Shown piece by piece: positions 1 through 64,000 of a stretch of DNA of 64,000 nt. Origin of the DNA: Coleofasciculus sp. B1-GNL1-01 (GTDB taxonomy: Bacteria; Cyanobacteriota; Cyanobacteriia; Cyanobacteriales; Coleofasciculaceae); the NCBI GenBank assembly GCA_040220235.1, contig JAVJTO010000082.1, one strand, 5' to 3'. The position numbers were made by a program, and so were the translations under genes. Every line of letters begins with the position of its first letter. Position 1 is the first letter of the stretch. The notes below the pieces were generated by a model. The model was not told where the DNA came from. It saw nothing but the letters and a program-made list of their open reading frames with translations, and did no database searches.

Positions 1-126
1 AATCGGCTTTTTGAATCCATTGAAGAGTTAGAATCTTTGTTGCATCAACTTTTAAATGAAGACAAGCTAGTTATTAATTGGGGGCGGAAACTGAAAAATA
101 AGGGTAATGCTCTTATCACAGTTTAA
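1..126 (+). mobile_element. 3' end of an IS630-family transposase (window-truncated), followed by a terminal inverted repeat
   Basis: Frame 1 reads NRLFESIEELESLLHQLLNEDKLVINWGRKLKNKGNALITV*, resembling cyanobacterial IS630 C-termini; followed by TTTAAATGCATAACAGCTTA, an end sequence also seen at 8620-8639. Confidence 0.7.
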
Positions 127-189
127 ATGCATAACAGCTTATTAGTTTCTATCCAAGACAAGACTTAACAACGAGTTGAGAAGCATTTC

Positions 190-1209
190 ATGAACAGAGC
201 CATAAAAATAGCCCTCAGTAGTATCTCCCTGGTTGCCTTACTTTTAGGAACATTGGTTCTAGAAGCTGGTGGATTAGAAGATTTTAAACTGCGCTACTTC
301 TTCCTCACCAAACATTTTCACGACCAAACCCAAGAACTTGACGACCTCCGCAAGCAAAACGTTGACCCAGAAAAAAATACGCGCATTGACTTAACTCAAC
401 TTCTCGATGGGGGACCTCCCAAAGATGGCATTCCCAGTATCGACAATCCGCGCTTCGATACTGCCGAAACGACACCATTTTCCCAGGATGAATTAGTCAT
501 TGGTGTCGTCGTCAATGGAGAAGCAAAAGCCTATCCCTTTGGGATTATGAACTGGCACGAAATTGTCAACGATACAGTCGGCGGTACTAATCTCACAGTT
601 TCCTATTGTCCGCTGTGCGACACCATTGTTGCCTTCGAGCGGGGGAACACCACCTACGGTGTATCCGGTAAGTTGTATCAAAGTTGTTTAGTGATGTACG
701 ATCGTGCCGATGATACCCTCTATTCCCAACCCTGGACGATTGGCGTAGTCGGGCTAAATGTCAACCGCTCCCTCGAACGGCTTCCGGCGGTGAAAACCAC
801 CCTTGGGGACTGGCTGGCAAAGCATCCAGACAGTAAAATTCTCTCAACTCAAACTGGTCACAGCCGCGACTACATGAATTATCCCTATGGAGAGTACTAC
901 ACCAACAACGAGCTTGTGTTTCCGGTTCGCAATCAGGATGAGCTGACGCTTCATCCGAAAGCCATTATTAGCTATGTGTGGGAACCAGATAATCAAACCC
1001 CAAACAATCGCTTTTCTGGTATCAGCCATCAGTTTCCTCACCAAGAACTCAAGCAAGTGGGTACACAGGTTGTAGATTTCAAGGGTCGGCAAATTCGCGC
1101 CCGTTGGGACAATGAACTGGAAACCGTTAGGGTTGAAGAACTAGATGGAACGCCTATTCCCAGTTCGACAGCATTTGCTTTTGTGTATCCAGCATTTTTT
1201 ATGGAGTAA
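190..1209 (+). CDS. DUF3179 domain membrane-anchored/periplasmic protein
   Basis: N-terminal hydrophobic helix; motifs GGPPKDGIPSIDNP, WHEIVND, SYCPLC, GVSGKLY, MYDR. Confidence 0.85.
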   Translation: MNRAIKIALSSISLVALLLGTLVLEAGGLEDFKLRYFFLTKHFHDQTQELDDLRKQNVDPEKNTRIDLTQLLDGGPPKDGIPSIDNPRFDTAETTPFSQDELVIGVVVNGEAKAYPFGIMNWHEIVNDTVGGTNLTVSYCPLCDTIVAFERGNTTYGVSGKLYQSCLVMYDRADDTLYSQPWTIGVVGLNVNRSLERLPAVKTTLGDWLAKHPDSKILSTQTGHSRDYMNYPYGEYYTNNELVFPVRNQDELTLHPKAIISYVWEPDNQTPNNRFSGISHQFPHQELKQVGTQVVDFKGRQIRARWDNELETVRVEELDGTPIPSSTAFAFVYPAFFME

Positions 1210-1294
1210 ATGAGGTAAAAACCTCAACTAATTGGATGGGAAAACTAGATGGATCGTCTGAACAATGAGATATAATTTCAGCCCAATTTAAGCC

Positions 1295-1576
1295 ATGCCC
1301 CGATAAATCAATCTCAAGATTTTAAGCGCTGCCGACCTAAAACAGCACAACCAAGTCCAGTGTACCCATCATCCAGCCGTGGCGTTTGACTGGCTCTCCA
1401 TTGATATTGGCAGCACTCCAGCGCTCAACTCGGCATTTTCCCAAGTCCCAGAGATAGCGAGTCAAACTCAGTCTACCCCGAAGGGTGAATCAAAACGTCG
1501 TCCGAGAAGAAAACTCACGGATTATTCCTGTCCTAAATGTCAGCATCGGATGACCAAAGTATATCTCCACGATTAA
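1295..1576 (+). pseudogene. Small hypothetical Zn-ribbon-like protein, possibly with an early nonsense codon
   Basis: ATG at 1295 is in frame with ORF 1379..1576 but codon 4 is TAA; C-terminal CPKC motif. Confidence 0.25.
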
Positions 1577-1701
1577 CTTTAATTGTCCCCACCTACTTAA
1601 TGAAGATATGCTAAATTTTTAGGAGTATATTGGGTGAGATTGACTATTGACTATGATGTGGCACTGACGGGGGTAAACCCCATCATAAAGGAGGCTGCTG
1701 C

Positions 1702-2595
1702 GTGAGCGAGATTGAGCCAGTCACAACCGAGGAACTGTTCGCCGAGGTCAAAGCCTTAATCGATGCAGCAAAACAGCGCGTCGCTGGCACGGTTAATGCC
1801 GAACTTACCCTCCTCTACTGGCATATCGGACACCGCATCTATACGCAGATTCTCAAATGCGATCGCGCTACCTACGGCAAACAAATCATCAGCACCCTCG
1901 CCCAACAACTTACTCAAACCTACGGTAAAGGCTGGAGCGTCCGCCAACTGCAAGAACGCATTGACTCCATGCTTTACGAACGCACCGCCCTTTCCCGCAA
2001 ACCAGAAGACACCATCCGCCACGACCTCGACCAACTGCGGAAAACCCGGCAAATTTCTCCCGATTTATTGCTGAAAGACCCCTATATCCTCGACTTCCTC
2101 CAACTCAACGACCGTTACTTAGAAAAAGACCTCGAAGATGCCATCCTCCGCGATATCGAGCAATTTCTCCTGGAACTGGGGGCGGGATTTACCTTTGTCG
2201 CCCGTCAGAAAAAGCTACAGATTGATGATGACGAGTTCTATCTTGATCTGCTTTTTTATAACCGCAAACTCAAACGCCTCATCGCCATTGATTTGAAACT
2301 GGGTAGCTTCAAAGCCGAATACAAAGGACAAATGGAACTGTACCTACGCTGGCTTGCCAAATACGAACAAGAACCGGATGAAAACCCACCCCTCGGTATT
2401 ATTCTCTGTGCTGGCAAAAAGCAGGAACAAATCGAACTCCTGGAAGTTGACAAAAGCGGGATTCATGTCGCGGAATATCTCACCGTCCTACCGCCGAAAG
2501 CCGTGCTACAAACCAAACTGCAACAAGCCATTACCGATGCTCGCAAGCGATTTGCTGCGGCTCACCCAACATCTGCGGAGGACAACCCCCAATGA
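1702..2595 (+). CDS. YhcG/DUF1016 PDDEXK nuclease family protein with an apparent in-frame internal deletion
   Basis: LYWHIG, LKDPYILDFL, ELGAGFTFVARQ, YLDLLFYNR, AIDLK, GQMELYL motifs; segment between YGKGWS and RQLQERI is missing relative to typical ~345-aa homologues. Confidence 0.85.
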   Translation: MSEIEPVTTEELFAEVKALIDAAKQRVAGTVNAELTLLYWHIGHRIYTQILKCDRATYGKQIISTLAQQLTQTYGKGWSVRQLQERIDSMLYERTALSRKPEDTIRHDLDQLRKTRQISPDLLLKDPYILDFLQLNDRYLEKDLEDAILRDIEQFLLELGAGFTFVARQKKLQIDDDEFYLDLLFYNRKLKRLIAIDLKLGSFKAEYKGQMELYLRWLAKYEQEPDENPPLGIILCAGKKQEQIELLEVDKSGIHVAEYLTVLPPKAVLQTKLQQAITDARKRFAAAHPTSAEDNPQ

Positions 2596-2702
2596 ATGAA
2601 GCCGAAACCAGAGCCAAACTGATTGACCCCGCCCGCCGTGCGGCGGGTTGGTGTATGGTGGACAAAAGCCGTACCCGTCGCGAAGTCATCGCCCCTGGTT
2701 GA
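2592..2702 (+). pseudogene. hsdR: N-terminal stub of a type I restriction enzyme R subunit (EcoAI-like HsdR)
   Basis: ATGA overlap with the yhcG-like stop; translates MNEAETRAKLIDPARRAAGWCMVDKSRTRREVIAPG*, matching the HsdR N-terminal pattern MNEAETR..IDP.L..AGW. Confidence 0.75.
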
Positions 2703-2885
2703 CATATCATGTCCTAACGATTGCCCATAATTGCAATGCTGTAATAACAGGGGTTTCAGGCGTTTTTATTAGAGGTGTTTGACCGAACATGATATCACCC
2801 CTTCAGCCCTTAGCTACCCCTTTGAGTAGCATTGCCCTTTCTCCCAACTCCCTTAGCTTCCCCAGCTCCCTACCCCTACAGATAT

Positions 2886-3332
2886 TTAACTTCCGCTCAA
2901 CATGGTGCGTAATCGTCCTGGAAGAGGATGATTACCCGAATCGTGATGGCGCAGTAACTTTAACAAAGGTTCTGGTACAGTGGCGCTTAGATTAATTTGC
3001 AACTGGGGACCCGAAAGGGCAAGTCGAATAATCGTTTCGTTTTGAATCTCCAGTTCCGTAATCGGTTGACCATCCTTATACGTCCCATTGTTACCAAAGT
3101 TAATCAATTTCCATCGGTTCCCCATACGCCGCAATTCCAGATGGTAACGCGACACAACCGAACTTCGCAGCACAATATGGTTATCCGCACAGCGCCCTAT
3201 TTTAATAATCGGTTGATCAGTAAAATGCCATTGTTGAATCGGTACACTATGGGATGGCGATCGCAGTGATACCGTAACAACATTTGGAGCAAGATTTACG
3301 CCTGACAAAGATTTATGAATCAATTGATGCAC
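2886..3332 (-). CDS. FHA-domain protein (single domain; start uncertain)
   Basis: IKIGRCADNHIVL, VVSRYH, NNGTY FHA motifs. Confidence 0.85.
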   Translation of the reverse strand: MHQLIHKSLSGVNLAPNVVTVSLRSPSHSVPIQQWHFTDQPIIKIGRCADNHIVLRSSVVSRYHLELRRMGNRWKLINFGNNGTYKDGQPITELEIQNETIIRLALSGPQLQINLSATVPEPLLKLLRHHDSGNHPLPGRLRTMLSGS

Positions 3333-4076
3333 CCCTAAAAATCAAAACTTGATAGTTAGTTTAATCGGCTTACTATTTCTAGAAGCCCACACTCTACTCC
3401 TAAGAGTCAGTGTGTGAAGTTGTCCCTTTAATCATGACACGCCTCAGACGAATCGCATAGTGCGATTTACGTCTAGGACATGACTGGGCGAGGAAATGTG
3501 ACTAGAAACCCTAGATATTCCGTACTTTCCCCGCATCTCCCGCTAACGTGGGAGTTTTGCCTAGAGAGTACGCGATCGCAATAGCCAGATCGCTGTTGGT
3601 TATCATCTTCACAATATACCTAACTCACAATTGAGTTAAGATGCTCAGTATCACTTGATAGCTGATAACTTCAGTTTACAGAATCTGACCCAGTTTTTCA
3701 CACCGTACTATTACGGAGCAACTCCAAGCCGCTATACAAGTGAATGTCCCGATGCTAGCATACCCATTCAATCATTGAAATTGATGGGATAATTCCCCAG
3801 TAATTGTAGCACAAGCTACCAAATCATCCCCTGCCAGGGAGAGTTAGCGAGGGGTCTGACCCCCCAGTTCAGTGACTCCCAGTATCATACTTTTAACTCT
3901 GATATAAATTAATAATAACCTAACCCGAATGGCACGTTCTTGAAACCGAATCTGGCTAACTTAGATACCAGAAAATGATCCGATTGGTTAATTCACTAGG
4001 AAAAAGACCTCTCCCATGCATGTCAACTTAAAAAGATGGGGAAGTTGGGGGAAAAATAAACTTCTAAGTAGTCGGA

Positions 4077-4449
4077 ATAAGTAAATCATCGAACCCGTTT
4101 TAACGGGTTTAAGCTTTTAGCCCCAACTTGAGTTGAGGGCTGACTTTGTATCACTCACTCACACCCTCGCCCCTTTCCGTATAAGTAAATAGTTGAACCC
4201 GTTTTAATGGGTTTAAGCTTTTAGCCCCAACTTGAGTTGAGGGCTTTATATCATCCTCACACCCTCGCTCCCTTCTGTATAAGTAAATCATTGAACCCGT
4301 TTTAACGGGTTTAAGCTTTTAGCCCCAACTTGAGTTGAGGGCTGACTTTGTATCACCTCACACCCTCACCCCCTTTCCGTATAAGTAAATCATTGAACCC
4401 GTTTTAACGGGTTTAAGCTTTTAGCCCCAACTTGAGTTGAGGGCTGACT
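4077..4449. repeat. Tandem array of four ~100-bp palindromic (REP-like) units
   Basis: Core ATAAGTAAAT...GAACCCGTTTTAACGGGTTTAAGCTTTTAGCCCCAACTTGAGTTGAGGG starts at 4077, 4181, 4279, 4381; linkers resemble each other; solo copy at ~38010-38060. Confidence 0.9.
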
Positions 4450-4530
4450 CCAAAATCATCAAGCTACCCTGATTAGCCCCAGGTTTAGAGGTAAAGTATT
4501 GACATGATTGTCTACGCAAGGAGATTAGTT

Positions 4531-4956
4531 ATGGTCGCGACTCGCGAAGTGATTATTCCCACAGGGATGGAAATCCTATATGAAAAGTATCACTATTGTC
4601 CAGGTATTAGAATCGGAAATACAGTGTATGTCTCCGGTCAAGTGGGTCGCGACGAAAAGTTACAAGTGGTTGAGGGAATAGAAGAACAGTTTATCCAGGC
4701 GTTTGAAAATGTCAAAAAAGTTCTTTTAACCGCAGGCGTAACCTTTGACAATGTTGTCGAACTTGTAACCTATCATGTCACAAGTCCAGCGTCTATTCCA
4801 GCTTCAAGACCACTAATGATTCCGCATTTGTCGCTGTTTATGGAAATAAAAGATCGGTACTTTATTGAGAAATATCCAACTTGGACAAAAGTAGGTGTCA
4901 CCGCCTTGTCTGACCCTGGACTCATCGTGGAAATCAAGTGTACAGCGCTGCGATAA
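4531..4956 (+). CDS. RidA/YjgF/UK114 family protein
   Basis: Y.PG...GNTVYVSGQVG, QAFENVKKVL, YPTWT.VGVTAL, VEIKCTA; ATG 4531 preceded by AGGAG. Confidence 0.88.
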   Translation: MVATREVIIPTGMEILYEKYHYCPGIRIGNTVYVSGQVGRDEKLQVVEGIEEQFIQAFENVKKVLLTAGVTFDNVVELVTYHVTSPASIPASRPLMIPHLSLFMEIKDRYFIEKYPTWTKVGVTALSDPGLIVEIKCTALR

Positions 4957-5049
4957 AATCTAAGCTGTCAGTCTGAAACAAGAGAAGGATGCCAACTCAC
5001 AATAAGTATGGCAAAGTAGACAGCAAAGCTCAAGACGTGGTGCATTTTA

Positions 5050-6447
5050 ATGAAATTTCGATCCAAAGTTGCTGAAAAAGGCTCAATTTCTGCAACAGAT
5101 AAAACAATTACCAGAAGGTTACTACATCCTAACTATCCCTTCTCTACCACCCGTTTCCCGTTTTTTTATGGCTGGATTATTGCGGTGGTTTGCACGATTG
5201 GGATCATTATGAGTATTCCGGGTCAAACTGTAGGAGTGAGCGTTTTCACGGATCATTTGCTACAGGCGACGGGTGTATCACGTTTGGAATTGAGTAATGC
5301 TTACCTGGTGGGAACCTTAACCAGTGGTTTCCTATTACCCATGGGGGGAGTGTTGCTTGACCGCTTTGGCGCACGAGTTATTGTGGTGGGTTCGTCCCTG
5401 TGGCTAGGGGGAACACTCTGTTATTTGAGTTTGTGCGATCGCATCGCTATCTCTCTCAAGACTATACTACCCCTTGATCATTCAGCCATAGCCCTGATCA
5501 TCCTAGGACTAGGCTTTACCAGCCTGCGCTTTTCCGGTCAAGGAATGTTGACAATGACCAGCCGTACCACCTTAGGCAAATGGTTTGACCGTCGTCGGGG
5601 GTTTGTCTCCGGTACAACTGGTGTATTTATCTCCTTTGGCTTTTCCATTGCACCATTAATTCTGAGTACCTGGATTAACGGCTTCGGTTGGCGATATACC
5701 TGGGTAACAATGGCAGCTATTGTGGGGATTGGCATGGGATTTATTGGCTGGATGTTCTACCGAGATAATCCAGAAGAATGTGGTCTGATTATGGACGGAG
5801 ACGCCACAACTCCAGTCACCACCGGAGAAACTTTTGCTGAGAACAAGATACAAGATTTTACTCGTTCCCAAGCGCTGCGTACCCGAATTTTTTGGGCAGC
5901 AACCTTAACCTTATCCTCTCACGCTTTAGTCGTTACCGGGATTACCTTTCACATCGTTGATATTGGCGCAGAAGCCGGATTATCGCAAATCCAAGCGGTG
6001 TCTCTGTTCTTACCGATGGCAATTCTCTCCACGATTGTTGGGTATTTGATGGGAGTCAGCGCTGACCGAGTTTCGCTGAAATATCTATTTATATTTATGA
6101 TTGTGTTTCAAGCTATTGGCTTTATCTGTGCCGCCAATCTGGGTATAGGCTGGTTGCGGGGACTAACCATCGTGGGATTAGGCGCAAGTGGCGGCTGTTT
6201 TAGCACCTTATCGACTGTGGCTTTACCCAGATTCTTTGGTCGAATGCATTTAGGGGCGATTGCTGGCGTTCAGATGATGAGTATGGTGTGCGCGAGTGCG
6301 ATAGGACCTTCATTCTTAGCTGTATTTAAGGATCAATTGGGTTCTTATCAACCGGGTCTCTACGCTTGTACTATACTCCCAGCGATTACACTGATTCTGA
6401 CTCTTTTTTCCCATAATCCACAAAAGGGAATAGGGAATGGGGAATAG
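5050..6447 (+). CDS. MFS transporter
   Basis: ~12 hydrophobic helices, GVLLDRFGAR MFS motif, FFYGW, KWFDRRRG. Confidence 0.9.
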   Translation: MKFRSKVAEKGSISATDKTITRRLLHPNYPFSTTRFPFFYGWIIAVVCTIGIIMSIPGQTVGVSVFTDHLLQATGVSRLELSNAYLVGTLTSGFLLPMGGVLLDRFGARVIVVGSSLWLGGTLCYLSLCDRIAISLKTILPLDHSAIALIILGLGFTSLRFSGQGMLTMTSRTTLGKWFDRRRGFVSGTTGVFISFGFSIAPLILSTWINGFGWRYTWVTMAAIVGIGMGFIGWMFYRDNPEECGLIMDGDATTPVTTGETFAENKIQDFTRSQALRTRIFWAATLTLSSHALVVTGITFHIVDIGAEAGLSQIQAVSLFLPMAILSTIVGYLMGVSADRVSLKYLFIFMIVFQAIGFICAANLGIGWLRGLTIVGLGASGGCFSTLSTVALPRFFGRMHLGAIAGVQMMSMVCASAIGPSFLAVFKDQLGSYQPGLYACTILPAITLILTLFSHNPQKGIGNGE

Positions 6448-6463
6448 GGAATGGGGGGAGCAT

Positions 6464-6645
6464 TACAGCGCTTTGCGCTGTAATAAAGTACAGTAGATCA
6501 AAGAGATCAAAGAGATCAAAGTCCCCCTTTTAGATCCCCCTCCCGTCCCCCTTAAAAAGGGGGAAGCCAGCGGATGCTTCGCTTTTTTTGCTTATGGGAT
6601 TTAGGGGGATCGACAATGTACCGCATAGCAGAGCAAACTGCTGTA
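6464..6645. mobile_element. MITE-like element with imperfect ~29-bp terminal inverted repeats (TACAGC...GCTGTA)
   Basis: TACAGCGCTTTGCGCTGTAATAAAGTACA versus reverse complement of TGTACCGCATAGCAGAGCAAACTGCTGTA; internal CCCCCTTAAAAAGGGGG palindrome. Confidence 0.6.
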
Positions 6646-6719
6646 TTAAATGGCTGAAACCCTAATGCTGACTTGATCGCATTGGTGTACAATCAACAGG
6701 ATTTGATACCGCTTATCGG

Positions 6720-8483
6720 TTAGAACTGATAGCCTACACTAAAATGAAATCCCTCATCTTGAGCGTTTTCTCTCCGATCATCCAAATCCACAAAAGGAAT
6801 CCCATAGTCAAGGCGGATATTTAAGTTAGGGATAGGTTCCCAAAGTAAACCTAATCCTAAACTCGCTAAAAATGTCTGATCGGGTTGATCATTGGGATTA
6901 TCAGGATGATTCCACACCGCCCCTAAATCAACAAAGGGTGCGAGTTGAAAGGTGGGTAATCCAGTTTCATTTCTCTCCAGTGTAATCCGATCTTCAATCG
7001 AAACACGAAACCCATTGTCACCAGAACGTACATTTTGCCTGTACCCGCGCAGGGTTTGTCCGCCACCGATTACAAATTGTTCAGAAGCCAAGAGAGAATC
7101 GGGGGTGAGTTGTAAGTTAGCCGCAATAATTAATAGATGATTCTCGCCCAATATTTGTGTGCGTTGCACTTGACCCAACCAGCTAAAAAAGCGACTATCT
7201 GGAATCGGTGCATCATTGGTCGTGGCGTCAAAGAAATCGGTACCAATGTTAAACTGCGATCGCAGACTCCATGCGCCCTGGATGTCCCGTTTCACGTAGT
7301 CTTGTCCAAAGCGGAACACACTGGTGCGACTCACGCCATCTTCATCGGGTCCAATCCCAAAGGGAGTGGGTAGGCGGTCAAAAATAAAGGTTTGACCATC
7401 TCGGTAACTAAACCCTAAAGACAGGGCAAATTCTTGGCGCAGGGTACGAATTAAGGGTTGACGAAAGCTGACTTCATAGAGTTCTGTTTCCCCTTCGATA
7501 TTCAGTGCATCAAAGGGTTCTTCGGTAATTTCATTGCGGTCAATAACAGTACGCAGTTGTAGCGTTCCGTCTTTTGCATTCAAGGGAACCCGATAGCTGA
7601 AATTAAATAAATTAGAACCGCCTGTTGTGGAACGATAATAGGAACCGGAAAGCGTATCGCCAATTCCAATAAGATTCCGATAACCGAGTTGAACCCCTAA
7701 GCGTTCTGAACCAACACTAGGGGGAGAATAGTTATCTACACTGACATTTCCAAAGAAGGGATTTGTCTCTTCAACTTGTACAACCAGAATACTTTCACCG
7801 ACTTCATCACCCGCTTCTAAGGTGGCGTTTAGGGTGTCAAAGAGGGGATTAGTTCTCAGCAGTCGCAATTGCTCTTCTAGTGTATCAACACGCAGGGGGG
7901 GACTGGTGGCTGATTGAATCCGTTTACGAATGTAACTGGGCTTCAGTCGTTCGGTTCCTTCTATCTGAATGTCTGTTAAACGCCCTTCAATCACCTGAAT
8001 GGTAACAACACCATCGGTTACATTCTGTTGCGGTAAAATCGCCGTCGAGGTAAAGTATCCAGCATCACGATACAGTTGCGCGATCGCATCCGTGGCATTC
8101 TGAAGTTCGTTTATAGTAACAGTGCGTCCTTCCAAGGGTTGAATAATAGGATTTAACTCCTCTGCACCAAAAAAGCTACTCCCCACAACTTCGATACGGT
8201 TAACATCAATTGTGGTTTCCGTTGATTCAGTTGGGGGCGGTTGAACAGGTTCTTCCGGCGTTGGTAAAACGGGTTCGGTTTCTGTTGGTTCAGAAGGGAT
8301 GGGTTCGGGAGTTGGTTGGAGAAATCGGTCTTCGTTGGGGTTGGGTTGTTGGGCGAAGTCAAAGGCAGGAAAATGTTCGGTAGGTTCAGATAAAGTTAGG
8401 GGAGGATTAGCCAAAGCGTAACCCTGTTCAAGTGTTGCAATCAGGGTAATCCCCCCGATGAGTAATAATTTAGTTTGTATCAT
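6720..8483 (-). CDS. ShlB/FhaC/HecB family two-partner secretion outer-membrane protein (TpsB)
   Basis: Signal peptide, POTRA region (Y...GYFTS.A.LP.Q), IGGGQTLRGY motif, C-terminal aromatic residue (VGYQF). Confidence 0.93.
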   Translation of the reverse strand: MIQTKLLLIGGITLIATLEQGYALANPPLTLSEPTEHFPAFDFAQQPNPNEDRFLQPTPEPIPSEPTETEPVLPTPEEPVQPPPTESTETTIDVNRIEVVGSSFFGAEELNPIIQPLEGRTVTINELQNATDAIAQLYRDAGYFTSTAILPQQNVTDGVVTIQVIEGRLTDIQIEGTERLKPSYIRKRIQSATSPPLRVDTLEEQLRLLRTNPLFDTLNATLEAGDEVGESILVVQVEETNPFFGNVSVDNYSPPSVGSERLGVQLGYRNLIGIGDTLSGSYYRSTTGGSNLFNFSYRVPLNAKDGTLQLRTVIDRNEITEEPFDALNIEGETELYEVSFRQPLIRTLRQEFALSLGFSYRDGQTFIFDRLPTPFGIGPDEDGVSRTSVFRFGQDYVKRDIQGAWSLRSQFNIGTDFFDATTNDAPIPDSRFFSWLGQVQRTQILGENHLLIIAANLQLTPDSLLASEQFVIGGGQTLRGYRQNVRSGDNGFRVSIEDRITLERNETGLPTFQLAPFVDLGAVWNHPDNPNDQPDQTFLASLGLGLLWEPIPNLNIRLDYGIPFVDLDDRRENAQDEGFHFSVGYQF

Positions 8484-8511
8484 TTCACTCCTCTTACACC
8501 CTGTCTTGAGT

Positions 8512-8639
8512 TAAGCTGTTCGGCATTTAAACCTTAATATCAATAACGGCGAAAGTCTTGTAGTGCGTTAAGCGAAGCCATGCCGCAGGCTTTGCATCTT
8601 GCTCGCTGCTAATACCCAATTTAAATGCATGACAGCTTA
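8512..8639. mobile_element. IS630-type MITE (TA-flanked, 128 bp)
   Basis: Left end TAAGCTGTTCGGCATTTAAA, right end TTTAAATGCATGACAGCTTA; right end matches the end after the transposase fragment near 122-141. Confidence 0.7.
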
Positions 8640-8687
8640 TGCTAATTCCAGTCAAACTTGACCGTAAAAGTCTTTTTTGCTTTTCTT

Positions 8688-9137
8688 TTACGAATTATCA
8701 ACCAAGCTTTGCATATATTGTTCAAAAGGAAGACGCTGATCGGGTCTTAAGACATCTCGTATTGCCATTCTCCGCTCAAATTGCAACTGAGAGATTTCTG
8801 TTCGTAAGGCTTCAACGTCACTATATTTTTGTCGTACCTGACTTTCTGAGGCATCGGCGCTGACGATTAATGTTTCCAGTTCTTGTTGCGCTTCGTCCCA
8901 TTTTTCATAGAGGGAGTCCAGTAAAGGACTAAACTTGCGGCTGATTTGATTAAGTTGAGTAATTTGTTCTTCTGTTAATCCTATCTCTTCAATGAGTGGT
9001 GAGGGGTCTGGCGGAGTGTACTGTTCTATCGTTTGGGCTTGTAACTGAGGCGGGATAGAGTTCGATTCTGCCAAAGCGTTAGCACTACTTAAGAAAAAAG
9101 CTAAGATTGTGATTGCAGAAATGCGACGTAACAGCAT
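8688..9137 (-). CDS. Spy/CpxP family periplasmic chaperone
   Basis: Signal peptide; LTEEQ and LRPDQR (LTxxQ-like) motifs. Confidence 0.85.
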   Translation of the reverse strand: MLLRRISAITILAFFLSSANALAESNSIPPQLQAQTIEQYTPPDPSPLIEEIGLTEEQITQLNQISRKFSPLLDSLYEKWDEAQQELETLIVSADASESQVRQKYSDVEALRTEISQLQFERRMAIRDVLRPDQRLPFEQYMQSLVDNS

Positions 9138-9312
9138 AATTATTTCTGACCTAAAAAAATGCTTGTTCAGATGTTGATGATAGTTTGCCGTTCAAATTTC
9201 CATAAGAACTATTTCCTCCTTAGAGCAATTAAAGATTTTGGGATTTAACCTTAATCTCTAATTGCTGGTTTGGACATTGAACTATTGGAGTCGCTTCTTG
9301 TTACAGCTAAAG

Positions 9313-11949
9313 TTACTGATTTAACAGATAGTCGGTGTCCGAGCGAAGCGTGTCTGCATTCAATTGTTGTTCGAGTGCTCTGTACTTAGCCTCCCGAACT
9401 TTTCCATCTTCCACGACATTATCCCAGCCGCGTTTAGCGTCCCTTAGCGCCTCTAGTACTGCCATATTGGAATTCGTAACTCTCGGTACATCCTGTGTAA
9501 TTCTCACTGCCCACTCAAGCGTTGTCTCACCTGGTCTTTGCTGAAGTTCTGGCGATACACCTACCAATTTTCCGCCAAGGGGACCTGGTGAGGTAAGTGG
9601 GGAGTTAAGTATCTGATCAACCCTGTTCCCTAAAGTTATTTGTAGTGCATCATTAAAATCTGTCGCTTCAGGAACTAACTCATTGAGCAATTGTTGACCA
9701 AGCTCAGATATTCTGATACCTAAATCACCTATATTATTGATGTTGAGATTACCACCATTGATTAGCGTGGTAAGGGCAGTAATATTTTCGGTAAAGTCAC
9801 CAGAGGAACTAGTACCTACCGTTCCTATAGAAACCAAAGAGCCACCAGAATTAGAAGTTCCCGTTACGCTGATTACTGGAACACCTGGGGGAGTGCCAAG
9901 TTGGTCACGCTCGAAATTTGTACCAAAGTGAGTTTCGGGACCTCCGGTGAGGACAACACCATTCAGCGTAATAGTTGCTCTTTCAGGGCTCTTAGCAGTT
10001 ATTTCGTCTGTGACTGTAATACCGTTAGTAGCATTGACAGTAATATCACCTGCCCTTCCTGAAAGCTTGTTAGTTCTGATTCCGCTGGCACTGAAGCTGC
10101 CGCCAGTCACATTAATGGTAATATCGCCTCCTGTCGGATCGTAAGCATTAAACGACGATGACATAACATTAGAGGCAATAGTAATGTCACCATTGGTAGC
10201 ACTGAGGTTAATTTCACGGCTTTCCCCCTTCAACAGCGTAATCGCATACACCCTTCTCGCCGAGATTCCCCCATTAGTGGCGGTTACACTAACTGAACCG
10301 CTATCATAATCACCAAGTGGAAAAGAATGAAAAGGATTAATAACGCCAGCCGTGATGCTAGCAGCAGCAATTGTCAAGTCTCTGGCACGAGCGTCGAGGG
10401 TATCACTCTCAGCCATTGTAAAAGCGCCACCTGCCTCAAAGGTAATTGACCCACTACCTCGCTGAAACCTTAGCATCCCGTCCTGCATCGGCTCAATGGT
10501 AATCGTATTATCCGCCTGCAACAGGACATTAGTATTACCTGACAGACTTTCTAACTGATTCTCGCTAATTGTCGTCGGTTCTGCATCAGCAAACATCACC
10601 TGACCGCTAAACCCACCAGGAGTCCCCCCAGCCGTAATCGTGATATCCGTGGGGTCAAGCAGTAACGTTCCACCGTCTCCATTAATCGCACTGGTATCAA
10701 CCGTCCCAGCAAACTGCAAATTCTCCTTCCCCGATACCTCAACAAAACCCCCATCTCCAGCTACTGCACCACCACGGCTGCTGATATCACCAAAAAACTG
10801 AGTCGTATCATCTGCCCAAAGCACGACAGTTCCGCCATAGCCGTTGGTCAAAGCATCCGCTTGAATCGTGGAATTCTGATTAACAAAAGTTCGTTCGGCG
10901 TTGAAAACCTCACCTTGACCCTGATAGTCACCACCGACTAAAACCGTACCCCCACCATTACTACCCGAAGCATCAATTTCTGCATCAACCAAACCCACAC
11001 GCTGCCCTAAAATGTGAACCGTTCCCCCGGTTTCACTGCTAGCCGTATCAATACTTCCAGAAACAATCGTCGTTCCCGTTTCTGTCGGAATGGGCTGATT
11101 TGAAGCCGCTAACCAAACTTGACCCTGCTCATCAACTTGAATTTCGGTTGCTGGAACTATATCCCCACCTGTTACCAATTGTCCTAGACTTGCTGGTGAA
11201 ATGTTGCCAACTCCGTTATCGTCTAAATCGGCTACATCCAGCTTTAAACCCAGCGCCATATTTTCTTGGTTAATCACCACTTGACTGGTTCCGGGTACAG
11301 AAGCAACGCTAATTGTTCCCCCTGGTGCAGAGAATGTCCCCGTGTTAATGACTTGTCCCGCAACAACCGTCAAACCTTGCCCTTCACCCACAGCCAAATC
11401 ACCTGCATTAATAATGCTTCCTGGCTGTTCCATGGCAAAGGAAAAATTAGTGGGATCACCCATGAGTGCTTGATAATTGTTGTCACCCACGGCATTAAAC
11501 TGACCCCCGTCAAACCCAATACTGCTGGCTGTCGTCGCCGTAAAAGCCGCCGGAACATTTAAACTCGCCTGAGTGCCAAAAACAATTCCAGCCGGATTCA
11601 TTAAAAACAGGTTAGAATTTCCCCCTGTCACCTGAATCAGCCCATTAATCAGGGATGCTTCCCCACCGACAACTCCTGCCAAAATGTTGCGAATTTCTGG
11701 GTTGGAGAGGAAGTTGGCGATTTCTCCTTGATTCAAGCCAAATTGCTCAAAGTGGTGGAAGAGATTGCTGCCATCTCCGGACAACATACCGCCGCTAATA
11801 TCAAGACTTTCACCATTAGGAGTAACGATGGTATTTGTCCCCTCAGCAGGTGTTATGGATTGAGCTTGAATCGGTTTACTATCAAGGCTCAGAGACAGTA
11901 ACGCTGTAGCGATCGCAAGGGACAATCTGACTGGTTGGAAGCTAGACAT
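9313..11949 (-). CDS. Filamentous haemagglutinin N-terminal (TPS) domain exoprotein (TpsA)
   Basis: NLFHHFEQF, NLFLMNPAGIVFG TPS motif, GGFVEVSG, GTLLLDP, Gly/Thr-rich beta-helix repeats. Confidence 0.9.
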   Translation of the reverse strand: MSSFQPVRLSLAIATALLSLSLDSKPIQAQSITPAEGTNTIVTPNGESLDISGGMLSGDGSNLFHHFEQFGLNQGEIANFLSNPEIRNILAGVVGGEASLINGLIQVTGGNSNLFLMNPAGIVFGTQASLNVPAAFTATTASSIGFDGGQFNAVGDNNYQALMGDPTNFSFAMEQPGSIINAGDLAVGEGQGLTVVAGQVINTGTFSAPGGTISVASVPGTSQVVINQENMALGLKLDVADLDDNGVGNISPASLGQLVTGGDIVPATEIQVDEQGQVWLAASNQPIPTETGTTIVSGSIDTASSETGGTVHILGQRVGLVDAEIDASGSNGGGTVLVGGDYQGQGEVFNAERTFVNQNSTIQADALTNGYGGTVVLWADDTTQFFGDISSRGGAVAGDGGFVEVSGKENLQFAGTVDTSAINGDGGTLLLDPTDITITAGGTPGGFSGQVMFADAEPTTISENQLESLSGNTNVLLQADNTITIEPMQDGMLRFQRGSGSITFEAGGAFTMAESDTLDARARDLTIAAASITAGVINPFHSFPLGDYDSGSVSVTATNGGISARRVYAITLLKGESREINLSATNGDITIASNVMSSSFNAYDPTGGDITINVTGGSFSASGIRTNKLSGRAGDITVNATNGITVTDEITAKSPERATITLNGVVLTGGPETHFGTNFERDQLGTPPGVPVISVTGTSNSGGSLVSIGTVGTSSSGDFTENITALTTLINGGNLNINNIGDLGIRISELGQQLLNELVPEATDFNDALQITLGNRVDQILNSPLTSPGPLGGKLVGVSPELQQRPGETTLEWAVRITQDVPRVTNSNMAVLEALRDAKRGWDNVVEDGKVREAKYRALEQQLNADTLRSDTDYLLNQ

Positions 11950-12177
11950 AATGCATTCCTCATTCCTCAGTACTTCTCTTCAACCGTAGCATAAACTTTT
12001 TGGGATTGAGCCGGATTAATTAAGGCGCAAGCGTTTTTTGTTGGAGGTCACGTCATCTTTAGATTTAGATAGAGATGAGCATGGAAAGGCACGCCTTAGT
12101 CAAACCCTATTGTCTCACAGATTTCTTGCCAAGAATCTTAACAATATCTTAAAATACATGGGGGCGAATTCAGAGGG

Positions 12178-12231
12178 CTAATTGGCGAAAACCCTTATGT
12201 ATTAAGGGTTGATGCTTATATCGCCAATTAG
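12178..12231. terminator. Hairpin downstream of the response regulator gene, possible terminator or repeat
   Basis: CTAATTGGCGA...TCGCCAATTAG inverted repeat with inner AACCCTTA/TAAGGGTT. Confidence 0.4.
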
Positions 12232-12247
12232 GATGGGGGACTACAGG

Positions 12248-12631
12248 TTAATACTCCAATCCCAGAATTTCATAGGATTTTTCGACAACTTCATCGGGAT
12301 CAAACGGCTTAGTCATATACAAATCCGCCCCGACTTGTTGTCCTTTTTCCTTATCAAACTCTTGCCCCTTTGCCGTTAACATAATAATGTAGACATCTTT
12401 AATATCCAGATTATTTTTAACCGCATAACAGACATCAAAACCATTCATTTTCGGCATCATCACATCCAGAAACACTAAATCCGGTTTTTCCAGTTTAATG
12501 GTTTCAATTGCCTCTTCCCCATTTTCCGCAATCAGGACTTCTACGCCTTCGTCTTCCAGTTCCTCTAAAGTTTGTGCCATTAACAGGCGAATATGCGGTT
12601 CATCATCAACAATCAAGATTTTCTTGTCCAT
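12248..12631 (-). CDS. Single-domain response regulator
   Basis: ILIVDDE, FLDVMMP, LTAKG, TKPFD. Confidence 0.95.
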   Translation of the reverse strand: MDKKILIVDDEPHIRLLMAQTLEELEDEGVEVLIAENGEEAIETIKLEKPDLVFLDVMMPKMNGFDVCYAVKNNLDIKDVYIIMLTAKGQEFDKEKGQQVGADLYMTKPFDPDEVVEKSYEILGLEY

Positions 12632-12632
12632 C

Positions 12633-14045
12633 TTAATAGATCACTTCAAATACATCGACAGGCTTTTTCTTCCCCTTAACTTGCACAGTGCCAACTTCTT
12701 TAAAATCAAACAGATTATAGGTGACATCATAGACACTGCGACACACCAAAATTTGTTCCCCTTTGGCAATGGATTGTAGACGAGAGGCAATATTGACCTT
12801 ATCCCCAATAGCAGTATAATCCATGTGCTGAGGAGAGCCAACATTTCCCACAATCACTTCCCCTGAACTGATACCAATTCCGGTAATAAAATTTTGACGA
12901 ATCCAAGGAACCGGAATGGCTTTGATCCGCTTTTGCATTTCAATTGCTGTTTTAATCGCACCTTTCTCACTGTAAACTAAGCGAGAGGGAGCGCCAAACA
13001 TTGCCACAATCATATCACCCACAAACTTATTGACCGTTCCGCCATAGCTGAAAATTACATCAACCATGTGGGTAAAATATTCATTCAAGTATTCGACGAT
13101 TAGTTCCGGAGGTAATTCCTCACATTTCGTCGTAAAATTTCTAATATCTGAAAATAAAATGGCAATATCCCGTTTAGCTGGCTCGAAGGAAAAATCATCT
13201 TTTTCTTCAAGGATGGCTTCAACGACTTTAGCCGAGACATAACGTTCGAGATTACTTTTAATCCGCTCTTCTTTTAGTTTTTGTTCATGCAACATCGCAT
13301 TTTCAATGGCAGATGCTGCTTGCGAGGCTAAAGCCGTCAATAACTTTAAATCAGCCGCCGTATAATTAATTGGCTCTTGATGACTAATATTAATCACCCC
13401 AATAATACCATCTTTGGTTTGCAGAGGAGCGCAAATCAGAGAATAAATTTGATTCCGACCTTCGACAAATCGAATATCTGCCTGCACATTATTAATAATT
13501 TCGGCTTTCCCCGTCAAAATTAAATTACCAGCGATTCCTTTCCCCAATGCCAAGGGCGCTTTTGGGTCATATTCTTGACCAATAGCAGCGACTAATTCAA
13601 ACTCACTCGTGTTGGGATTTAATAACATGAGTGAACCACTGGTGGCTTTAATTAAGCGGGTGGCTTCATCAATGATTAAGTTGGCGACTTGTTTAAGATC
13701 AAGGCAAGCGGTTAACCGTCCTGATATATTATAAAGCATGTTAATCTCTTTATATTTATCCAAGGTTTCCCGCGCCAACATTTTTTCCTGAATTTCTTTA
13801 TTGGCAATATAACTCAGGAGGGACGCTAACGATGCGGCTTTTTCACCCCCTGTGATCCAACCAATAATATCATCAGCCAGCTTTACCGGATAATTCCCCA
13901 GTTCCTTTTGACTTTCTTCACCAAAAAGGAGACGACCCTGGGTATCCTGAATCAGGATCGGTGTCTCCATGACCGCACTCATTTCCTTGATCAGAGATAA
14001 AACATCCTTTTTATTCAGCAACTTCTTTAGACTGATGGTTACCAT
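12633..14045 (-). CDS. GAF-domain class III adenylate/guanylate cyclase
   Basis: GAF region then ILFSDIRNFT, KFVGD, YTAIGDKVNIASRLQ, VKGK; start Met uncertain (14045 or 14057). Confidence 0.92.
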   Translation of the reverse strand: MVTISLKKLLNKKDVLSLIKEMSAVMETPILIQDTQGRLLFGEESQKELGNYPVKLADDIIGWITGGEKAASLASLLSYIANKEIQEKMLARETLDKYKEINMLYNISGRLTACLDLKQVANLIIDEATRLIKATSGSLMLLNPNTSEFELVAAIGQEYDPKAPLALGKGIAGNLILTGKAEIINNVQADIRFVEGRNQIYSLICAPLQTKDGIIGVINISHQEPINYTAADLKLLTALASQAASAIENAMLHEQKLKEERIKSNLERYVSAKVVEAILEEKDDFSFEPAKRDIAILFSDIRNFTTKCEELPPELIVEYLNEYFTHMVDVIFSYGGTVNKFVGDMIVAMFGAPSRLVYSEKGAIKTAIEMQKRIKAIPVPWIRQNFITGIGISSGEVIVGNVGSPQHMDYTAIGDKVNIASRLQSIAKGEQILVCRSVYDVTYNLFDFKEVGTVQVKGKKKPVDVFEVIY

Positions 14046-17000
14046 CTGCTTTTTCATTCGCTAATAAGAGAAAAAATACATTTTCCAGTCCCTTTTCAAA
14101 GCGTAGGGTTTTGACAATATTATATCGTTCCGACAACTCAGAATTGACGATAATCATATCCGGCTTAACGGAAATAGCTTTTTCTTTAAAATCCTCCCCA
14201 TCAAAGACCTCAATTACATTATATCCTCTGGTGGTTAGGACATCAGCCAGGGTTTTAACGGTGGATATATTTTCATCAACGACTAATATTTTCTTTTTAG
14301 AACTTCCTTGAGCAATTAAGGAATCAATTTCCTGGAGCAATTGTTCCGATTCAAAAGGTTTAGTGATATACTTGTCAATTCCTAATCGATATCCTCGTTC
14401 GTGGTCTTCAATAATGGACAAAATAATAATTGGAATGTCCATGGTTGATGGGTCATTTTTTAATACAGCAGCAACATCAAAGCCATTCATTTCCGGCATC
14501 ATCACATCCAGAGTAATTAGATCGGGTCGTTCTTGCTTAACGAGTGCGATCGCTTCTAGACCATCTTTGGCTTCCCGGACTTTATATCCCCGTGACTCAA
14601 GTTCTTGTCGCAACAGTTGACGAATTAAGGCTTCATTATCGACAACCAGTACTGTTTTATTGGGAGTCTTATTCGTAGATGAGTTGTCAGGAGTGACCGT
14701 TACTTGAAGCTGCTTAACCAATGTGTCCATATCCATCATATTCACTTGGACAGGTAGATTAGTATCAATGGGAAGAGTAAACGAAAATGTGCTTCCTTTT
14801 TTCAACTCACTTTCGACCCAAATTCTGCCACCATGATGTTCAACAATTTGCTTACATATCGGTAATCCTAGACCCGTCCCTTTCGGTTTATCGGTTAACG
14901 TATCCCCGACTTGCTTAAATTTTTCAAAGACTTGAGGCTGATCAGCAGGAGCAATACCCATACCTGTATCAATAACACTAATAATGATTTCACTATGCCT
15001 TTGCCTTGCTCGGCAGGTTATTGATCCTTTTTGAGTAAACTTAACAGCATTAGAAATTAAATTAATCAGAACTTGAATCAGTCTATCTTTATCTCCAGAG
15101 ATTTCTGGAAGCTCAGTTTCCACTTTTTTAATAAATTGAATGTGTTTAGTCTCAAATAACGAGGATGTCGCAGCAATTGCCCGTTCAATAATCTCGTGAA
15201 CCAACAACGGTTGCATATTCCAGTCAACTTTTCCGGCTTCCATTTTGGCAATATCGAGAACATCATTAATTAAAGCCGTTAACCGTTCTCCTTCCGAGAC
15301 AATAATAGTGACATTATCTTGAACTTGGCGAACAGTTCGATTAATTTTCTTGTTGTCGGTTTGGATTTGGGGAAAAATAACATCTTCGAGTTTTTTCTTG
15401 ATAATCTTGGTAAATCCCAAGACAGAAGTCAGCGGGGTTCTTAATTCGTGGGAAACGGTAGAGATAAAATCCGTTTTCATCTGATCCACTTCTTTTTCAA
15501 CAGTAATATCTCGAATCAGGATAACTGAACCAAGAAACTCCTCGACTGCACCATCAGCCAAAGCCACTTTATCAATGGCGGTAGCTACAGCTTTCCCAAT
15601 CCGTCCCCCCGCTAGATCAATTTCTGCGGTAAAGACTTCCCGGTGATGGTTTTGGGTTTGGGCGACTAATTCCACTAACTCGCTGCTTAATATATCTTGA
15701 CCTTTTTTATCCGTAATATCCAGTTCTCCTAACCCTAACATCCTGAGGAAAGCGGGATTGAACTGAGATATTTTTCCTTGAGTGTCGGTAACCAGTAAGC
15801 CATCGACTAAATTATTAATAATAGCTGTTAAATGAGCGGTTCTTTCTTCAACGCGACCTTCGAGAATTTGATTAATACTTTCAACATGCTGACGAGTATC
15901 TGCTTCAGTTTTCTGTAAGCGCTTGGCTTCTGATTCAGCTTGTTTTAAGAATTGTTCACGGACATAGACTTTAACCGCCATTGAATTGAACAGATTTGCC
16001 AAACGTCCTAACTCATCTTTGCGAGTATCATCCAGTTGAATATTCAAATCTCCAGCCGCAATTCGTTCCGTTGCTCCCATCAACTCAATTAAGGGATTCG
16101 TAACTTGGCGACGCAGGACAAAATAGAGGACTAACAGTTCAAGCACAAGTGCGACAATCCCTAACCCCAGAATAAATCCGGCTGTGTCCCGGGCGGGTTT
16201 GGCTAAAATTGACTGGGGAAAAACGGTAACTAAATACCAATCCGGTTCATCAATTCTGGCGACCGCTAAGTATTCATTATCTTTAGTATTTTCAATGATG
16301 ACTTGATTGGGGGTTATGTCTTTGACCAATTGAAAGATACGCTGAAGGTGGGGATCATCGGATTCAAGAATATTGAATTTCCCTTTTTTTTGTTTGATTT
16401 CCTCGATTTTATCAGGATGAACAATGAGATGACCATCCCCGCTAAAAAGAATATTATAACCGCCCTCAGTCTGATCCTGAATCAGACGATTCATTAGTTG
16501 ATTCAGAGTCAAATCATGTCCAATTGTGGCAATATGTTCCCCATCTAAATTAACAGGTGTTTTCACAGAGACAATCCAATCTTGAGCCTGCGGATCGTAG
16601 TAAAGTCCTGTCCATACCGTCTTTGACTCTGGATTGGTTTGGGTTTTGGCACCATAGGCTTTTTTCTCGTTTTGTAGATTAAGTTCAGTCGAAGCTCGTT
16701 GCACCCAGGGCGTTCTGGGCCAATAGATAGCGATAATATTGTCGGGGCTAGTAATGTAGGTATTGATAAAACGATGATGCCAAATTGAGCCATAGGTTGT
16801 GGTTAGGTTGTAAAAGGTAAGAACTCGCTGTCGAACCTCTGCATCAATGACTAAGTTTTCATCGATATAAACCCCCGCTTGCTCAAGGGTGTCGAACTTT
16901 TCCGGAGGCTGATCTTTTGGTCGATTGCGAATTACACCATCAGACCACTCGACAAAGAGTTGATTGAACTTAGTGTAGGAATTATAATCAGGGTCTTTTA

Positions 17001-17250
17001 GCTGCTTGAGTAATTCTTGTTTGAGAAGCGTATGATTATCTACAGCGATAGAGAAGAGAATACGTTCCCGTTCACCCCGTTCGTACACATACTTTTTGAC
17101 CCGTTCTAATGCCTCAGCTTCAAAAAACGACAAGGTGTGAAAATAACTCCACGTCGTTAATACAACAATAACTCCAGCAATCCTTAAGGCTACATTAACC
17201 AGCGTTCGCCGTGTGATAGATTGTTGCCCGGAAAAAATAGGAAAAGCCAT
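14011..17250 (-). CDS. Hybrid sensor histidine kinase (Cache-HAMP-PAS-HisKA-HATPase-REC-REC)
   Basis: Two TM helices around WTGLYYD Cache region, DELGRLA HAMP, SHELRTPL H-box, NAVKFT, GTGLGL, two receiver domains. Confidence 0.93.
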   Translation of the reverse strand: MAFPIFSGQQSITRRTLVNVALRIAGVIVVLTTWSYFHTLSFFEAEALERVKKYVYERGERERILFSIAVDNHTLLKQELLKQLKDPDYNSYTKFNQLFVEWSDGVIRNRPKDQPPEKFDTLEQAGVYIDENLVIDAEVRQRVLTFYNLTTTYGSIWHHRFINTYITSPDNIIAIYWPRTPWVQRASTELNLQNEKKAYGAKTQTNPESKTVWTGLYYDPQAQDWIVSVKTPVNLDGEHIATIGHDLTLNQLMNRLIQDQTEGGYNILFSGDGHLIVHPDKIEEIKQKKGKFNILESDDPHLQRIFQLVKDITPNQVIIENTKDNEYLAVARIDEPDWYLVTVFPQSILAKPARDTAGFILGLGIVALVLELLVLYFVLRRQVTNPLIELMGATERIAAGDLNIQLDDTRKDELGRLANLFNSMAVKVYVREQFLKQAESEAKRLQKTEADTRQHVESINQILEGRVEERTAHLTAIINNLVDGLLVTDTQGKISQFNPAFLRMLGLGELDITDKKGQDILSSELVELVAQTQNHHREVFTAEIDLAGGRIGKAVATAIDKVALADGAVEEFLGSVILIRDITVEKEVDQMKTDFISTVSHELRTPLTSVLGFTKIIKKKLEDVIFPQIQTDNKKINRTVRQVQDNVTIIVSEGERLTALINDVLDIAKMEAGKVDWNMQPLLVHEIIERAIAATSSLFETKHIQFIKKVETELPEISGDKDRLIQVLINLISNAVKFTQKGSITCRARQRHSEIIISVIDTGMGIAPADQPQVFEKFKQVGDTLTDKPKGTGLGLPICKQIVEHHGGRIWVESELKKGSTFSFTLPIDTNLPVQVNMMDMDTLVKQLQVTVTPDNSSTNKTPNKTVLVVDNEALIRQLLRQELESRGYKVREAKDGLEAIALVKQERPDLITLDVMMPEMNGFDVAAVLKNDPSTMDIPIIILSIIEDHERGYRLGIDKYITKPFESEQLLQEIDSLIAQGSSKKKILVVDENISTVKTLADVLTTRGYNVIEVFDGEDFKEKAISVKPDMIIVNSELSERYNIVKTLRFEKGLENVFFLLLANEKADGNHQSKEVAE

Positions 17251-17741
17251 TTTAGAGTGGGTGAAGGTTTAAGACAGACAGTTCTAACGTTGATGAGAGG
17301 GGGTGCGGGAAGCAAAGGAGCAGGGGTGGAGGGGCGCAGGGGAGATTTAACCTAATTATTTACATTGATTTAGATAAATTGTCTTTTGGATTTTGCACGA
17401 CCACCCAATTTTTTAATCGACTGAATAAGATTATGATGTTTCTTTAACAACAATTTTGTAACCACGAAGGCTGATGAAATTTTATTAATATCTACATCAT
17501 CTTGATCAGATATCCGGATGAGTAACCTGTTCAATTTATTTCACTCTCATCATCGCTAAAATATGGGTCAGCTAAGACGAATCAATTACGTATTGCCCGT
17601 TCCCTGTTCCCTATTCTCTGTTCCCTGACAACCCCTAAGATGCGCTGCACAGAGGACGCGCCCCCCTGTTGTGGGTTAAATTAAGAAATAGAAAATTGGA
17701 CGACTGACAACGATTGCTGCCGAACTGGGCGCAGTATTACC

Positions 17742-18275
17742 ATGAAACGCAATTTATCCCGCCAAGTCTTACCTGTATTCCTCGCGATCGCAGGAATTAT
17801 CTCATCTACCAGTATCTCCCATTCCCAGAGTGATCTGCCCTGCTACCTAGAAGACAGCAACGGCAATGTCATTGATCTGGGTCACCTTTGTGGTAGTGGT
17901 AGCAGTACACCCTCGGTGATTCGAGTTCCGATCAAACGCCGAGTTTCAGGAATTCCGGTCGTTGATGTCCAATTTAATGGCAACAGCCGTTTTGAAATGC
18001 TCTTCGATACAGGAGCGTCTGGGATTGCCATTACCCCCCAAATGGCACAAGTCTTAAACGTTGCGCCAGAAGGCATCGTTATCACCTCCACGGCGGGTGG
18101 CAAAGTCGAAGTTCCGCGAGGTCGCGTTAATTCTGTCGCCGTCGGCGGTATTGAAGTCACGAATCCGGAGGTGACGATTAATCAATACCTCGATATCGGA
18201 CTATTAGGACAAGGATTTTTTGGTGTCTATGATGTGACGATTAAGGAAAATGTGATCGAACTTAGATATCGGTAG
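17742..18275 (+). CDS. Secreted retropepsin-like aspartyl protease
   Basis: Signal peptide, CY...NGNVIDLGHLC motif, MLFDTGAS, GLLGQGF. Confidence 0.88.
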   Translation: MKRNLSRQVLPVFLAIAGIISSTSISHSQSDLPCYLEDSNGNVIDLGHLCGSGSSTPSVIRVPIKRRVSGIPVVDVQFNGNSRFEMLFDTGASGIAITPQMAQVLNVAPEGIVITSTAGGKVEVPRGRVNSVAVGGIEVTNPEVTINQYLDIGLLGQGFFGVYDVTIKENVIELRYR

Positions 18276-18419
18276 GGAGGAATGTTGAGGCAAGTAGGGG
18301 CGGATGCGAGGGAATTGGGTTTAGCTGTTGATGGTAACGTTGATTCAAAACCTACCCCCATCAAGTGCGATAATTATTTATTAAATGACCAATGACCAAT
18401 AACCAATACCCAATGATTA

Positions 18420-19277
18420 ATGACAAAGGACAAATTACCAATGATGTGGCAATCTTTCTGGAGTCGTCGTGTCTGGATCGCTTTATTCAGCACATTAACC
18501 CTACTCAACAGTGCATGTAGTAATGGTGAGGCGGATACGGTTTCAAGTCCGACTCCGACGCAAGCCGCCAGTCCGGTTTCCACCCCTTCCGCTTCTCCCT
18601 CGCCCAAACCGCAAGCCTCAAAACCCCAGCCGCCGTCACCCCCTCAATCAGATACCTACGAAGACGCCATTGATGTGGCGACAAGTGCAGTTACGATTAG
18701 TCAATCAGCGGTGAGTCGAGAGGATTGGAAATTAGTGGCGAATCGTTGGCAAGAAGCCATTGAGTTACTAAAAGCTGTACCCGCTTCCAGTCAGCACCAC
18801 TCAACCGCCCAACAAAAGCTATCTCAATACCAAAACCTGCTGGCGGATGCCAAACAGCGATCCACACCGCCACCACCGAAACCGAAACAAGGAGATAGTA
18901 GTCCCCAGTTTTTCTCAATACCGATTAAAGGAAAAGTTCGGGGTATTCCCATTATCGAAGTCACCTTTAATGGTCAACGGGAATTTGAAATGCTGTTTGA
19001 TACCGGGGCGACGAATACGCTAATCACCCAGACGATCGCGTCGTCGTTGAATTTAAAACCGGTTGGGTTCAGCCAAATGAGTGTAGCCGATGGCGCGGTT
19101 GTACAAATGCCAGTGGCGATTCTGGAGTCCATAGAAGTTGATGGTCGTCTGAAACGAGATCTTGAAGTCGCGATCGCACCGCCAGCTATGCCTGTTGGAC
19201 TGTTGGGACATGACTTTTTTGACGGCTATGACATCACCATCAAAGATACTGTGATTGAATTTCGCAAACGTTCATAA
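18420..19277 (+). CDS. Lipoprotein with helical domain and C-terminal retropepsin-like aspartyl protease
   Basis: Lipobox-like NSAC, Pro-rich linker, MLFDTGAT, GLLGHDFF; start may be 18441/18444. Confidence 0.88.
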   Translation: MTKDKLPMMWQSFWSRRVWIALFSTLTLLNSACSNGEADTVSSPTPTQAASPVSTPSASPSPKPQASKPQPPSPPQSDTYEDAIDVATSAVTISQSAVSREDWKLVANRWQEAIELLKAVPASSQHHSTAQQKLSQYQNLLADAKQRSTPPPPKPKQGDSSPQFFSIPIKGKVRGIPIIEVTFNGQREFEMLFDTGATNTLITQTIASSLNLKPVGFSQMSVADGAVVQMPVAILESIEVDGRLKRDLEVAIAPPAMPVGLLGHDFFDGYDITIKDTVIEFRKRS

Positions 19278-19350
19278 GTGGGTTGTCCTTTGTCCTTCGT
19301 CCTTTGTCCTTTGTAAGGGTTTAAATTAAAGAAGTATTCTACATAAGACG

Positions 19351-19434
19351 AATGACCAATGACCAATGACCAATGACCAATGACCAATGACCAATGACCA
19401 ATGACCAATGACCAATGACCAATGACCAATGACC
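19351..19434. repeat. STRR heptamer array (AATGACC x12)
   Basis: Perfect tandem heptamer running into the ATG at 19436; related arrays near 18385, 26332-26420, 29917 and 43128. Confidence 0.95.
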
Positions 19435-19435
19435 A

Positions 19436-20218
19436 ATGCCAAATCCATTTCCGGGGATGAACCCCTACCTCGAACAAGCCGACTATTGGTCAGATTTTCA
19501 CAACCAATTGATTGCGGCATTAGCGAGAACACTGATTCCCAAGCTATTGCCCAAATATCGGGTAGTCACAGACAAGTGGGTGTATAAAATTGCTGGATCG
19601 AGTGCGATCGCCATTGGTAGACCTGATCTTACCGTGCAGCAGCGCCGCACCCAGACATCACCCATCTCGACAATTACCACGCGATCGCAATCCACTGTTC
19701 AACCGATTCAGGTGGCTGTTCCCCTCCGCCAAGAAGTACGGCAATCTTATATTCAAGTGAAAGATGCCGCCACAAAAGAGGTTGTCACGGCAATTGAAGT
19801 GCTATCTCCCGCTAACAAAGTCGGAGACGGTCGCCAAAAATACATAGCCAAACGGCAACGGGTGCTTGAAAGTCTAACGCATCTAGTCGAAATTGACTTA
19901 TTGCGACAAGGGCAAGCTTTACCTCTAGAAAACGATAGCATTCACAGCCATTATTGTATTTTAATCAGCCGCGCCAATACTCGTCCTTGGGCAGATTTAT
20001 ACCCGTTCAATCTCCGCGATCGCATTCCCCCTTTCTCACTTCCTTTACGCCCTGAGGACAGTGAACCCGTGGTTGATATACAAACGTTGATTAATGAACT
20101 CTACGAACAGTTAGGATATGACTATTTTATCGATTATAGTAACAGTCCCCCGTCACCTTGGTCTCTGTCTGATGTAGAATTTTGGCTTAATTTACCATCC
20201 AACTTTGGTGACGATTAA
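19436..20218 (+). CDS. DUF4058 family (restriction-endonuclease-like) protein
   Basis: MPNPFPGMNPYLE start, AIEVLSPANK, HLVEIDLLR. Confidence 0.9.
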   Translation: MPNPFPGMNPYLEQADYWSDFHNQLIAALARTLIPKLLPKYRVVTDKWVYKIAGSSAIAIGRPDLTVQQRRTQTSPISTITTRSQSTVQPIQVAVPLRQEVRQSYIQVKDAATKEVVTAIEVLSPANKVGDGRQKYIAKRQRVLESLTHLVEIDLLRQGQALPLENDSIHSHYCILISRANTRPWADLYPFNLRDRIPPFSLPLRPEDSEPVVDIQTLINELYEQLGYDYFIDYSNSPPSPWSLSDVEFWLNLPSNFGDD

Positions 20219-21650
20219 CCTTAGGACTGTTGCCCAAAATCGATTCATTTCCAGAGTAGCTAATTCCTTTCTGGGTGAACAAATAAACTTCATCCTGCTG
20301 ATAACTTAATTGAAACTTAGGTGTATTTTGTAACCGTTCTAACAATTGATTAACCACCTCTGGACTACTTCCCCAACCCGGATGACGCCGATTCAATAGT
20401 ACATAATCAAATTCCCTTAACTCAGTTGTTTCCGCACCGACTGTTACCAACTTAACCACAGGGCGGTGGGTTAAGTGGGGAGCAACTTGGGCAGGAACTA
20501 AAACAGAACCTTTAGTTTGAATTTGAGCAATGGCTTCCCTTGTCGCTTGCCAAGTATCGATGGATTCCAAATATCTCGACCAAAAATAACCAAATTTGGC
20601 TAACGCTAAAAATGCAACCAATGACCAGATAATCATGCTTCGCGGGTGGCGTAACCATCCCTTTCCGGCGGCTAATGTAGAAATGACGGCTAATAAGAGA
20701 AAAGGCAGTGCTGGTAAAGAGTACTGATGAATTAAATCTTTTTGGGGTTGGTAGTCAGTGATTAAGTTTATTATCAAAGTAGGAACTGCACCAACTAAAG
20801 GAATTAGATGCTGGGGTGAAAGTCCCCAAATCAGAGGTGAGAACAGCAAAGCCAAATATTCTAGGTTAGGCAAGGTAAAAATTCTTCCCAATACTAACCC
20901 CGGTTTAAGAAGCAGATTTTTTGCGATTTCTAGAACCGAGTCTCCTAAGAAAGCATAGCGCCCGACTGCTTCAACACCATTGGGTCTAAAGGAGGGAATA
21001 ATCACTTGAGTGGCAATTAAAAACCAGGCAATTCCTGCCGCTAAAGCAATCCCACCACACCACCGCTTTTTCTCAAAAACTAACAACCAAAACCCCATGG
21101 CGGCTACCGTCAGAGATAAAGCATCCCGACACGCCAAAATCAAAACAATTGCCCCACAAAACCAAATCTTACGATTCAGCCGCGCCGCCAAAACTGCGCC
21201 TAAAAAAGCGGGTAAAGCGATAACTTCGGCATGGAAATCAAATAGATTGAGATTAAAAACTAATGGATACAGCAGATAGACAATTGCCATTGCTGTTGCT
21301 TGGGACTCCTTTAACCCCGCTTGACAGGCGAGATAAAAGGTGGGTAAAGCACCGACAGCTAAAGCAATGGCTTGCACCGCAAACAGCCAATGGACATCGG
21401 GATGGATTTTGTACAGTAAAGCGAGTCCATAGAGAATCCAATCCGCATGACCGCCCATAAAATGATAACCCCAGAAGGAAACAATCGGGGTTTGTCCCTG
21501 GCTAATCAGGTAAGTCGCTTGGTCAAAATAGCCCAAATCAAAAGCAGTGGATTGAAATAGGGCGTGTCGTAAGCTGCTACATATCAATAAGATTAAAGCA
21601 CTTACCGCGATCGCAGACCTAACCGTATTAAGAGACCGACTTGTTGCCAT
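20187..21650 (-). CDS. DUF2079 family membrane protein (GT-C-like)
   Basis: FDLGYFDQ, FDFH, HQYSLP motifs, many TM helices. Confidence 0.85.
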   Translation of the reverse strand: MATSRSLNTVRSAIAVSALILLICSSLRHALFQSTAFDLGYFDQATYLISQGQTPIVSFWGYHFMGGHADWILYGLALLYKIHPDVHWLFAVQAIALAVGALPTFYLACQAGLKESQATAMAIVYLLYPLVFNLNLFDFHAEVIALPAFLGAVLAARLNRKIWFCGAIVLILACRDALSLTVAAMGFWLLVFEKKRWCGGIALAAGIAWFLIATQVIIPSFRPNGVEAVGRYAFLGDSVLEIAKNLLLKPGLVLGRIFTLPNLEYLALLFSPLIWGLSPQHLIPLVGAVPTLIINLITDYQPQKDLIHQYSLPALPFLLLAVISTLAAGKGWLRHPRSMIIWSLVAFLALAKFGYFWSRYLESIDTWQATREAIAQIQTKGSVLVPAQVAPHLTHRPVVKLVTVGAETTELREFDYVLLNRRHPGWGSSPEVVNQLLERLQNTPKFQLSYQQDEVYLFTQKGISYSGNESILGNSPKVNRHQSWMVN

Positions 21651-21771
21651 ACTACTTGCAGGGAGTTAAGATTTACCTCACCACTATTCCCCTAGAAGGG
21701 CAGGTTTCGTCAAGTTATCGGACTTAGCGGTAAAACCCGCCCCGATATCTCTACTTCCCGCTTTCCCCAAC

Positions 21772-23007
21772 TCAAAATCCCCGAAATAGGATTAACCCAG
21801 TCTGAAATAAACCGATCACTACACCCAAAATCCCGCCTAAATTAACAATCGCTTGCAATTCATTTTTGACAATCACTTTAACGGCAACTTCTAAGGATTC
21901 TGGTGATGTGCCTCTGACCCGTTCTACAATGAGCTGATCAATGGATAAAATGGGAATAACCTGCGTCACCAATTTTTCTAAATCTTCTTCCAGATAACGC
22001 TCCAAAATTAATGCTAGTTCTTGACTAATTAATTCCATTGAGCTAGTCATAATCGCCGACTCTCGCAATCGGTTTAAGATTAATACCGCGACCTTTTCCC
22101 AATCAATGGATTGACTGAAACCCTGCAAAAATTCACCGCCCTGCTCTCGGATATAAGTACGTACTGCATCCCGCATGGTTTTGCGTAACTGTCGCACCGT
22201 AGACACAGGCAAATTTTGTAGGGATAGAGTTTGCAGCCATATCTGTAGCCGCTCACGGGCACCCAAAGCGGTCAGTAATTCTTTTAGACGCGCATTAGTT
22301 TCCTCTTTCTCATCTAAGCAATAAGTTCGCAAACGGGTAAGAGTATTGCGTAGTCCAAATAAATTGGCAACAATCCAATAGGTGCCGCTTGTCTTCTCGC
22401 GAAACCCTTCATCAATGATTTGGATATTGCGATCGGTTAAAAAATCAATAATCCCTTGACGCAGCACATCAGGCGGTAATGCCACTTGCAAAATCCACTG
22501 GGAAAGCTGTTGCGCTTGTTGATCATTCAGTTGAAACTCCAGCAAAATCTGGTCGAAAATTTGGTTAAGCTGGGCTTCTAAAAAATTCTCGCGACGGGCT
22601 AAAACTTTGAGTAAACGGGGCAATGATTCGCCTAATAAGTCGTGGAGGATAGCCGCAAGAATCTTAGCTGTTTTCTGTTCCTTATCCAACTGGACTTGTT
22701 CCAACGCCAGATTGAGCATCCACAGAATTGCCCCACGCACCCGTTCCCGATGCAGTAGACGCCGTGCTAGTCGTTGCATCTCCGACGGGGTTAACAAAGA
22801 ACCCATGATGGTATCGGATACCCGTTTGGCTAAGCGTTCCTGATTATCGGGAATCAAACCGGGTGTAAACGGTAACCGCCGCTTGCCAATGTAGATGGGG
22901 CGGTAGGGACGGAATAGCATTTTAATGGCTAAATCATTAGTGAAATAGCCAATAATTCCCCCCGCGATTGGAGGCAAAAATAGCAGCCACAGGTTCGATA
23001 AATTCAA
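21772..23007 (-). CDS. DUF445 family membrane protein
   Basis: [37 protein letters not shown]; probable TTG start at 23007. Confidence 0.88.
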
Positions 23008-23208
23008 AACAGCAATCGGCGTAATACAGAATGGACAAGCAAGGATTGGTGGAAAGGGTTGACTTTGGCGTTTTATCATCTCCAATCCCTGATCCCCATT
23101 TTAGGCTCTACGGTTCAAGGGGCGGGTAAAAAAGCTAAACGACACCCCCACACCCGACACCCCACACCCTGCCAATTCCTCAAGTTGTTTACCCATCCCA
23201 TCAAGATG

Positions 23209-23916
23209 CTATGGTTTCCTGATGACCAAAACGCCCATCATTCCCCCAGCGATGGGATAGTGAGTGGCTTGGCTAAATCCCGCATGGTGGGCAAGTTCAA
23301 CCTGCTGTTTTCCGTTGGGGAATCGCTCTAAGCTGGGAGTGATGTAGGCATATTCTTGTTCTAAGCCCAAGGATTTGGCACGGGGTACGACAATTGTGTC
23401 GAGATACCATTGCTGAAACTGACGTAGGGCTGGGTGTTGAGGACGATGAAAGTCTAGGATAGCCGCCTTTGCTCCCGGTTTGAGGACTCGGTACAGTTCT
23501 CGCAAACAACCGGGAATATCGGTAACATTCCGCAAACCATACCCCATGGTGGCACCGTGGAAAAAATTATCCTGGAAGGGTAAATCGAGAGCATCGGCTT
23601 CAATCCAGTGAAGGGTTAAGGGGGGATAATGATAAGTTGCCCTGGCTTTCGCGATCGCGAGTAGCCGAGGCGAAAAATCAACCCCATACACCTGACCCGT
23701 TGCGCCCACTTCTCGTGCTAGCAGTTCGGCTAAATCACCACTCCCACAGCATACATCTAAACCAACCTCACCTGGCTCTAGATCGCACCACTTCACCGCC
23801 ATCTTTTTCCAGATCCGGTGTTGACCTAAACTTAACCACTGGTTGAGTTGGTCGTAAACTGGGGCGATGCGATCGAATAAATGGCGGATTTCTGATGGGG
23901 AATGGTCATTTGTCAT
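23209..23916 (-). CDS. menG: Demethylmenaquinone/demethylphylloquinol methyltransferase (UbiE/MenG)
   Basis: FDRIAPVYDQLN, LDVCCGSGD SAM motif, GYGLRNV, RVLKPG. Confidence 0.9.
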   Translation of the reverse strand: MTNDHSPSEIRHLFDRIAPVYDQLNQWLSLGQHRIWKKMAVKWCDLEPGEVGLDVCCGSGDLAELLAREVGATGQVYGVDFSPRLLAIAKARATYHYPPLTLHWIEADALDLPFQDNFFHGATMGYGLRNVTDIPGCLRELYRVLKPGAKAAILDFHRPQHPALRQFQQWYLDTIVVPRAKSLGLEQEYAYITPSLERFPNGKQQVELAHHAGFSQATHYPIAGGMMGVLVIRKP

Positions 23917-23962
23917 TTGTCATTGGTTCGGGAATAGGGAATGGGGGAAGCTGGGGGAGATG

Positions 23963-24079
23963 AGGGCGGGTTTTGAATAAACTTTATCATCAACCGCGCC
24001 ACAGAAATCCCTAAACCCGCCCCTACAGATTTAACACTCACAGAAATCCCTAAACCCGCCCCTACAGATTTAACACTCA
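23963..24079. repeat. REP-like hairpin with an exact 39-bp tandem duplication
   Basis: CACAGAAATCCCTAAACCCGCCCCTACAGATTTAACACT at 24000-24038 and 24039-24077; AGGGCGGGTTT at ~23963 pairs with AAACCCGCCC. Confidence 0.85.
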
Positions 24080-25018
24080 ACGACTGGTTGCGATCGCTAA
24101 ACCAACCTGCTGGGCGGATAGGTGAATCAGTTTTAGCTCATCTTCACTCAGTTTACGCGCCTGTTGTTGCCATTGGAGGGAGAGTAGAGCGAGGAGTTCG
24201 CTGCGGTGGACAATTGGAATCAGCAGGTGGGCTTTAATGCCAATTTTCTGGTAATACTCTGTGGCTTCTTTGGGAGTTGCACCCGGGGCATTAATCCAAA
24301 CTTGTAATTGGCGATTAGCGATCGCCTCTGGCAAGAGGGGATCGGATTCTAGGGGGTTGACAAGGGATTCATCTTGGCTGTGTGTACCTTTTACATCTAT
24401 CAAATGATCCTCTTCTACGAGTTGCAGGATACAGGTATCTGTGCCAAAGCTGTCGCTAAATACTTGGGCAATTTTAGGCAAGCTAGTTTCTAGGCTGTCT
24501 GAATCTTGCGCCACTTGCACCAGGGTTTCCATGAGTGCCATTTGAGCATGGGCTCGCTGCAATTCCTCGGTGCGTTGCTTCAGGAGTTCGTAGGTTTGAA
24601 CTGCCCGTTCTACAACGGTTTTGAGTTCATTCGGGTCCCAGGGCTTGGTTATGTAGCGATAGACTTGTCCGGCATTAATGGCTTCTACTAAGTCTTCCAC
24701 ATCCGTAAACCCGGTTAAGATAATCCGCATGGTATCCGGAAACTGGGGGACAGTTTTGCTCAAAAACTCCGTTCCCTTCATTTCTGGCATCCGCTGATCA
24801 GAAATAATTACGGCGACTTCTCCCTCATTAGCAAGAACAGAGAGGGCTTGAGCGCCACTTTCAGCCCTGAATACGTTAAAGTGACGCCGGAAGGTGCGGT
24901 AGAGGAGATCCAAGTTATCGGGTTCATCATCTACCACAAGCATTTTCGGTTTTTGCGATCGCTCCAAACTCATGAACTGACGAGTGATATTATCAAAATT
25001 AGGGTTCACCTTGTCCAT
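24077..25018 (-). CDS. Response regulator with C-terminal GAF domain
   Basis: LVVDDEPDN, ISDQRMP, ITKPWD, GAF-like C-terminus. Confidence 0.9.
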   Translation of the reverse strand: MDKVNPNFDNITRQFMSLERSQKPKMLVVDDEPDNLDLLYRTFRRHFNVFRAESGAQALSVLANEGEVAVIISDQRMPEMKGTEFLSKTVPQFPDTMRIILTGFTDVEDLVEAINAGQVYRYITKPWDPNELKTVVERAVQTYELLKQRTEELQRAHAQMALMETLVQVAQDSDSLETSLPKIAQVFSDSFGTDTCILQLVEEDHLIDVKGTHSQDESLVNPLESDPLLPEAIANRQLQVWINAPGATPKEATEYYQKIGIKAHLLIPIVHRSELLALLSLQWQQQARKLSEDELKLIHLSAQQVGLAIATSR

Positions 25019-25236
25019 AACACTACAACAAACTCCCAGCGAGTCAGTTTGAACCGGCGAGCCACAAGGGGAAGGCTATTCTGGTCTTTCCTGTTGCCCA
25101 ATAGATGTCAACTGTCTTAACCTTAAGCTTTTTATCTAACCCTAGCGAGCTTTTGCTTAAATCAATTACTATTTAATCACGAGAAATTTGAGACATCTGA
25201 TAACTCAAAAAAATACGGCAAGCTTTTCTTCCCATT

Positions 25237-26331
25237 ATGACTGAAATATCATCTGGAAATCCTCACCATAATCTTCAAGCTAACTCAGAGACAGTAGATG
25301 CTGATGCACTAATTCAGTTGCTCAGGCGCAAAGAAAGTAACTGGGTGGAGTGGGGACAAGCCTGTCAACAACTCCAAAGTGCTGGCTATAGTTCCCAAGC
25401 CGTTTTTGAACAAACAGGGTTTGAGCCAATTCAACAGAATCAAGTCATTGTAGCATCTCAGGTCTATGAAACGTTAGTTAAAGCGGGAGTATCAGAGGCG
25501 GTGCGATCGCGCTTTGATCGGACGGGGAGTGATATCCTCTATGAGTTGCGGATTCTCACCCAACCGGAACGAGCCGCCGCCGCTGAGTTTATTGTTGCCA
25601 GAAATCTGGATGCAGATGGTGCCCGTGAGGTGGCAAAAGCGATGAAAGAGTTGTCGCGTCGCCGTAGCCTACCGGAAGGATTTTCGGATCACCCAGGTGA
25701 TGCCGTAGCTTACCAATACTGGAAACTTGCCCAACAACAGCAGAATTTACAAGAGCGATCGCGCTTAGTCGCACGAGGGTTAATGTTTGCTCATAGCCAA
25801 TCGTCGCGAGAAGAAATTGAGCAGTTACTCACAGAACCTTTTGGAGGGAACCGCCGTCGGGCACCCCGTTTGCCTCTCTATCGCGTGGAAGCGAGTGAAC
25901 AATTACCGCGACTGATCCCAGTGGTGGGTCAATTTCCAGTAACCACCGCCGAGTTCCAGCAAGTCGGGGCGGTGAAGACAAAGGGGGCGTTTCAGATTGT
26001 GGATTCTGCCCATCAGCAACAGATTGTCGCCATCCCCGGTTGGCAAATCGTCGCCAAGGCACAAGAGCCTGTGGCAATTTTGGGTAATATCACTCAGCTT
26101 CCTAAGCAAGAGAATCAAAATTCAGAAGCCGTGTTGCTAATTATTGAGCGCAAAACACCAAAGTGGGATGCTGATAATTATTATATGGTTGATCAATCGG
26201 GGACGTTAGCGATCCAGTGGTTTTCGGAACAGCCGGATATACCGTTACTGGGACAGCTAATTCTGGTGTTGCGTCCGAAGAAAATTCTCGATGAACCATT
26301 GAGTCGGGATCTATGGCAAATTGACGAATAA
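25237..26331 (+). CDS. raf1: RuBisCO accumulation factor 1
   Basis: LRRKESNWVEWG, FEQTGFEPIQQNQVIV, LYELRIL, HPGDAVAYQ, VLRPKKILDE...WQIDE. Confidence 0.92.
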   Translation: MTEISSGNPHHNLQANSETVDADALIQLLRRKESNWVEWGQACQQLQSAGYSSQAVFEQTGFEPIQQNQVIVASQVYETLVKAGVSEAVRSRFDRTGSDILYELRILTQPERAAAAEFIVARNLDADGAREVAKAMKELSRRRSLPEGFSDHPGDAVAYQYWKLAQQQQNLQERSRLVARGLMFAHSQSSREEIEQLLTEPFGGNRRRAPRLPLYRVEASEQLPRLIPVVGQFPVTTAEFQQVGAVKTKGAFQIVDSAHQQQIVAIPGWQIVAKAQEPVAILGNITQLPKQENQNSEAVLLIIERKTPKWDADNYYMVDQSGTLAIQWFSEQPDIPLLGQLILVLRPKKILDEPLSRDLWQIDE

Positions 26332-26519
26332 GTCATTTGTCATTCGTCATTGGTCATTTGTCATTGGTCATTTGTCATTGGTCATTTGTCAGGGAACAGG
26401 GAACAGGGAACAGGGAACAGGTAAGGTAGAGTTTTGAGTTAACTTCCTCATCTCCCCCATCTCCCCCAGCTTCCTCTACTTCCCCCGCTTCCCCCGCTCC
26501 CTCTGCTTCCCCAGCTCCC

Positions 26520-26545
26520 AGACGTGCCATGGCACGTCTCTACAT
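26520..26545. repeat. GTAG-type REP palindrome
   Basis: AGACGTGCCATGGCACGTCTCTACA; same sequence at ~57806-57830, related ones at ~49251, ~37942, ~41817, ~45753. Confidence 0.75.
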
Positions 26546-26672
26546 TGCTCCCCCATCTTCCCCTAAAAGTGATCGGTATCACTAAGCCGTCGGAGGGTTA
26601 TCACTTTCTGTTTGTAAAATTTGAGGAAAATTAACATAACTTGACTTGAGTGATGTTATGCGGTAGCTGTCT

Positions 26673-27488
26673 ATGCAATCTCCTATTCTTCTCCCGGGCG
26701 CTCTCTCGGAACTCTTTGCCCAAGCCACCAGTTCTGGTTACATGACGAAAGCTGACCGCTATGGACTGATGGCAGCAATTTTAGGCGAAGATCTCAGTAC
26801 AGACGAGAAATGCGTTATCGATCGCCTACTGCGGGCGGTACGGCGAGGACGGCTGCATTTAGCTGATGAACTGTCTGCTGTGCTGACGGATTCCCATCTG
26901 TCTTTCTCGGCGATGGTTTTAGCGGGCGGACAAAGTTCTCGCATGGGTCAGGACAAAGCCTTGATTCCTATTCAAGGTATGCCGTTACTGAGACAGGTTT
27001 GTACCATTGCCCTTAAATGTACTCGTGAAGTTTTTGTAGTCACGCCTTGGCCCGAACGATATCGAGAAATTCTACCGAAACATTGCCATCTCATCCAAGA
27101 AATGCTCCTTTTGGGAGAGGCTCAATCTCACGGTCCTTTGGTCGCTTTTGCCCAAGGATTAACTCAAGTGAAACGGGATTGGGTGCTTTTACTTGCCTGT
27201 GACTTACCCCAACTTCAAGGTGAGGTTTTGCAAAATTGGGGGAGTCAGTTGACAAATACTCCCAAAGAGGTAATGGCTGTACTCCCCCGAAGTCCCAAAG
27301 GATGGGAACCCCTGTGTGGTTTTTACCGACGCCAATGCTTACCCCAATTAATCGATTATATTAATCAGGGAGGGCGATCCTTTCAAAAATGGCTGGCACA
27401 GCATCCTGTCCAGGAACTTCCAGTTCGCGATCGCCAGATTTTATTTAACTGTAATACCCCAGAAGATTTAAAAGTTATCAAGAGTTGA
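26673..27488 (+). CDS. mobA: Molybdenum cofactor guanylyltransferase with an extra ~70-aa N-terminal domain
   Basis: VLAGGQSSRMGQDKAL, GPL, LLACDLP, EPLCGFY, FNCNTPEDL. Confidence 0.9.
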   Translation: MQSPILLPGALSELFAQATSSGYMTKADRYGLMAAILGEDLSTDEKCVIDRLLRAVRRGRLHLADELSAVLTDSHLSFSAMVLAGGQSSRMGQDKALIPIQGMPLLRQVCTIALKCTREVFVVTPWPERYREILPKHCHLIQEMLLLGEAQSHGPLVAFAQGLTQVKRDWVLLLACDLPQLQGEVLQNWGSQLTNTPKEVMAVLPRSPKGWEPLCGFYRRQCLPQLIDYINQGGRSFQKWLAQHPVQELPVRDRQILFNCNTPEDLKVIKS

Positions 27489-27572
27489 CAAGCTACTTAG
27501 GATCTTAGGTATTGTTTCCATTAGGCATTAGGTATGATCAAGTATTTCCATGTCCGCTGCACTAAAGACAGG

Positions 27573-29816
27573 TTAAACAAACATGGGGATAGGATTAAGC
27601 TGTTCCTCGGTTAGGGGGGCTTTTAACCATCCCAACTTGACAGGAACATCATAAAGTCTTCCGGGCGCAAACTGTGCCCAAAAGTGACGCAAACCGGGAA
27701 CGATGACTTTAACCACACTCATGCCTATATCGGGACGGGTTTGGTTGAGAACCAGGGTTTCTAAACCCTGTTTGGCAACAAGGTCTACACAGCGTTTTAC
27801 ATCCTCAAGACAGTCATCGCTCCAGTGCTGAGTGTAATCGCGATACACTTTGGGTGTAACATTGGCGTCTGGTACTAGGTAAGGCTGGTTCTCTAAGGTT
27901 GCGGTTTCACACCACGTTTGCATATCTGGCCGAGAAAACGTCGCTTTGCCCTCCCGATTAGGGGCGCTTGCCAGAAACACCATCTGGTTCATTTCTGTTA
28001 CCGCCCGGAGGAGGGCAATTTTGACGTCAAAATGGCAGCCAAAACCGAAGCGGATGTCTTCTGGTTGTTGATTGGTACGCCTAGAAATGGCGGCAAAGGT
28101 GGGAATACCTAGGTCACTGGTAATGTCCAATACCCAGAAATCCCGGTGTAACTTGTGGTAATAGGCTTGCAACTGTGGCAAATAGGGTTGGTCAAAACTC
28201 TCTAGCTGTACCCCAGGTCTTGAGAGGCGATTGTACCACCACAACGCCACCGCATCACGCTCTACGAGTTCCATGAATCCCTGGAGAATGGCTTCTTCTA
28301 GGGTATTGCCAGAAGCATTGCCGTTGGTATCGGACCAGCAAAAACAATAATTGTCGGGGAGAGGATAACTAAAGTAACAGTAAGCGGTGGGTAGATATTT
28401 GAATCTCTGATGAGTCAAAGACCAAACCGGAGTCCAGTCGATTTCACGGGTTTCATCGAAAGGTTCGGGAATCCATTGAATTAGTTGGTGCTGTGGGTTC
28501 CACTCCTGTCGGATGCTGTATTGGAGTTGACTGTAATGGAGATAAGCAGAGGGATGGATGGTGGACTCTCTCATTTGGAAATAGGTTCCCCTGACTCGCA
28601 TTTCATCCCCACTGTAGGTGCCAGAATACCGTTCAATGGCTTCTCCTAAGCAACTGGCTTTGGCTTGCAGGTTGGTTTTCCCTTTTCCGATACTGTTACG
28701 GCGTACCACCTGACGCCAATCTTGCCAGTCGCCGTCTTCTCTGGGCCAGCCGTGTTCGGCTAGATAAAGGTGAATCAAGCCATTTTCACCCGGAAGTGGA
28801 TTAAATAGCCGTTTAATTACCCCAGTAATGGGACTAATGTTATGTTCGTATCGTTTTAATGTTTGCTCAGGGGAACAAGTCCGATGTCCGCCATCGACGG
28901 TGAATTGTTTCTTTTGGCTGGTGAGGACTAGGGGTTGCAGTTGTTGCTGGGTGATCAGTTTGGGTTCACCACAACTAGGACATTGGGGGCGTTGCACGAA
29001 GGCATGATGTTGCAGGTTTAAATTTACCAAGTCGAAGGTGATGATTTTGCTTAAAAGTTGGCGGTTGTTCCCGGTTATCCATTTGGCGATTTCTGTGGCG
29101 GCAATATTCAACCCTGTCTGCAAGGTAGAGGGGAGGATAGAACGGGAAATGGGAAATGGTGTGGTAATTCCTTTCTTGTCTTGCAGGAATGACTCGAGTT
29201 CCCGGTTAATTCTAAGACGCTGTGCCAGACATTGCCAACACCCTGTTTTGCCGGGATGAAAAATTGGACCAATCCAAAGGCTAGCGCCTACGGGTTTGAT
29301 TAATAACCAAGGTTTTTGCGTTTGTAGGGCGTTTTGATTAAACGAATCTAACCCAATTTGCAGATAATCATCTGTGAGAACGATTGACAAATCTCCTTTG
29401 TCCCCAACCTGGATATTCAGGGATTTGAGTGACCAGATTAAGGGTTCAGTGGGGACATTACCCAAGGCGGTAACGGTAACCTGAGTGTTTTGCAATCGGC
29501 GTACAGCGACTTGGGTATCTGTGTTGATTAAATGCCAAAATGCTGCTGCTTCAGGGGGTAAGGTGTCGTCGGCTTCGGTAATATAGCCTTTGTTCTCTAA
29601 AAGGGTTAGGGCGTAGGTAATTTCAGTTGCCGAGGCTTGTCCTTTGAGTTGCTCAATGATTGACTCGATAGGATGATTACCATTAAGAAGAGGTGCCAGT
29701 AGCACATAAAGGCGTCCGCTCAACGTAAAATGTTTGTTTTCACTCAGCAGGAACAGATGCTTAGGTGGCGCAATTTCCACATGGAAATGCTCCTTGAATT
29801 TTGGCTTGTGCAGCAT
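27573..29816 (-). CDS. Fused TOMM/cyanobactin-type cyclodehydratase (RRE + E1-like C domain + YcaO D domain; PatD/TruD/LynD-like)
   Basis: VLTDDYLQ, PWLLIKPVG, GCWQCL, RPQCPSCG, ISPITG, GEAIERYSG, TNGNASGNTLEEAILQGFMELVERDA, RAVTEMNQ, VIVPGLRHFW, C-terminal PIPMFV; ATG at 29816. Confidence 0.93.
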   Translation of the reverse strand: MLHKPKFKEHFHVEIAPPKHLFLLSENKHFTLSGRLYVLLAPLLNGNHPIESIIEQLKGQASATEITYALTLLENKGYITEADDTLPPEAAAFWHLINTDTQVAVRRLQNTQVTVTALGNVPTEPLIWSLKSLNIQVGDKGDLSIVLTDDYLQIGLDSFNQNALQTQKPWLLIKPVGASLWIGPIFHPGKTGCWQCLAQRLRINRELESFLQDKKGITTPFPISRSILPSTLQTGLNIAATEIAKWITGNNRQLLSKIITFDLVNLNLQHHAFVQRPQCPSCGEPKLITQQQLQPLVLTSQKKQFTVDGGHRTCSPEQTLKRYEHNISPITGVIKRLFNPLPGENGLIHLYLAEHGWPREDGDWQDWRQVVRRNSIGKGKTNLQAKASCLGEAIERYSGTYSGDEMRVRGTYFQMRESTIHPSAYLHYSQLQYSIRQEWNPQHQLIQWIPEPFDETREIDWTPVWSLTHQRFKYLPTAYCYFSYPLPDNYCFCWSDTNGNASGNTLEEAILQGFMELVERDAVALWWYNRLSRPGVQLESFDQPYLPQLQAYYHKLHRDFWVLDITSDLGIPTFAAISRRTNQQPEDIRFGFGCHFDVKIALLRAVTEMNQMVFLASAPNREGKATFSRPDMQTWCETATLENQPYLVPDANVTPKVYRDYTQHWSDDCLEDVKRCVDLVAKQGLETLVLNQTRPDIGMSVVKVIVPGLRHFWAQFAPGRLYDVPVKLGWLKAPLTEEQLNPIPMFV

Positions 29817-29943
29817 TATTTTTTCGGCTTGCAGACAATAGTTGTCAAGATGAAAAATGCACCCTGATTGGTGCCAGCACGCTCCGGAGCCAGTTTTGTG
29901 AATAGTCCTCAAACCTTGACCAATGACCAATGACCAATAACAA

Positions 29944-30546
29944 CTAATTACAGTTTAATGGTGTAACAGGTGTGGCACTCAAGGTTTGTTGTTTAATTTC
30001 TAGCATCTCTTGCCTCAAGGCGTCGAGTTGGGTACTCATGGTTCTAATTTCAGCATCTTTTTGTTGAAGTTTTTGGGAAAGTGCTTGGATAGCAGCTAAG
30101 GCGACTCCATTAGCATCCACAGTATTGATGAAGCGATTATCTTCTCCCACATTAAAAGCAGTGGCAAAGTCCTGTGCCATCGGTCCAATATGGCGGATGT
30201 TGGCATTCTCATTTTTATAGTTCCAGGTTGTAATCGGCAGTGCTGCCACTTTCCCTAGAATCTCCTGCACATCTGCTTTAGCGAAGTTTGCTTTTTGGTT
30301 GCGATCGCTCCTTGATTTATGACGCACTCGGAATGAGTCGTTGGAGTCATATCCAGTTTCTATTTCACCAACTTCTGCTTTAGCCGTCGTTGGTGCCACA
30401 GAGTTAACAACCTGATCTACCAACTCCACATCTAGATATAAGCCACCAACACAAGCGCCTGCTTCCTCATCCGACAATTCTTTGATTACCGACAATTCTT
30501 TGATTAAGTCTGTTTCGTTGTTCCAGTCTACTTCTTGGGGGTTCAT
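29944..30546 (-). CDS. Putative RiPP precursor: GG-type leader + 44-aa core + peptidase S74 intramolecular-chaperone autocleavage domain + coiled coil
   Basis: AGGAAG RBS before ATG 30546; IKELSDEEAGACVGG leader; SDRNQK Ser-Lys motif, ITTWNYK, HIGPMAQDF, VDANGVALAAIQAL then coiled coil. Confidence 0.8.
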   Translation of the reverse strand: MNPQEVDWNNETDLIKELSVIKELSDEEAGACVGGLYLDVELVDQVVNSVAPTTAKAEVGEIETGYDSNDSFRVRHKSRSDRNQKANFAKADVQEILGKVAALPITTWNYKNENANIRHIGPMAQDFATAFNVGEDNRFINTVDANGVALAAIQALSQKLQQKDAEIRTMSTQLDALRQEMLEIKQQTLSATPVTPLNCN

Positions 30547-30819
30547 TGGTTCTTCCTTTCTAAATGCCAGTTCATGTACAAGAATAACTGAAAATTGCAA
30601 TTAATTCAATAAGCAAATTATATTAATTTTGGTAAGTTCTTGTAAGTAAGCACAGCTTCTTGTAATAATTGTGTAAACCGACCCAATCCAGAAGCGTTGC
30701 TGCGTTGATGCATCGGTTGTTTGATGTTTTAGACGGTGGCAATTTAAGTACATATACTCATTAAAATCTTGGGTTTGAGTGGAAGTCAATGTCCGAAAAA
30801 GTCTAATTTTTACAGACCC

Positions 30820-33642
30820 ATGAAACGATATTATGGTTTTTGGCAAAATGCAGTTGGACTAGTCTGCTGCTATTTAGTAAACATCAGCCCAGTTGGGGCG
30901 CAAATCGCTGGGGATACAACTCTATCAACTGCTGTCACATCTCCAGATGGTCTTAATTACACCATCTTAAATGGAACCCCCGTTGACACCAACCTGTTTC
31001 ACAGTTTTAGCCAATTTTCAGTACCCACTGGTGGTTCAGCATTCTTCGACAATGCCTTAGAGGTTGAGAACATTATTGGTCGAGTCACAGGCGGGTCACT
31101 CTCAAATATCGATGGATTAATTCGTACCAATGGTACAGCCAACCTGTTTTTACTTAATCCGAGTGGGATTATTTTTGGTGCCAATGCTCAGTTAAATATA
31201 GGCGGCTCTTTTATTGCTAGTACCGCTAATGGGATGAGATTTGCCGATGGGACAGAATTTACCGCCACAACTGCTTCCCCACCCCTGCTCACCCTGAGTG
31301 TGCCCATTGGTTTGCAATATGGTTCCACAGCAGCAGGAATTCAAGTCCAAGGGTCAACTCTAGAGATATCTTCAGGTCGCAGCTTGGCATTAGTCGGTGG
31401 TGATATCGCCGTAGTTGGAGGAAATCTGACCGCCGCAAGGGGTCGGATTGAGTTAGGTGCTGTGAGGGGTGCAGGTACTGTGGAAATAACATTTGCCAAT
31501 AACCAAATTCAGTTCACTGTTCCAGATGCCATGGCACGAGCTGATATATCTCTTACCGATGACGCTGTTATCAATACCAGTGGTATAGGGGGCGGTGATA
31601 TCCAGCTTACAGGTAAACAAATTACGCTTCAAGATGCACGGGTGGAGTCTACGACCTTGGGTTCACAACCAGGGGGAAATTTAACGGTGAATGCCACGGA
31701 TGCGGTAAAAATCGTGGGTAATGATGATGCTGGGGGAATGTTTACTCAGGGTTTGTTTGCAGAGACCAGAGGTGCGGGAACGGGTGGTAACTTAAGCATT
31801 ACGACAGGAGAGTTAACGGTTCAAGGTGAAGCCAGGATATCGGCGGCAACGTTTGGTGCAGGTCAAGGCGGAAATTTAACGGTGAATGCGGCTGATTCGG
31901 TGGAACTTATTGGTGTTGATTCCAATGACTTTCAGCTATTTACAGGCATATTAACTGATACTGAAAGGACTGGAGCTGCTGGAGACTTGATGATTAACAC
32001 AAGACGCCTAATTGTCCGAGAGGGAGCCCAGGTATCGGCGGCAACTTTTGGTGAGGGTGTAGGGGGAAATTTAACAGTGAATGCTACTGAGTCGGTGGAA
32101 CTTATTGGTGTTTCGGCTTCTGATTTGCTTTCCAGTGGTTTGTTTACGGCGACCCAACCCGAAGCAACAGGAAATGCTGGAAACTTAGAGGTAAATACCA
32201 GAAAGTTAATTGTTCAAGATGGGGCACAAATTTTCGCGGGTACGGGTGGGGCGGGTGATGGGGGAAATTTGACGGTGAATGCTGCTGATTTTATAGAAGT
32301 AAGCGGAGTATCACCAATTGTTCTATTTCCCAGTGGTTTGTTTACTGTCGTAGAGGCAACAGGTACAGGCAATGCTGGAGACTTAGAGGTGAACACGGGG
32401 CGGTTAACTGTTCAAGATGGGGGACAAATCTCGGCTAGCACTTTTGGGGTGGGTAATGGGGGAAATTTGACGGTGAATGCTGCTGATTCTGTCGAAGTAA
32501 CCGGAGTATCACCTGATCTATTTCCCAGCGGTTTGTTTAGTACAGCTGATGATTTCCCTTTGATTGAAACAGGATTAACTGTAGGCAATGCTGGAGACTT
32601 AACGGTTAATACCAGGCAATTGATTGTCCAGGATGGGGGACAGATAGCTGCTTCAACGTTCGGCAATACTGGAGAAGGCGGGAATTTGCTGGTGAACGCG
32701 GTTGAGTCTGTGGACGTCAGGGGTACAGGTCCGGAGGGGGCGATTGGTGGTAGTAGTGGCTTACTGGCTGACGCCACTGACGGGTTTAATGATTCTGGGA
32801 CGGTAACTGTAAACACCGAACAGTTGCGGGTTGAGGATGACGCCAGGGTGGCGGTGAGTAATCAGGGGACTGGTAATGCTGGAAACCTGGAGGTAAAAGC
32901 CGGTTCTATCTTTCTGGATAACCAAGGAACCCTGACTGCTGAAACGGCATCCGGTGAAGGGGGAAATATCAAACTAGAGTTACAGAACTTACTACTCATG
33001 CGCCGCAACAGTCTGATTTCTGCAGAAGCGGGGGGGACGGGCAATGGTGGAAATATAGACATGGATACGACATTCCTAGTGGCGTTTGAAAATAGCGATA
33101 TCATTGCCAACGCCTTCGAGGGCAGGGGAGGGAATGTGCAAATTACAGCCCAAGGAATTGTGGGAATTGAGTTTTGCCTTCAGAATACCCCAGAAAGTTG
33201 TATCACGGTCAGCTCTGAGTTTGGTGAAGATGGTGTGGTGGTGATTAACACGCCAGATGTTGACCCGAGTAAAGAACTGGTTACGTTGTCAGAGGATGTT
33301 CTGGATGTGAGTAATTTAGTCGCTCAAGGTTGTGGCGCAGGTCAAGGGGGAAACTTGGGTGAGTTTATTGTTACCGGGCGCGGAGGTTTACCCCCCTCTC
33401 CAGGTGACATAATTCCGAGTGAAGTGGTGCTTGAAGATTTAGGAACTGAGCTAATGCCAACGAGGAGAAATGATACTAGTGGAGGGATTTTTCCCAATTC
33501 GACGCCTTCGTCTCCAGCACCCATAGTAGAAGCCCAAGGATGGATTAAAATGCCTGATGGTCAGATTATTCTTACTGCCCAAGCCGGGAATGTCACTCCT
33601 GATGATTCCTGGCATCCGGCAGTGACTTGCCAGGTACGGTGA
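30820..33642 (+). CDS. Filamentous haemagglutinin family exoprotein (TpsA-like)
   Basis: NLFHSFSQFSVPTG, NLFLLNPSGIIFG, GxGGNLTVNA repeats, FIVTGRGGLPPSP, IVEAQGW. Confidence 0.92.
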   Translation: MKRYYGFWQNAVGLVCCYLVNISPVGAQIAGDTTLSTAVTSPDGLNYTILNGTPVDTNLFHSFSQFSVPTGGSAFFDNALEVENIIGRVTGGSLSNIDGLIRTNGTANLFLLNPSGIIFGANAQLNIGGSFIASTANGMRFADGTEFTATTASPPLLTLSVPIGLQYGSTAAGIQVQGSTLEISSGRSLALVGGDIAVVGGNLTAARGRIELGAVRGAGTVEITFANNQIQFTVPDAMARADISLTDDAVINTSGIGGGDIQLTGKQITLQDARVESTTLGSQPGGNLTVNATDAVKIVGNDDAGGMFTQGLFAETRGAGTGGNLSITTGELTVQGEARISAATFGAGQGGNLTVNAADSVELIGVDSNDFQLFTGILTDTERTGAAGDLMINTRRLIVREGAQVSAATFGEGVGGNLTVNATESVELIGVSASDLLSSGLFTATQPEATGNAGNLEVNTRKLIVQDGAQIFAGTGGAGDGGNLTVNAADFIEVSGVSPIVLFPSGLFTVVEATGTGNAGDLEVNTGRLTVQDGGQISASTFGVGNGGNLTVNAADSVEVTGVSPDLFPSGLFSTADDFPLIETGLTVGNAGDLTVNTRQLIVQDGGQIAASTFGNTGEGGNLLVNAVESVDVRGTGPEGAIGGSSGLLADATDGFNDSGTVTVNTEQLRVEDDARVAVSNQGTGNAGNLEVKAGSIFLDNQGTLTAETASGEGGNIKLELQNLLLMRRNSLISAEAGGTGNGGNIDMDTTFLVAFENSDIIANAFEGRGGNVQITAQGIVGIEFCLQNTPESCITVSSEFGEDGVVVINTPDVDPSKELVTLSEDVLDVSNLVAQGCGAGQGGNLGEFIVTGRGGLPPSPGDIIPSEVVLEDLGTELMPTRRNDTSGGIFPNSTPSSPAPIVEAQGWIKMPDGQIILTAQAGNVTPDDSWHPAVTCQVR

Positions 33643-33764
33643 TATCTGCATTTAAACTGGGTGTTCGGCATTTAAATCTTAACCCCTGTAGTAGCGAGCA
33701 AGATGCTCGCACTACAAGAATGGGAAACCGTTATTTACAGTAATTGGGAATTGGAAGCAAGAAT

Positions 33765-36419
33765 ATGGCGCGAAAACAGTCGGCATTTTCCCGAAATAAG
33801 GCAATAAGTAACTCTGCTCATTGGTTATGGAAGGTGCTTCTTTTCACCTGTTCACTTTTGACGGTTTGTTTGCTCAATATCCCAGCCCAACCAGCACAGG
33901 TTGTATCAGAGTCCTCTACCTTGCCAGGTTGCTCCTTACCTTCTAGCCTCTGTCCTGGAACCTCTGCCTTTTTATCCCAGCAAACTCAACAAGGTCGAAA
34001 TCACTATGAAGCGGGTCAGTTTGCCCAAGCCGCTCAAATCTGGGAACAAGTGGCTGCGTCTTTAGCAACCGAGGGAGATCAACTCAATCAGGCAATGGTA
34101 CTGAGTAATCTCTCCCTGGCATATCAACATCTGGGACAATGGAGTCAGGCAAAAAGTGCGATCGCCAAAAGTCTGGAACTGTTGACCAACGGACAAGGAA
34201 TGGGTGATAAAATGGCGCAAACTCGTGTTTTCGCCCAAGCCCTAAACACCCAAGCTCAGTTACAGTTTACCCTGGGTCAAACAGAGCAAGCTCTGGCGAC
34301 CTGGCAACAGGCGAGTGAGATTTATCAGCAGGCAAATGATCAAGCCGGAATCCTGCGTAGCCAAATTAATCAAGCTCAAGCTCAAAAACGCTTAGGACTT
34401 TACCGTCGGGCGGTGAACACTTTAACCCAGGTGCATCAAAGCCTAGAAAACCAGCCTGACTCCCCAATTAAAGCGGCTGGCTTGAGAAGTCTAGGGAGCG
34501 CTTTTCTTCTGGTTGGCAACTTAGAGCAATCTCAAACCGTCTTGCAGCAGAGTTTACAAGTGGCTCAAAACCTAGAATCTACCCAGGAAATGAGTGCCAC
34601 ATTATTGGACTTAGGTAATACCGCCAGAGCGAGGAAAGATGAAGCCGCTGCTATAGAATTCTATCAACAGGCAGCCGCGATCGCACCGTCACCCCTGATC
34701 CAAGTTCAAGCTCAACTCAACCAATTAAGTCTACAGATTCAACAACAGCAGTGGCAACCCGCCGCAGGACTGGTGGCTCAAATTCAGTCCCAATTGGACA
34801 ACTTGCCAGAGAGTCGCGGTACAGTCTATGCCCAGATTGATTTGGTCAAGAATCTGATTACCTTATCACAAAACCGTCCCCATGCTTGGGAACTTTACAC
34901 CAATTCAGGACGCCTACTCGCCAACGCCCTGCAACAGGCTCAACGTTTAGCAGACCAACCCGCTACAGCCTACGCCTTGGGAAATCTAGGCAGATTATAC
35001 GAGCAAACCCAGCAATGGCGTCATGCTCAAACGCTCACCGAACAAGCCCTACGCCTTGCTCAAGCCATTAAAGCACCCGATATTGCCTACCGCTTTTCCT
35101 GGCAATTGGGTCGTCTGCTCAATGCCCAAGGGGATACTCAAGGTGCGATCGCGGCTTATACTGAAGCGGTTAATATTCTACAAGGGTTACGCCAAGACTT
35201 AGTTTCTATTAGTCCAGAGGTGCAATTTGCGTTCACAGAGACAGTAGAACCCGTCTATCGGCAACTTGTCAATCTTCTCTTACCCGCAGGTCAGCAAAAA
35301 CCGAGTCAGCAAAATTTGGTTCAAGCCCGTCAGGTGATTGAATCCTTAAAATTAATCGAACTGGAAAATTTCTTCCGAGAAGCCTGTTTAAATCCCCAAC
35401 CCCAACTGATTGATCAAATCGATCCCACTGCTGCGGTTATTTATCCGATTATATTACCCAACCATTTAGCCGTCATTGTTTCTCTACCAGAACAACCCCT
35501 AAGCTACTACGACACTCAGCTTTCCCAAGAGGAGGTAGAAACTACTTTAGATCAGTTGCGTCAACACTTCAGCCCAGTCTTGTCTGACAAAGAGCGTTTG
35601 CGTTTATCTCAACAAGTCTACGACTGGCTGATTCGACCCATTGAGACTCAGTTAACCACCAGTGGGGTTAAAACCTTAGTCTTTGTCCTTGATGGCAGTT
35701 TACGCAATATTCCCATGGCAGTCCTCTATGATGGGAATCAATATCTGGTCGAAACCTACAACATTGCCCTGACACCCAGTTTACAACTATTAGAACCCAA
35801 ACCCCTGTCACAGCAAGCCTTAACCTTACTGACTGCTGGTATCACCAAAGCCCGCCACGGTTTTAGTCCTCTCCCCAACGTCGCCCAAGAAGTTGTTCAA
35901 ATTCAGCAGGAGTTACCCAGCGTCGTGCTACTGGATCAAGCCTTTACCAAGGAAGCCTTGCGCCAAAAAATTGAGTCATCCTATTTCCCGATTGTTCACA
36001 TCGCTACCCACGGTCAGTTTAGTTCCACGGCAGAAGAAACATTTGTATTGGCTTGGGATGAACCAATTCAGGTCAAACAGTTCGATAACCTCCTCCAATC
36101 TGCTCACTCAAGTCGGAATCAGGCGATTGAGTTGTTGGTTCTCAGCGCTTGCGAAACCGCACAGGGGGACAAGCGAGCGGCTTTGGGTTTAGCTGGTGTG
36201 GCGGTGCGAGCGGGTGCCCGCAGTACCCTAGCCACCCTATGGCGTGTGGATGATGCGGCAACGGCAGAATTTATGAGTTTATTTTATCAGGAATTAACCA
36301 ACAATCCCGCCAATAAAGCAGAGGCGCTGCATCGAACTCAGTTAGCACTTCTACAAAAGCCTCGGTATCGAAATCCTTATTATTGGGCACCTTTTGTCTT
36401 AGTGGGGAATTGGCTTTGA
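33765..36419 (+). CDS. TPR + CHAT (caspase-like) domain protein
   Basis: TPR repeats; VHIATHGQF and LVLSACETA (His-Cys dyad); PYYWAPFVLVGNWL. Confidence 0.93.
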   Translation: MARKQSAFSRNKAISNSAHWLWKVLLFTCSLLTVCLLNIPAQPAQVVSESSTLPGCSLPSSLCPGTSAFLSQQTQQGRNHYEAGQFAQAAQIWEQVAASLATEGDQLNQAMVLSNLSLAYQHLGQWSQAKSAIAKSLELLTNGQGMGDKMAQTRVFAQALNTQAQLQFTLGQTEQALATWQQASEIYQQANDQAGILRSQINQAQAQKRLGLYRRAVNTLTQVHQSLENQPDSPIKAAGLRSLGSAFLLVGNLEQSQTVLQQSLQVAQNLESTQEMSATLLDLGNTARARKDEAAAIEFYQQAAAIAPSPLIQVQAQLNQLSLQIQQQQWQPAAGLVAQIQSQLDNLPESRGTVYAQIDLVKNLITLSQNRPHAWELYTNSGRLLANALQQAQRLADQPATAYALGNLGRLYEQTQQWRHAQTLTEQALRLAQAIKAPDIAYRFSWQLGRLLNAQGDTQGAIAAYTEAVNILQGLRQDLVSISPEVQFAFTETVEPVYRQLVNLLLPAGQQKPSQQNLVQARQVIESLKLIELENFFREACLNPQPQLIDQIDPTAAVIYPIILPNHLAVIVSLPEQPLSYYDTQLSQEEVETTLDQLRQHFSPVLSDKERLRLSQQVYDWLIRPIETQLTTSGVKTLVFVLDGSLRNIPMAVLYDGNQYLVETYNIALTPSLQLLEPKPLSQQALTLLTAGITKARHGFSPLPNVAQEVVQIQQELPSVVLLDQAFTKEALRQKIESSYFPIVHIATHGQFSSTAEETFVLAWDEPIQVKQFDNLLQSAHSSRNQAIELLVLSACETAQGDKRAALGLAGVAVRAGARSTLATLWRVDDAATAEFMSLFYQELTNNPANKAEALHRTQLALLQKPRYRNPYYWAPFVLVGNWL

Positions 36420-37883
36420 TTATTGGTCATTGAAGGGTAAAGTAACAGTGACTGTAGTCCCTTGATTCAGTGTACTGTTAATCTGAATCTGACCATGATG
36501 ATTGTCTACAATCGCTTTAGCGATCGCTAACCCTAATCCCGTACCCGCCGCCGCATCCTTGGTTCTAGCGGGATCGATGCGATAGAAGCGATCAAATATC
36601 AGCGGTAATGCGGTTTCGGGAATCCCAATACCATTGTCGCGGACTTGAACTTGAATCCAGGAGGAACCTTGTCGTCCACCTTTACTAGGATGCTTGACCA
36701 ATTCGAGTTTCACCTGCACCCACCCTTCTTCATCGTTCTCTGTTTTCGGGGGAGTATATTGCACCGCATTACTGACAAGATTGGTGAATAAACGTGCTAA
36801 TTGATTCCAGTCGCCGAGAAGGGTAAATGCTTCGTCATCTAAGGGTTGTAGGGGGGGCTGGGAAGCGCTAAAGCGCTTACTACTAACGGTGCGATCGCGT
36901 GCGTCTGATTCCGAGGTAGAATCAACGGATAATTCAGCACTCGTATCGTTAGATTTTAAATCGAAATCCGGAATTTCTGGCAAATGCAGCGACAGAAAAA
37001 TACCTTTTTGATCGGCAATTAACTGTTGTTCTTCAATCACTTCCATCAGCAACGCATCTAGGGGGACAGGTTGCCATTCGGGTTGTACCATACCACTATC
37101 AACCCGCGCCAAAAAGAGCAAATCATTCACCAATCGTCCCAAGCGCTGAGTTAATCGTTCCACTACCTTAAGTTGGTGACGTTGCCATTGCGGTTCCATA
37201 TCGGGATCAGCTAGTGCTACTTGCACATTAGTTTGAATCGTGGCGATGGGATTTCTTAACTCGTGGGACGCATCAGCAGTAAACTGTTTTAACCGTTGGT
37301 AGGAGTCGCGCACGGGTTTCATAGCAAGTTCGGAGAGTAACCAACCAATTGCAGCGGTGGAGAGAATCATTAGCGTGGTTCCCACCGTTAAATCGACGAT
37401 TAACTGGCGGATGGGTTTAGTGACTTCAAACCAGGGATGACTCACCCGTAAATAGCCTAAAACATACCGTCCCAGTTCTACTCGCTTGGTGAACTGACGC
37501 AGCAGGTGATCCGGGGATAGATGGACAGTTTCCGCTGTTTGTCGGGGATGCAGGGGAATATCCAGGGGGTCTGAGAGGGTTGACCACAGCAACTCACCCG
37601 TGGGACTAAACCATTCTAAGTCAATGTGGTCATCTTCCACCGCTTGGGTATTATCGCGAAAACTGGCTTCTACGTTAATCTGATAAGGAGTAACCGTTCC
37701 CTCACTGGGCTGAATCACTAGAGAGCGATCGACAACTTCCACCACATGCTTTAAGGTATCGTCCACCCGTTCAATTAAGGTGCTGCGAACGTACAAATAA
37801 ACCCCTGTCGCAAATAGTAATAATAAGACAGCAGTAACTGTTGTATACCAAAGTGCCAGACGGCGACGAGTAGCTTGAAACAT
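36420..37883 (-). CDS. Membrane sensor histidine kinase
   Basis: Two TMs, ADASHELRNP H-box, NAVQY, DNGIGI, FDRFYR, GTGLGLAI. Confidence 0.93.
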   Translation of the reverse strand: MFQATRRRLALWYTTVTAVLLLLFATGVYLYVRSTLIERVDDTLKHVVEVVDRSLVIQPSEGTVTPYQINVEASFRDNTQAVEDDHIDLEWFSPTGELLWSTLSDPLDIPLHPRQTAETVHLSPDHLLRQFTKRVELGRYVLGYLRVSHPWFEVTKPIRQLIVDLTVGTTLMILSTAAIGWLLSELAMKPVRDSYQRLKQFTADASHELRNPIATIQTNVQVALADPDMEPQWQRHQLKVVERLTQRLGRLVNDLLFLARVDSGMVQPEWQPVPLDALLMEVIEEQQLIADQKGIFLSLHLPEIPDFDLKSNDTSAELSVDSTSESDARDRTVSSKRFSASQPPLQPLDDEAFTLLGDWNQLARLFTNLVSNAVQYTPPKTENDEEGWVQVKLELVKHPSKGGRQGSSWIQVQVRDNGIGIPETALPLIFDRFYRIDPARTKDAAAGTGLGLAIAKAIVDNHHGQIQINSTLNQGTTVTVTLPFNDQ

Positions 37884-38009
37884 TGTATAAGTAGTGGCGT
37901 GGCACACCCAATTTGATGAATTAGAATTACGCCCGGAAACCGTAGGGGCGCAAAGACTTGCGCCCGATTCAATGGTAAAATCTCTTCCACAATTTTAGCT
38001 TAACTCTTT

Positions 38010-38060
38010 GAACCCGTTTCAACGGGTTTTAGCTTTTAGCCCCAACTTTAGTTGAGGGCT
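38010..38060. repeat. Solo copy of the 4077-4449 repeat core
   Basis: GAACCCGTTTCAACGGGTTTTAGCTTTTAGCCCCAACTTTAGTTGAGGGCT. Confidence 0.85.
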
Positions 38061-38089
38061 TAAGTCAGCTAGATGGACAATTTAATCTC

Positions 38090-39409
38090 TCAATCTCTTA
38101 ATACCAAATGCCGCTGCGCGTCAAAGGCAATCGTCCCTTGCTGCTGTAACTGATTGAACAGTCGAGTAATCGTGACTCTAGTGGTGCAACAGGCGTTAGC
38201 AAAATCCTGATGCGTCAGGCGAATGGTTAAACGAGTCCCCTCTGATGTTGGTTGACCAAATTTCGCTTTTAACCAGTCTAGGAAACAGTGCAAACGGTCT
38301 GTTATTTGCCGCTTGCCCGCCATGGCTAATAAAAATTCTGTCTGTTGTAACCGCTGATTAAGCAGAGGTAACAGCGTCTGAGATAGTTGAGAAGAGGCGG
38401 CAATTTCAGTGCAAGAAATACTAATTAATTCTGCTGTTTCCGAGACAACAGTGGCTTCGTACATCGGTAGCGATGTCATACTAGAACTGAAGGGCATGGA
38501 TTCTCCAAGTAATCCCACGATTATTTCATCACCACTTTCGCTAACTGTACTCAGTTTGATCACACCTTGGCAGACGATCCAAGTAGTATGGGGTTTGAGA
38601 GAAATTGTCTCGCCTTTATGATAGATATACCGAGGGTGATTATGGTAAAGGTTGGTATTATTACAATAATTGTCTCCCCTCAGCCCTGGCTGGCGATCGC
38701 GAATATCCTGTACGATCCAGCACAAACGGATCGGCTGATTGTCTAAATCACAGTGGGGACTTACCGTCAAAACCGCCTCCAAGGGTTCACGTTGACGCGG
38801 CTGAATCTGAGCGATCCATTTTTGTGGTATATTATGCTGCTGAATCTGGATGAGTTTAGCTGGAAACTTGCGGCGATCGGATTTAATCAAATAGATATCT
38901 AGGGGTTTACCGACTAAAAACTGCTGCGATACATTCAGTAGGTTGGCAGCGGCTTGATTGGCGTCTATAATTTTCCCTTTGGTATCCGTTTCTAGGTAAG
39001 CATGGGGCAAGAACTGGAGTAGGTTTTGATAACGCTGGCGTTCGGCTGCTAATTCTACTCGCATCGCTGCCGATTCCTCCGCCTGTGCTAGAAGTTCCTC
39101 CATCGCCACTTGCAGTTCTTCTGAAGCCATACCGAGTTCTTTAAAGGCTGAGGGTAGTAGGTGGGATTTTTCGTTTGCAGTATTGACACAGTGGTAAAGC
39201 TGATCTAAGCGTCCTTGTAATGCCTCAACTTGCTGCATAAACCGCTTCAAGTCACTGTCAAATCTCCCAGCACTCATTTTTCTGTGTAAATATTCCCCCA
39301 TAGATAGATTTTCAGGTGTCTTATTCAGTGTTTGGGAAGGATTAATTGATTCTGCCCTGCAAATACGTCTGTATTCACAGTAACAAAGCAACTTAATATA
39401 AGTCCCCAT
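38090..39409 (-). CDS. Coiled-coil + PAS + Crp/Fnr-family transcriptional regulator (true start probably further downstream)
   Basis: PAS (YLETDTKGKIIDANQAA), cNMP-like domain, LTHQDFANACCTTRVTITR Crp HTH. Confidence 0.87.
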   Translation of the reverse strand: MGTYIKLLCYCEYRRICRAESINPSQTLNKTPENLSMGEYLHRKMSAGRFDSDLKRFMQQVEALQGRLDQLYHCVNTANEKSHLLPSAFKELGMASEELQVAMEELLAQAEESAAMRVELAAERQRYQNLLQFLPHAYLETDTKGKIIDANQAAANLLNVSQQFLVGKPLDIYLIKSDRRKFPAKLIQIQQHNIPQKWIAQIQPRQREPLEAVLTVSPHCDLDNQPIRLCWIVQDIRDRQPGLRGDNYCNNTNLYHNHPRYIYHKGETISLKPHTTWIVCQGVIKLSTVSESGDEIIVGLLGESMPFSSSMTSLPMYEATVVSETAELISISCTEIAASSQLSQTLLPLLNQRLQQTEFLLAMAGKRQITDRLHCFLDWLKAKFGQPTSEGTRLTIRLTHQDFANACCTTRVTITRLFNQLQQQGTIAFDAQRHLVLRD

Positions 39410-39607
39410 CTTTAGACAGACGTAAGAGTCTAGCAGGAATTGATATGCTACTAGATGTCAGTCAAGTTAAAGGTTCAGCATTATCCCGACCGACAAGCAA
39501 GATGTAGGCATAGGGATCTCCATTCATCCCAGCTCAACCCCTATCCGGCTAGGATTAGCAACCTCTCTTTTGACTCATAGCCACTCACCCTTCATTTACA
39601 GAGAGAT

Positions 39608-39889
39608 ATGAATTCTCAAACCACTTCTCGTCAAACAGCTTTTGTGTCTAAATCCAGCCAAAGTACATCTAACAATCACCAAAGTCTCTGCTGTTATATC
39701 AATCAAACCAGCCAGGTTCAGATTATCCGGCTGGTGAATCAATCCCATACTAATTGGCAACGGGTTATTTTTTCCGGTGAGCGTTTTCTGTTTGAAGCTG
39801 ACTCTGAATCTAACTTAGAGATTATGGTGAATGAAGCGGTTTCTTCTCTAGTTAATTGTAAAAAATTGTTAGTAAAACTTGAAGCCTGA
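39608..39889 (+). CDS. DUF1830 family protein
   Basis: CCYINQTSQVQIIR...RVIFSGERFLFEA. Confidence 0.8.
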   Translation: MNSQTTSRQTAFVSKSSQSTSNNHQSLCCYINQTSQVQIIRLVNQSHTNWQRVIFSGERFLFEADSESNLEIMVNEAVSSLVNCKKLLVKLEA

Positions 39890-39965
39890 TTCTTGGTCAA
39901 GTAATTTTCTCTGTTTGATTGGCGCAGTAAACAGTATTCCTACCCTAAACAAGAAGATCAGCATC

Positions 39966-40352
39966 ATGTCGCAGAAAATTATCAATTTAACCTGTCTCCT
40001 TGTCATTCAAGAAGTCAAAGATATCTTGGTAACTTATCCAGAGACTCCTTATCAAGAGGCATTTGCTCAGGCAGAATTATTTAACCAGCTCGTTAACCAG
40101 GTATTAAGTCGAATTCCGGATCAATCTTATACTATCCTGTACGAATCTGAAAAACTCCCCAAAAACCCTAGACGCTTTTACTCTTCCATAGAAGAGCGAA
40201 TGATGGTCGAAGAACTGATTCATCAGACTATTATTGCTCTACTGAGAACGCAGAGAAAAAAAACGTTACATTCCCCGGCATCAGAAGACAACCGTTCTGC
40301 TAATGCAGCGATGAGTTCCAACGAAAAACTCTATCGTTGGTTCAGCTATTAG
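39966..40352 (+). CDS. Conserved cyanobacterial hypothetical protein, possibly ComFB-like
   Basis: IINLT..LVIQEV..IL..YP..PYQ.AF...L...VLSRIP pattern. Confidence 0.5.
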   Translation: MSQKIINLTCLLVIQEVKDILVTYPETPYQEAFAQAELFNQLVNQVLSRIPDQSYTILYESEKLPKNPRRFYSSIEERMMVEELIHQTIIALLRTQRKKTLHSPASEDNRSANAAMSSNEKLYRWFSY

Positions 40353-40452
40353 GGCGTTGAGATCAGGATACAGCACAGGACTTAATATTATGTCGGGTTG
40401 AATACTTACACGAAGTCCCTAGACATAAATTTTGTCCGCCAAACATTCCGGT

Positions 40453-40518
40453 AGATCCCCGACTTCTGAATCCCATTCATTTAGGTAAGCAGGATTTCGA
40501 CAAAGAAGTCGGGGATCT
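40453..40518. repeat. 15-bp perfect inverted repeat element
   Basis: AGATCCCCGACTTCT ... AGAAGTCGGGGATCT. Confidence 0.75.
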
Positions 40519-40619
40519 GGAGTGTAAGAGTACGATGAAAACGTTGGATGATACAATAGTCGCCAATGCCAAATCATGTCGGTTTTGGCTGAGTCAATCC
40601 AGGAGTCCCCCTTCACCTG

Positions 40620-41672
40620 ATGTCCAGACGAACGGCGAACCCGGCTAATGTATTCAATCGAATTCCCGGACGCGCTTATCTGTTGATTGCGATTGTGATT
40701 TTCGCGTCAGCCAATGCGGTAATCCGGATGTTAACCAATTTGGGAGATCAAAATCTAATCGATGGCAGAAATCCCATCTCGTTCTGCAATGTTCTGTTTG
40801 CGGGAAATCTTTGTGCCTTAATCGCCCTCATCTTAATCTATGGCAAGCAGTGGAATGTTGAGTCCATAAAACGTCTCTCCTGGACAGATTGGCTAGGATT
40901 GACGGGGGTGGCAATACTGTCCGGGGCATTAGCTCCGGCTTTAACATTTATGGCACTAGACTTGACAATGGTCAATAATGTGGTGCTAATTGGTCGCATT
41001 GAACCGCCCCTGATTCTGGCGTTATCCATACTATTGCTGGGAGAACGGGTAAATAAGTGGGTGATAGCGGGTGCGGTGGTTTCGTTCATTGGCGTTTCTC
41101 TGACTGTATTACTTCAGACTCCCGCCACGGATATGGTGAATATGGGAAGATTCCAGATTGGCAGAGGGGAATTATTTGCCGCAGGTGGTGCCGTGGCGTT
41201 AGCCTTGTCCACGATTATTAGTAAGGTGAAGTTACGTCAGATTCCGTTGGCTATTTTCAGTATCTATCGTATGGCAATGGCAACATTAGTGTTCTTGGTG
41301 GTTGTCTTGATGCTGTTTGAACCCAATCATTTTATGGATGTGTTTTCGCCTTTTCTGTGGCAATGGATGTTGATTTACGGCATGGTGATTGTCGTCGGGG
41401 GTCAACTCTGTTGGTTTCGCGGATTAAAGACAACAGGTGCAGCGGATGTTTCCTTAGCCAGTTCCTTTAGCCCCATTGCCGGAATTTTAGCGGCATATTT
41501 TATTCTGGGGGAAGCGCCCACCATGGCGCAATATATCGGTGGGGCGGTGATTATTGGCGGTATTGTCCTCAATCAGATTGGTGTGTTTCGCAAAATGGCG
41601 GAAACGATTACGCTGCCACCTGGGAATTCCGATAAGGAAGCGGATACAGAGGTGGGCTTTAAAGGAGTTTGA
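40620..41672 (+). CDS. DMT/EamA family transporter
   Basis: Ten TM helices in two EamA repeats, LLLGER and FILGEAP. Confidence 0.9.
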   Translation: MSRRTANPANVFNRIPGRAYLLIAIVIFASANAVIRMLTNLGDQNLIDGRNPISFCNVLFAGNLCALIALILIYGKQWNVESIKRLSWTDWLGLTGVAILSGALAPALTFMALDLTMVNNVVLIGRIEPPLILALSILLLGERVNKWVIAGAVVSFIGVSLTVLLQTPATDMVNMGRFQIGRGELFAAGGAVALALSTIISKVKLRQIPLAIFSIYRMAMATLVFLVVVLMLFEPNHFMDVFSPFLWQWMLIYGMVIVVGGQLCWFRGLKTTGAADVSLASSFSPIAGILAAYFILGEAPTMAQYIGGAVIIGGIVLNQIGVFRKMAETITLPPGNSDKEADTEVGFKGV

Positions 41673-41716
41673 ACCACCAGTTATGGACTATTTGAGGTTC
41701 ATATCATCCCCTTTTG

Positions 41717-41968
41717 CCACGGCGATTGAAATCGCTGCTACACAAACAAAGTCCGCCTGCGCGGACTGGGTTATCAGGGGGGTAGTTAACCCGGATTTAG
41801 TCGGATAGGATATACCGTAGGGTGGACACTGCCCACCAGCATACCAGTCAGTACCATTCGTCTTAACTTGAATGGCACTGACTTTAGATTTTGTAGTCAG
41901 CGCTTTAGCGCTTCTGGCACTAAAGTGCCTACTACGAAACCAGCTTAAGTCAGTACCATCCGTCTTAC
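41717..41968. repeat. Cluster of palindromic REP/MITE-like elements
   Basis: GCGATTGAAATCGC, AGTCCGCCTGCGCGGACT, AGCGCTTTAGCGCT, GGCACTAAAGTGCC; AGTCAGTACCATYCGTCTTA repeated at ~41846 and ~41948. Confidence 0.6.
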
Positions 41969-42192
41969 ATTTAGGCTATAGGAATAATCAGGAATTTAAA
42001 TCGATACCTGGGAAATGCTCTCTCCAGCCCTCTATGCCGCTACTACAGCGGTTTTACGGCTATCTCTGAACGTTTGTCAAGTCGTAATACCTGGTTTAAA
42101 TCCCAATTGACGTAGAGTTGCCGTTTAAGTTTTATTACAATTAGAATAACTACTTTGAACAATTGTTAACTAATTGCTGCCCTACTTCGTGC

Positions 42193-42693
42193 ATGATGTT
42201 CATTACCAACCAACTGCCCACCGCAACTCTTGAACTCAAGCCAGCCGTTAACCAGGCGTTTAACGACTTCCAGCGCCTGTCTGTTGAGGATCAGTTAGGG
42301 CTGCTTTGGGGAATGTACCAAAACCTAGGTTGTTCTCTAGCACCAACACCTGCGGGTGCGGCACGGCTATTTTTGACCCAAGGGTTGCTGCATCGGATCA
42401 AGCAAATGCCTGCTACTGAACAGTTAGCGGCGATGCAGGACTTATTACAGGAGACAGATAGCCCCATCAGTCGTCAATACGGACTATTCACGTTGAAAAC
42501 CAAACTGGCGTTTTGGACTCAGCTATTTGATTGGATGTCCACAGGTGAAGTGAGTCCAGTGGCAATCGCTTCTTCGCTTTCTTCCTCAGCTACAACCCTG
42601 TTGAGAACGATCGCGTTATTAGACCTGAATGAGCAAATTTCCCTATTCAATGAGATCATTGACCAGATGGGTGTTGCCCCTTTAGCCGCTTAG
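42193..42693 (+). CDS. Helical carotenoid protein (orange carotenoid protein N-terminal domain homologue)
   Basis: FQRLSVEDQLGLLW..Y, EQLAAMQDL, SPISRQY, TKLAFW, MGVAP; no NTF2 C-terminal domain. Confidence 0.85.
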   Translation: MMFITNQLPTATLELKPAVNQAFNDFQRLSVEDQLGLLWGMYQNLGCSLAPTPAGAARLFLTQGLLHRIKQMPATEQLAAMQDLLQETDSPISRQYGLFTLKTKLAFWTQLFDWMSTGEVSPVAIASSLSSSATTLLRTIALLDLNEQISLFNEIIDQMGVAPLAA

Positions 42694-42712
42694 GAATTTG
42701 GCGGTTGGGTAT

Positions 42713-43030
42713 CTATTCAAGTTCAACTTCTAATAGCCCAACTGTTACAGCAGCAAAGGCAAAGGCTACACCCAAAGGCATAGGCGACTGGAAATAAACG
42801 GTCAAAATAGCGGCAACAACAGTAACCAACATTGCCCCAATTGACCACCACTTTTCTTCGCCACTCCAGCCTTTTTCCGCTTTAATCCATTTCAAGGCGT
42901 CCGTCGGTAGTGGTTCTGGAATTACAGCGCCCGGTGGGAACGCCCAATAGTTATTGCGCTCAACATATAAGTCTGTCCAGCCGTTCTCGTAGCACCATTC
43001 GTTTAACCAAGCTTCACAGTAATGTTTCAT
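42713..43030 (-). CDS. Conserved cyanobacterial membrane hypothetical protein
   Basis: WL.EWC.ENGWTDL, WAFPPGAVIPEP, two C-terminal TMs. Confidence 0.7.
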   Translation of the reverse strand: MKHYCEAWLNEWCYENGWTDLYVERNNYWAFPPGAVIPEPLPTDALKWIKAEKGWSGEEKWWSIGAMLVTVVAAILTVYFQSPMPLGVAFAFAAVTVGLLEVELE

Positions 43031-43155
43031 CGGATTTTGTTAAAATGTGTTAAATTAGTCTGCTTTACAGCCTCAATAACATTAGCAAATCTTTTTCCAG
43101 ACTAAAAGAGGAATAAATACCTAATTCGTCATTGGTCATTGGTCATTGGTCTTTC

Positions 43156-43461
43156 GTTGCTTACGGGGTGACAAGCTAGCTGAAGTGTTGAGCCATCCGG
43201 CTTTTAGCCCATTTCTTCTTGTCACAGATAGGGTCAGAGATAGCAGTTTTTTGTGGGGGGGGAGACCCCCCCCACCCCCACAAGGGGGGGCGGGGCGCCC
43301 CCCCAAACCCCCCGCGCAACGCATCGCTAATCCCATACCTCATCCGGTGGTCTTCATCTGTCAATAAGAATGTCAATAAGACTTCATCTTTGGAGATATT
43401 AATGTCGCTCAAAACCTGATTTTTAAAGGTTTTGGACGGCTTGTCACCCCTTCAGGGCAAC
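43156..43461. mobile_element. MITE-like element with terminal inverted repeats
   Basis: GGGGTGACAAGC (43165-43176) and GCTTGTCACCCC (43439-43450), flanked by GTTGC/GCAAC; internal G/C-run hairpins. Confidence 0.65.
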
Positions 43462-43648
43462 CGTAGAAGTGGTGGGGATGGCACCAGAGGAGGAGTGTGA
43501 ACAGGAAATGTTTGTGGAGATTGCCTGGGATGATTATACGCTGGCGGTTCCGTTGATTCAGCTAGAGGCTCCAGAGGCAGATGCAGAAACCCAACAGGCG
43601 ATCGCAGATTGGCATTACTGGGTGAATCAAGGCTATGAGTTTGGGTAA
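43460..43648 (+). pseudogene. ccbP: 3' half of a CcbP-like calcium-binding protein gene
   Basis: TVEVVGMAPEEECEQEMFVEIAWDDYTLAVPLIQLEAPEADAETQQAIADWHYWVNQGYEFG*; the 5' half is replaced by the MITE. Confidence 0.7.
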
Positions 43649-43804
43649 ATTAAATTGATAAAGATACTCCAACAAGCAAGGCAAAAAATCTCAAGACGGC
43701 TAGCCGTGCAGACGCGATGACCCATAGCGTGATCGCACTCACAGATGGCTCATCCTACCCCTACTGCTACAATCAAAGCAACCTTAAACAATACATTACC
43801 GCCA

Positions 43805-44161
43805 ATGCAAATTATCATAGAAGTCCCCGATCGCCTGGGTGAAAAACTGCAACAATTGGGCGATCGCCTCCCAGAAGCCCTTGATCGCGCAATTGAGGAA
43901 CTTATCCCCCCAGAAACCATCTGCTACCAAGACGAACTCCAGATCGTCGAACTGCTTGCTAGTCAACCCAGTCCAGAAGTTATCCTTGCCATCCGCCCCA
44001 CGCCTGCTTTACAAACCCGCATGAGCGAACTGCTCGATCGCAATAAATCGGGTACACTCTCGCGATCGGAAGAAGCCGAACTTGATCGATACTTGCTTCT
44101 AGAACATTGGGTGCGTTTAGCAAAAGCTCATGCTTACAAACACTTACAAACAGCAGCATGA
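43805..44161 (+). CDS. Putative antitoxin-like protein paired with HNH nuclease
   Basis: RMSELLDRNKSGTLSRSEEAELD motif; ATGA coupling to the HNH gene. Confidence 0.65.
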   Translation: MQIIIEVPDRLGEKLQQLGDRLPEALDRAIEELIPPETICYQDELQIVELLASQPSPEVILAIRPTPALQTRMSELLDRNKSGTLSRSEEAELDRYLLLEHWVRLAKAHAYKHLQTAA

Positions 44162-44586
44162 GTTATGTATCAGCAACTCTGCGTCGGCTAGTGACTCAAC
44201 GCGCCGGAGAGCAATGCGAGTATTGCCGATTTCCCCAAACAGCTTCACTTTTCGCCTTTGAAATGGAACATATCATTGCCGAAAAACATGATGGCATCAC
44301 TGAAGTTGAAAACCTAGCTTTATCTTGTCCTTACTGCAACCGCTTCAAAGGAACTGACCTCGGTTCACTCGACCCTGAGACACAACAGCTAACCCCCTTT
44401 TTTAATCCCCGTCTTCAGAAATGGTCAGACCACTTCCAGCTAGATGGAGGAACGATCATTCCACTAACTGCCCAAGGGCGCGTAACCGCTAAAATTTTAC
44501 AATTTAACCTTCCAGAACGTATCCTCGAACGCGAGCAACTCATTATGAACGGAGAATATCCACCACCTCATCCACAAACAACATAA
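44158..44586 (+). CDS. HNH endonuclease
   Basis: RAGEQCEYC, EHIIAEKHDG, NLALSCPYCNRFKG, FFNPR..W. Confidence 0.9.
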   Translation: MSYVSATLRRLVTQRAGEQCEYCRFPQTASLFAFEMEHIIAEKHDGITEVENLALSCPYCNRFKGTDLGSLDPETQQLTPFFNPRLQKWSDHFQLDGGTIIPLTAQGRVTAKILQFNLPERILEREQLIMNGEYPPPHPQTT

Positions 44587-44872
44587 TGGCTCTTTTCCCT
44601 GGCAGTAGAGGCAGATGCACAAACCCAACAGGCGATCGCAGATTGGCATTACTGGGTGCATCAAGGCTATGAGTTTGGGTAAATTAAATTGATAAAGATA
44701 CTCTAATAAGCAAGGCAAAAAATCTCAAGACGGCTAGCCGTGCGGACGCGATCACAGACGCTTAGTTGCAGAGGCGTTAGAAAGTTTACCCCAAGTTGCG
44801 TGATGGCTGGGATTACTGGAAGCAGAGCGCGATCGCTACAATAAAGGTAATTTTCAATTATCCCTGTACTCT

Positions 44873-45202
44873 ATGACTCGTCAGGAACTGGAACATCAGC
44901 TTCTTCGCCTATCCCCTGCTGACAAAGCAGACATCATTCAGAGTCTGACCAAAACCCTGAGAACAGGCGGAAAAGGAATCAGCAAAACTCCTGGTATTTG
45001 TGGTGGAGAAGCCTGTATTGCTGGAACCCGAATTGCCGTTTGGTTATTAGTTGAAGCCCAACAGCTTGGCATCAGTGAAGCCCAACTCCTACAAGACTAT
45101 CCTCACATCAGTGCGGCTGATCTGGTCAATGCTTGGGCGTATGCATATGCTTATCCCGAAGACATTGCAGCAGCGATTCGCGCCAATAATGAGGTTGTCT
45201 AG
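44873..45202 (+). CDS. DUF433 antitoxin
   Basis: TPGICGGEACIAGTRIAV, LLQDYPHI. Confidence 0.9.
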   Translation: MTRQELEHQLLRLSPADKADIIQSLTKTLRTGGKGISKTPGICGGEACIAGTRIAVWLLVEAQQLGISEAQLLQDYPHISAADLVNAWAYAYAYPEDIAAAIRANNEVV

Positions 45203-45205
45203 CCA

Positions 45206-45256
45206 ATGGCACGTTTGTATGCTGATGAGCAGAACCATGTACTCAGCATGAGCTAA
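45206..45256 (+). pseudogene. Stub of a DUF5615/PIN-like toxin
   Basis: MARLYADEQ (typical start of the PIN partner of DUF433) then unrelated NHVLSMS*. Confidence 0.65.
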
Positions 45257-45265
45257 ATTTCCACT

Positions 45266-45721
45266 ATGAATGATCAGAAATTAAAACGGAAAATTATAGT
45301 TATAGATGTACCCAAGTATCATCAAGCAATGAGAGCTGTATTTGAAGATGCTTTGGCATATTTTGCTGGGTTTGAAGATTTTGATTTAATTGTAATAGAT
45401 GCCAATCACACAAATTTAGCCAATGGTAATTTATTATACAAAATACAGCAAGAAATAAACCCGAAAAGATTTGTCCATATCATCTACATACAAGGCTGGC
45501 ACTATATAAATGGAGTTAAACTATTAAGTTATTTGCGTACAAATAGTTTAATTAAAACTATCCCCATTGTCATTTCATCTGCTGATGATAACATTGAAGA
45601 TTTTATGAATAAGCAATCGGTTTTCTTTGTTTCTGTTCCAATTTGTCTTTACGAATGGGGTCAAACTATAAACAGGGCATTTAAATTGGCAATTTTAGCC
45701 AGTAAAGCACAGCACAATTGA
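45266..45721 (+). CDS. AT-rich degenerate receiver-domain-like protein
   Basis: GVKLLSYLRTNSLIKTIPIVISSA resembles a REC C-half; canonical phospho-Asp and Lys not evident. Confidence 0.5.
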   Translation: MNDQKLKRKIIVIDVPKYHQAMRAVFEDALAYFAGFEDFDLIVIDANHTNLANGNLLYKIQQEINPKRFVHIIYIQGWHYINGVKLLSYLRTNSLIKTIPIVISSADDNIEDFMNKQSVFFVSVPICLYEWGQTINRAFKLAILASKAQHN

Positions 45722-45799
45722 CGGCTAAACCTGCTGCTACATCAGTAATTTGTAGGTTGGGTTGACGAAGGAAACCCAACAGCTCAGTATTATAGCGTT

Positions 45800-46131
45800 G
45801 AGCGCTGGTGTATTTACAGATTATGTTCAGAATTTACCCGACTTTGCCTATATGCGCGATCGCAGACGCTTGGTTGCAGAAACGTTGGCAGGTGTACCCC
45901 AAACGGTAAAGAATGCGAAATACAGACGGCTCAGGCGTTACCGGAGGTGCATCTTACACGAATCCTGAATTAGACTATATAGTTGTATTCCTAAAAGATT
46001 TGCCTGACTTTGGCAGTCTCCTTGTTCTCAATAGTAGGCAAATGCGGAGAGGCGATCGCGTGGCAATTATTCAGCATTCAGGCGGACACCTGAAGAAAAT
46101 CTCGATAAGGATAGTTAGGCAATGGCAATAA
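45800..46131 (+). pseudogene. Fragments of an EAD-trypsin-like serine protease gene
   Basis: YVQNLPDFAYMRDRRRLVAETLAGVPQ (EAD-like) in one frame; NPELDY...RVAIIQHSGGHLKKISI (trypsin-like) in another. Confidence 0.55.
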
Positions 46132-47243
46132 GTAACGATAGCCTTGAAAAATTATTGCCTCTACTCAGACCCTATTTACGGGATGAGAATGAGCGTCGAG
46201 CCTATTTGATCAGGGCGTTAGGCATGGATACACCTGTGTTGAATCGCCTGGTTTTAAATACACCTGTGGATTCTTTCATCACTAACATGGTGACGGAACT
46301 GGTTCGTTTAGGAAAAATACCCACTGGCAAACTAGCGCTTTGCGCCTTGTTGGAAGTGATTCGTGAAGATATGGGTGTAGACAACCGGGCAAAAGTAGAT
46401 AAACTACTTCAACAACTGCGAGAGGAGTTAACTGAGACACCTGTTGCTCAAGAATCGGTATCATCAAAACAAGACGCTCAAAATTTGCAGTGCGCTGTTA
46501 TCCTCACGGCTATTCCTATTGAATATAGAGCTGTTCGCGCTCACTTGACAAATCTCAAGGAAGAGATACACCCTGAAGGCACTATCTATGAACGAGGAAA
46601 CTTCTTATCTAATGGTCAATCATGGCAAATAGGAATTGTTGAAATCGGGGCAGGTAATACTGAGGCGGCTGTAGAAACGAAGCGAGCCATTGATTATTTT
46701 AAGCCGACTGTTGTACTCTTTGTGGGTGTAGCAGGTGGAATTAAACATGTTGACCTTGGTGACGTGGTGGCGGCAACAAAAGTTTATGGGTATGAATCCG
46801 GAAAAGTTGTCGAGGAAACGTTCCAACCTAGACCCAATACCAGCCTCGTAAGTTATCGTTTAGAACAGAGAGCTAAGGCTGAAGTTAGGAAAGAAGAGTG
46901 GTTAAACAGGATTGGAGAATCGATTCCAACACCAAAACCTCGCGCTTTCACAGGAGCCATAGCCGCAGGGGACAAAGTGGTGGCTTCAACGAAGTCTGAT
47001 GTGTATCAGCTTCTGCGGACAAACTATGGTGATGCGCTGGCGGTGGAAATGGAAAGTCATGGTTTTCTCAAGGCTGTTCGTGCTAATCCAGAAATCAATG
47101 CATTAATTATCCGTGGTATCTCCGATCTCATTGATGGTAAAAGCAATGCTGATGCGGCTGGCTCTCAGGAGAAAGCAGCACAACACGCTAGTGCTTTTGC
47201 ATTTGAAATCTTGGCAAAACTGTTAGGCGATGGCAATCAGTAG
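46122..47243 (+). CDS. Effector-associated domain (EAD) + MTA/SAH nucleosidase (PNP_UDP family)
   Basis: N-terminal ~100 aa homologous to the next gene; VILTAIPIEY, LFVGVAGG, LGDVV, AVEMESHG, IRGISD. Confidence 0.88.
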   Translation: MAISNDSLEKLLPLLRPYLRDENERRAYLIRALGMDTPVLNRLVLNTPVDSFITNMVTELVRLGKIPTGKLALCALLEVIREDMGVDNRAKVDKLLQQLREELTETPVAQESVSSKQDAQNLQCAVILTAIPIEYRAVRAHLTNLKEEIHPEGTIYERGNFLSNGQSWQIGIVEIGAGNTEAAVETKRAIDYFKPTVVLFVGVAGGIKHVDLGDVVAATKVYGYESGKVVEETFQPRPNTSLVSYRLEQRAKAEVRKEEWLNRIGESIPTPKPRAFTGAIAAGDKVVASTKSDVYQLLRTNYGDALAVEMESHGFLKAVRANPEINALIIRGISDLIDGKSNADAAGSQEKAAQHASAFAFEILAKLLGDGNQ

Positions 47244-48330
47244 CGATATAATTCAAAAATTATTGCCTCTACTTAGACCCCTTATGGAGGATGAAAACCA
47301 GCGTCGAGGATACTTGATGAGGGCGTTGGGAATGGATGCACCCGTGTTACGTCGTCTTGTCTGGAGTACGCCTGTGGATGTTTTCATTACAGGTATGATC
47401 AAGGAACTGGTGATCTTTGGTGAAATTACCCCGGGTCAACCCGCGCTTTTGGCTTTGTTGAATGTGATTCGTCAAGATGTGGGTCGAGATATTCAGCTAC
47501 ACATTGATGAACTCATTGTAGAAGTTCAAACCCAACAGAACGTTCTCCCGATTCAAACGCCGCCTCATTTACTGTTTGATTTGCTGCTCATAATGGATTT
47601 TAAGCAGCAGGTGCGGTTGGTGAAAGAAGTCATGACATCACATCAAATCGCGGCTTTCTTGGTTCACGGTGAGGCTTGCTGCGGACAGCAACTTTTAGTG
47701 ACTCGATTATTCCGGTTGAAGCCACAGTGGAAGACGATATCGCCGATTAAGATTGATGTGAATCATAACGGTATCGGGAACAAGATTCCTCTCCTGTGGC
47801 GACGAGTGGCGGCTTGGTTTGGGTTGCCAAAAGAGGCTGAACCGAAAGAGATTATTGATCAAATTTGCGATCGCGTTTCCACTCAAGATGTTATTTTTAT
47901 CTTTGATAGCGTGGAGTATATGCTGCCCAATGTCCTGGTGGCGTGGCTTCAAGAGTTCTGGGAACCTCTGGTAAAACGAATTGAGCCAGAGTCCTGTCTG
48001 ACTCCAGAGGCAACCCATCTGTTAATGTTCTTGGTAGATCATAGAGGCAGCATTTGTCAATCAACGATTCAATTGGCACAGGAATGGGAGCAACCCGAAT
48101 ATCCTCGGATTCCTTTGCACTTGCCACCCGTGAGTCCATTTCCGCCAGATATCTTAGAGGATTGGCTAGATATGGTGACGGGATTTAGGGATATACAGAT
48201 ACCTGCGGGGTTAACCTCTCAACTCTTATTAGAGAAGTCAGAAGACGGGATTCCTGAATTTGTCTATGAGGAAATTTGTTGCCACTGCGGCTATGATTGG
48301 GAGGGAGAATTGGCAAAATGGTTAATTTAG
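47230..48330 (+). CDS. EAD + inactive STAND NTPase (iSTAND)
   Basis: Same N-terminal domain as 46122; AFLVHGEACCGQQLL degenerate Walker A; VIFIFD Walker B region; FWEPL. Confidence 0.8.
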   Translation: MAISSDIIQKLLPLLRPLMEDENQRRGYLMRALGMDAPVLRRLVWSTPVDVFITGMIKELVIFGEITPGQPALLALLNVIRQDVGRDIQLHIDELIVEVQTQQNVLPIQTPPHLLFDLLLIMDFKQQVRLVKEVMTSHQIAAFLVHGEACCGQQLLVTRLFRLKPQWKTISPIKIDVNHNGIGNKIPLLWRRVAAWFGLPKEAEPKEIIDQICDRVSTQDVIFIFDSVEYMLPNVLVAWLQEFWEPLVKRIEPESCLTPEATHLLMFLVDHRGSICQSTIQLAQEWEQPEYPRIPLHLPPVSPFPPDILEDWLDMVTGFRDIQIPAGLTSQLLLEKSEDGIPEFVYEEICCHCGYDWEGELAKWLI

Positions 48331-49235
48331 CAGATGCACTGGCGGCTAGTGGGAAACCATTCTATCAGGGTAAACTCATTTCACCTCAAGAGTGTCAGGA
48401 GAATGGACTCACGCCTTATTTACCCTCACCCGAACTGATTAATGCGGTTAATCTTGCCATCTTTCTGGAAAAACGCCCCCTGTTACTCAAAGGTGAACCC
48501 GGATGTGGTAAAACTCGCTTGGCGCAGGCGGTGGCTTACGAATTAGGATTACCCTATGAGCCTTGGTATATTAAATCTACCAGTCGGGCAAGAGATGGAC
48601 TCTACACCTACGACGCCGTAAGACGATTACATGATGCTCAACTGGTGCGGATGGGGGAAAAGAGTCAATCGAAGGTTGATGATTTAAATAATTATATTGA
48701 AATGGGAGCGCTGGGACGGGCGTTTGCTAATTCCCAGCGCACGGTGGTATTGATTGATGAAATTGATAAGGCGGATATTGATTTCCCTAACGATTTGTTA
48801 CGAGAGCTTGACGAGCAGCAATTCGCGATTGAGGAGACGGGAACGGAAGTTAAGGCAAATTTCCCTCCGATTGTATTTGTGACGAGCAACGATGAAAAGG
48901 ATTTACCCGATGCCTTTCTGCGCCGTTGTCTGTTTTATTACATTGAATTTCCTAATTCACAATTAACCGAGATTGTCAAGGCTCACTTTCCGGAATCATC
49001 GCCGGAGTTAGTCGAGGGAGCAGTGCAGCGTTTTAGGGAACTGCGGCAGACAATGGAGAAAGGGAAATCAGGAAAAAAGGTGAGTACCAGTGAGTTGCTG
49101 GATTGGTTTGCCGTGTTGCGTCAATTTCCTCAAGATCAGGTGTTGCAGCAGCTTGAGGGTAAATTGCCGTTTTCAGAAGTGCTGCTGAAGAAATGGGAAG
49201 ATCATCTACGTTATAGCAGTAGAGATATTTCTTAG
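48318..49235 (+). CDS. MoxR-family AAA+ ATPase
   Basis: PLLLKGEPGCGKT, LYTYDAV.RL.D, VLIDEIDKADIDFPNDLL, TSNDEKDLPDAFLRRC. Confidence 0.93.
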   Translation: MVNLADALAASGKPFYQGKLISPQECQENGLTPYLPSPELINAVNLAIFLEKRPLLLKGEPGCGKTRLAQAVAYELGLPYEPWYIKSTSRARDGLYTYDAVRRLHDAQLVRMGEKSQSKVDDLNNYIEMGALGRAFANSQRTVVLIDEIDKADIDFPNDLLRELDEQQFAIEETGTEVKANFPPIVFVTSNDEKDLPDAFLRRCLFYYIEFPNSQLTEIVKAHFPESSPELVEGAVQRFRELRQTMEKGKSGKKVSTSELLDWFAVLRQFPQDQVLQQLEGKLPFSEVLLKKWEDHLRYSSRDIS

Positions 49236-49315
49236 GAGAAACCGACTGGTGTAGAGACGTTGCATGCAACGGCTCTAAATAACATAAATGTTCTGTTCGA
49301 CTCGAACCGTTAACC

Positions 49316-50407
49316 ATGAACCCCAATCAGTTACCACTGCTGGATATTTTTAACAGCCTGCGACAGCGCCATGGTTTGCCGTTGGGGGTGGATGAGTATT
49401 TAACAGTCTTGCGATCGCTTCAATCTGGCTTTGGTATAGGTACTCGTCAGGAAATCGAGCAGCTTTGCTGTCTGGTGTGGGCAAAATCTGAGGAAGAGAG
49501 TCGCCTAATTCGACGGCTATTTGAGCAAATGTGGCGGTATTCTCCAGATACTTCTGATCAACCTAAACCCTCATCTCCATCACCAGAGTCAGAAGAATCC
49601 TCGGCTGAAATACCCGAATCTGAACCCTTACCGGAATTGGAACCACAGCCCAATTTGACCCCAGAACCCGTGCAAGCTGTGCAAGCCGTGCGGAGTAGTC
49701 GGCGGGATAGGGAATTGAGACGCCCTCGCTATAGCCTACTAACTGAGTATTTCCCGGTGACTCGCCGACAGATGAAGCAAACCTGGCGTTATTTGCGTCG
49801 CCCAGTGCGGGAAGGAATCCCCACAGAATTAGATGTGGAAGCAACGGTGGCAAAAATGGGGCGTGAGGGTATTTTACTCGAACCCGTGCTGATACCTCCC
49901 CGTAAAAATCGGGCGGATTTGGTGTTAATGATTGACCAAGATGGCTCAATGGTACCCTTTCACCAGCTATCACGACAGTTAGTCGAAACAGCACAGCGCG
50001 GTGGACGGTTGAGACAGACCCGTGTATTTTATTTTCATGACTATCCTGATCAGTACCTGTATCGTCATCCCGCGATGTTGAATGCTCAATCGATGTCTGA
50101 GGTATTGGAAGAGATTGGAGAACGGGCGGTTGTACTAATTATCAGCGATGCAGGAGCCGCACGGGGAAATTTTGACCCAGAACGGATTGACAGCACTAAA
50201 GTATGGATTGAGCAGGTACAGCAGTCAGTACGGTATTGCGCTTGGCTCAACCCAATGCCGAATCAATGGTGGCAAAATACCACGGCTGGGGAAATTGCCC
50301 GTTTATTACCCATGTTTGAGATGAGTCGTCAGGGAATGAACGCGGCGATTGGTGTATTGCGAGGCAGATATATCGCTTGGGAGAGGATGTACTCATGGCT
50401 GCTGTAA
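49316..50407 (+). CDS. vWA domain protein (MoxR partner)
   Basis: ELDVEATV, MIDQDGSM MIDAS-like motif, IISDAGAARG, WLNPMP. Confidence 0.88.
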   Translation: MNPNQLPLLDIFNSLRQRHGLPLGVDEYLTVLRSLQSGFGIGTRQEIEQLCCLVWAKSEEESRLIRRLFEQMWRYSPDTSDQPKPSSPSPESEESSAEIPESEPLPELEPQPNLTPEPVQAVQAVRSSRRDRELRRPRYSLLTEYFPVTRRQMKQTWRYLRRPVREGIPTELDVEATVAKMGREGILLEPVLIPPRKNRADLVLMIDQDGSMVPFHQLSRQLVETAQRGGRLRQTRVFYFHDYPDQYLYRHPAMLNAQSMSEVLEEIGERAVVLIISDAGAARGNFDPERIDSTKVWIEQVQQSVRYCAWLNPMPNQWWQNTTAGEIARLLPMFEMSRQGMNAAIGVLRGRYIAWERMYSWLL

Positions 50408-52137
50408 CATCTAATCCTAACCAAGCCCGTGCTAGGCGAGTTGCAGTTAAACGGGTTGAAGGGTTTGCCAAGCAATTTGGCGAAGCCCATCGAAACTTGG
50501 CGCGTCACGCCGCATTTCCCCTCTCACTCACCCCTGATTTGCTCTACCAAATTTGGGCAAACTTTGTCCCGGAAGCGCCTTGGGAAGCTGTAGCTCATCT
50601 GCTGCTGTCGCGCCTGTGTCGGCAGGTGGGGTATGAGATGTATGAAATGGATATAAGCGATCGAAATCTGTTATTGAGGGAATTAAAAGAGCAGTTTGGG
50701 CAAGAAAGATTAGACGAATTGGCTGAGTTTTTACTGGATTATGTAGCACAGCGACTGACTGATGATGATCCGGATACTCAGAGTTTAGCTGAGGCTCAGG
50801 AATGGACAGCGTTGGCGTATACTAAGCCGAATGAACTAGCGCGTGAATTGGCAGAGGCTTTGAGCGCAAGGGTGAAACAAGAGGATATGACAGAGGTGTT
50901 TCGTCTTACTTCGTTGGTAGAAACTTTTGCAGAGCCGTTGCTACAGGCAGGATTTGAACCATTATTAATTTACTCTCGCCAGATGAGCACTTTTGTTCGC
51001 GGTAATCATAAAGATGTAGAGGTTCAACTTGCCTTGTTAAAGCGAAAACCACATTACGTGCAGATTGCTGGAGTAAAATTACCTACTTTACGTCTCAATA
51101 CTCAGGATATAGTCTCCGAGCAGAATAAAGATGAACAACTACGTCAACTTATTACAGAAGTGCTTAAATATCCGACACAAAGTCTGGTGCGACGACAAGC
51201 AATGAATCAACTGCTCCGAACAATTCAAAAACTACCAGGATTAATGAAATCTTCGCACTTAGAGTATGAGTCTGCTCTACAGCAAACGTGGTTGAGCTTC
51301 ATCCAAAATATTGATAAATTTAATCTAAATAAACCTTCGCTTCACAAGGAATTAATACTATGGATAAATAACAATATTCGTCATGAAATTCTAAAATATA
51401 ATTTAGATGAATACAGAAAAAAACGAATGTCTGTTGCTGTTGATAATGTTGATGTTGCTGATTTTTTAATTGATTTTAATGATGGTTTAGAAGAAGTTGA
51501 AAGAATAAACAAACAGGATATTTCGCAAAAATTAAACTTATTTATGTCACATAGTTTTAGAAATATGCCAGAGGGATTGCAAAAAATTTACCAACTTAGT
51601 AAAGTTATTCAAATATTGCAAATAAATGATATTGACACGCCAGCTATATTTAAATTATCACGTCGTGAATATTCTATTAAACTTAAAGAATGCAAACGAT
51701 TATTATTGTTTAATTTAAACAAATGGAGTAGGACTAATTTAAACATTAATCTAGATTACAAAGACACAAATCAAGTTAATACTTTGGTCAATTATATAGA
51801 TGATTGGGTGATATCATATTGCCAGTCTTGTTTATATCAAACTTTACAAGATTTTCTACTTCATAAGTTAAGTCATGAAGCCCAATTCTTGCTCTCATAC
51901 TACAATCATAATTGTGACACACAAATACTAGCTCAATCTCTAAATATGTCAGAATCAGTAGTAAATCAAAAAATCACAATAGTTAAGCAAAAATTAAAAG
52001 AAAGGTTACAGGAATGGGTACAAGAAAATTTTGATATTTCTCTAGATTTATCAATAACCGTAGAAGAAAATATAGTTACATTTGTTGAAACATGGTTACA
52101 AGATATCTCAAACTGGAATAAGGATATTTGGTGCTAG
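50395..52137 (+). CDS. vWA-MoxR-associated protein: conserved N-terminal domain + AT-rich sigma-70-like/helical C-terminal region
   Basis: LARHAAFPLSLTPDLLYQIW...LLLSRLCRQVGYEMYEM N-domain; DEQLRQL...RRQAMNQLL...ALQQTW...NIDKF resembles cyanobacterial sigma-like proteins. Confidence 0.65.
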   Translation: MAAVTSNPNQARARRVAVKRVEGFAKQFGEAHRNLARHAAFPLSLTPDLLYQIWANFVPEAPWEAVAHLLLSRLCRQVGYEMYEMDISDRNLLLRELKEQFGQERLDELAEFLLDYVAQRLTDDDPDTQSLAEAQEWTALAYTKPNELARELAEALSARVKQEDMTEVFRLTSLVETFAEPLLQAGFEPLLIYSRQMSTFVRGNHKDVEVQLALLKRKPHYVQIAGVKLPTLRLNTQDIVSEQNKDEQLRQLITEVLKYPTQSLVRRQAMNQLLRTIQKLPGLMKSSHLEYESALQQTWLSFIQNIDKFNLNKPSLHKELILWINNNIRHEILKYNLDEYRKKRMSVAVDNVDVADFLIDFNDGLEEVERINKQDISQKLNLFMSHSFRNMPEGLQKIYQLSKVIQILQINDIDTPAIFKLSRREYSIKLKECKRLLLFNLNKWSRTNLNINLDYKDTNQVNTLVNYIDDWVISYCQSCLYQTLQDFLLHKLSHEAQFLLSYYNHNCDTQILAQSLNMSESVVNQKITIVKQKLKERLQEWVQENFDISLDLSITVEENIVTFVETWLQDISNWNKDIWC

Positions 52138-52155
52138 TAAATAGGAGATTGCTTT

Positions 52156-52485
52156 ATGGCAAGATTAAATTATCCCGAACTGGTGAAAACAATCCTTAAG
52201 ACGCACTTTGCCCAACTTCAAGATGACGTAACTGAAGTACAGTTAATTCTTGATAGAGAACGTAATCACTACTTATTAATGCTCGTGGGGTGGCACAACC
52301 AACGACGAGAGTATGGTAGCCTAATTCACATTGATATCAAGGATAACAAAATTTGGATTCAGAGTGATGGAACAGAAGTGGGAGTTGCCAACGAATTGGT
52401 TGAGGCTGGAGTGCCACATAAGGATATCGTATTGGCGTTTAAATCTCCCTTCAAGCGACAATTTACCGACTATGCCGTTTGTTAA
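52156..52485 (+). CDS. xisI: XisI family protein
   Basis: D.ERNHYLL..VGW, IHIDIKDNKIWIQ.DGTE, LVEAGVP..DIVLAF. Confidence 0.9.
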   Translation: MARLNYPELVKTILKTHFAQLQDDVTEVQLILDRERNHYLLMLVGWHNQRREYGSLIHIDIKDNKIWIQSDGTEVGVANELVEAGVPHKDIVLAFKSPFKRQFTDYAVC

Positions 52486-52524
52486 CTGCAATGATATAAT
52501 TTAGACAAACTTCAGGAGAAACTA

Positions 52525-52779
52525 ATGAAAGCCATTGAACTAACAGGAACCCTGGATGAAACAGGTCAATTATCACTCGATCATCCCATTGAAAATGTTG
52601 CCCCTAGTCGCGTGCGAATTATTGTACTGTTTCCCGATGTTACCGAAGAAGTCGAAACCGATCCCGATGATACTCCCCTTGAAGAAGTGAAAGCAAGTCT
52701 CAGGAGAGCTTTACAGGAAGCAAAAGCAGGACAACGCATACCCCTTTCTGAGATGTGGGAAGGAATCGATGTCGAATGA
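52525..52779 (+). CDS. Putative type II antitoxin
   Basis: MKAIELTGTLDETGQL.LD, SLRRALQEAKAGQRIPLSEMW; overlaps the RelE-like gene. Confidence 0.7.
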   Translation: MKAIELTGTLDETGQLSLDHPIENVAPSRVRIIVLFPDVTEEVETDPDDTPLEEVKASLRRALQEAKAGQRIPLSEMWEGIDVE

Positions 52780-53132
52780 AACGCCTTTAGTCAAAATCGA
52801 TTTAACACCAGAGTACAAACGAAATCTGCGGAAATTGTCAAAAAAATATCGACAGATACGCTCGGATGTTCAGCCAATTATTGAACAACTCCAAGGGGGT
52901 AACTTTATTGGCGATCGCATCCCCGGAATGAGTGAAGAATATGTCATCTTAAAGTTAAGGATTAAAAATAGCAACATTCAAAAAGGAAAAAGCGCAGGTT
53001 ATAGACTGAATCTATCAAGTTGAGTCACCGACGAATGTACTTCTATTAACAATTTATTCTAAATCAGACCAAGAAGATATTAGTCCTAATGAAATTCGTA
53101 GTATCTTAGCTGAGTTCGATGGGGATGAATAA
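52769..53132 (+). pseudogene. RelE/HigB-like toxin with a +1 frameshift
   Basis: ...KGKSAGYRL then, after removing one A at 53009-53010, IYQVESPTNVLLLTIYSKSDQEDISPNEIRSILAEFDGDE*. Confidence 0.85.
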
Positions 53133-53252
53133 AAGAGCGATCGCTCAGAGTCTTCCGGACATGATTATGGAGATTATTTTGTGGTAATTTATCATAGCTA
53201 GTCTAGAATAGCCCAAGCTTTTTACGAGAATCAGAAATGACTGAGTTTCATT

Positions 53253-53347
53253 TACAGCAGTTTTCAAGTTAGTAGACTACAGACGATGATTGCGCTGAAA
53301 AGCAAGCCGATACAATTTTGTATTCCATAAACATGAAAAGCGCTGTA
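53253..53347. mobile_element. Short MITE-like element, same TACAGC/GCTGTA end family as 6464-6645
   Basis: TACAGCAGTTTTCA ... TGAAAAGCGCTGTA. Confidence 0.55.
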
Positions 53348-53439
53348 AGTCAACTGTAAATACGGCTCAAAGCATTGATGGCTAAGGGTTTCGGAGTTGT
53401 GCAGCAAGCTCTATTTCCGGAATGAGCAAGCGTGACATT

Positions 53440-55932
53440 CTATTTAAGATAAGCTACCGTTACCCCCGATCCACCTTCCGCTTGCTTTGCTAATTCAAAC
53501 CGATCAACCAGGGGATGGCGTTCTAAGAATTCATGTACCCCAGCCCTTAATTTTCCAGTTCCCTTACCATGAATAATCCACAATACCCCAGAGGCGATCG
53601 CTTGGGAAATGGCTTGTTCTAACTCGACTTCAGCATCAGCCACACGCGATCCGCGTAAATCAATTGTATTTTTCTCGGTGCGAATTGGGGGAGTTGGAGG
53701 GGATGAGACGGCGGGTGCAGGAGTAGATGCAGGTTTTGATTTGACAGGCATTTGCGCCTTTTCACCCTCTAGGGATTCGATATCTGCTAGGAATACCGTC
53801 ATTTTCATTAAGCCAAAGCGTACTCTGAGTTCCCCATCTTCATCCGCAGGCGTCAAGACTTCCGCCGTTTGATTTAGGCGAGGAATGCGGATGCGATCGC
53901 CTACTTTGGGTTGAAAGGCGGGTTTGGCTTTAGCAGGGGGTTTGGGGATGTGACGCTGCTCAATTTCCTTCAGCGCATTGGTGGCTTTTTGAGCATTTTG
54001 AGCGATTTGGGGTCCTTGCTGTAATTTGCGAATTACCTGGGCAATTTCTTCCCTGGCTTGGGCGATCGCATCTTGTACCGCCTGTTCTTGAGAGAGTTTC
54101 AATTCTCGTTCTCTCTCCTGCAAGAGTTTGGCTTTACTGGAGACTTCTTGATGCAAACGTTCGGTTTGTTGGAGGAGTTGATTCGCTTCTTGGGCTTTGG
54201 TTTCCTGATCCCGCCGTTGGGCTTCGAGTCCAGAAATCACCTGGTTTACCTCTTCGGAACTACTTCCGACTAAGGTTTGAGCAAGGGATACCACGTCTGA
54301 TTTTAATCCTAACCGTTGAGCAATAGTTAACGCATTAGATCGACCCGGTATTCCCCAGAGTAGGCGATAGGTGGGGGAAAGGGTGACATCATCAAACTCC
54401 ACCGAGGCGTTCTCAAATCGTTCATCTTGATATTTCAGCGCCTTGAGTTCGCCATAGTGCGTCGTGGCTACGGTAAGCTGGGCATGATCGGCAAGATATT
54501 TGAGGAGTGCGATCGCTAAAGCACTTCCTTCGGCTGGATCAGTTCCCGCACCAATTTCATCCAGTAAGACGAGGGCGGATGTAGGATGTGAAGTTTGAGA
54601 AATAAAGGATAAAGAATCTTGTTCTTTGTCCACTACATTATCTCCCTCATCTCCCTCATCTCCCTCATCTCCCTCATCTCCCTCATTCCCCGTTCCCAAT
54701 TCGTCTAAAATCCGACTAATCCGGCGAATATGACCGGAAAAGGTAGATAAACTCTGCTCTAAAGACTGTTCATCGCCAATATCTGCCAAAATTTGCTCAA
54801 ACCACGGCAGTTCTACGGGTTCCTTGGCGGGGACAAATAAACCCACTTTTGCCATGAGTGCGGCTAACCCCAATGTTTTTAAGGTAACGGTTTTACCCCC
54901 TGTATTCGGTCCCGTAATTGCCACGACTTTTATTTGGGGCTGAATCTGGATAGTAATCGGTACAACTGGCGCATCTTCTTCATGCTGATGTTGCCAGACT
55001 AACAGAGGATGTCGCAGTTGGCGTAGGGTAATCGATTCTCGTTGATTCGGATCAATGAAGCGCGGCGGATTTGCCTGTAACCAGAGGCTATATCGGGCTT
55101 TGGCTGTGGCTAAATCTAACCGAGTGGCGACGGCTAATACCTGTTCTAGATCCGGCTTAACGGCGGCGACTTGTTCGGTTAACACCCGGCGCACAGCTTC
55201 GGCTTCGGCTTGTTCTCGGCGTTTATAGGTTTTGAGTTGATTCCCTAATCCAACGATCGCATGGGGTTCGATGTACAGCGTAGCCCCTGTACTAGAAGCG
55301 TCATGAACGATACCCGAAACCGAGTCTTTTTGGGGGGCTTTCACCGGGAGAACAAAGCGATCGCCCCGTTGGGTGATTAAGGGTTGCTGGAGTGCGCCGC
55401 CTTGACGCTGTACAATGTTTTGGAGCGTTTGATAGATGCGATCGCGTAAGGATTTACTGTGCTGTCGAATTTCTGCTAGTTTCGGACTCGCGCGATCGGT
55501 GACATCGCCGCGTTCGTCGATACAACGGTGAATTTCTTGTTCTAATTCGGGATAGGTACGGATATCAGCCACGAGTTGGTTGAGAACCGGGATATCCTCT
55601 TGATCGTCGATGAGACGCCGTAAACGCCGGACACCTGCTAAAGTTGTTGCGATCGCCAGTAAGTCTTCCCCGGATAATATCCCTTGTCGTTCAGCGCGTT
55701 CTAGCGCATCACCAATATCCTGAATCCCCTCAAACGTCCAGCCATGGGTTAACTGACATTCCAGTTGATAGACTTCTTTTGTCTGCGCCAATAGATGCAG
55801 ACTTTCCGCCAAAGTAGCGGGAGGATGGAGATGGCGAGACGCGATCGCGCCTAGTTTGGTGGCGGCGAAGGTTGCCAGATGTTGACACAGGCGTTGCCAT
55901 TCGAGTAGTTCTAACGTTTCAGATTGAATCAA
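53440..55932 (-). CDS. mutS2: Endonuclease MutS2
   Basis: ITGPNTGGKT, DIGDEQSLEQSLSTFSGH, LLDEIGAGTDP, TTHY, C-terminal Smr (IDLRG, IIHGKGTG). Confidence 0.96.
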   Translation of the reverse strand: MIQSETLELLEWQRLCQHLATFAATKLGAIASRHLHPPATLAESLHLLAQTKEVYQLECQLTHGWTFEGIQDIGDALERAERQGILSGEDLLAIATTLAGVRRLRRLIDDQEDIPVLNQLVADIRTYPELEQEIHRCIDERGDVTDRASPKLAEIRQHSKSLRDRIYQTLQNIVQRQGGALQQPLITQRGDRFVLPVKAPQKDSVSGIVHDASSTGATLYIEPHAIVGLGNQLKTYKRREQAEAEAVRRVLTEQVAAVKPDLEQVLAVATRLDLATAKARYSLWLQANPPRFIDPNQRESITLRQLRHPLLVWQHQHEEDAPVVPITIQIQPQIKVVAITGPNTGGKTVTLKTLGLAALMAKVGLFVPAKEPVELPWFEQILADIGDEQSLEQSLSTFSGHIRRISRILDELGTGNEGDEGDEGDEGDEGDNVVDKEQDSLSFISQTSHPTSALVLLDEIGAGTDPAEGSALAIALLKYLADHAQLTVATTHYGELKALKYQDERFENASVEFDDVTLSPTYRLLWGIPGRSNALTIAQRLGLKSDVVSLAQTLVGSSSEEVNQVISGLEAQRRDQETKAQEANQLLQQTERLHQEVSSKAKLLQERERELKLSQEQAVQDAIAQAREEIAQVIRKLQQGPQIAQNAQKATNALKEIEQRHIPKPPAKAKPAFQPKVGDRIRIPRLNQTAEVLTPADEDGELRVRFGLMKMTVFLADIESLEGEKAQMPVKSKPASTPAPAVSSPPTPPIRTEKNTIDLRGSRVADAEVELEQAISQAIASGVLWIIHGKGTGKLRAGVHEFLERHPLVDRFELAKQAEGGSGVTVAYLK

Positions 55933-56110
55933 AGCCCAATATTAAAGGTTACCCTTATGTTTATTATTAGACAATTTTCCAGCAGAGGCGAGTGAGCCTA
56001 ACCGTACTCTATCGGAGAAATCCTGTGGAGTTGTTCTCTGGTGGAAGGAAATAGTCGATCAGTTCTACCAAAAGGAGAAGTAATTTATATACACCCAGTC
56101 TACCCGTTAA

Positions 56111-56329
56111 CTATGCCGTCGCTTTCCTGGGGATAGATAGGGAGCTATTAATCACCCAGCCTTGTTCTTCCCAGGGTTCAAGCGGAGTGATGGAATAGTA
56201 GGATGTCATTTGCTCAAGCTGACGCAAATCCTCAACCTGTACGCCCTGAAAGAGTTTGTCTAAGGCGTCGCGATCAACTGAGGTTAGCGGAACTCTGGGG
56301 TATATACGAGTTTGTGTCTGTTTTGCCAT
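56111..56329 (-). CDS. Small hypothetical protein, paralogue of 57448..57657
   Basis: PL...D..ALDK.F.G......Q.E...SYY...PL..WEE.GWV shared. Confidence 0.7.
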   Translation of the reverse strand: MAKQTQTRIYPRVPLTSVDRDALDKLFQGVQVEDLRQLEQMTSYYSITPLEPWEEQGWVINSSLSIPRKATA

Positions 56330-56523
56330 AGTTTAATCCTGAATCAATTTCTGCATGGGGATGCTTATTAACAAATATTACAGAAGCTTTACATAAATAC
56401 ATCCGCCATTTTACGGAGATTGTCTGCTCCGGGATTCTGACTAGAGAGGCATTCCATACGTTGTGTCTTTTGTCAATATTTTTATAAACTGTATAAAATT
56501 TAACTAAAAGGCTGTTTGAAGAT

Positions 56524-57314
56524 TTATTTTTCGGGTTTGTCACCTTGAATCAAAGCCTGAAACCGATTATCTCCTCGAAAATTATCAAAAGATGAATCAG
56601 TTTTTGCCATCTCTCGATACTCTTCAGGATTAAACTTAATGGCTTGTTTCAAGCTTTCAACGGCTAGGCAAATTCGATTGCTCGAACTAATCGTTCTTGT
56701 AGTGGCACATTTAACCGTTGGAATAGCTCATCAGCTTTTGGGGATTGCTCAATGCGCCCACCGTACATTTTGCTGTTTAAGTCGTCAATGAAAAACAGCA
56801 ATTTTTTATCCGTACCAATCTTATCCTCTGGAAATCTAGGGAGTGCATCCAGCCACTCACCACGCTTCAGGTGAAGAATTGTCCAGCCTTCAGTATTCAG
56901 TCTCTGTGCTAAATTTGCTGCTTCCCGCGTCTTACCGATTCCTGTCGGTGCGAGAATCAAAACCCAGCGCGATTCGTCCAGCTTTTGTTTCAATTCGTCG
57001 TGAATGCTACGCCCAGAAATTCGCTCCTGATATGGGATATTGTAATCAGCTAGCGGATCATTCGTATCACCACCAAGAATAGCTGGCAATACCTTACTTT
57101 GTGGTTTTATGACATCAAAAGGAAAAGTGTCAGGAAGAATTTGCCGCTGGCGACGTTGCTGGAGCATCCACCAGAATAAACGCACAGTTAGAGGTACAAT
57201 TCCAACGCCAAGGATGACGATGAAACTATCCTTGTTTTCACTGATTAATGTCAGACTGGTTTCCAGCAAGCCTTGCACCTGTTGTAGCCAAACGTAGAGA
57301 ACCTGGTTAATCAT
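56524..57314 (-). pseudogene. P-loop NTPase-TPR protein with a large internal deletion
   Basis: APTGIGKT Walker A and FFIDD Walker B, stop at 56664; an overlapping frame continues AVESLKQAIKFNPEEYREMAKTDSSFDNFRGDNRFQALI, a typical terminal TPR cap. Confidence 0.7.
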
Positions 57315-57447
57315 GGGAGGAGTCAAATAATTAAGAACCGCTCCTGAGCATCGCACTCTTTCCCACATTTTATCCGAGGAACTTTAAGTTGGCAGGCGTA
57401 CTGTTGCTGAGTTTAGCTCGATAAACTACACTCTACCTCAATGGTCT

Positions 57448-57657
57448 TTAAACGGTAGAGTTATTACAACCCGATAAGCAGCCACCGCGCACCCATCCTT
57501 TCTCTTCCCAACGATCTAAGGGTGCTACAGCATAGTAAGAACTAATCGTTTCTATTTGATTAACGAACTCACCATCTAATCCTGAAAATATTTTATCTAG
57601 CGCTGCTGTGTCTTTGTGATTCAATGGCATTTTTGAATTTCCCCGATCCCTTAGCAT
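57448..57657 (-). CDS. Small hypothetical protein, paralogue of 56111..56329 (start may be 57630)
   Basis: MPLNHKDTAALDKIFSG...SYYAVAPLDRWEEKGWV. Confidence 0.7.
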   Translation of the reverse strand: MLRDRGNSKMPLNHKDTAALDKIFSGLDGEFVNQIETISSYYAVAPLDRWEEKGWVRGGCLSGCNNSTV

Positions 57658-57884
57658 GTTGATTACCCTGTATTTTCAATCTATCTTTATAGTTTATTAA
57701 CAAAATGCAATAGTGTTCCGTTTTTTCTATAGATATCTCTTATAAGTCCTATTGCCATCTCTAGCTCTGATCGGCAAATGGCATCACCTTGCTCCCCCAG
57801 CTTCCAGACGTGCCATGGCACGTCTCTACATTGCTTCCCCAGCTTCCCCCGCTCCTCTTTACCACAACACTTATTCAGCAAGCC

Positions 57885-59774
57885 CTATTTAATCTTCCCC
57901 CTAAGAAAATAAGTCGTCATCTTCCCTTTGCCTTTAACCTGAATAGTACCTCGTTCCTCAAACAGATAGTTATCCTGCAACTTTTTATACGTAAACTCAG
58001 TAACCTGAATTTTATCAGGAAGCCCTTGGGATTCCATGCGTGAGGCAATATTGACTGTATCTCCCCACAGATCATAACTAAACTTTTTAATACCAATGAC
58101 TCCAGCAACAACGGGTCCTGTGTTGATGCCAATCCGAATACTTAAGGTTTGATTATTCTGATCATTAAATTTGGTAATCACCCGTTGCATATCCAGTGCC
58201 ATATTCGCAATCGCTTCGGCATGATCGGGGCGAGGAGTGGGTAGTCCTCCCACCACCATATACGCATCACCAATTGTTTTAATTTTCTCTAACCCGTAGT
58301 AATCACTCAATTCATCAAAAGCAGAAAAAATCCGGTTGAGTAATTCAACAACTTGGGCGGGTGGAAAGCGAGCCGATAATTCGGTGAAGCCGACAATGTC
58401 GGCAAACAGAACCGTGACTTCTTCAAAGTTATCAGCAATTGTACTTTCGAGTTGTTTCAACCGTTGAGCAATGAGTTTGGGTAAGATATTGAGTAGCAGG
58501 CGTTCCGCTTGTTCTTGCTCATAGTGCAGGGCTTCTTGCCATGCTTTCCGCACCGTAATATCTTCTACTGTTCCTTCGTAATAAATAAAATTACCGTGGT
58601 TATCGCGAAAGGCTCGTGCCTTCTCTTCAATCCAAATCTTAGTGCCATCTTTTCGGTACACTTGTGATTCAAAATCTGAAACTGATCCATATTTTTCTAA
58701 GATGCGGACTAATTCATCATGACGGTTTGGCTGAACATAAAGCTGACGATTAAGATTAACTAATCTTTCACAAAGTTCCTCTGCTGAAGCATAACCATAA
58801 AGAGTCGCTAACGTGGTATTTGCCATTAAAAAACGCCCACTCGGAGTAATCTTAAAAATTCCTTCAACTGAATTGTCAAAACTACTCCGATATTTTTCTT
58901 CGCAGTTTTGCAGATTTTTGGTTAACTGTTTAGTTTTGACGATAAGCACAATGAATAAGGTTGCCGCTATCAAACCAGAAACGGCATAAAATAAAATTCG
59001 ATAAATTTGAGTTTTCCTTAAAAACACTTGATAAGAATGCTGATAAATGTCTAGGAGCTGTTCACTTTTTTGCTCCGTGGGCAATTCCAGAATTTGCAGC
59101 ACCAGACTATCCACCTGAGATTCATGGGTCACAATAATTTCGGCATAGATTAGGGCGGCATCGAGTTCAGAAAGACTCAGGGCAGAGGATGCTGTCAATA
59201 CATCGGCACGTTGCCGAATTGCTGCCATTTGTCTCTGGATTTTGAGAATTAATTCATCACTGGGAGATAGGGTATAAATTAAAACATCGTTCAACAGAGT
59301 ATTCAATTGATTGATTAACGCATCAGCGCTTGGTTCCGTTGCGGCTTGACTCGATAATTTTTGAATTGTATTTGGCAGGGATTTTAAAGATTGATTTAGA
59401 ATCGTTTCTTGTTCAATTACTTCTGCGATTAAATCCTGCTTGTTTTGAAAGAGGGAGCGATTCTGTTGTAAGGCTAACTTGATTTCTGGATAATACTCTC
59501 TATTAACAAAATCAGGTATATCTTCTAAGTTATGGTGTAAGTCACCAATCTGACTTAAATCATTAAGAATAGTTTCATGATTCTTGAACGAATCCTGTTG
59601 AGCCTGCAATATATCTGTATTTAAAGTTGCGTCAGTTTCCTGGAGCTGGTGTAAGTTTGACAGATACTGATGATGTTGACTAAAATTAATAGTCTGAGCT
59701 TTAATGAATAATATAACCCATAAAAAAGTTCCGCCTGCAGCAATTCCTATATTTCGCATAGCGGAGAACTTCAT
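57885..59774 (-). CDS. Membrane class III adenylate/guanylate cyclase (all-helical DAHL-like sensor, PAS, cyclase)
   Basis: Two TMs; PAS YRKDGTKIW; LFADIVGFT, KIKTIGDAYM, YDLWGDTVNIASRMES. Confidence 0.92.
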   Translation of the reverse strand: MKFSAMRNIGIAAGGTFLWVILFIKAQTINFSQHHQYLSNLHQLQETDATLNTDILQAQQDSFKNHETILNDLSQIGDLHHNLEDIPDFVNREYYPEIKLALQQNRSLFQNKQDLIAEVIEQETILNQSLKSLPNTIQKLSSQAATEPSADALINQLNTLLNDVLIYTLSPSDELILKIQRQMAAIRQRADVLTASSALSLSELDAALIYAEIIVTHESQVDSLVLQILELPTEQKSEQLLDIYQHSYQVFLRKTQIYRILFYAVSGLIAATLFIVLIVKTKQLTKNLQNCEEKYRSSFDNSVEGIFKITPSGRFLMANTTLATLYGYASAEELCERLVNLNRQLYVQPNRHDELVRILEKYGSVSDFESQVYRKDGTKIWIEEKARAFRDNHGNFIYYEGTVEDITVRKAWQEALHYEQEQAERLLLNILPKLIAQRLKQLESTIADNFEEVTVLFADIVGFTELSARFPPAQVVELLNRIFSAFDELSDYYGLEKIKTIGDAYMVVGGLPTPRPDHAEAIANMALDMQRVITKFNDQNNQTLSIRIGINTGPVVAGVIGIKKFSYDLWGDTVNIASRMESQGLPDKIQVTEFTYKKLQDNYLFEERGTIQVKGKGKMTTYFLRGKIK

Positions 59775-60310
59775 AATCAGCTCAGGTTCAATCGATTTAA
59801 CAGACCTTACACCTAAACAGGCAACTCGATCAGGATAGATATCCTATCCACTCTTTTCAGGGCGTGAAAGGGCTAACAAAGACATCGTTTGCAAAACTTT
59901 GCGAACATGATGATCCATCAGCCGGAAAACTTCTCCAGCTAGGGTGTTGGCTCGGTTTAGGTTATGTCTTGTTAGATACCTTCAACCTAGAATCGGCAAA
60001 ACAGTTTAAATTCATCACCCCACCTGGGTTGATGTCTCGCTCTGTTCTCCAGGTGGGACATACAAGCGTCTGCCTGATTCTGCTCAAAGCCGATCGCCCG
60101 TCTATACTGACAGCGACGGAGTAGCAAAAAAAACATGACAGACCAGAATGGACTTCTCCGTCACCTTTGGGTGAAGACGTTTTACTCTCAGCCAGATAAT
60201 ATAGAAACACGCTGCACTGGGGTGTAAGTTCTACTTAAAATAACTTCCGGTTCCAATCCAGTCCGGAAGAGTTACCCCATACAACAGTGTTAAGTTTTAT
60301 TGAGAAATTA

Positions 60311-60922
60311 TTAATCGGTCGCGGATTTCTGGTTACCAGATGCCAAGGAATTATCAGGTGATGCTGACCAAGGTTCTGGGGGACAAGCGGAGCGATCGCG
60401 CACCAACCGCAGATACTCTTTCTGATTGAACGATTCTGGGGGATGAGGAGATTCTCTTGTCTGATTTTTGGGATCACCCGACGCCTCTCGATCGCCACCG
60501 CCTCGATTCTCCGCGTTACGAAGGCGGTGGTGAATCGCCCTCAAGCGATTCTGAGTATTGATCGGTTCTCGCGGTTTGGGTAAATCTGTATTGGGCCAAT
60601 TGGATAAATCACTACAGGTACAGGACTCTGGCGGTGATCCCACGTTAAACATAGGAACAGGCATATCACAGCGGGAACAGGGTTCAAGATCCCACTTGGA
60701 TGTCAACAACTCAGAAATCGTCTGGCTAGTTCCGGTGAGATAACAATCTCCGCTTTCGGGGGAAAGCAGATATTGCCAGAGTTCCTCAAACTCTTGACTG
60801 TAGCGATCGCCAGCAATGATTCGCTGTGGTTGCAGCACCTTTTCACCATTGTGGACGACAATTGTTTTGCCAACCTGAAACCAATAGGCTAGGTAGCGTT
60901 TGACTTGTTGTTCAGATGCCAT
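60311..60922 (-). CDS. Conserved cyanobacterial hypothetical protein
   Basis: MASEQQVKRYLAYWFQ.GK, GDRYS.EFE, YL.GT.QTI, CSRCDMP. Confidence 0.75.
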   Translation of the reverse strand: MASEQQVKRYLAYWFQVGKTIVVHNGEKVLQPQRIIAGDRYSQEFEELWQYLLSPESGDCYLTGTSQTISELLTSKWDLEPCSRCDMPVPMFNVGSPPESCTCSDLSNWPNTDLPKPREPINTQNRLRAIHHRLRNAENRGGGDREASGDPKNQTRESPHPPESFNQKEYLRLVRDRSACPPEPWSASPDNSLASGNQKSATD

Positions 60923-60976
60923 AGAATATATAAGACCTCAGCAGCAAAAGCTGCTTTATTGTTACCGTCTGTATTT

Positions 60977-61531
60977 CTATGGTAGCGATTCCCGCGATAG
61001 CGGTGATCCCAGGGTGCTGAGATTAAGCACATGACCACCCGTAACCAAATACACGGGATTGGCAATCATACCGAACTGACGCACGACTTGACCGAGGCGA
61101 TCGCGAAAGGTTCTGCCTAGAGGATAAGCCGGAACTACACCCCAACCCGTTTCTTCAGCAACCAGAATGATGGTGGCTGAGGTTTGGTTGGCAGTCCGCA
61201 AGAGGGTATCTGTGATATCCTGCCAAATCCCATCCTCTTGATCCAGGCAATTTGCCACCCAGGTTCCCAAGGAGTCAATTAACAGACAGTAATCCGGTTG
61301 ATCCCACTCCAGAATCGTCTCGACTAAATCTATCGGCGTCCACACCAAAGTCCACTCAGCGGGGCGTCTCTGTTGGTGCTTCTCAATCCGGGCAACCCAC
61401 TCCAAATCGTTGGGATCAACCTGTGCCGTTGCCACATAAACAACCTGCTTATCCGTCTTATCGGCTAATTGTTCTGCCCATTCACTTTTTCCAGAACGGG
61501 CTGGACCCGTGACCAGGATAAGCTGACCCAT
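60977..61531 (-). CDS. cobU: Adenosylcobinamide kinase/adenosylcobinamide-phosphate guanylyltransferase
   Basis: LVTGPARSGKS, YVATA, RIEKHQQRRP..W, EETGWGVVP, FRDRLG. Confidence 0.93.
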   Translation of the reverse strand: MGQLILVTGPARSGKSEWAEQLADKTDKQVVYVATAQVDPNDLEWVARIEKHQQRRPAEWTLVWTPIDLVETILEWDQPDYCLLIDSLGTWVANCLDQEDGIWQDITDTLLRTANQTSATIILVAEETGWGVVPAYPLGRTFRDRLGQVVRQFGMIANPVYLVTGGHVLNLSTLGSPLSRESLP

Positions 61532-61727
61532 CGATAGTGTGGTTCCCGCGATCGCTTTTATATGCCGTGATCAAGTTTAATCGACGTTGGGCAAAAATTA
61601 GCGATTTGCCGAATCTCTTCCCAGATTGGGTAAAAATTGAATAGGTAGGTGGCAATGTCCCCAAACCCAACCCTAGGGACGGCATCTGCTGCAATCAGCG
61701 TGATTTTTGCCCAGTGGCATCAAAAAC

Positions 61728-62447
61728 ATGAAACCAGAACTGCAACGGATCGAAAGCACTCTATCTCAGTTAGCCCAGGATGACCAAACCCCATCCACGG
61801 CGATGGCGTCGCCAATGGACTCCACTGGGGATCAGTCTAGCGACTCCGTCAAAGGGAAAGAGCCTTCATTTTCGATTAGTGTGACGCCATTTCCGGCTCA
61901 AAAGCAGCAAAGTAAAACCCCAACACTGCCGAAACTCAAATCCGCTAGCTTCAGTGAACATCGCCATAGCGCCAATCCCGCCTTGGCAATGAATCTGCTC
62001 AAAGAAATTGAAGAGATTGTCTCGGGTTGGCAGAAGCAACTGCATACCATAGTCCGGCAAATTCAAGATATTTATATGGATGGACCAATCGTTGAGGGGT
62101 GGTTAGAATCTCATGCCCGTCAACCGGAAGCGGATCACCCAGGAGTACGCCGTGCTGAAGTGGATCGACTCATGGACTATGTAACCCAACCGTGGCATCA
62201 ATCCCAGGGCGATGCGAATGTCACCTGTGAATCCCCCCGTGCAGGGTATCGCCTTTGTGGATTAGATGCAGATGGTCAGTTTTGGGTGCGTATCTGTCCG
62301 GCGGATCAAGTGCCTAGTGTCAGTTTAGCGATCGCACGTTATCAGAAGCTACGACAACTACTGAGTCGCAAAAATGATCTGGAAACGCGCCTCAGCCAGC
62401 TTGCAGAAACCCTAGCGGTATTGCACGCTCATCTGGGTAACGACTGA
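61728..62447 (+). CDS. Conserved cyanobacterial hypothetical protein
   Basis: GPIVEGWLES, GYRLCGLDADG, SLAIARYQKLRQLL. Confidence 0.7.
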   Translation: MKPELQRIESTLSQLAQDDQTPSTAMASPMDSTGDQSSDSVKGKEPSFSISVTPFPAQKQQSKTPTLPKLKSASFSEHRHSANPALAMNLLKEIEEIVSGWQKQLHTIVRQIQDIYMDGPIVEGWLESHARQPEADHPGVRRAEVDRLMDYVTQPWHQSQGDANVTCESPRAGYRLCGLDADGQFWVRICPADQVPSVSLAIARYQKLRQLLSRKNDLETRLSQLAETLAVLHAHLGND

Positions 62448-62841
62448 ACCTTTAACTGAAAGTTGGCAGGTTAGTGAGTTAGGAAGTTATAACATTGATG
62501 GAACGTAATCGCACTTATGTGTCTGTTTCCCATCCCTTATCCCGTGCAAATTCTTTAATTGAGAATGGTACTGTAGCCTATCCCACCAGAAGAGAAACGA
62601 TCAAAACGCTAAACTATGAATTGGAGCATCTAGCCAAACGTTTGTTTAACCAGTAGAAATGGTATGGTCAAAGTGACAAAATTTCATAACCCTCTCCAGG
62701 AATCGAGGGAATGCTACGATTGGCGCTATTGATCACAGTTCCGCCTGCCCCAACTCGAACACGTTTTAAATCGTCTTCATTATCAGCGTTCAAACTACAA
62801 GTAAACCGTTCCCGTTCTCACCGATTCAATCTTTTTAAAGT

Positions 62842-63798
62842 ATGACTAGTCTTGATTCTAAAGTTCCCGTTTCGGTTCTAATTCCGGCAAAAAACGAAGA
62901 AGCTAATCTTCCGGCTTGTCTGGCTAGTGTGGCTAGAGCCGATGAAGTATTTGTAGTGGATTCCCAAAGTAGCGATCACTCTATCGAAATTGCCGAAAAA
63001 ACGGGTGCGAAAGTCGTGCAATTTTATTTCAATGGGCATTGGCCCAAAAAGAAAAACTGGAGTTTGGAAAATCTGCCCTTTCGTAATGAATGGGTGCTGA
63101 TTGTGGATTGCGATGAACGCATTCCCCCAGCGCTTTGGGATGAAATTGCTACGGCGATTAAAAATCCCAACTATGAAGGGTACTATATCAATCGCCGGGT
63201 TTATTTCTTAGGCAAGTGGATTCGCCACGGGGGAAAATATCCAGACTGGAATCTGCGCTTGTTTAAACATCAAAAAGGTCGCTATGAAAATCTGGGAACT
63301 GAAGGAATTCCCAATACAGGAGATAATGAAGTTCACGAACACGTTATCCTGCAAGGGTTAGTTGGTTATCTCAAAGCAGATATGGATCATATCGACTTTC
63401 GGGATATCTACCATTGGCTGGAACGACACAATCGCTATTCTAACTGGGAAGCCCGGGTCTACCTTAATATGCTCACGGGTCATGATGAATCAGGTACGAT
63501 TGGTGCTAATTTATTTGGGGATGCGGTACAGCGTAAGCGTTTTTTGAGAAAGGTTTGGGTGTGGCTGCCATTTAAACCCACCTTGCGGTTCATTATCTTT
63601 TACTTTATCCAATTCGGTTTTCTGGATGGTAAAGCAGGTTATATTTACGGACGCTTGTTGAGTCAATACGAATATCAAATTGGTGTCAAACTCTACGAAT
63701 TACGTAAATTTGGCGGTCATCTCAATCCAGAGGTGGAAACATCAACTGTATCATCTGCGAAATCTCCGGCTACTTCTGCGGTTTCTCCCAATTCCTAA
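62842..63798 (+). CDS. Glycosyltransferase family 2
   Basis: VSVLIPAKNEE, VVDSQSSD, VDCDE (DxD), VHEH. Confidence 0.93.
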   Translation: MTSLDSKVPVSVLIPAKNEEANLPACLASVARADEVFVVDSQSSDHSIEIAEKTGAKVVQFYFNGHWPKKKNWSLENLPFRNEWVLIVDCDERIPPALWDEIATAIKNPNYEGYYINRRVYFLGKWIRHGGKYPDWNLRLFKHQKGRYENLGTEGIPNTGDNEVHEHVILQGLVGYLKADMDHIDFRDIYHWLERHNRYSNWEARVYLNMLTGHDESGTIGANLFGDAVQRKRFLRKVWVWLPFKPTLRFIIFYFIQFGFLDGKAGYIYGRLLSQYEYQIGVKLYELRKFGGHLNPEVETSTVSSAKSPATSAVSPNS

Positions 63799-63850
63799 TC
63801 GGCTGTTACATTGTTTAAATTACTGATTAATATTCGTACTATATACAATG

Positions 63851-63894
63851 ATTTCGCCATTATTGATATTAAGGTTTAAATGCCGAACAGCTTA
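63851..63894 (-). mobile_element. Copy of the IS630-type MITE end seen at 8512-8555
   Basis: Reverse complement TAAGCTGTTCGGCATTTAAACCTTAATATCAATAATGGCGAAA nearly identical to 8512 onward. Confidence 0.75.
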
Positions 63895-63897
63895 TCT

Positions 63898-64000
63898 ATG
63901 AGCCGAGACTTAAACACCAACGTTCCAGATTTCACCGAACCTCCTGTTTTAGATGATACCCCGTTAGTTGATTTGCGAAATTATGACCAGTCCAATTTTG
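63898..64000 (+). CDS. 5' end of a WcaF/HpsU-like polysaccharide acetyltransferase (window-truncated)
   Basis: MSRDLNTNVPDFTEPPVLDDTPLVDLRNYDQSNF; VDLR.YDQS motif; follows a GT2. Confidence 0.6.
   Translation, partial: MSRDLNTNVPDFTEPPVLDDTPLVDLRNYDQSNF

What the first reader, a model, noticed from the sequence alone, without database searches (positions are those of the whole stretch)
46122..52137. Apparently intact EAD-coupled iSTAND-MoxR-vWA ternary conflict system with a nucleosidase effector
Seen: five co-oriented, mostly overlapping genes, namely EAD-nucleosidase, EAD-iSTAND (degenerate Walker A GEACCGQQ), MoxR, vWA and a vWA-associated protein. The first two share a ~100-aa N-terminal domain (MAIS.D...KLLPLLRP...DEN.RR.YL.RALGMD.PVL.RLV..TPVD.FIT.M..ELV..G.I..G..AL.ALL.VIR.D.G.D). 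Established: MoxR-vWA-iSTAND ternary systems with effector-associated domains were computationally described in multicellular bacteria, and PNP/MTA-nucleosidase domains act as nucleotide-depleting anti-phage effectors. Inference: homotypic EAD-EAD contact recruits the nucleosidase to the core on infection. The mechanism is largely untested.
Basis: partly seen in the sequence, partly recalled or inferred. Interest (0 to 1): 0.75.

Follow-up and report, generated by a model that had tools for sequence, protein, structure and literature searches.

The report
Split NLR-like system with pseudo-sigma bait
Five adjoining genes of a filamentous cyanobacterium form a member of a predicted, never-tested bacterial defence class, and structure prediction suggests that two of them are the halves of one split immune-receptor-like ATPase, whose swappable tail here is a likely disabled sigma factor that may serve as bait and would switch on a nucleotide-destroying enzyme.

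Summary
The five genes are real and open: EAD8-nucleosidase, EAD8-iSTAND, MoxR, vWA, and vWA-L plus cargo. This is the iSTAND ternary system that Kaur et al. predicted (2020/21), in its split vWA-L form.

(2) The cargo is a swapped-in, low-GC chimera of two cyanobacterial sigma-70-like families. It keeps the fold but has lost family-conserved residues of the likely DNA-reading helices.
(3) The nucleosidase keeps its catalytic residues, and its close relatives include Cap17-type and iSTAND-fused proteins.

Best reading (0.45): the pseudo-sigma acts as bait, and EAD8-EAD8 contacts deliver the nucleosidase as output. Against it: in relatives the nucleosidase also occupies the cargo slot. EAD8 binding, defence and co-transcription were not shown. 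Verdict: new variant of a known kind.

The parts
46122..47243 (+). EAD8 (aa ~1-103) fused to an MTAN-like nucleosidase (PNP_UDP_1); likely output enzyme
   Evidence: Pfam. E134, E309-M310-E311, R331, S334 and D335 align with E. coli MtnN catalytic residues and with D472 of a Cap17-like protein. Relatives at 65-69% carry PF18178.
47230..48330 (+). EAD8-iSTAND: adaptor plus inactive STAND nucleotide-binding domain; likely N-terminal half of a split STAND
   Evidence: Pfam EAD8 73.2 bits and iSTAND 73.5 bits; no Walker A lysine; 18 amino-acid changes private to this genome.
48318..49235 (+). MoxR AAA+ ATPase with intact Walker A, Walker B and arginine finger (open frame from 48297)
   Evidence: pN/pS 0.07-0.10 against three congeners.
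49215..49333 (.). 119-bp insertion holding a genome-wide palindromic repeat; it replaces the MoxR C-terminus and vWA start found in relatives
   Evidence: Contigs of three runs join 49214 to 49334 with 26 other bases; 86 exact copies of its 21-base core in the genome.
49316..50407 (+). CoxE-type vWA co-chaperone with both metal-binding aspartates
50395..52137 (+). vWA-L plus chimeric sigma-70-like cargo (open frame from 50377; residue numbers in this report count from there)
50428..51051 (+). vWA-L: predicted winged helix followed by a helical arm, resembling the WHD-arm region of STAND/NLR ATPases
51033..52147 (+). Exchanged low-GC cargo cassette
   Evidence: G003 is 92% identical up to 51032 and again from 52148 but carries AAA_35 between; an environmental contig joins 50972 to 52148 with 1150 other bases.
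51118..51411 (+). Sigma region 2-like domain from the ~230-aa cyanobacterial ECF-like family; C-terminal helix residues altered
51412..52137 (+). Two sigma region 4-like helix-turn-helix units from the ~480-aa cyanobacterial family; first recognition helix degenerate; GC 0.275
52156..52485 (+). XisI gene: conserved right-hand flank of the variable locus (role in the system not shown)
   Evidence: Pfam; found at the same flank in G002, G003 and G004.

Best explanation
This iSTAND-MoxR-vWA operon likely works as a split NLR-type anti-invader switch: EAD8-iSTAND is predicted to supply the adaptor and dead nucleotide-binding domain, vWA-L the winged helix and arm, the pseudo-sigma cargo would act as bait, and EAD8-EAD8 contacts would bring in the nucleosidase to destroy adenine nucleotides. 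Shown: the five intact genes, the domain content, cassette exchange at the cargo slot and behind EAD8, and the catalytic residues of MoxR and the nucleosidase. Predicted: the STAND-like fold of vWA-L and the sigma fold of the cargo. Inferred: (a) the two halves associate; (b) a phage protein that normally targets RNA polymerase sigma factors, or a disturbed sigma/DUF1822/CHAT module, engages the cargo; (c) MoxR-vWA supplies the ATP-driven remodelling that the dead NTPase cannot, so that iSTAND oligomerises; (d) clustered EAD8 domains activate the nucleosidase, depleting ATP and ending infection in that cell of the filament.
Confidence: 0.45

Rival explanations
1. Published direction (Kaur et al.): iSTAND senses the invader and MoxR-vWA releases the cargo as effector. 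Here the pseudo-sigma would be a dominant-negative that occupies core RNA polymerase without reading promoters, with the nucleosidase as co-effector or as maker of a second messenger.
For: PMC7159879 sections 30 and 35. Enzymes sit in the cargo slot in relatives. The central sigma-2 motif is kept. This iSTAND has 18 private amino-acid changes against 1 in MoxR (Fisher p 0.009), as a changing sensor might.
Against: Most cargos lack an obvious toxic activity. No protease gene lies in this operon to release the cargo. The cargo sits where STAND sensors sit. G007 shares the EAD8-PNP but has the consensus iSTAND.
Confidence: 0.3
2. The cargo is a working, tethered sigma factor or transcription activator: a MalT-like split STAND whose output is a transcriptional programme, with the nucleosidase secondary.
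For: Sigma-2 and two sigma-4 folds are predicted with pLDDT 89. Related fusions with a complete small sigma exist in L044 and L049. Kaur 2021 lists vWA-L+HTH cargos.
Against: Loss of family-conserved residues in both likely DNA-reading helices; the two sigma-2 positions R and D are also lost in L044 and L049. The sigma-4 half was exchanged for one from another family.
Confidence: 0.12
3. A recombination hot spot of EAD8 repeats has produced a chance assembly, in which the nucleosidase works without the core or the cargo is decaying, and the system has no anti-phage role.
For: Congeners show many rearranged or broken versions. G004 has EAD8-PNP without the core at that site. The chimera was found nowhere else. 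The C151 system of this genome has a broken cargo gene.
Against: All frames are open, the core is under purifying selection, the 242-codon AT-rich sigma-4 part keeps its hydrophobic core, and the vWA-L-sigma-2 join is 65-66% identical over 340 aa in two Nostocales genomes.
Confidence: 0.13

Closest known systems
vWA-MoxR-iSTAND ternary systems, split vWA-L form (Kaur et al. 2020 PMC7159879; 2021 PMC8195603)
   Same: iSTAND with an N-terminal EAD, MoxR, CoxE-type vWA, a separate vWA-L-cargo gene, a neighbouring gene with the cognate EAD, a variable cargo, a multicellular cyanobacterial host.
   Different: vWA-L is described there only as an alpha-helical linker; here it is predicted to be a STAND-type winged helix plus arm. 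No sigma cargo and no EAD8-PNP row appeared in the text and table that I read (vWA-L+HTH is listed). Adjacent EAD8 copies are not each other's closest relatives.
STAND/NLR ATPases (MalT, Apaf-1, CED-4, plant NLRs, bacterial Avs)
   Same: Order of parts: N-terminal adaptor, nucleotide-binding domain, winged helix, arm, variable C-terminal domain.
   Different: Split over two genes, the NTPase is dead, a MoxR-vWA pair lies between the halves, and sequence likeness of vWA-L is undetectable.
Cap17/DtcC immune ATP nucleosidases (Rousset et al., bioRxiv 10.1101/2023.01.24.525353)
   Same: PF01048 domain, catalytic Asp matching D472, shared alignment gaps against MtnN, close relatives with the TPALS fusion.
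   Different: Coupled through EAD8; only 26% identical to the enterobacterial Cap17-like protein; substrate not tested.
Cyanobacterial ECF-like sigma / DUF1822 / CHAT modules (noted in PMC8195603)
   Same: Both donor families of the cargo stand before DUF1822 and CHAT genes in 5 of the 5 loci examined in this genome.
   Different: Here a chimera of the two families, fused to vWA-L, without a DUF1822 neighbour and with altered recognition helices.

Membership tests
iSTAND ternary system | Inactive STAND third component | tested here: met
   PF19995 73.5 bits over model 4-163; no Walker A lysine.
iSTAND ternary system | MoxR ATPase with active motifs, adjacent to a vWA gene with two aspartates | tested here: met
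iSTAND ternary system | vWA-L with a variable C-terminal cargo, fused or in a separate gene | tested here: met
   78 related loci with many cargos. vWA-L has no Pfam model, so the name rests on position and on the description in PMC8195603.
iSTAND ternary system | Cognate EAD on the core component and on a neighbouring effector gene | tested here: met
   EAD8 on genes 1 and 2; 17 of 19 against 2 of 43.
iSTAND ternary system | Adjacent EAD copies closer to each other than to other copies (a tendency stated in PMC7159879) | tested here: not met
   72-row tree groups by slot; mean identity 0.459 within against 0.476 between loci (few columns).
iSTAND ternary system | Homotypic EAD-EAD binding; anti-invader activity | not testable with these tools
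   Needs binding assays and phage challenge.
iSTAND2 system | iSTAND2 module distinct from iSTAND | tested here: inconclusive
   The gene order matches the iSTAND2 table, but the domain scores far above cut-off on the iSTAND model; no iSTAND2 profile was at hand.
STAND/NLR ATPases | Winged helix and arm following the nucleotide-binding domain | tested here: inconclusive
   Structural support; no sequence support; encoded in a separate gene.
STAND/NLR ATPases | Active nucleotide switch in one polypeptide | tested here: not met
   Degenerate Walker A and split genes: works like a STAND, not filed as one.
Cap17-clade ATP nucleosidase | Catalytic Glu, Glu-Met-Glu, Arg, Ser, Asp | tested here: met
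Cap17-clade ATP nucleosidase | Grouping with Cap17 apart from housekeeping MtnN | tested here: inconclusive
   Deep branches unresolved; TPALS-fused relatives at 65-69%; far below the MtnN equivalog cut-off, 79.6 against 169 bits.
Cap17-clade ATP nucleosidase | Cleaves ATP and dATP | not testable with these tools
   Needs an enzyme assay.
sigma-70 (ECF-like) factor | Sigma-2 and sigma-4 folds | tested here: met
sigma-70 (ECF-like) factor | Family-conserved residues of the promoter-reading helices | tested here: not met
   That these positions read DNA is inferred from their place in the fold.

The most novel reading that the evidence does not exclude
iSTAND and vWA-L are the two halves of a split NLR whose dead ATPase switch has been outsourced to a MoxR-vWA chaperone. 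The hypervariable domains on vWA-L are integrated decoys, and this locus guards transcription with a chimeric pseudo-sigma factor that, when hit by a phage anti-sigma or polymerase-takeover protein, triggers EAD8-coupled ATP destruction.
Probability: 0.35. Interest if true: 0.85.

Novelty: new variant of a known kind. Interest (0 to 1): 0.64.

Why it matters
I found no experimental test of MoxR-vWA ternary systems in the papers searched, and the two published readings disagree on which end senses and which end acts. If vWA-L is the missing winged helix and arm of iSTAND, the class can be read with NLR logic and the direction of signalling becomes a direct experiment. This locus suits that experiment: five genes of about 6 kb, an output enzyme with a known catalytic residue and an easy readout (ATP, adenine), and natural cargo swaps at sharp boundaries. 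A sigma-factor decoy would also point to phage proteins that attack cyanobacterial transcription.

Tried and rejected

Sequence tests of vWA-L against STAND winged helices were negative: hhalign 0.4%, Pfam scan of 61 members, PDB profile search.

Foldseek gave no match with E <= 0.001 for either model.

Other copies of the chimeric cargo were not found. The word-indexed search returned only the protein itself. None of 122 candidate stretches in metagenome contigs was confirmed. None of the sigma-2 matches in 400 sampled genomes of the class covered the start of the vWA-L linker; the earliest began at query residue 29 of 157. A search with the L044 cargo gave 3 proteins, none near the length of a vWA-L fusion by name or domain.

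Expression and co-transcription: two RNA runs hold contigs of the backbone, but contigs cannot show transcription, and the cargo region had next to no cover in the four runs laid. Promoter and terminator scans were at chance level (16 against 15.3; 8 against 7.0).

Locus-specific co-evolution of EAD8 pairs was not seen.

Positive selection on iSTAND is not shown: private N:S 18:12 against 8:10 in three congeners, p 0.37. The private residues are not shared with the sigma-carrying L049 (2 of 18).

A housekeeping role for the nucleosidase was considered, since it is the only match of its kind in the genome, and judged unlikely: only 4 of 8 congeners have a close homolog.

The ESM Atlas gave generic sigma-4 clusters only. 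Three of four look-ups in earlier scan findings returned nothing.
Full report
OBSERVATION. The five open frames are at the stated place. Pfam gives EAD8 + PNP_UDP_1, EAD8 + iSTAND, AAA_5 and VWA_CoxE above their cut-offs; gene 5 has only a weak Sigma70_r2 hit and TIGR02937 at E 6.6e-6. The two EAD8 domains are 56% identical. MoxR and vWA keep their catalytic and metal-binding motifs, and iSTAND lacks the Walker A lysine. Against congeners, whole genes or domains show pN/pS of 0.07-0.29, so the operon is not an evident ruin. The nearest named relative of gene 1 is a Coleofasciculus protein at 98%. The genome holds three iSTAND loci and four EAD8 domains.

KNOWN CLASS. Kaur 2020 (PMC7159879; read: abstract, passages, sections 8 and 30, first parts of sections 10 and 35) defines the iSTAND systems and the EAD coupling idea, and already speaks of inactive effectors as decoys. 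Kaur 2021 (PMC8195603; read: passages, section 6, a term search of the supplements, part 3 of 74 of supplement 1) describes the form with a separate vWA-L gene, calls vWA-L an alpha-helical linker, and lists EAD8+iSTAND2, vWA-L+HTH and vWA-L+SLOG+PNPase. The word sigma does not occur in the 2020 main text. Its large source-data file could not be read and may list such cargos. Dore 2024 (PMC10907252; passages, section 13) proposes the opposite direction, with the vWA-linked variable domain as sensor. The BREX paper (PMC12839542; passages, section 21) notes that these iSTANDs evolve fast and have a reduced C-terminal bundle.

MODULES ARE EXCHANGED. G003 matches the window at 92-94% over the first EAD8, iSTAND, MoxR, vWA and vWA-L up to 51032 and again from 52148, but carries TIR behind EAD8 and AAA_35 behind vWA-L. 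G004 has EAD8-PNP next to EAD8-WD40 and XisI, without the core at that site. An environmental contig replaces the cargo with 1150 other bases, and the cargo had next to no cover in the four runs laid. Among 78 loci with vWA-L, iSTAND was detected in 62. Of the 19 whose iSTAND carries EAD8, 17 have a further EAD8 copy; of the other 43, 2 do. None of the 78 has EAD8-PNP, but two have bDLD1-PNP. EAD8 copies group by slot, not by locus, so they look interchangeable and may also serve as recombination points (inference).

NUCLEOSIDASE. All catalytic positions align with MtnN, and D335 matches D472 of a 505-aa Cap17-like protein from a CBASS locus, the position mutated by Rousset et al. (bioRxiv 10.1101/2023.01.24.525353; passages, section 6). 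Of the best 120 of 3418 homologs, 6 carry PF18178 as in Cap17, 2 are fused to iSTAND, 8 carry EAD8 and 10 carry PF19960 (EAD7 by recall) (counted by hand). Identity to MtnN and to the Cap17-like and DtcC-like proteins is 26% each and the tree does not place it, so ATP as substrate is likely but not shown.

MECHANISM. Put together, the order EAD8, dead NBD, then winged helix, arm and variable tail is that of an NLR cut in two, with MoxR-vWA between the halves. I commit to: tail as bait, MoxR-vWA as external switch, EAD8-nucleosidase as output (0.45). The main weakness is that nucleosidases and other enzymes also occupy the tail in relatives, and MalT itself has a C-terminal output. The published direction with a dominant-negative pseudo-sigma keeps 0.30, a working tethered sigma 0.12, and a chance assembly 0.13.

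UNEXPLAINED. This iSTAND has 18 private amino-acid changes, many at positions kept across genera and clustered near the places of the P-loop, Walker B and sensor 1 (placement inferred), against 1 in MoxR. They track neither the nucleosidase nor the sigma cargo.

VERDICT. Observation confirmed; interpretation partly supported. A new variant of a known, untested class, with a structural lead that may apply to the whole class. Interest 0.64.

Noticed in passing
window 47668-48045 (iSTAND residues 147-272): 18 amino-acid changes private to this genome, many at positions conserved across genera, near the degenerate nucleotide-binding motifs; cause unknown.
   Followed up: partly
window 49215-49333 and about 45745-45782: Two high-copy repeat elements; the first (86 exact copies of its core in the genome) has replaced the MoxR-vWA junction of relatives.
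   Followed up: partly
window 45266-45721: Low-GC, CheY-like orphan receiver gene upstream of the operon, shared with G007 and absent from the G003 locus.
   Followed up: partly
L008 6590-11577 (G000:C151) and L009 5274-12584 (G000:C44): Two further iSTAND systems in this genome: HTH-iSTAND with a broken vWA-L/AAA_35 gene, and Trypco1, trypsin-EAD9, EAD9-iSTAND, MoxR, vWA, vWA-L-FGS.
   Followed up: partly
L027, L110, L111, L112, L113: ECF-like sigma, DUF1822, CHAT(-CHASE2 or PBP) gene triads occur at least five times in this genome; only two papers in the library mention DUF1822.
   Followed up: partly
L043, L045, L057, L084 (vWA-L genes): vWA-L fused to Cas_APE2256, a CRISPR-associated domain, in 4 of 78 loci; DUF1257 in 3; a pterin-binding DUF4346 in 1.
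   Followed up: no
L018 and L020 (G004, G002): EAD8 arrays without a ternary core at that site: EAD8-NACHT, EAD8-trypsin, EAD8-PNP and EAD8-WD40 ahead of XisI.
   Followed up: partly
L036, L039, L046-L048 and others, between vWA and vWA-L: A conserved 212-aa gene is often inserted between vWA and vWA-L; it was not annotated here.
   Followed up: no
L011 4735-10103 (G000:C49) and L010 6842-7237 (G000:C31): EAD8-NB-ARC-TPR gene behind a trypsin-like gene, and a stand-alone EAD8 stub: possible further partners of the EAD8 network.
   Followed up: no
P0274: A caspase fused to a sigma-4-like piece 81% identical to the end of the L044 cargo.
   Followed up: partly
window 43745-45202 and 52525-53023: HNH, DUF433 and small toxin-antitoxin-like gene pairs flank the operon.
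   Followed up: no
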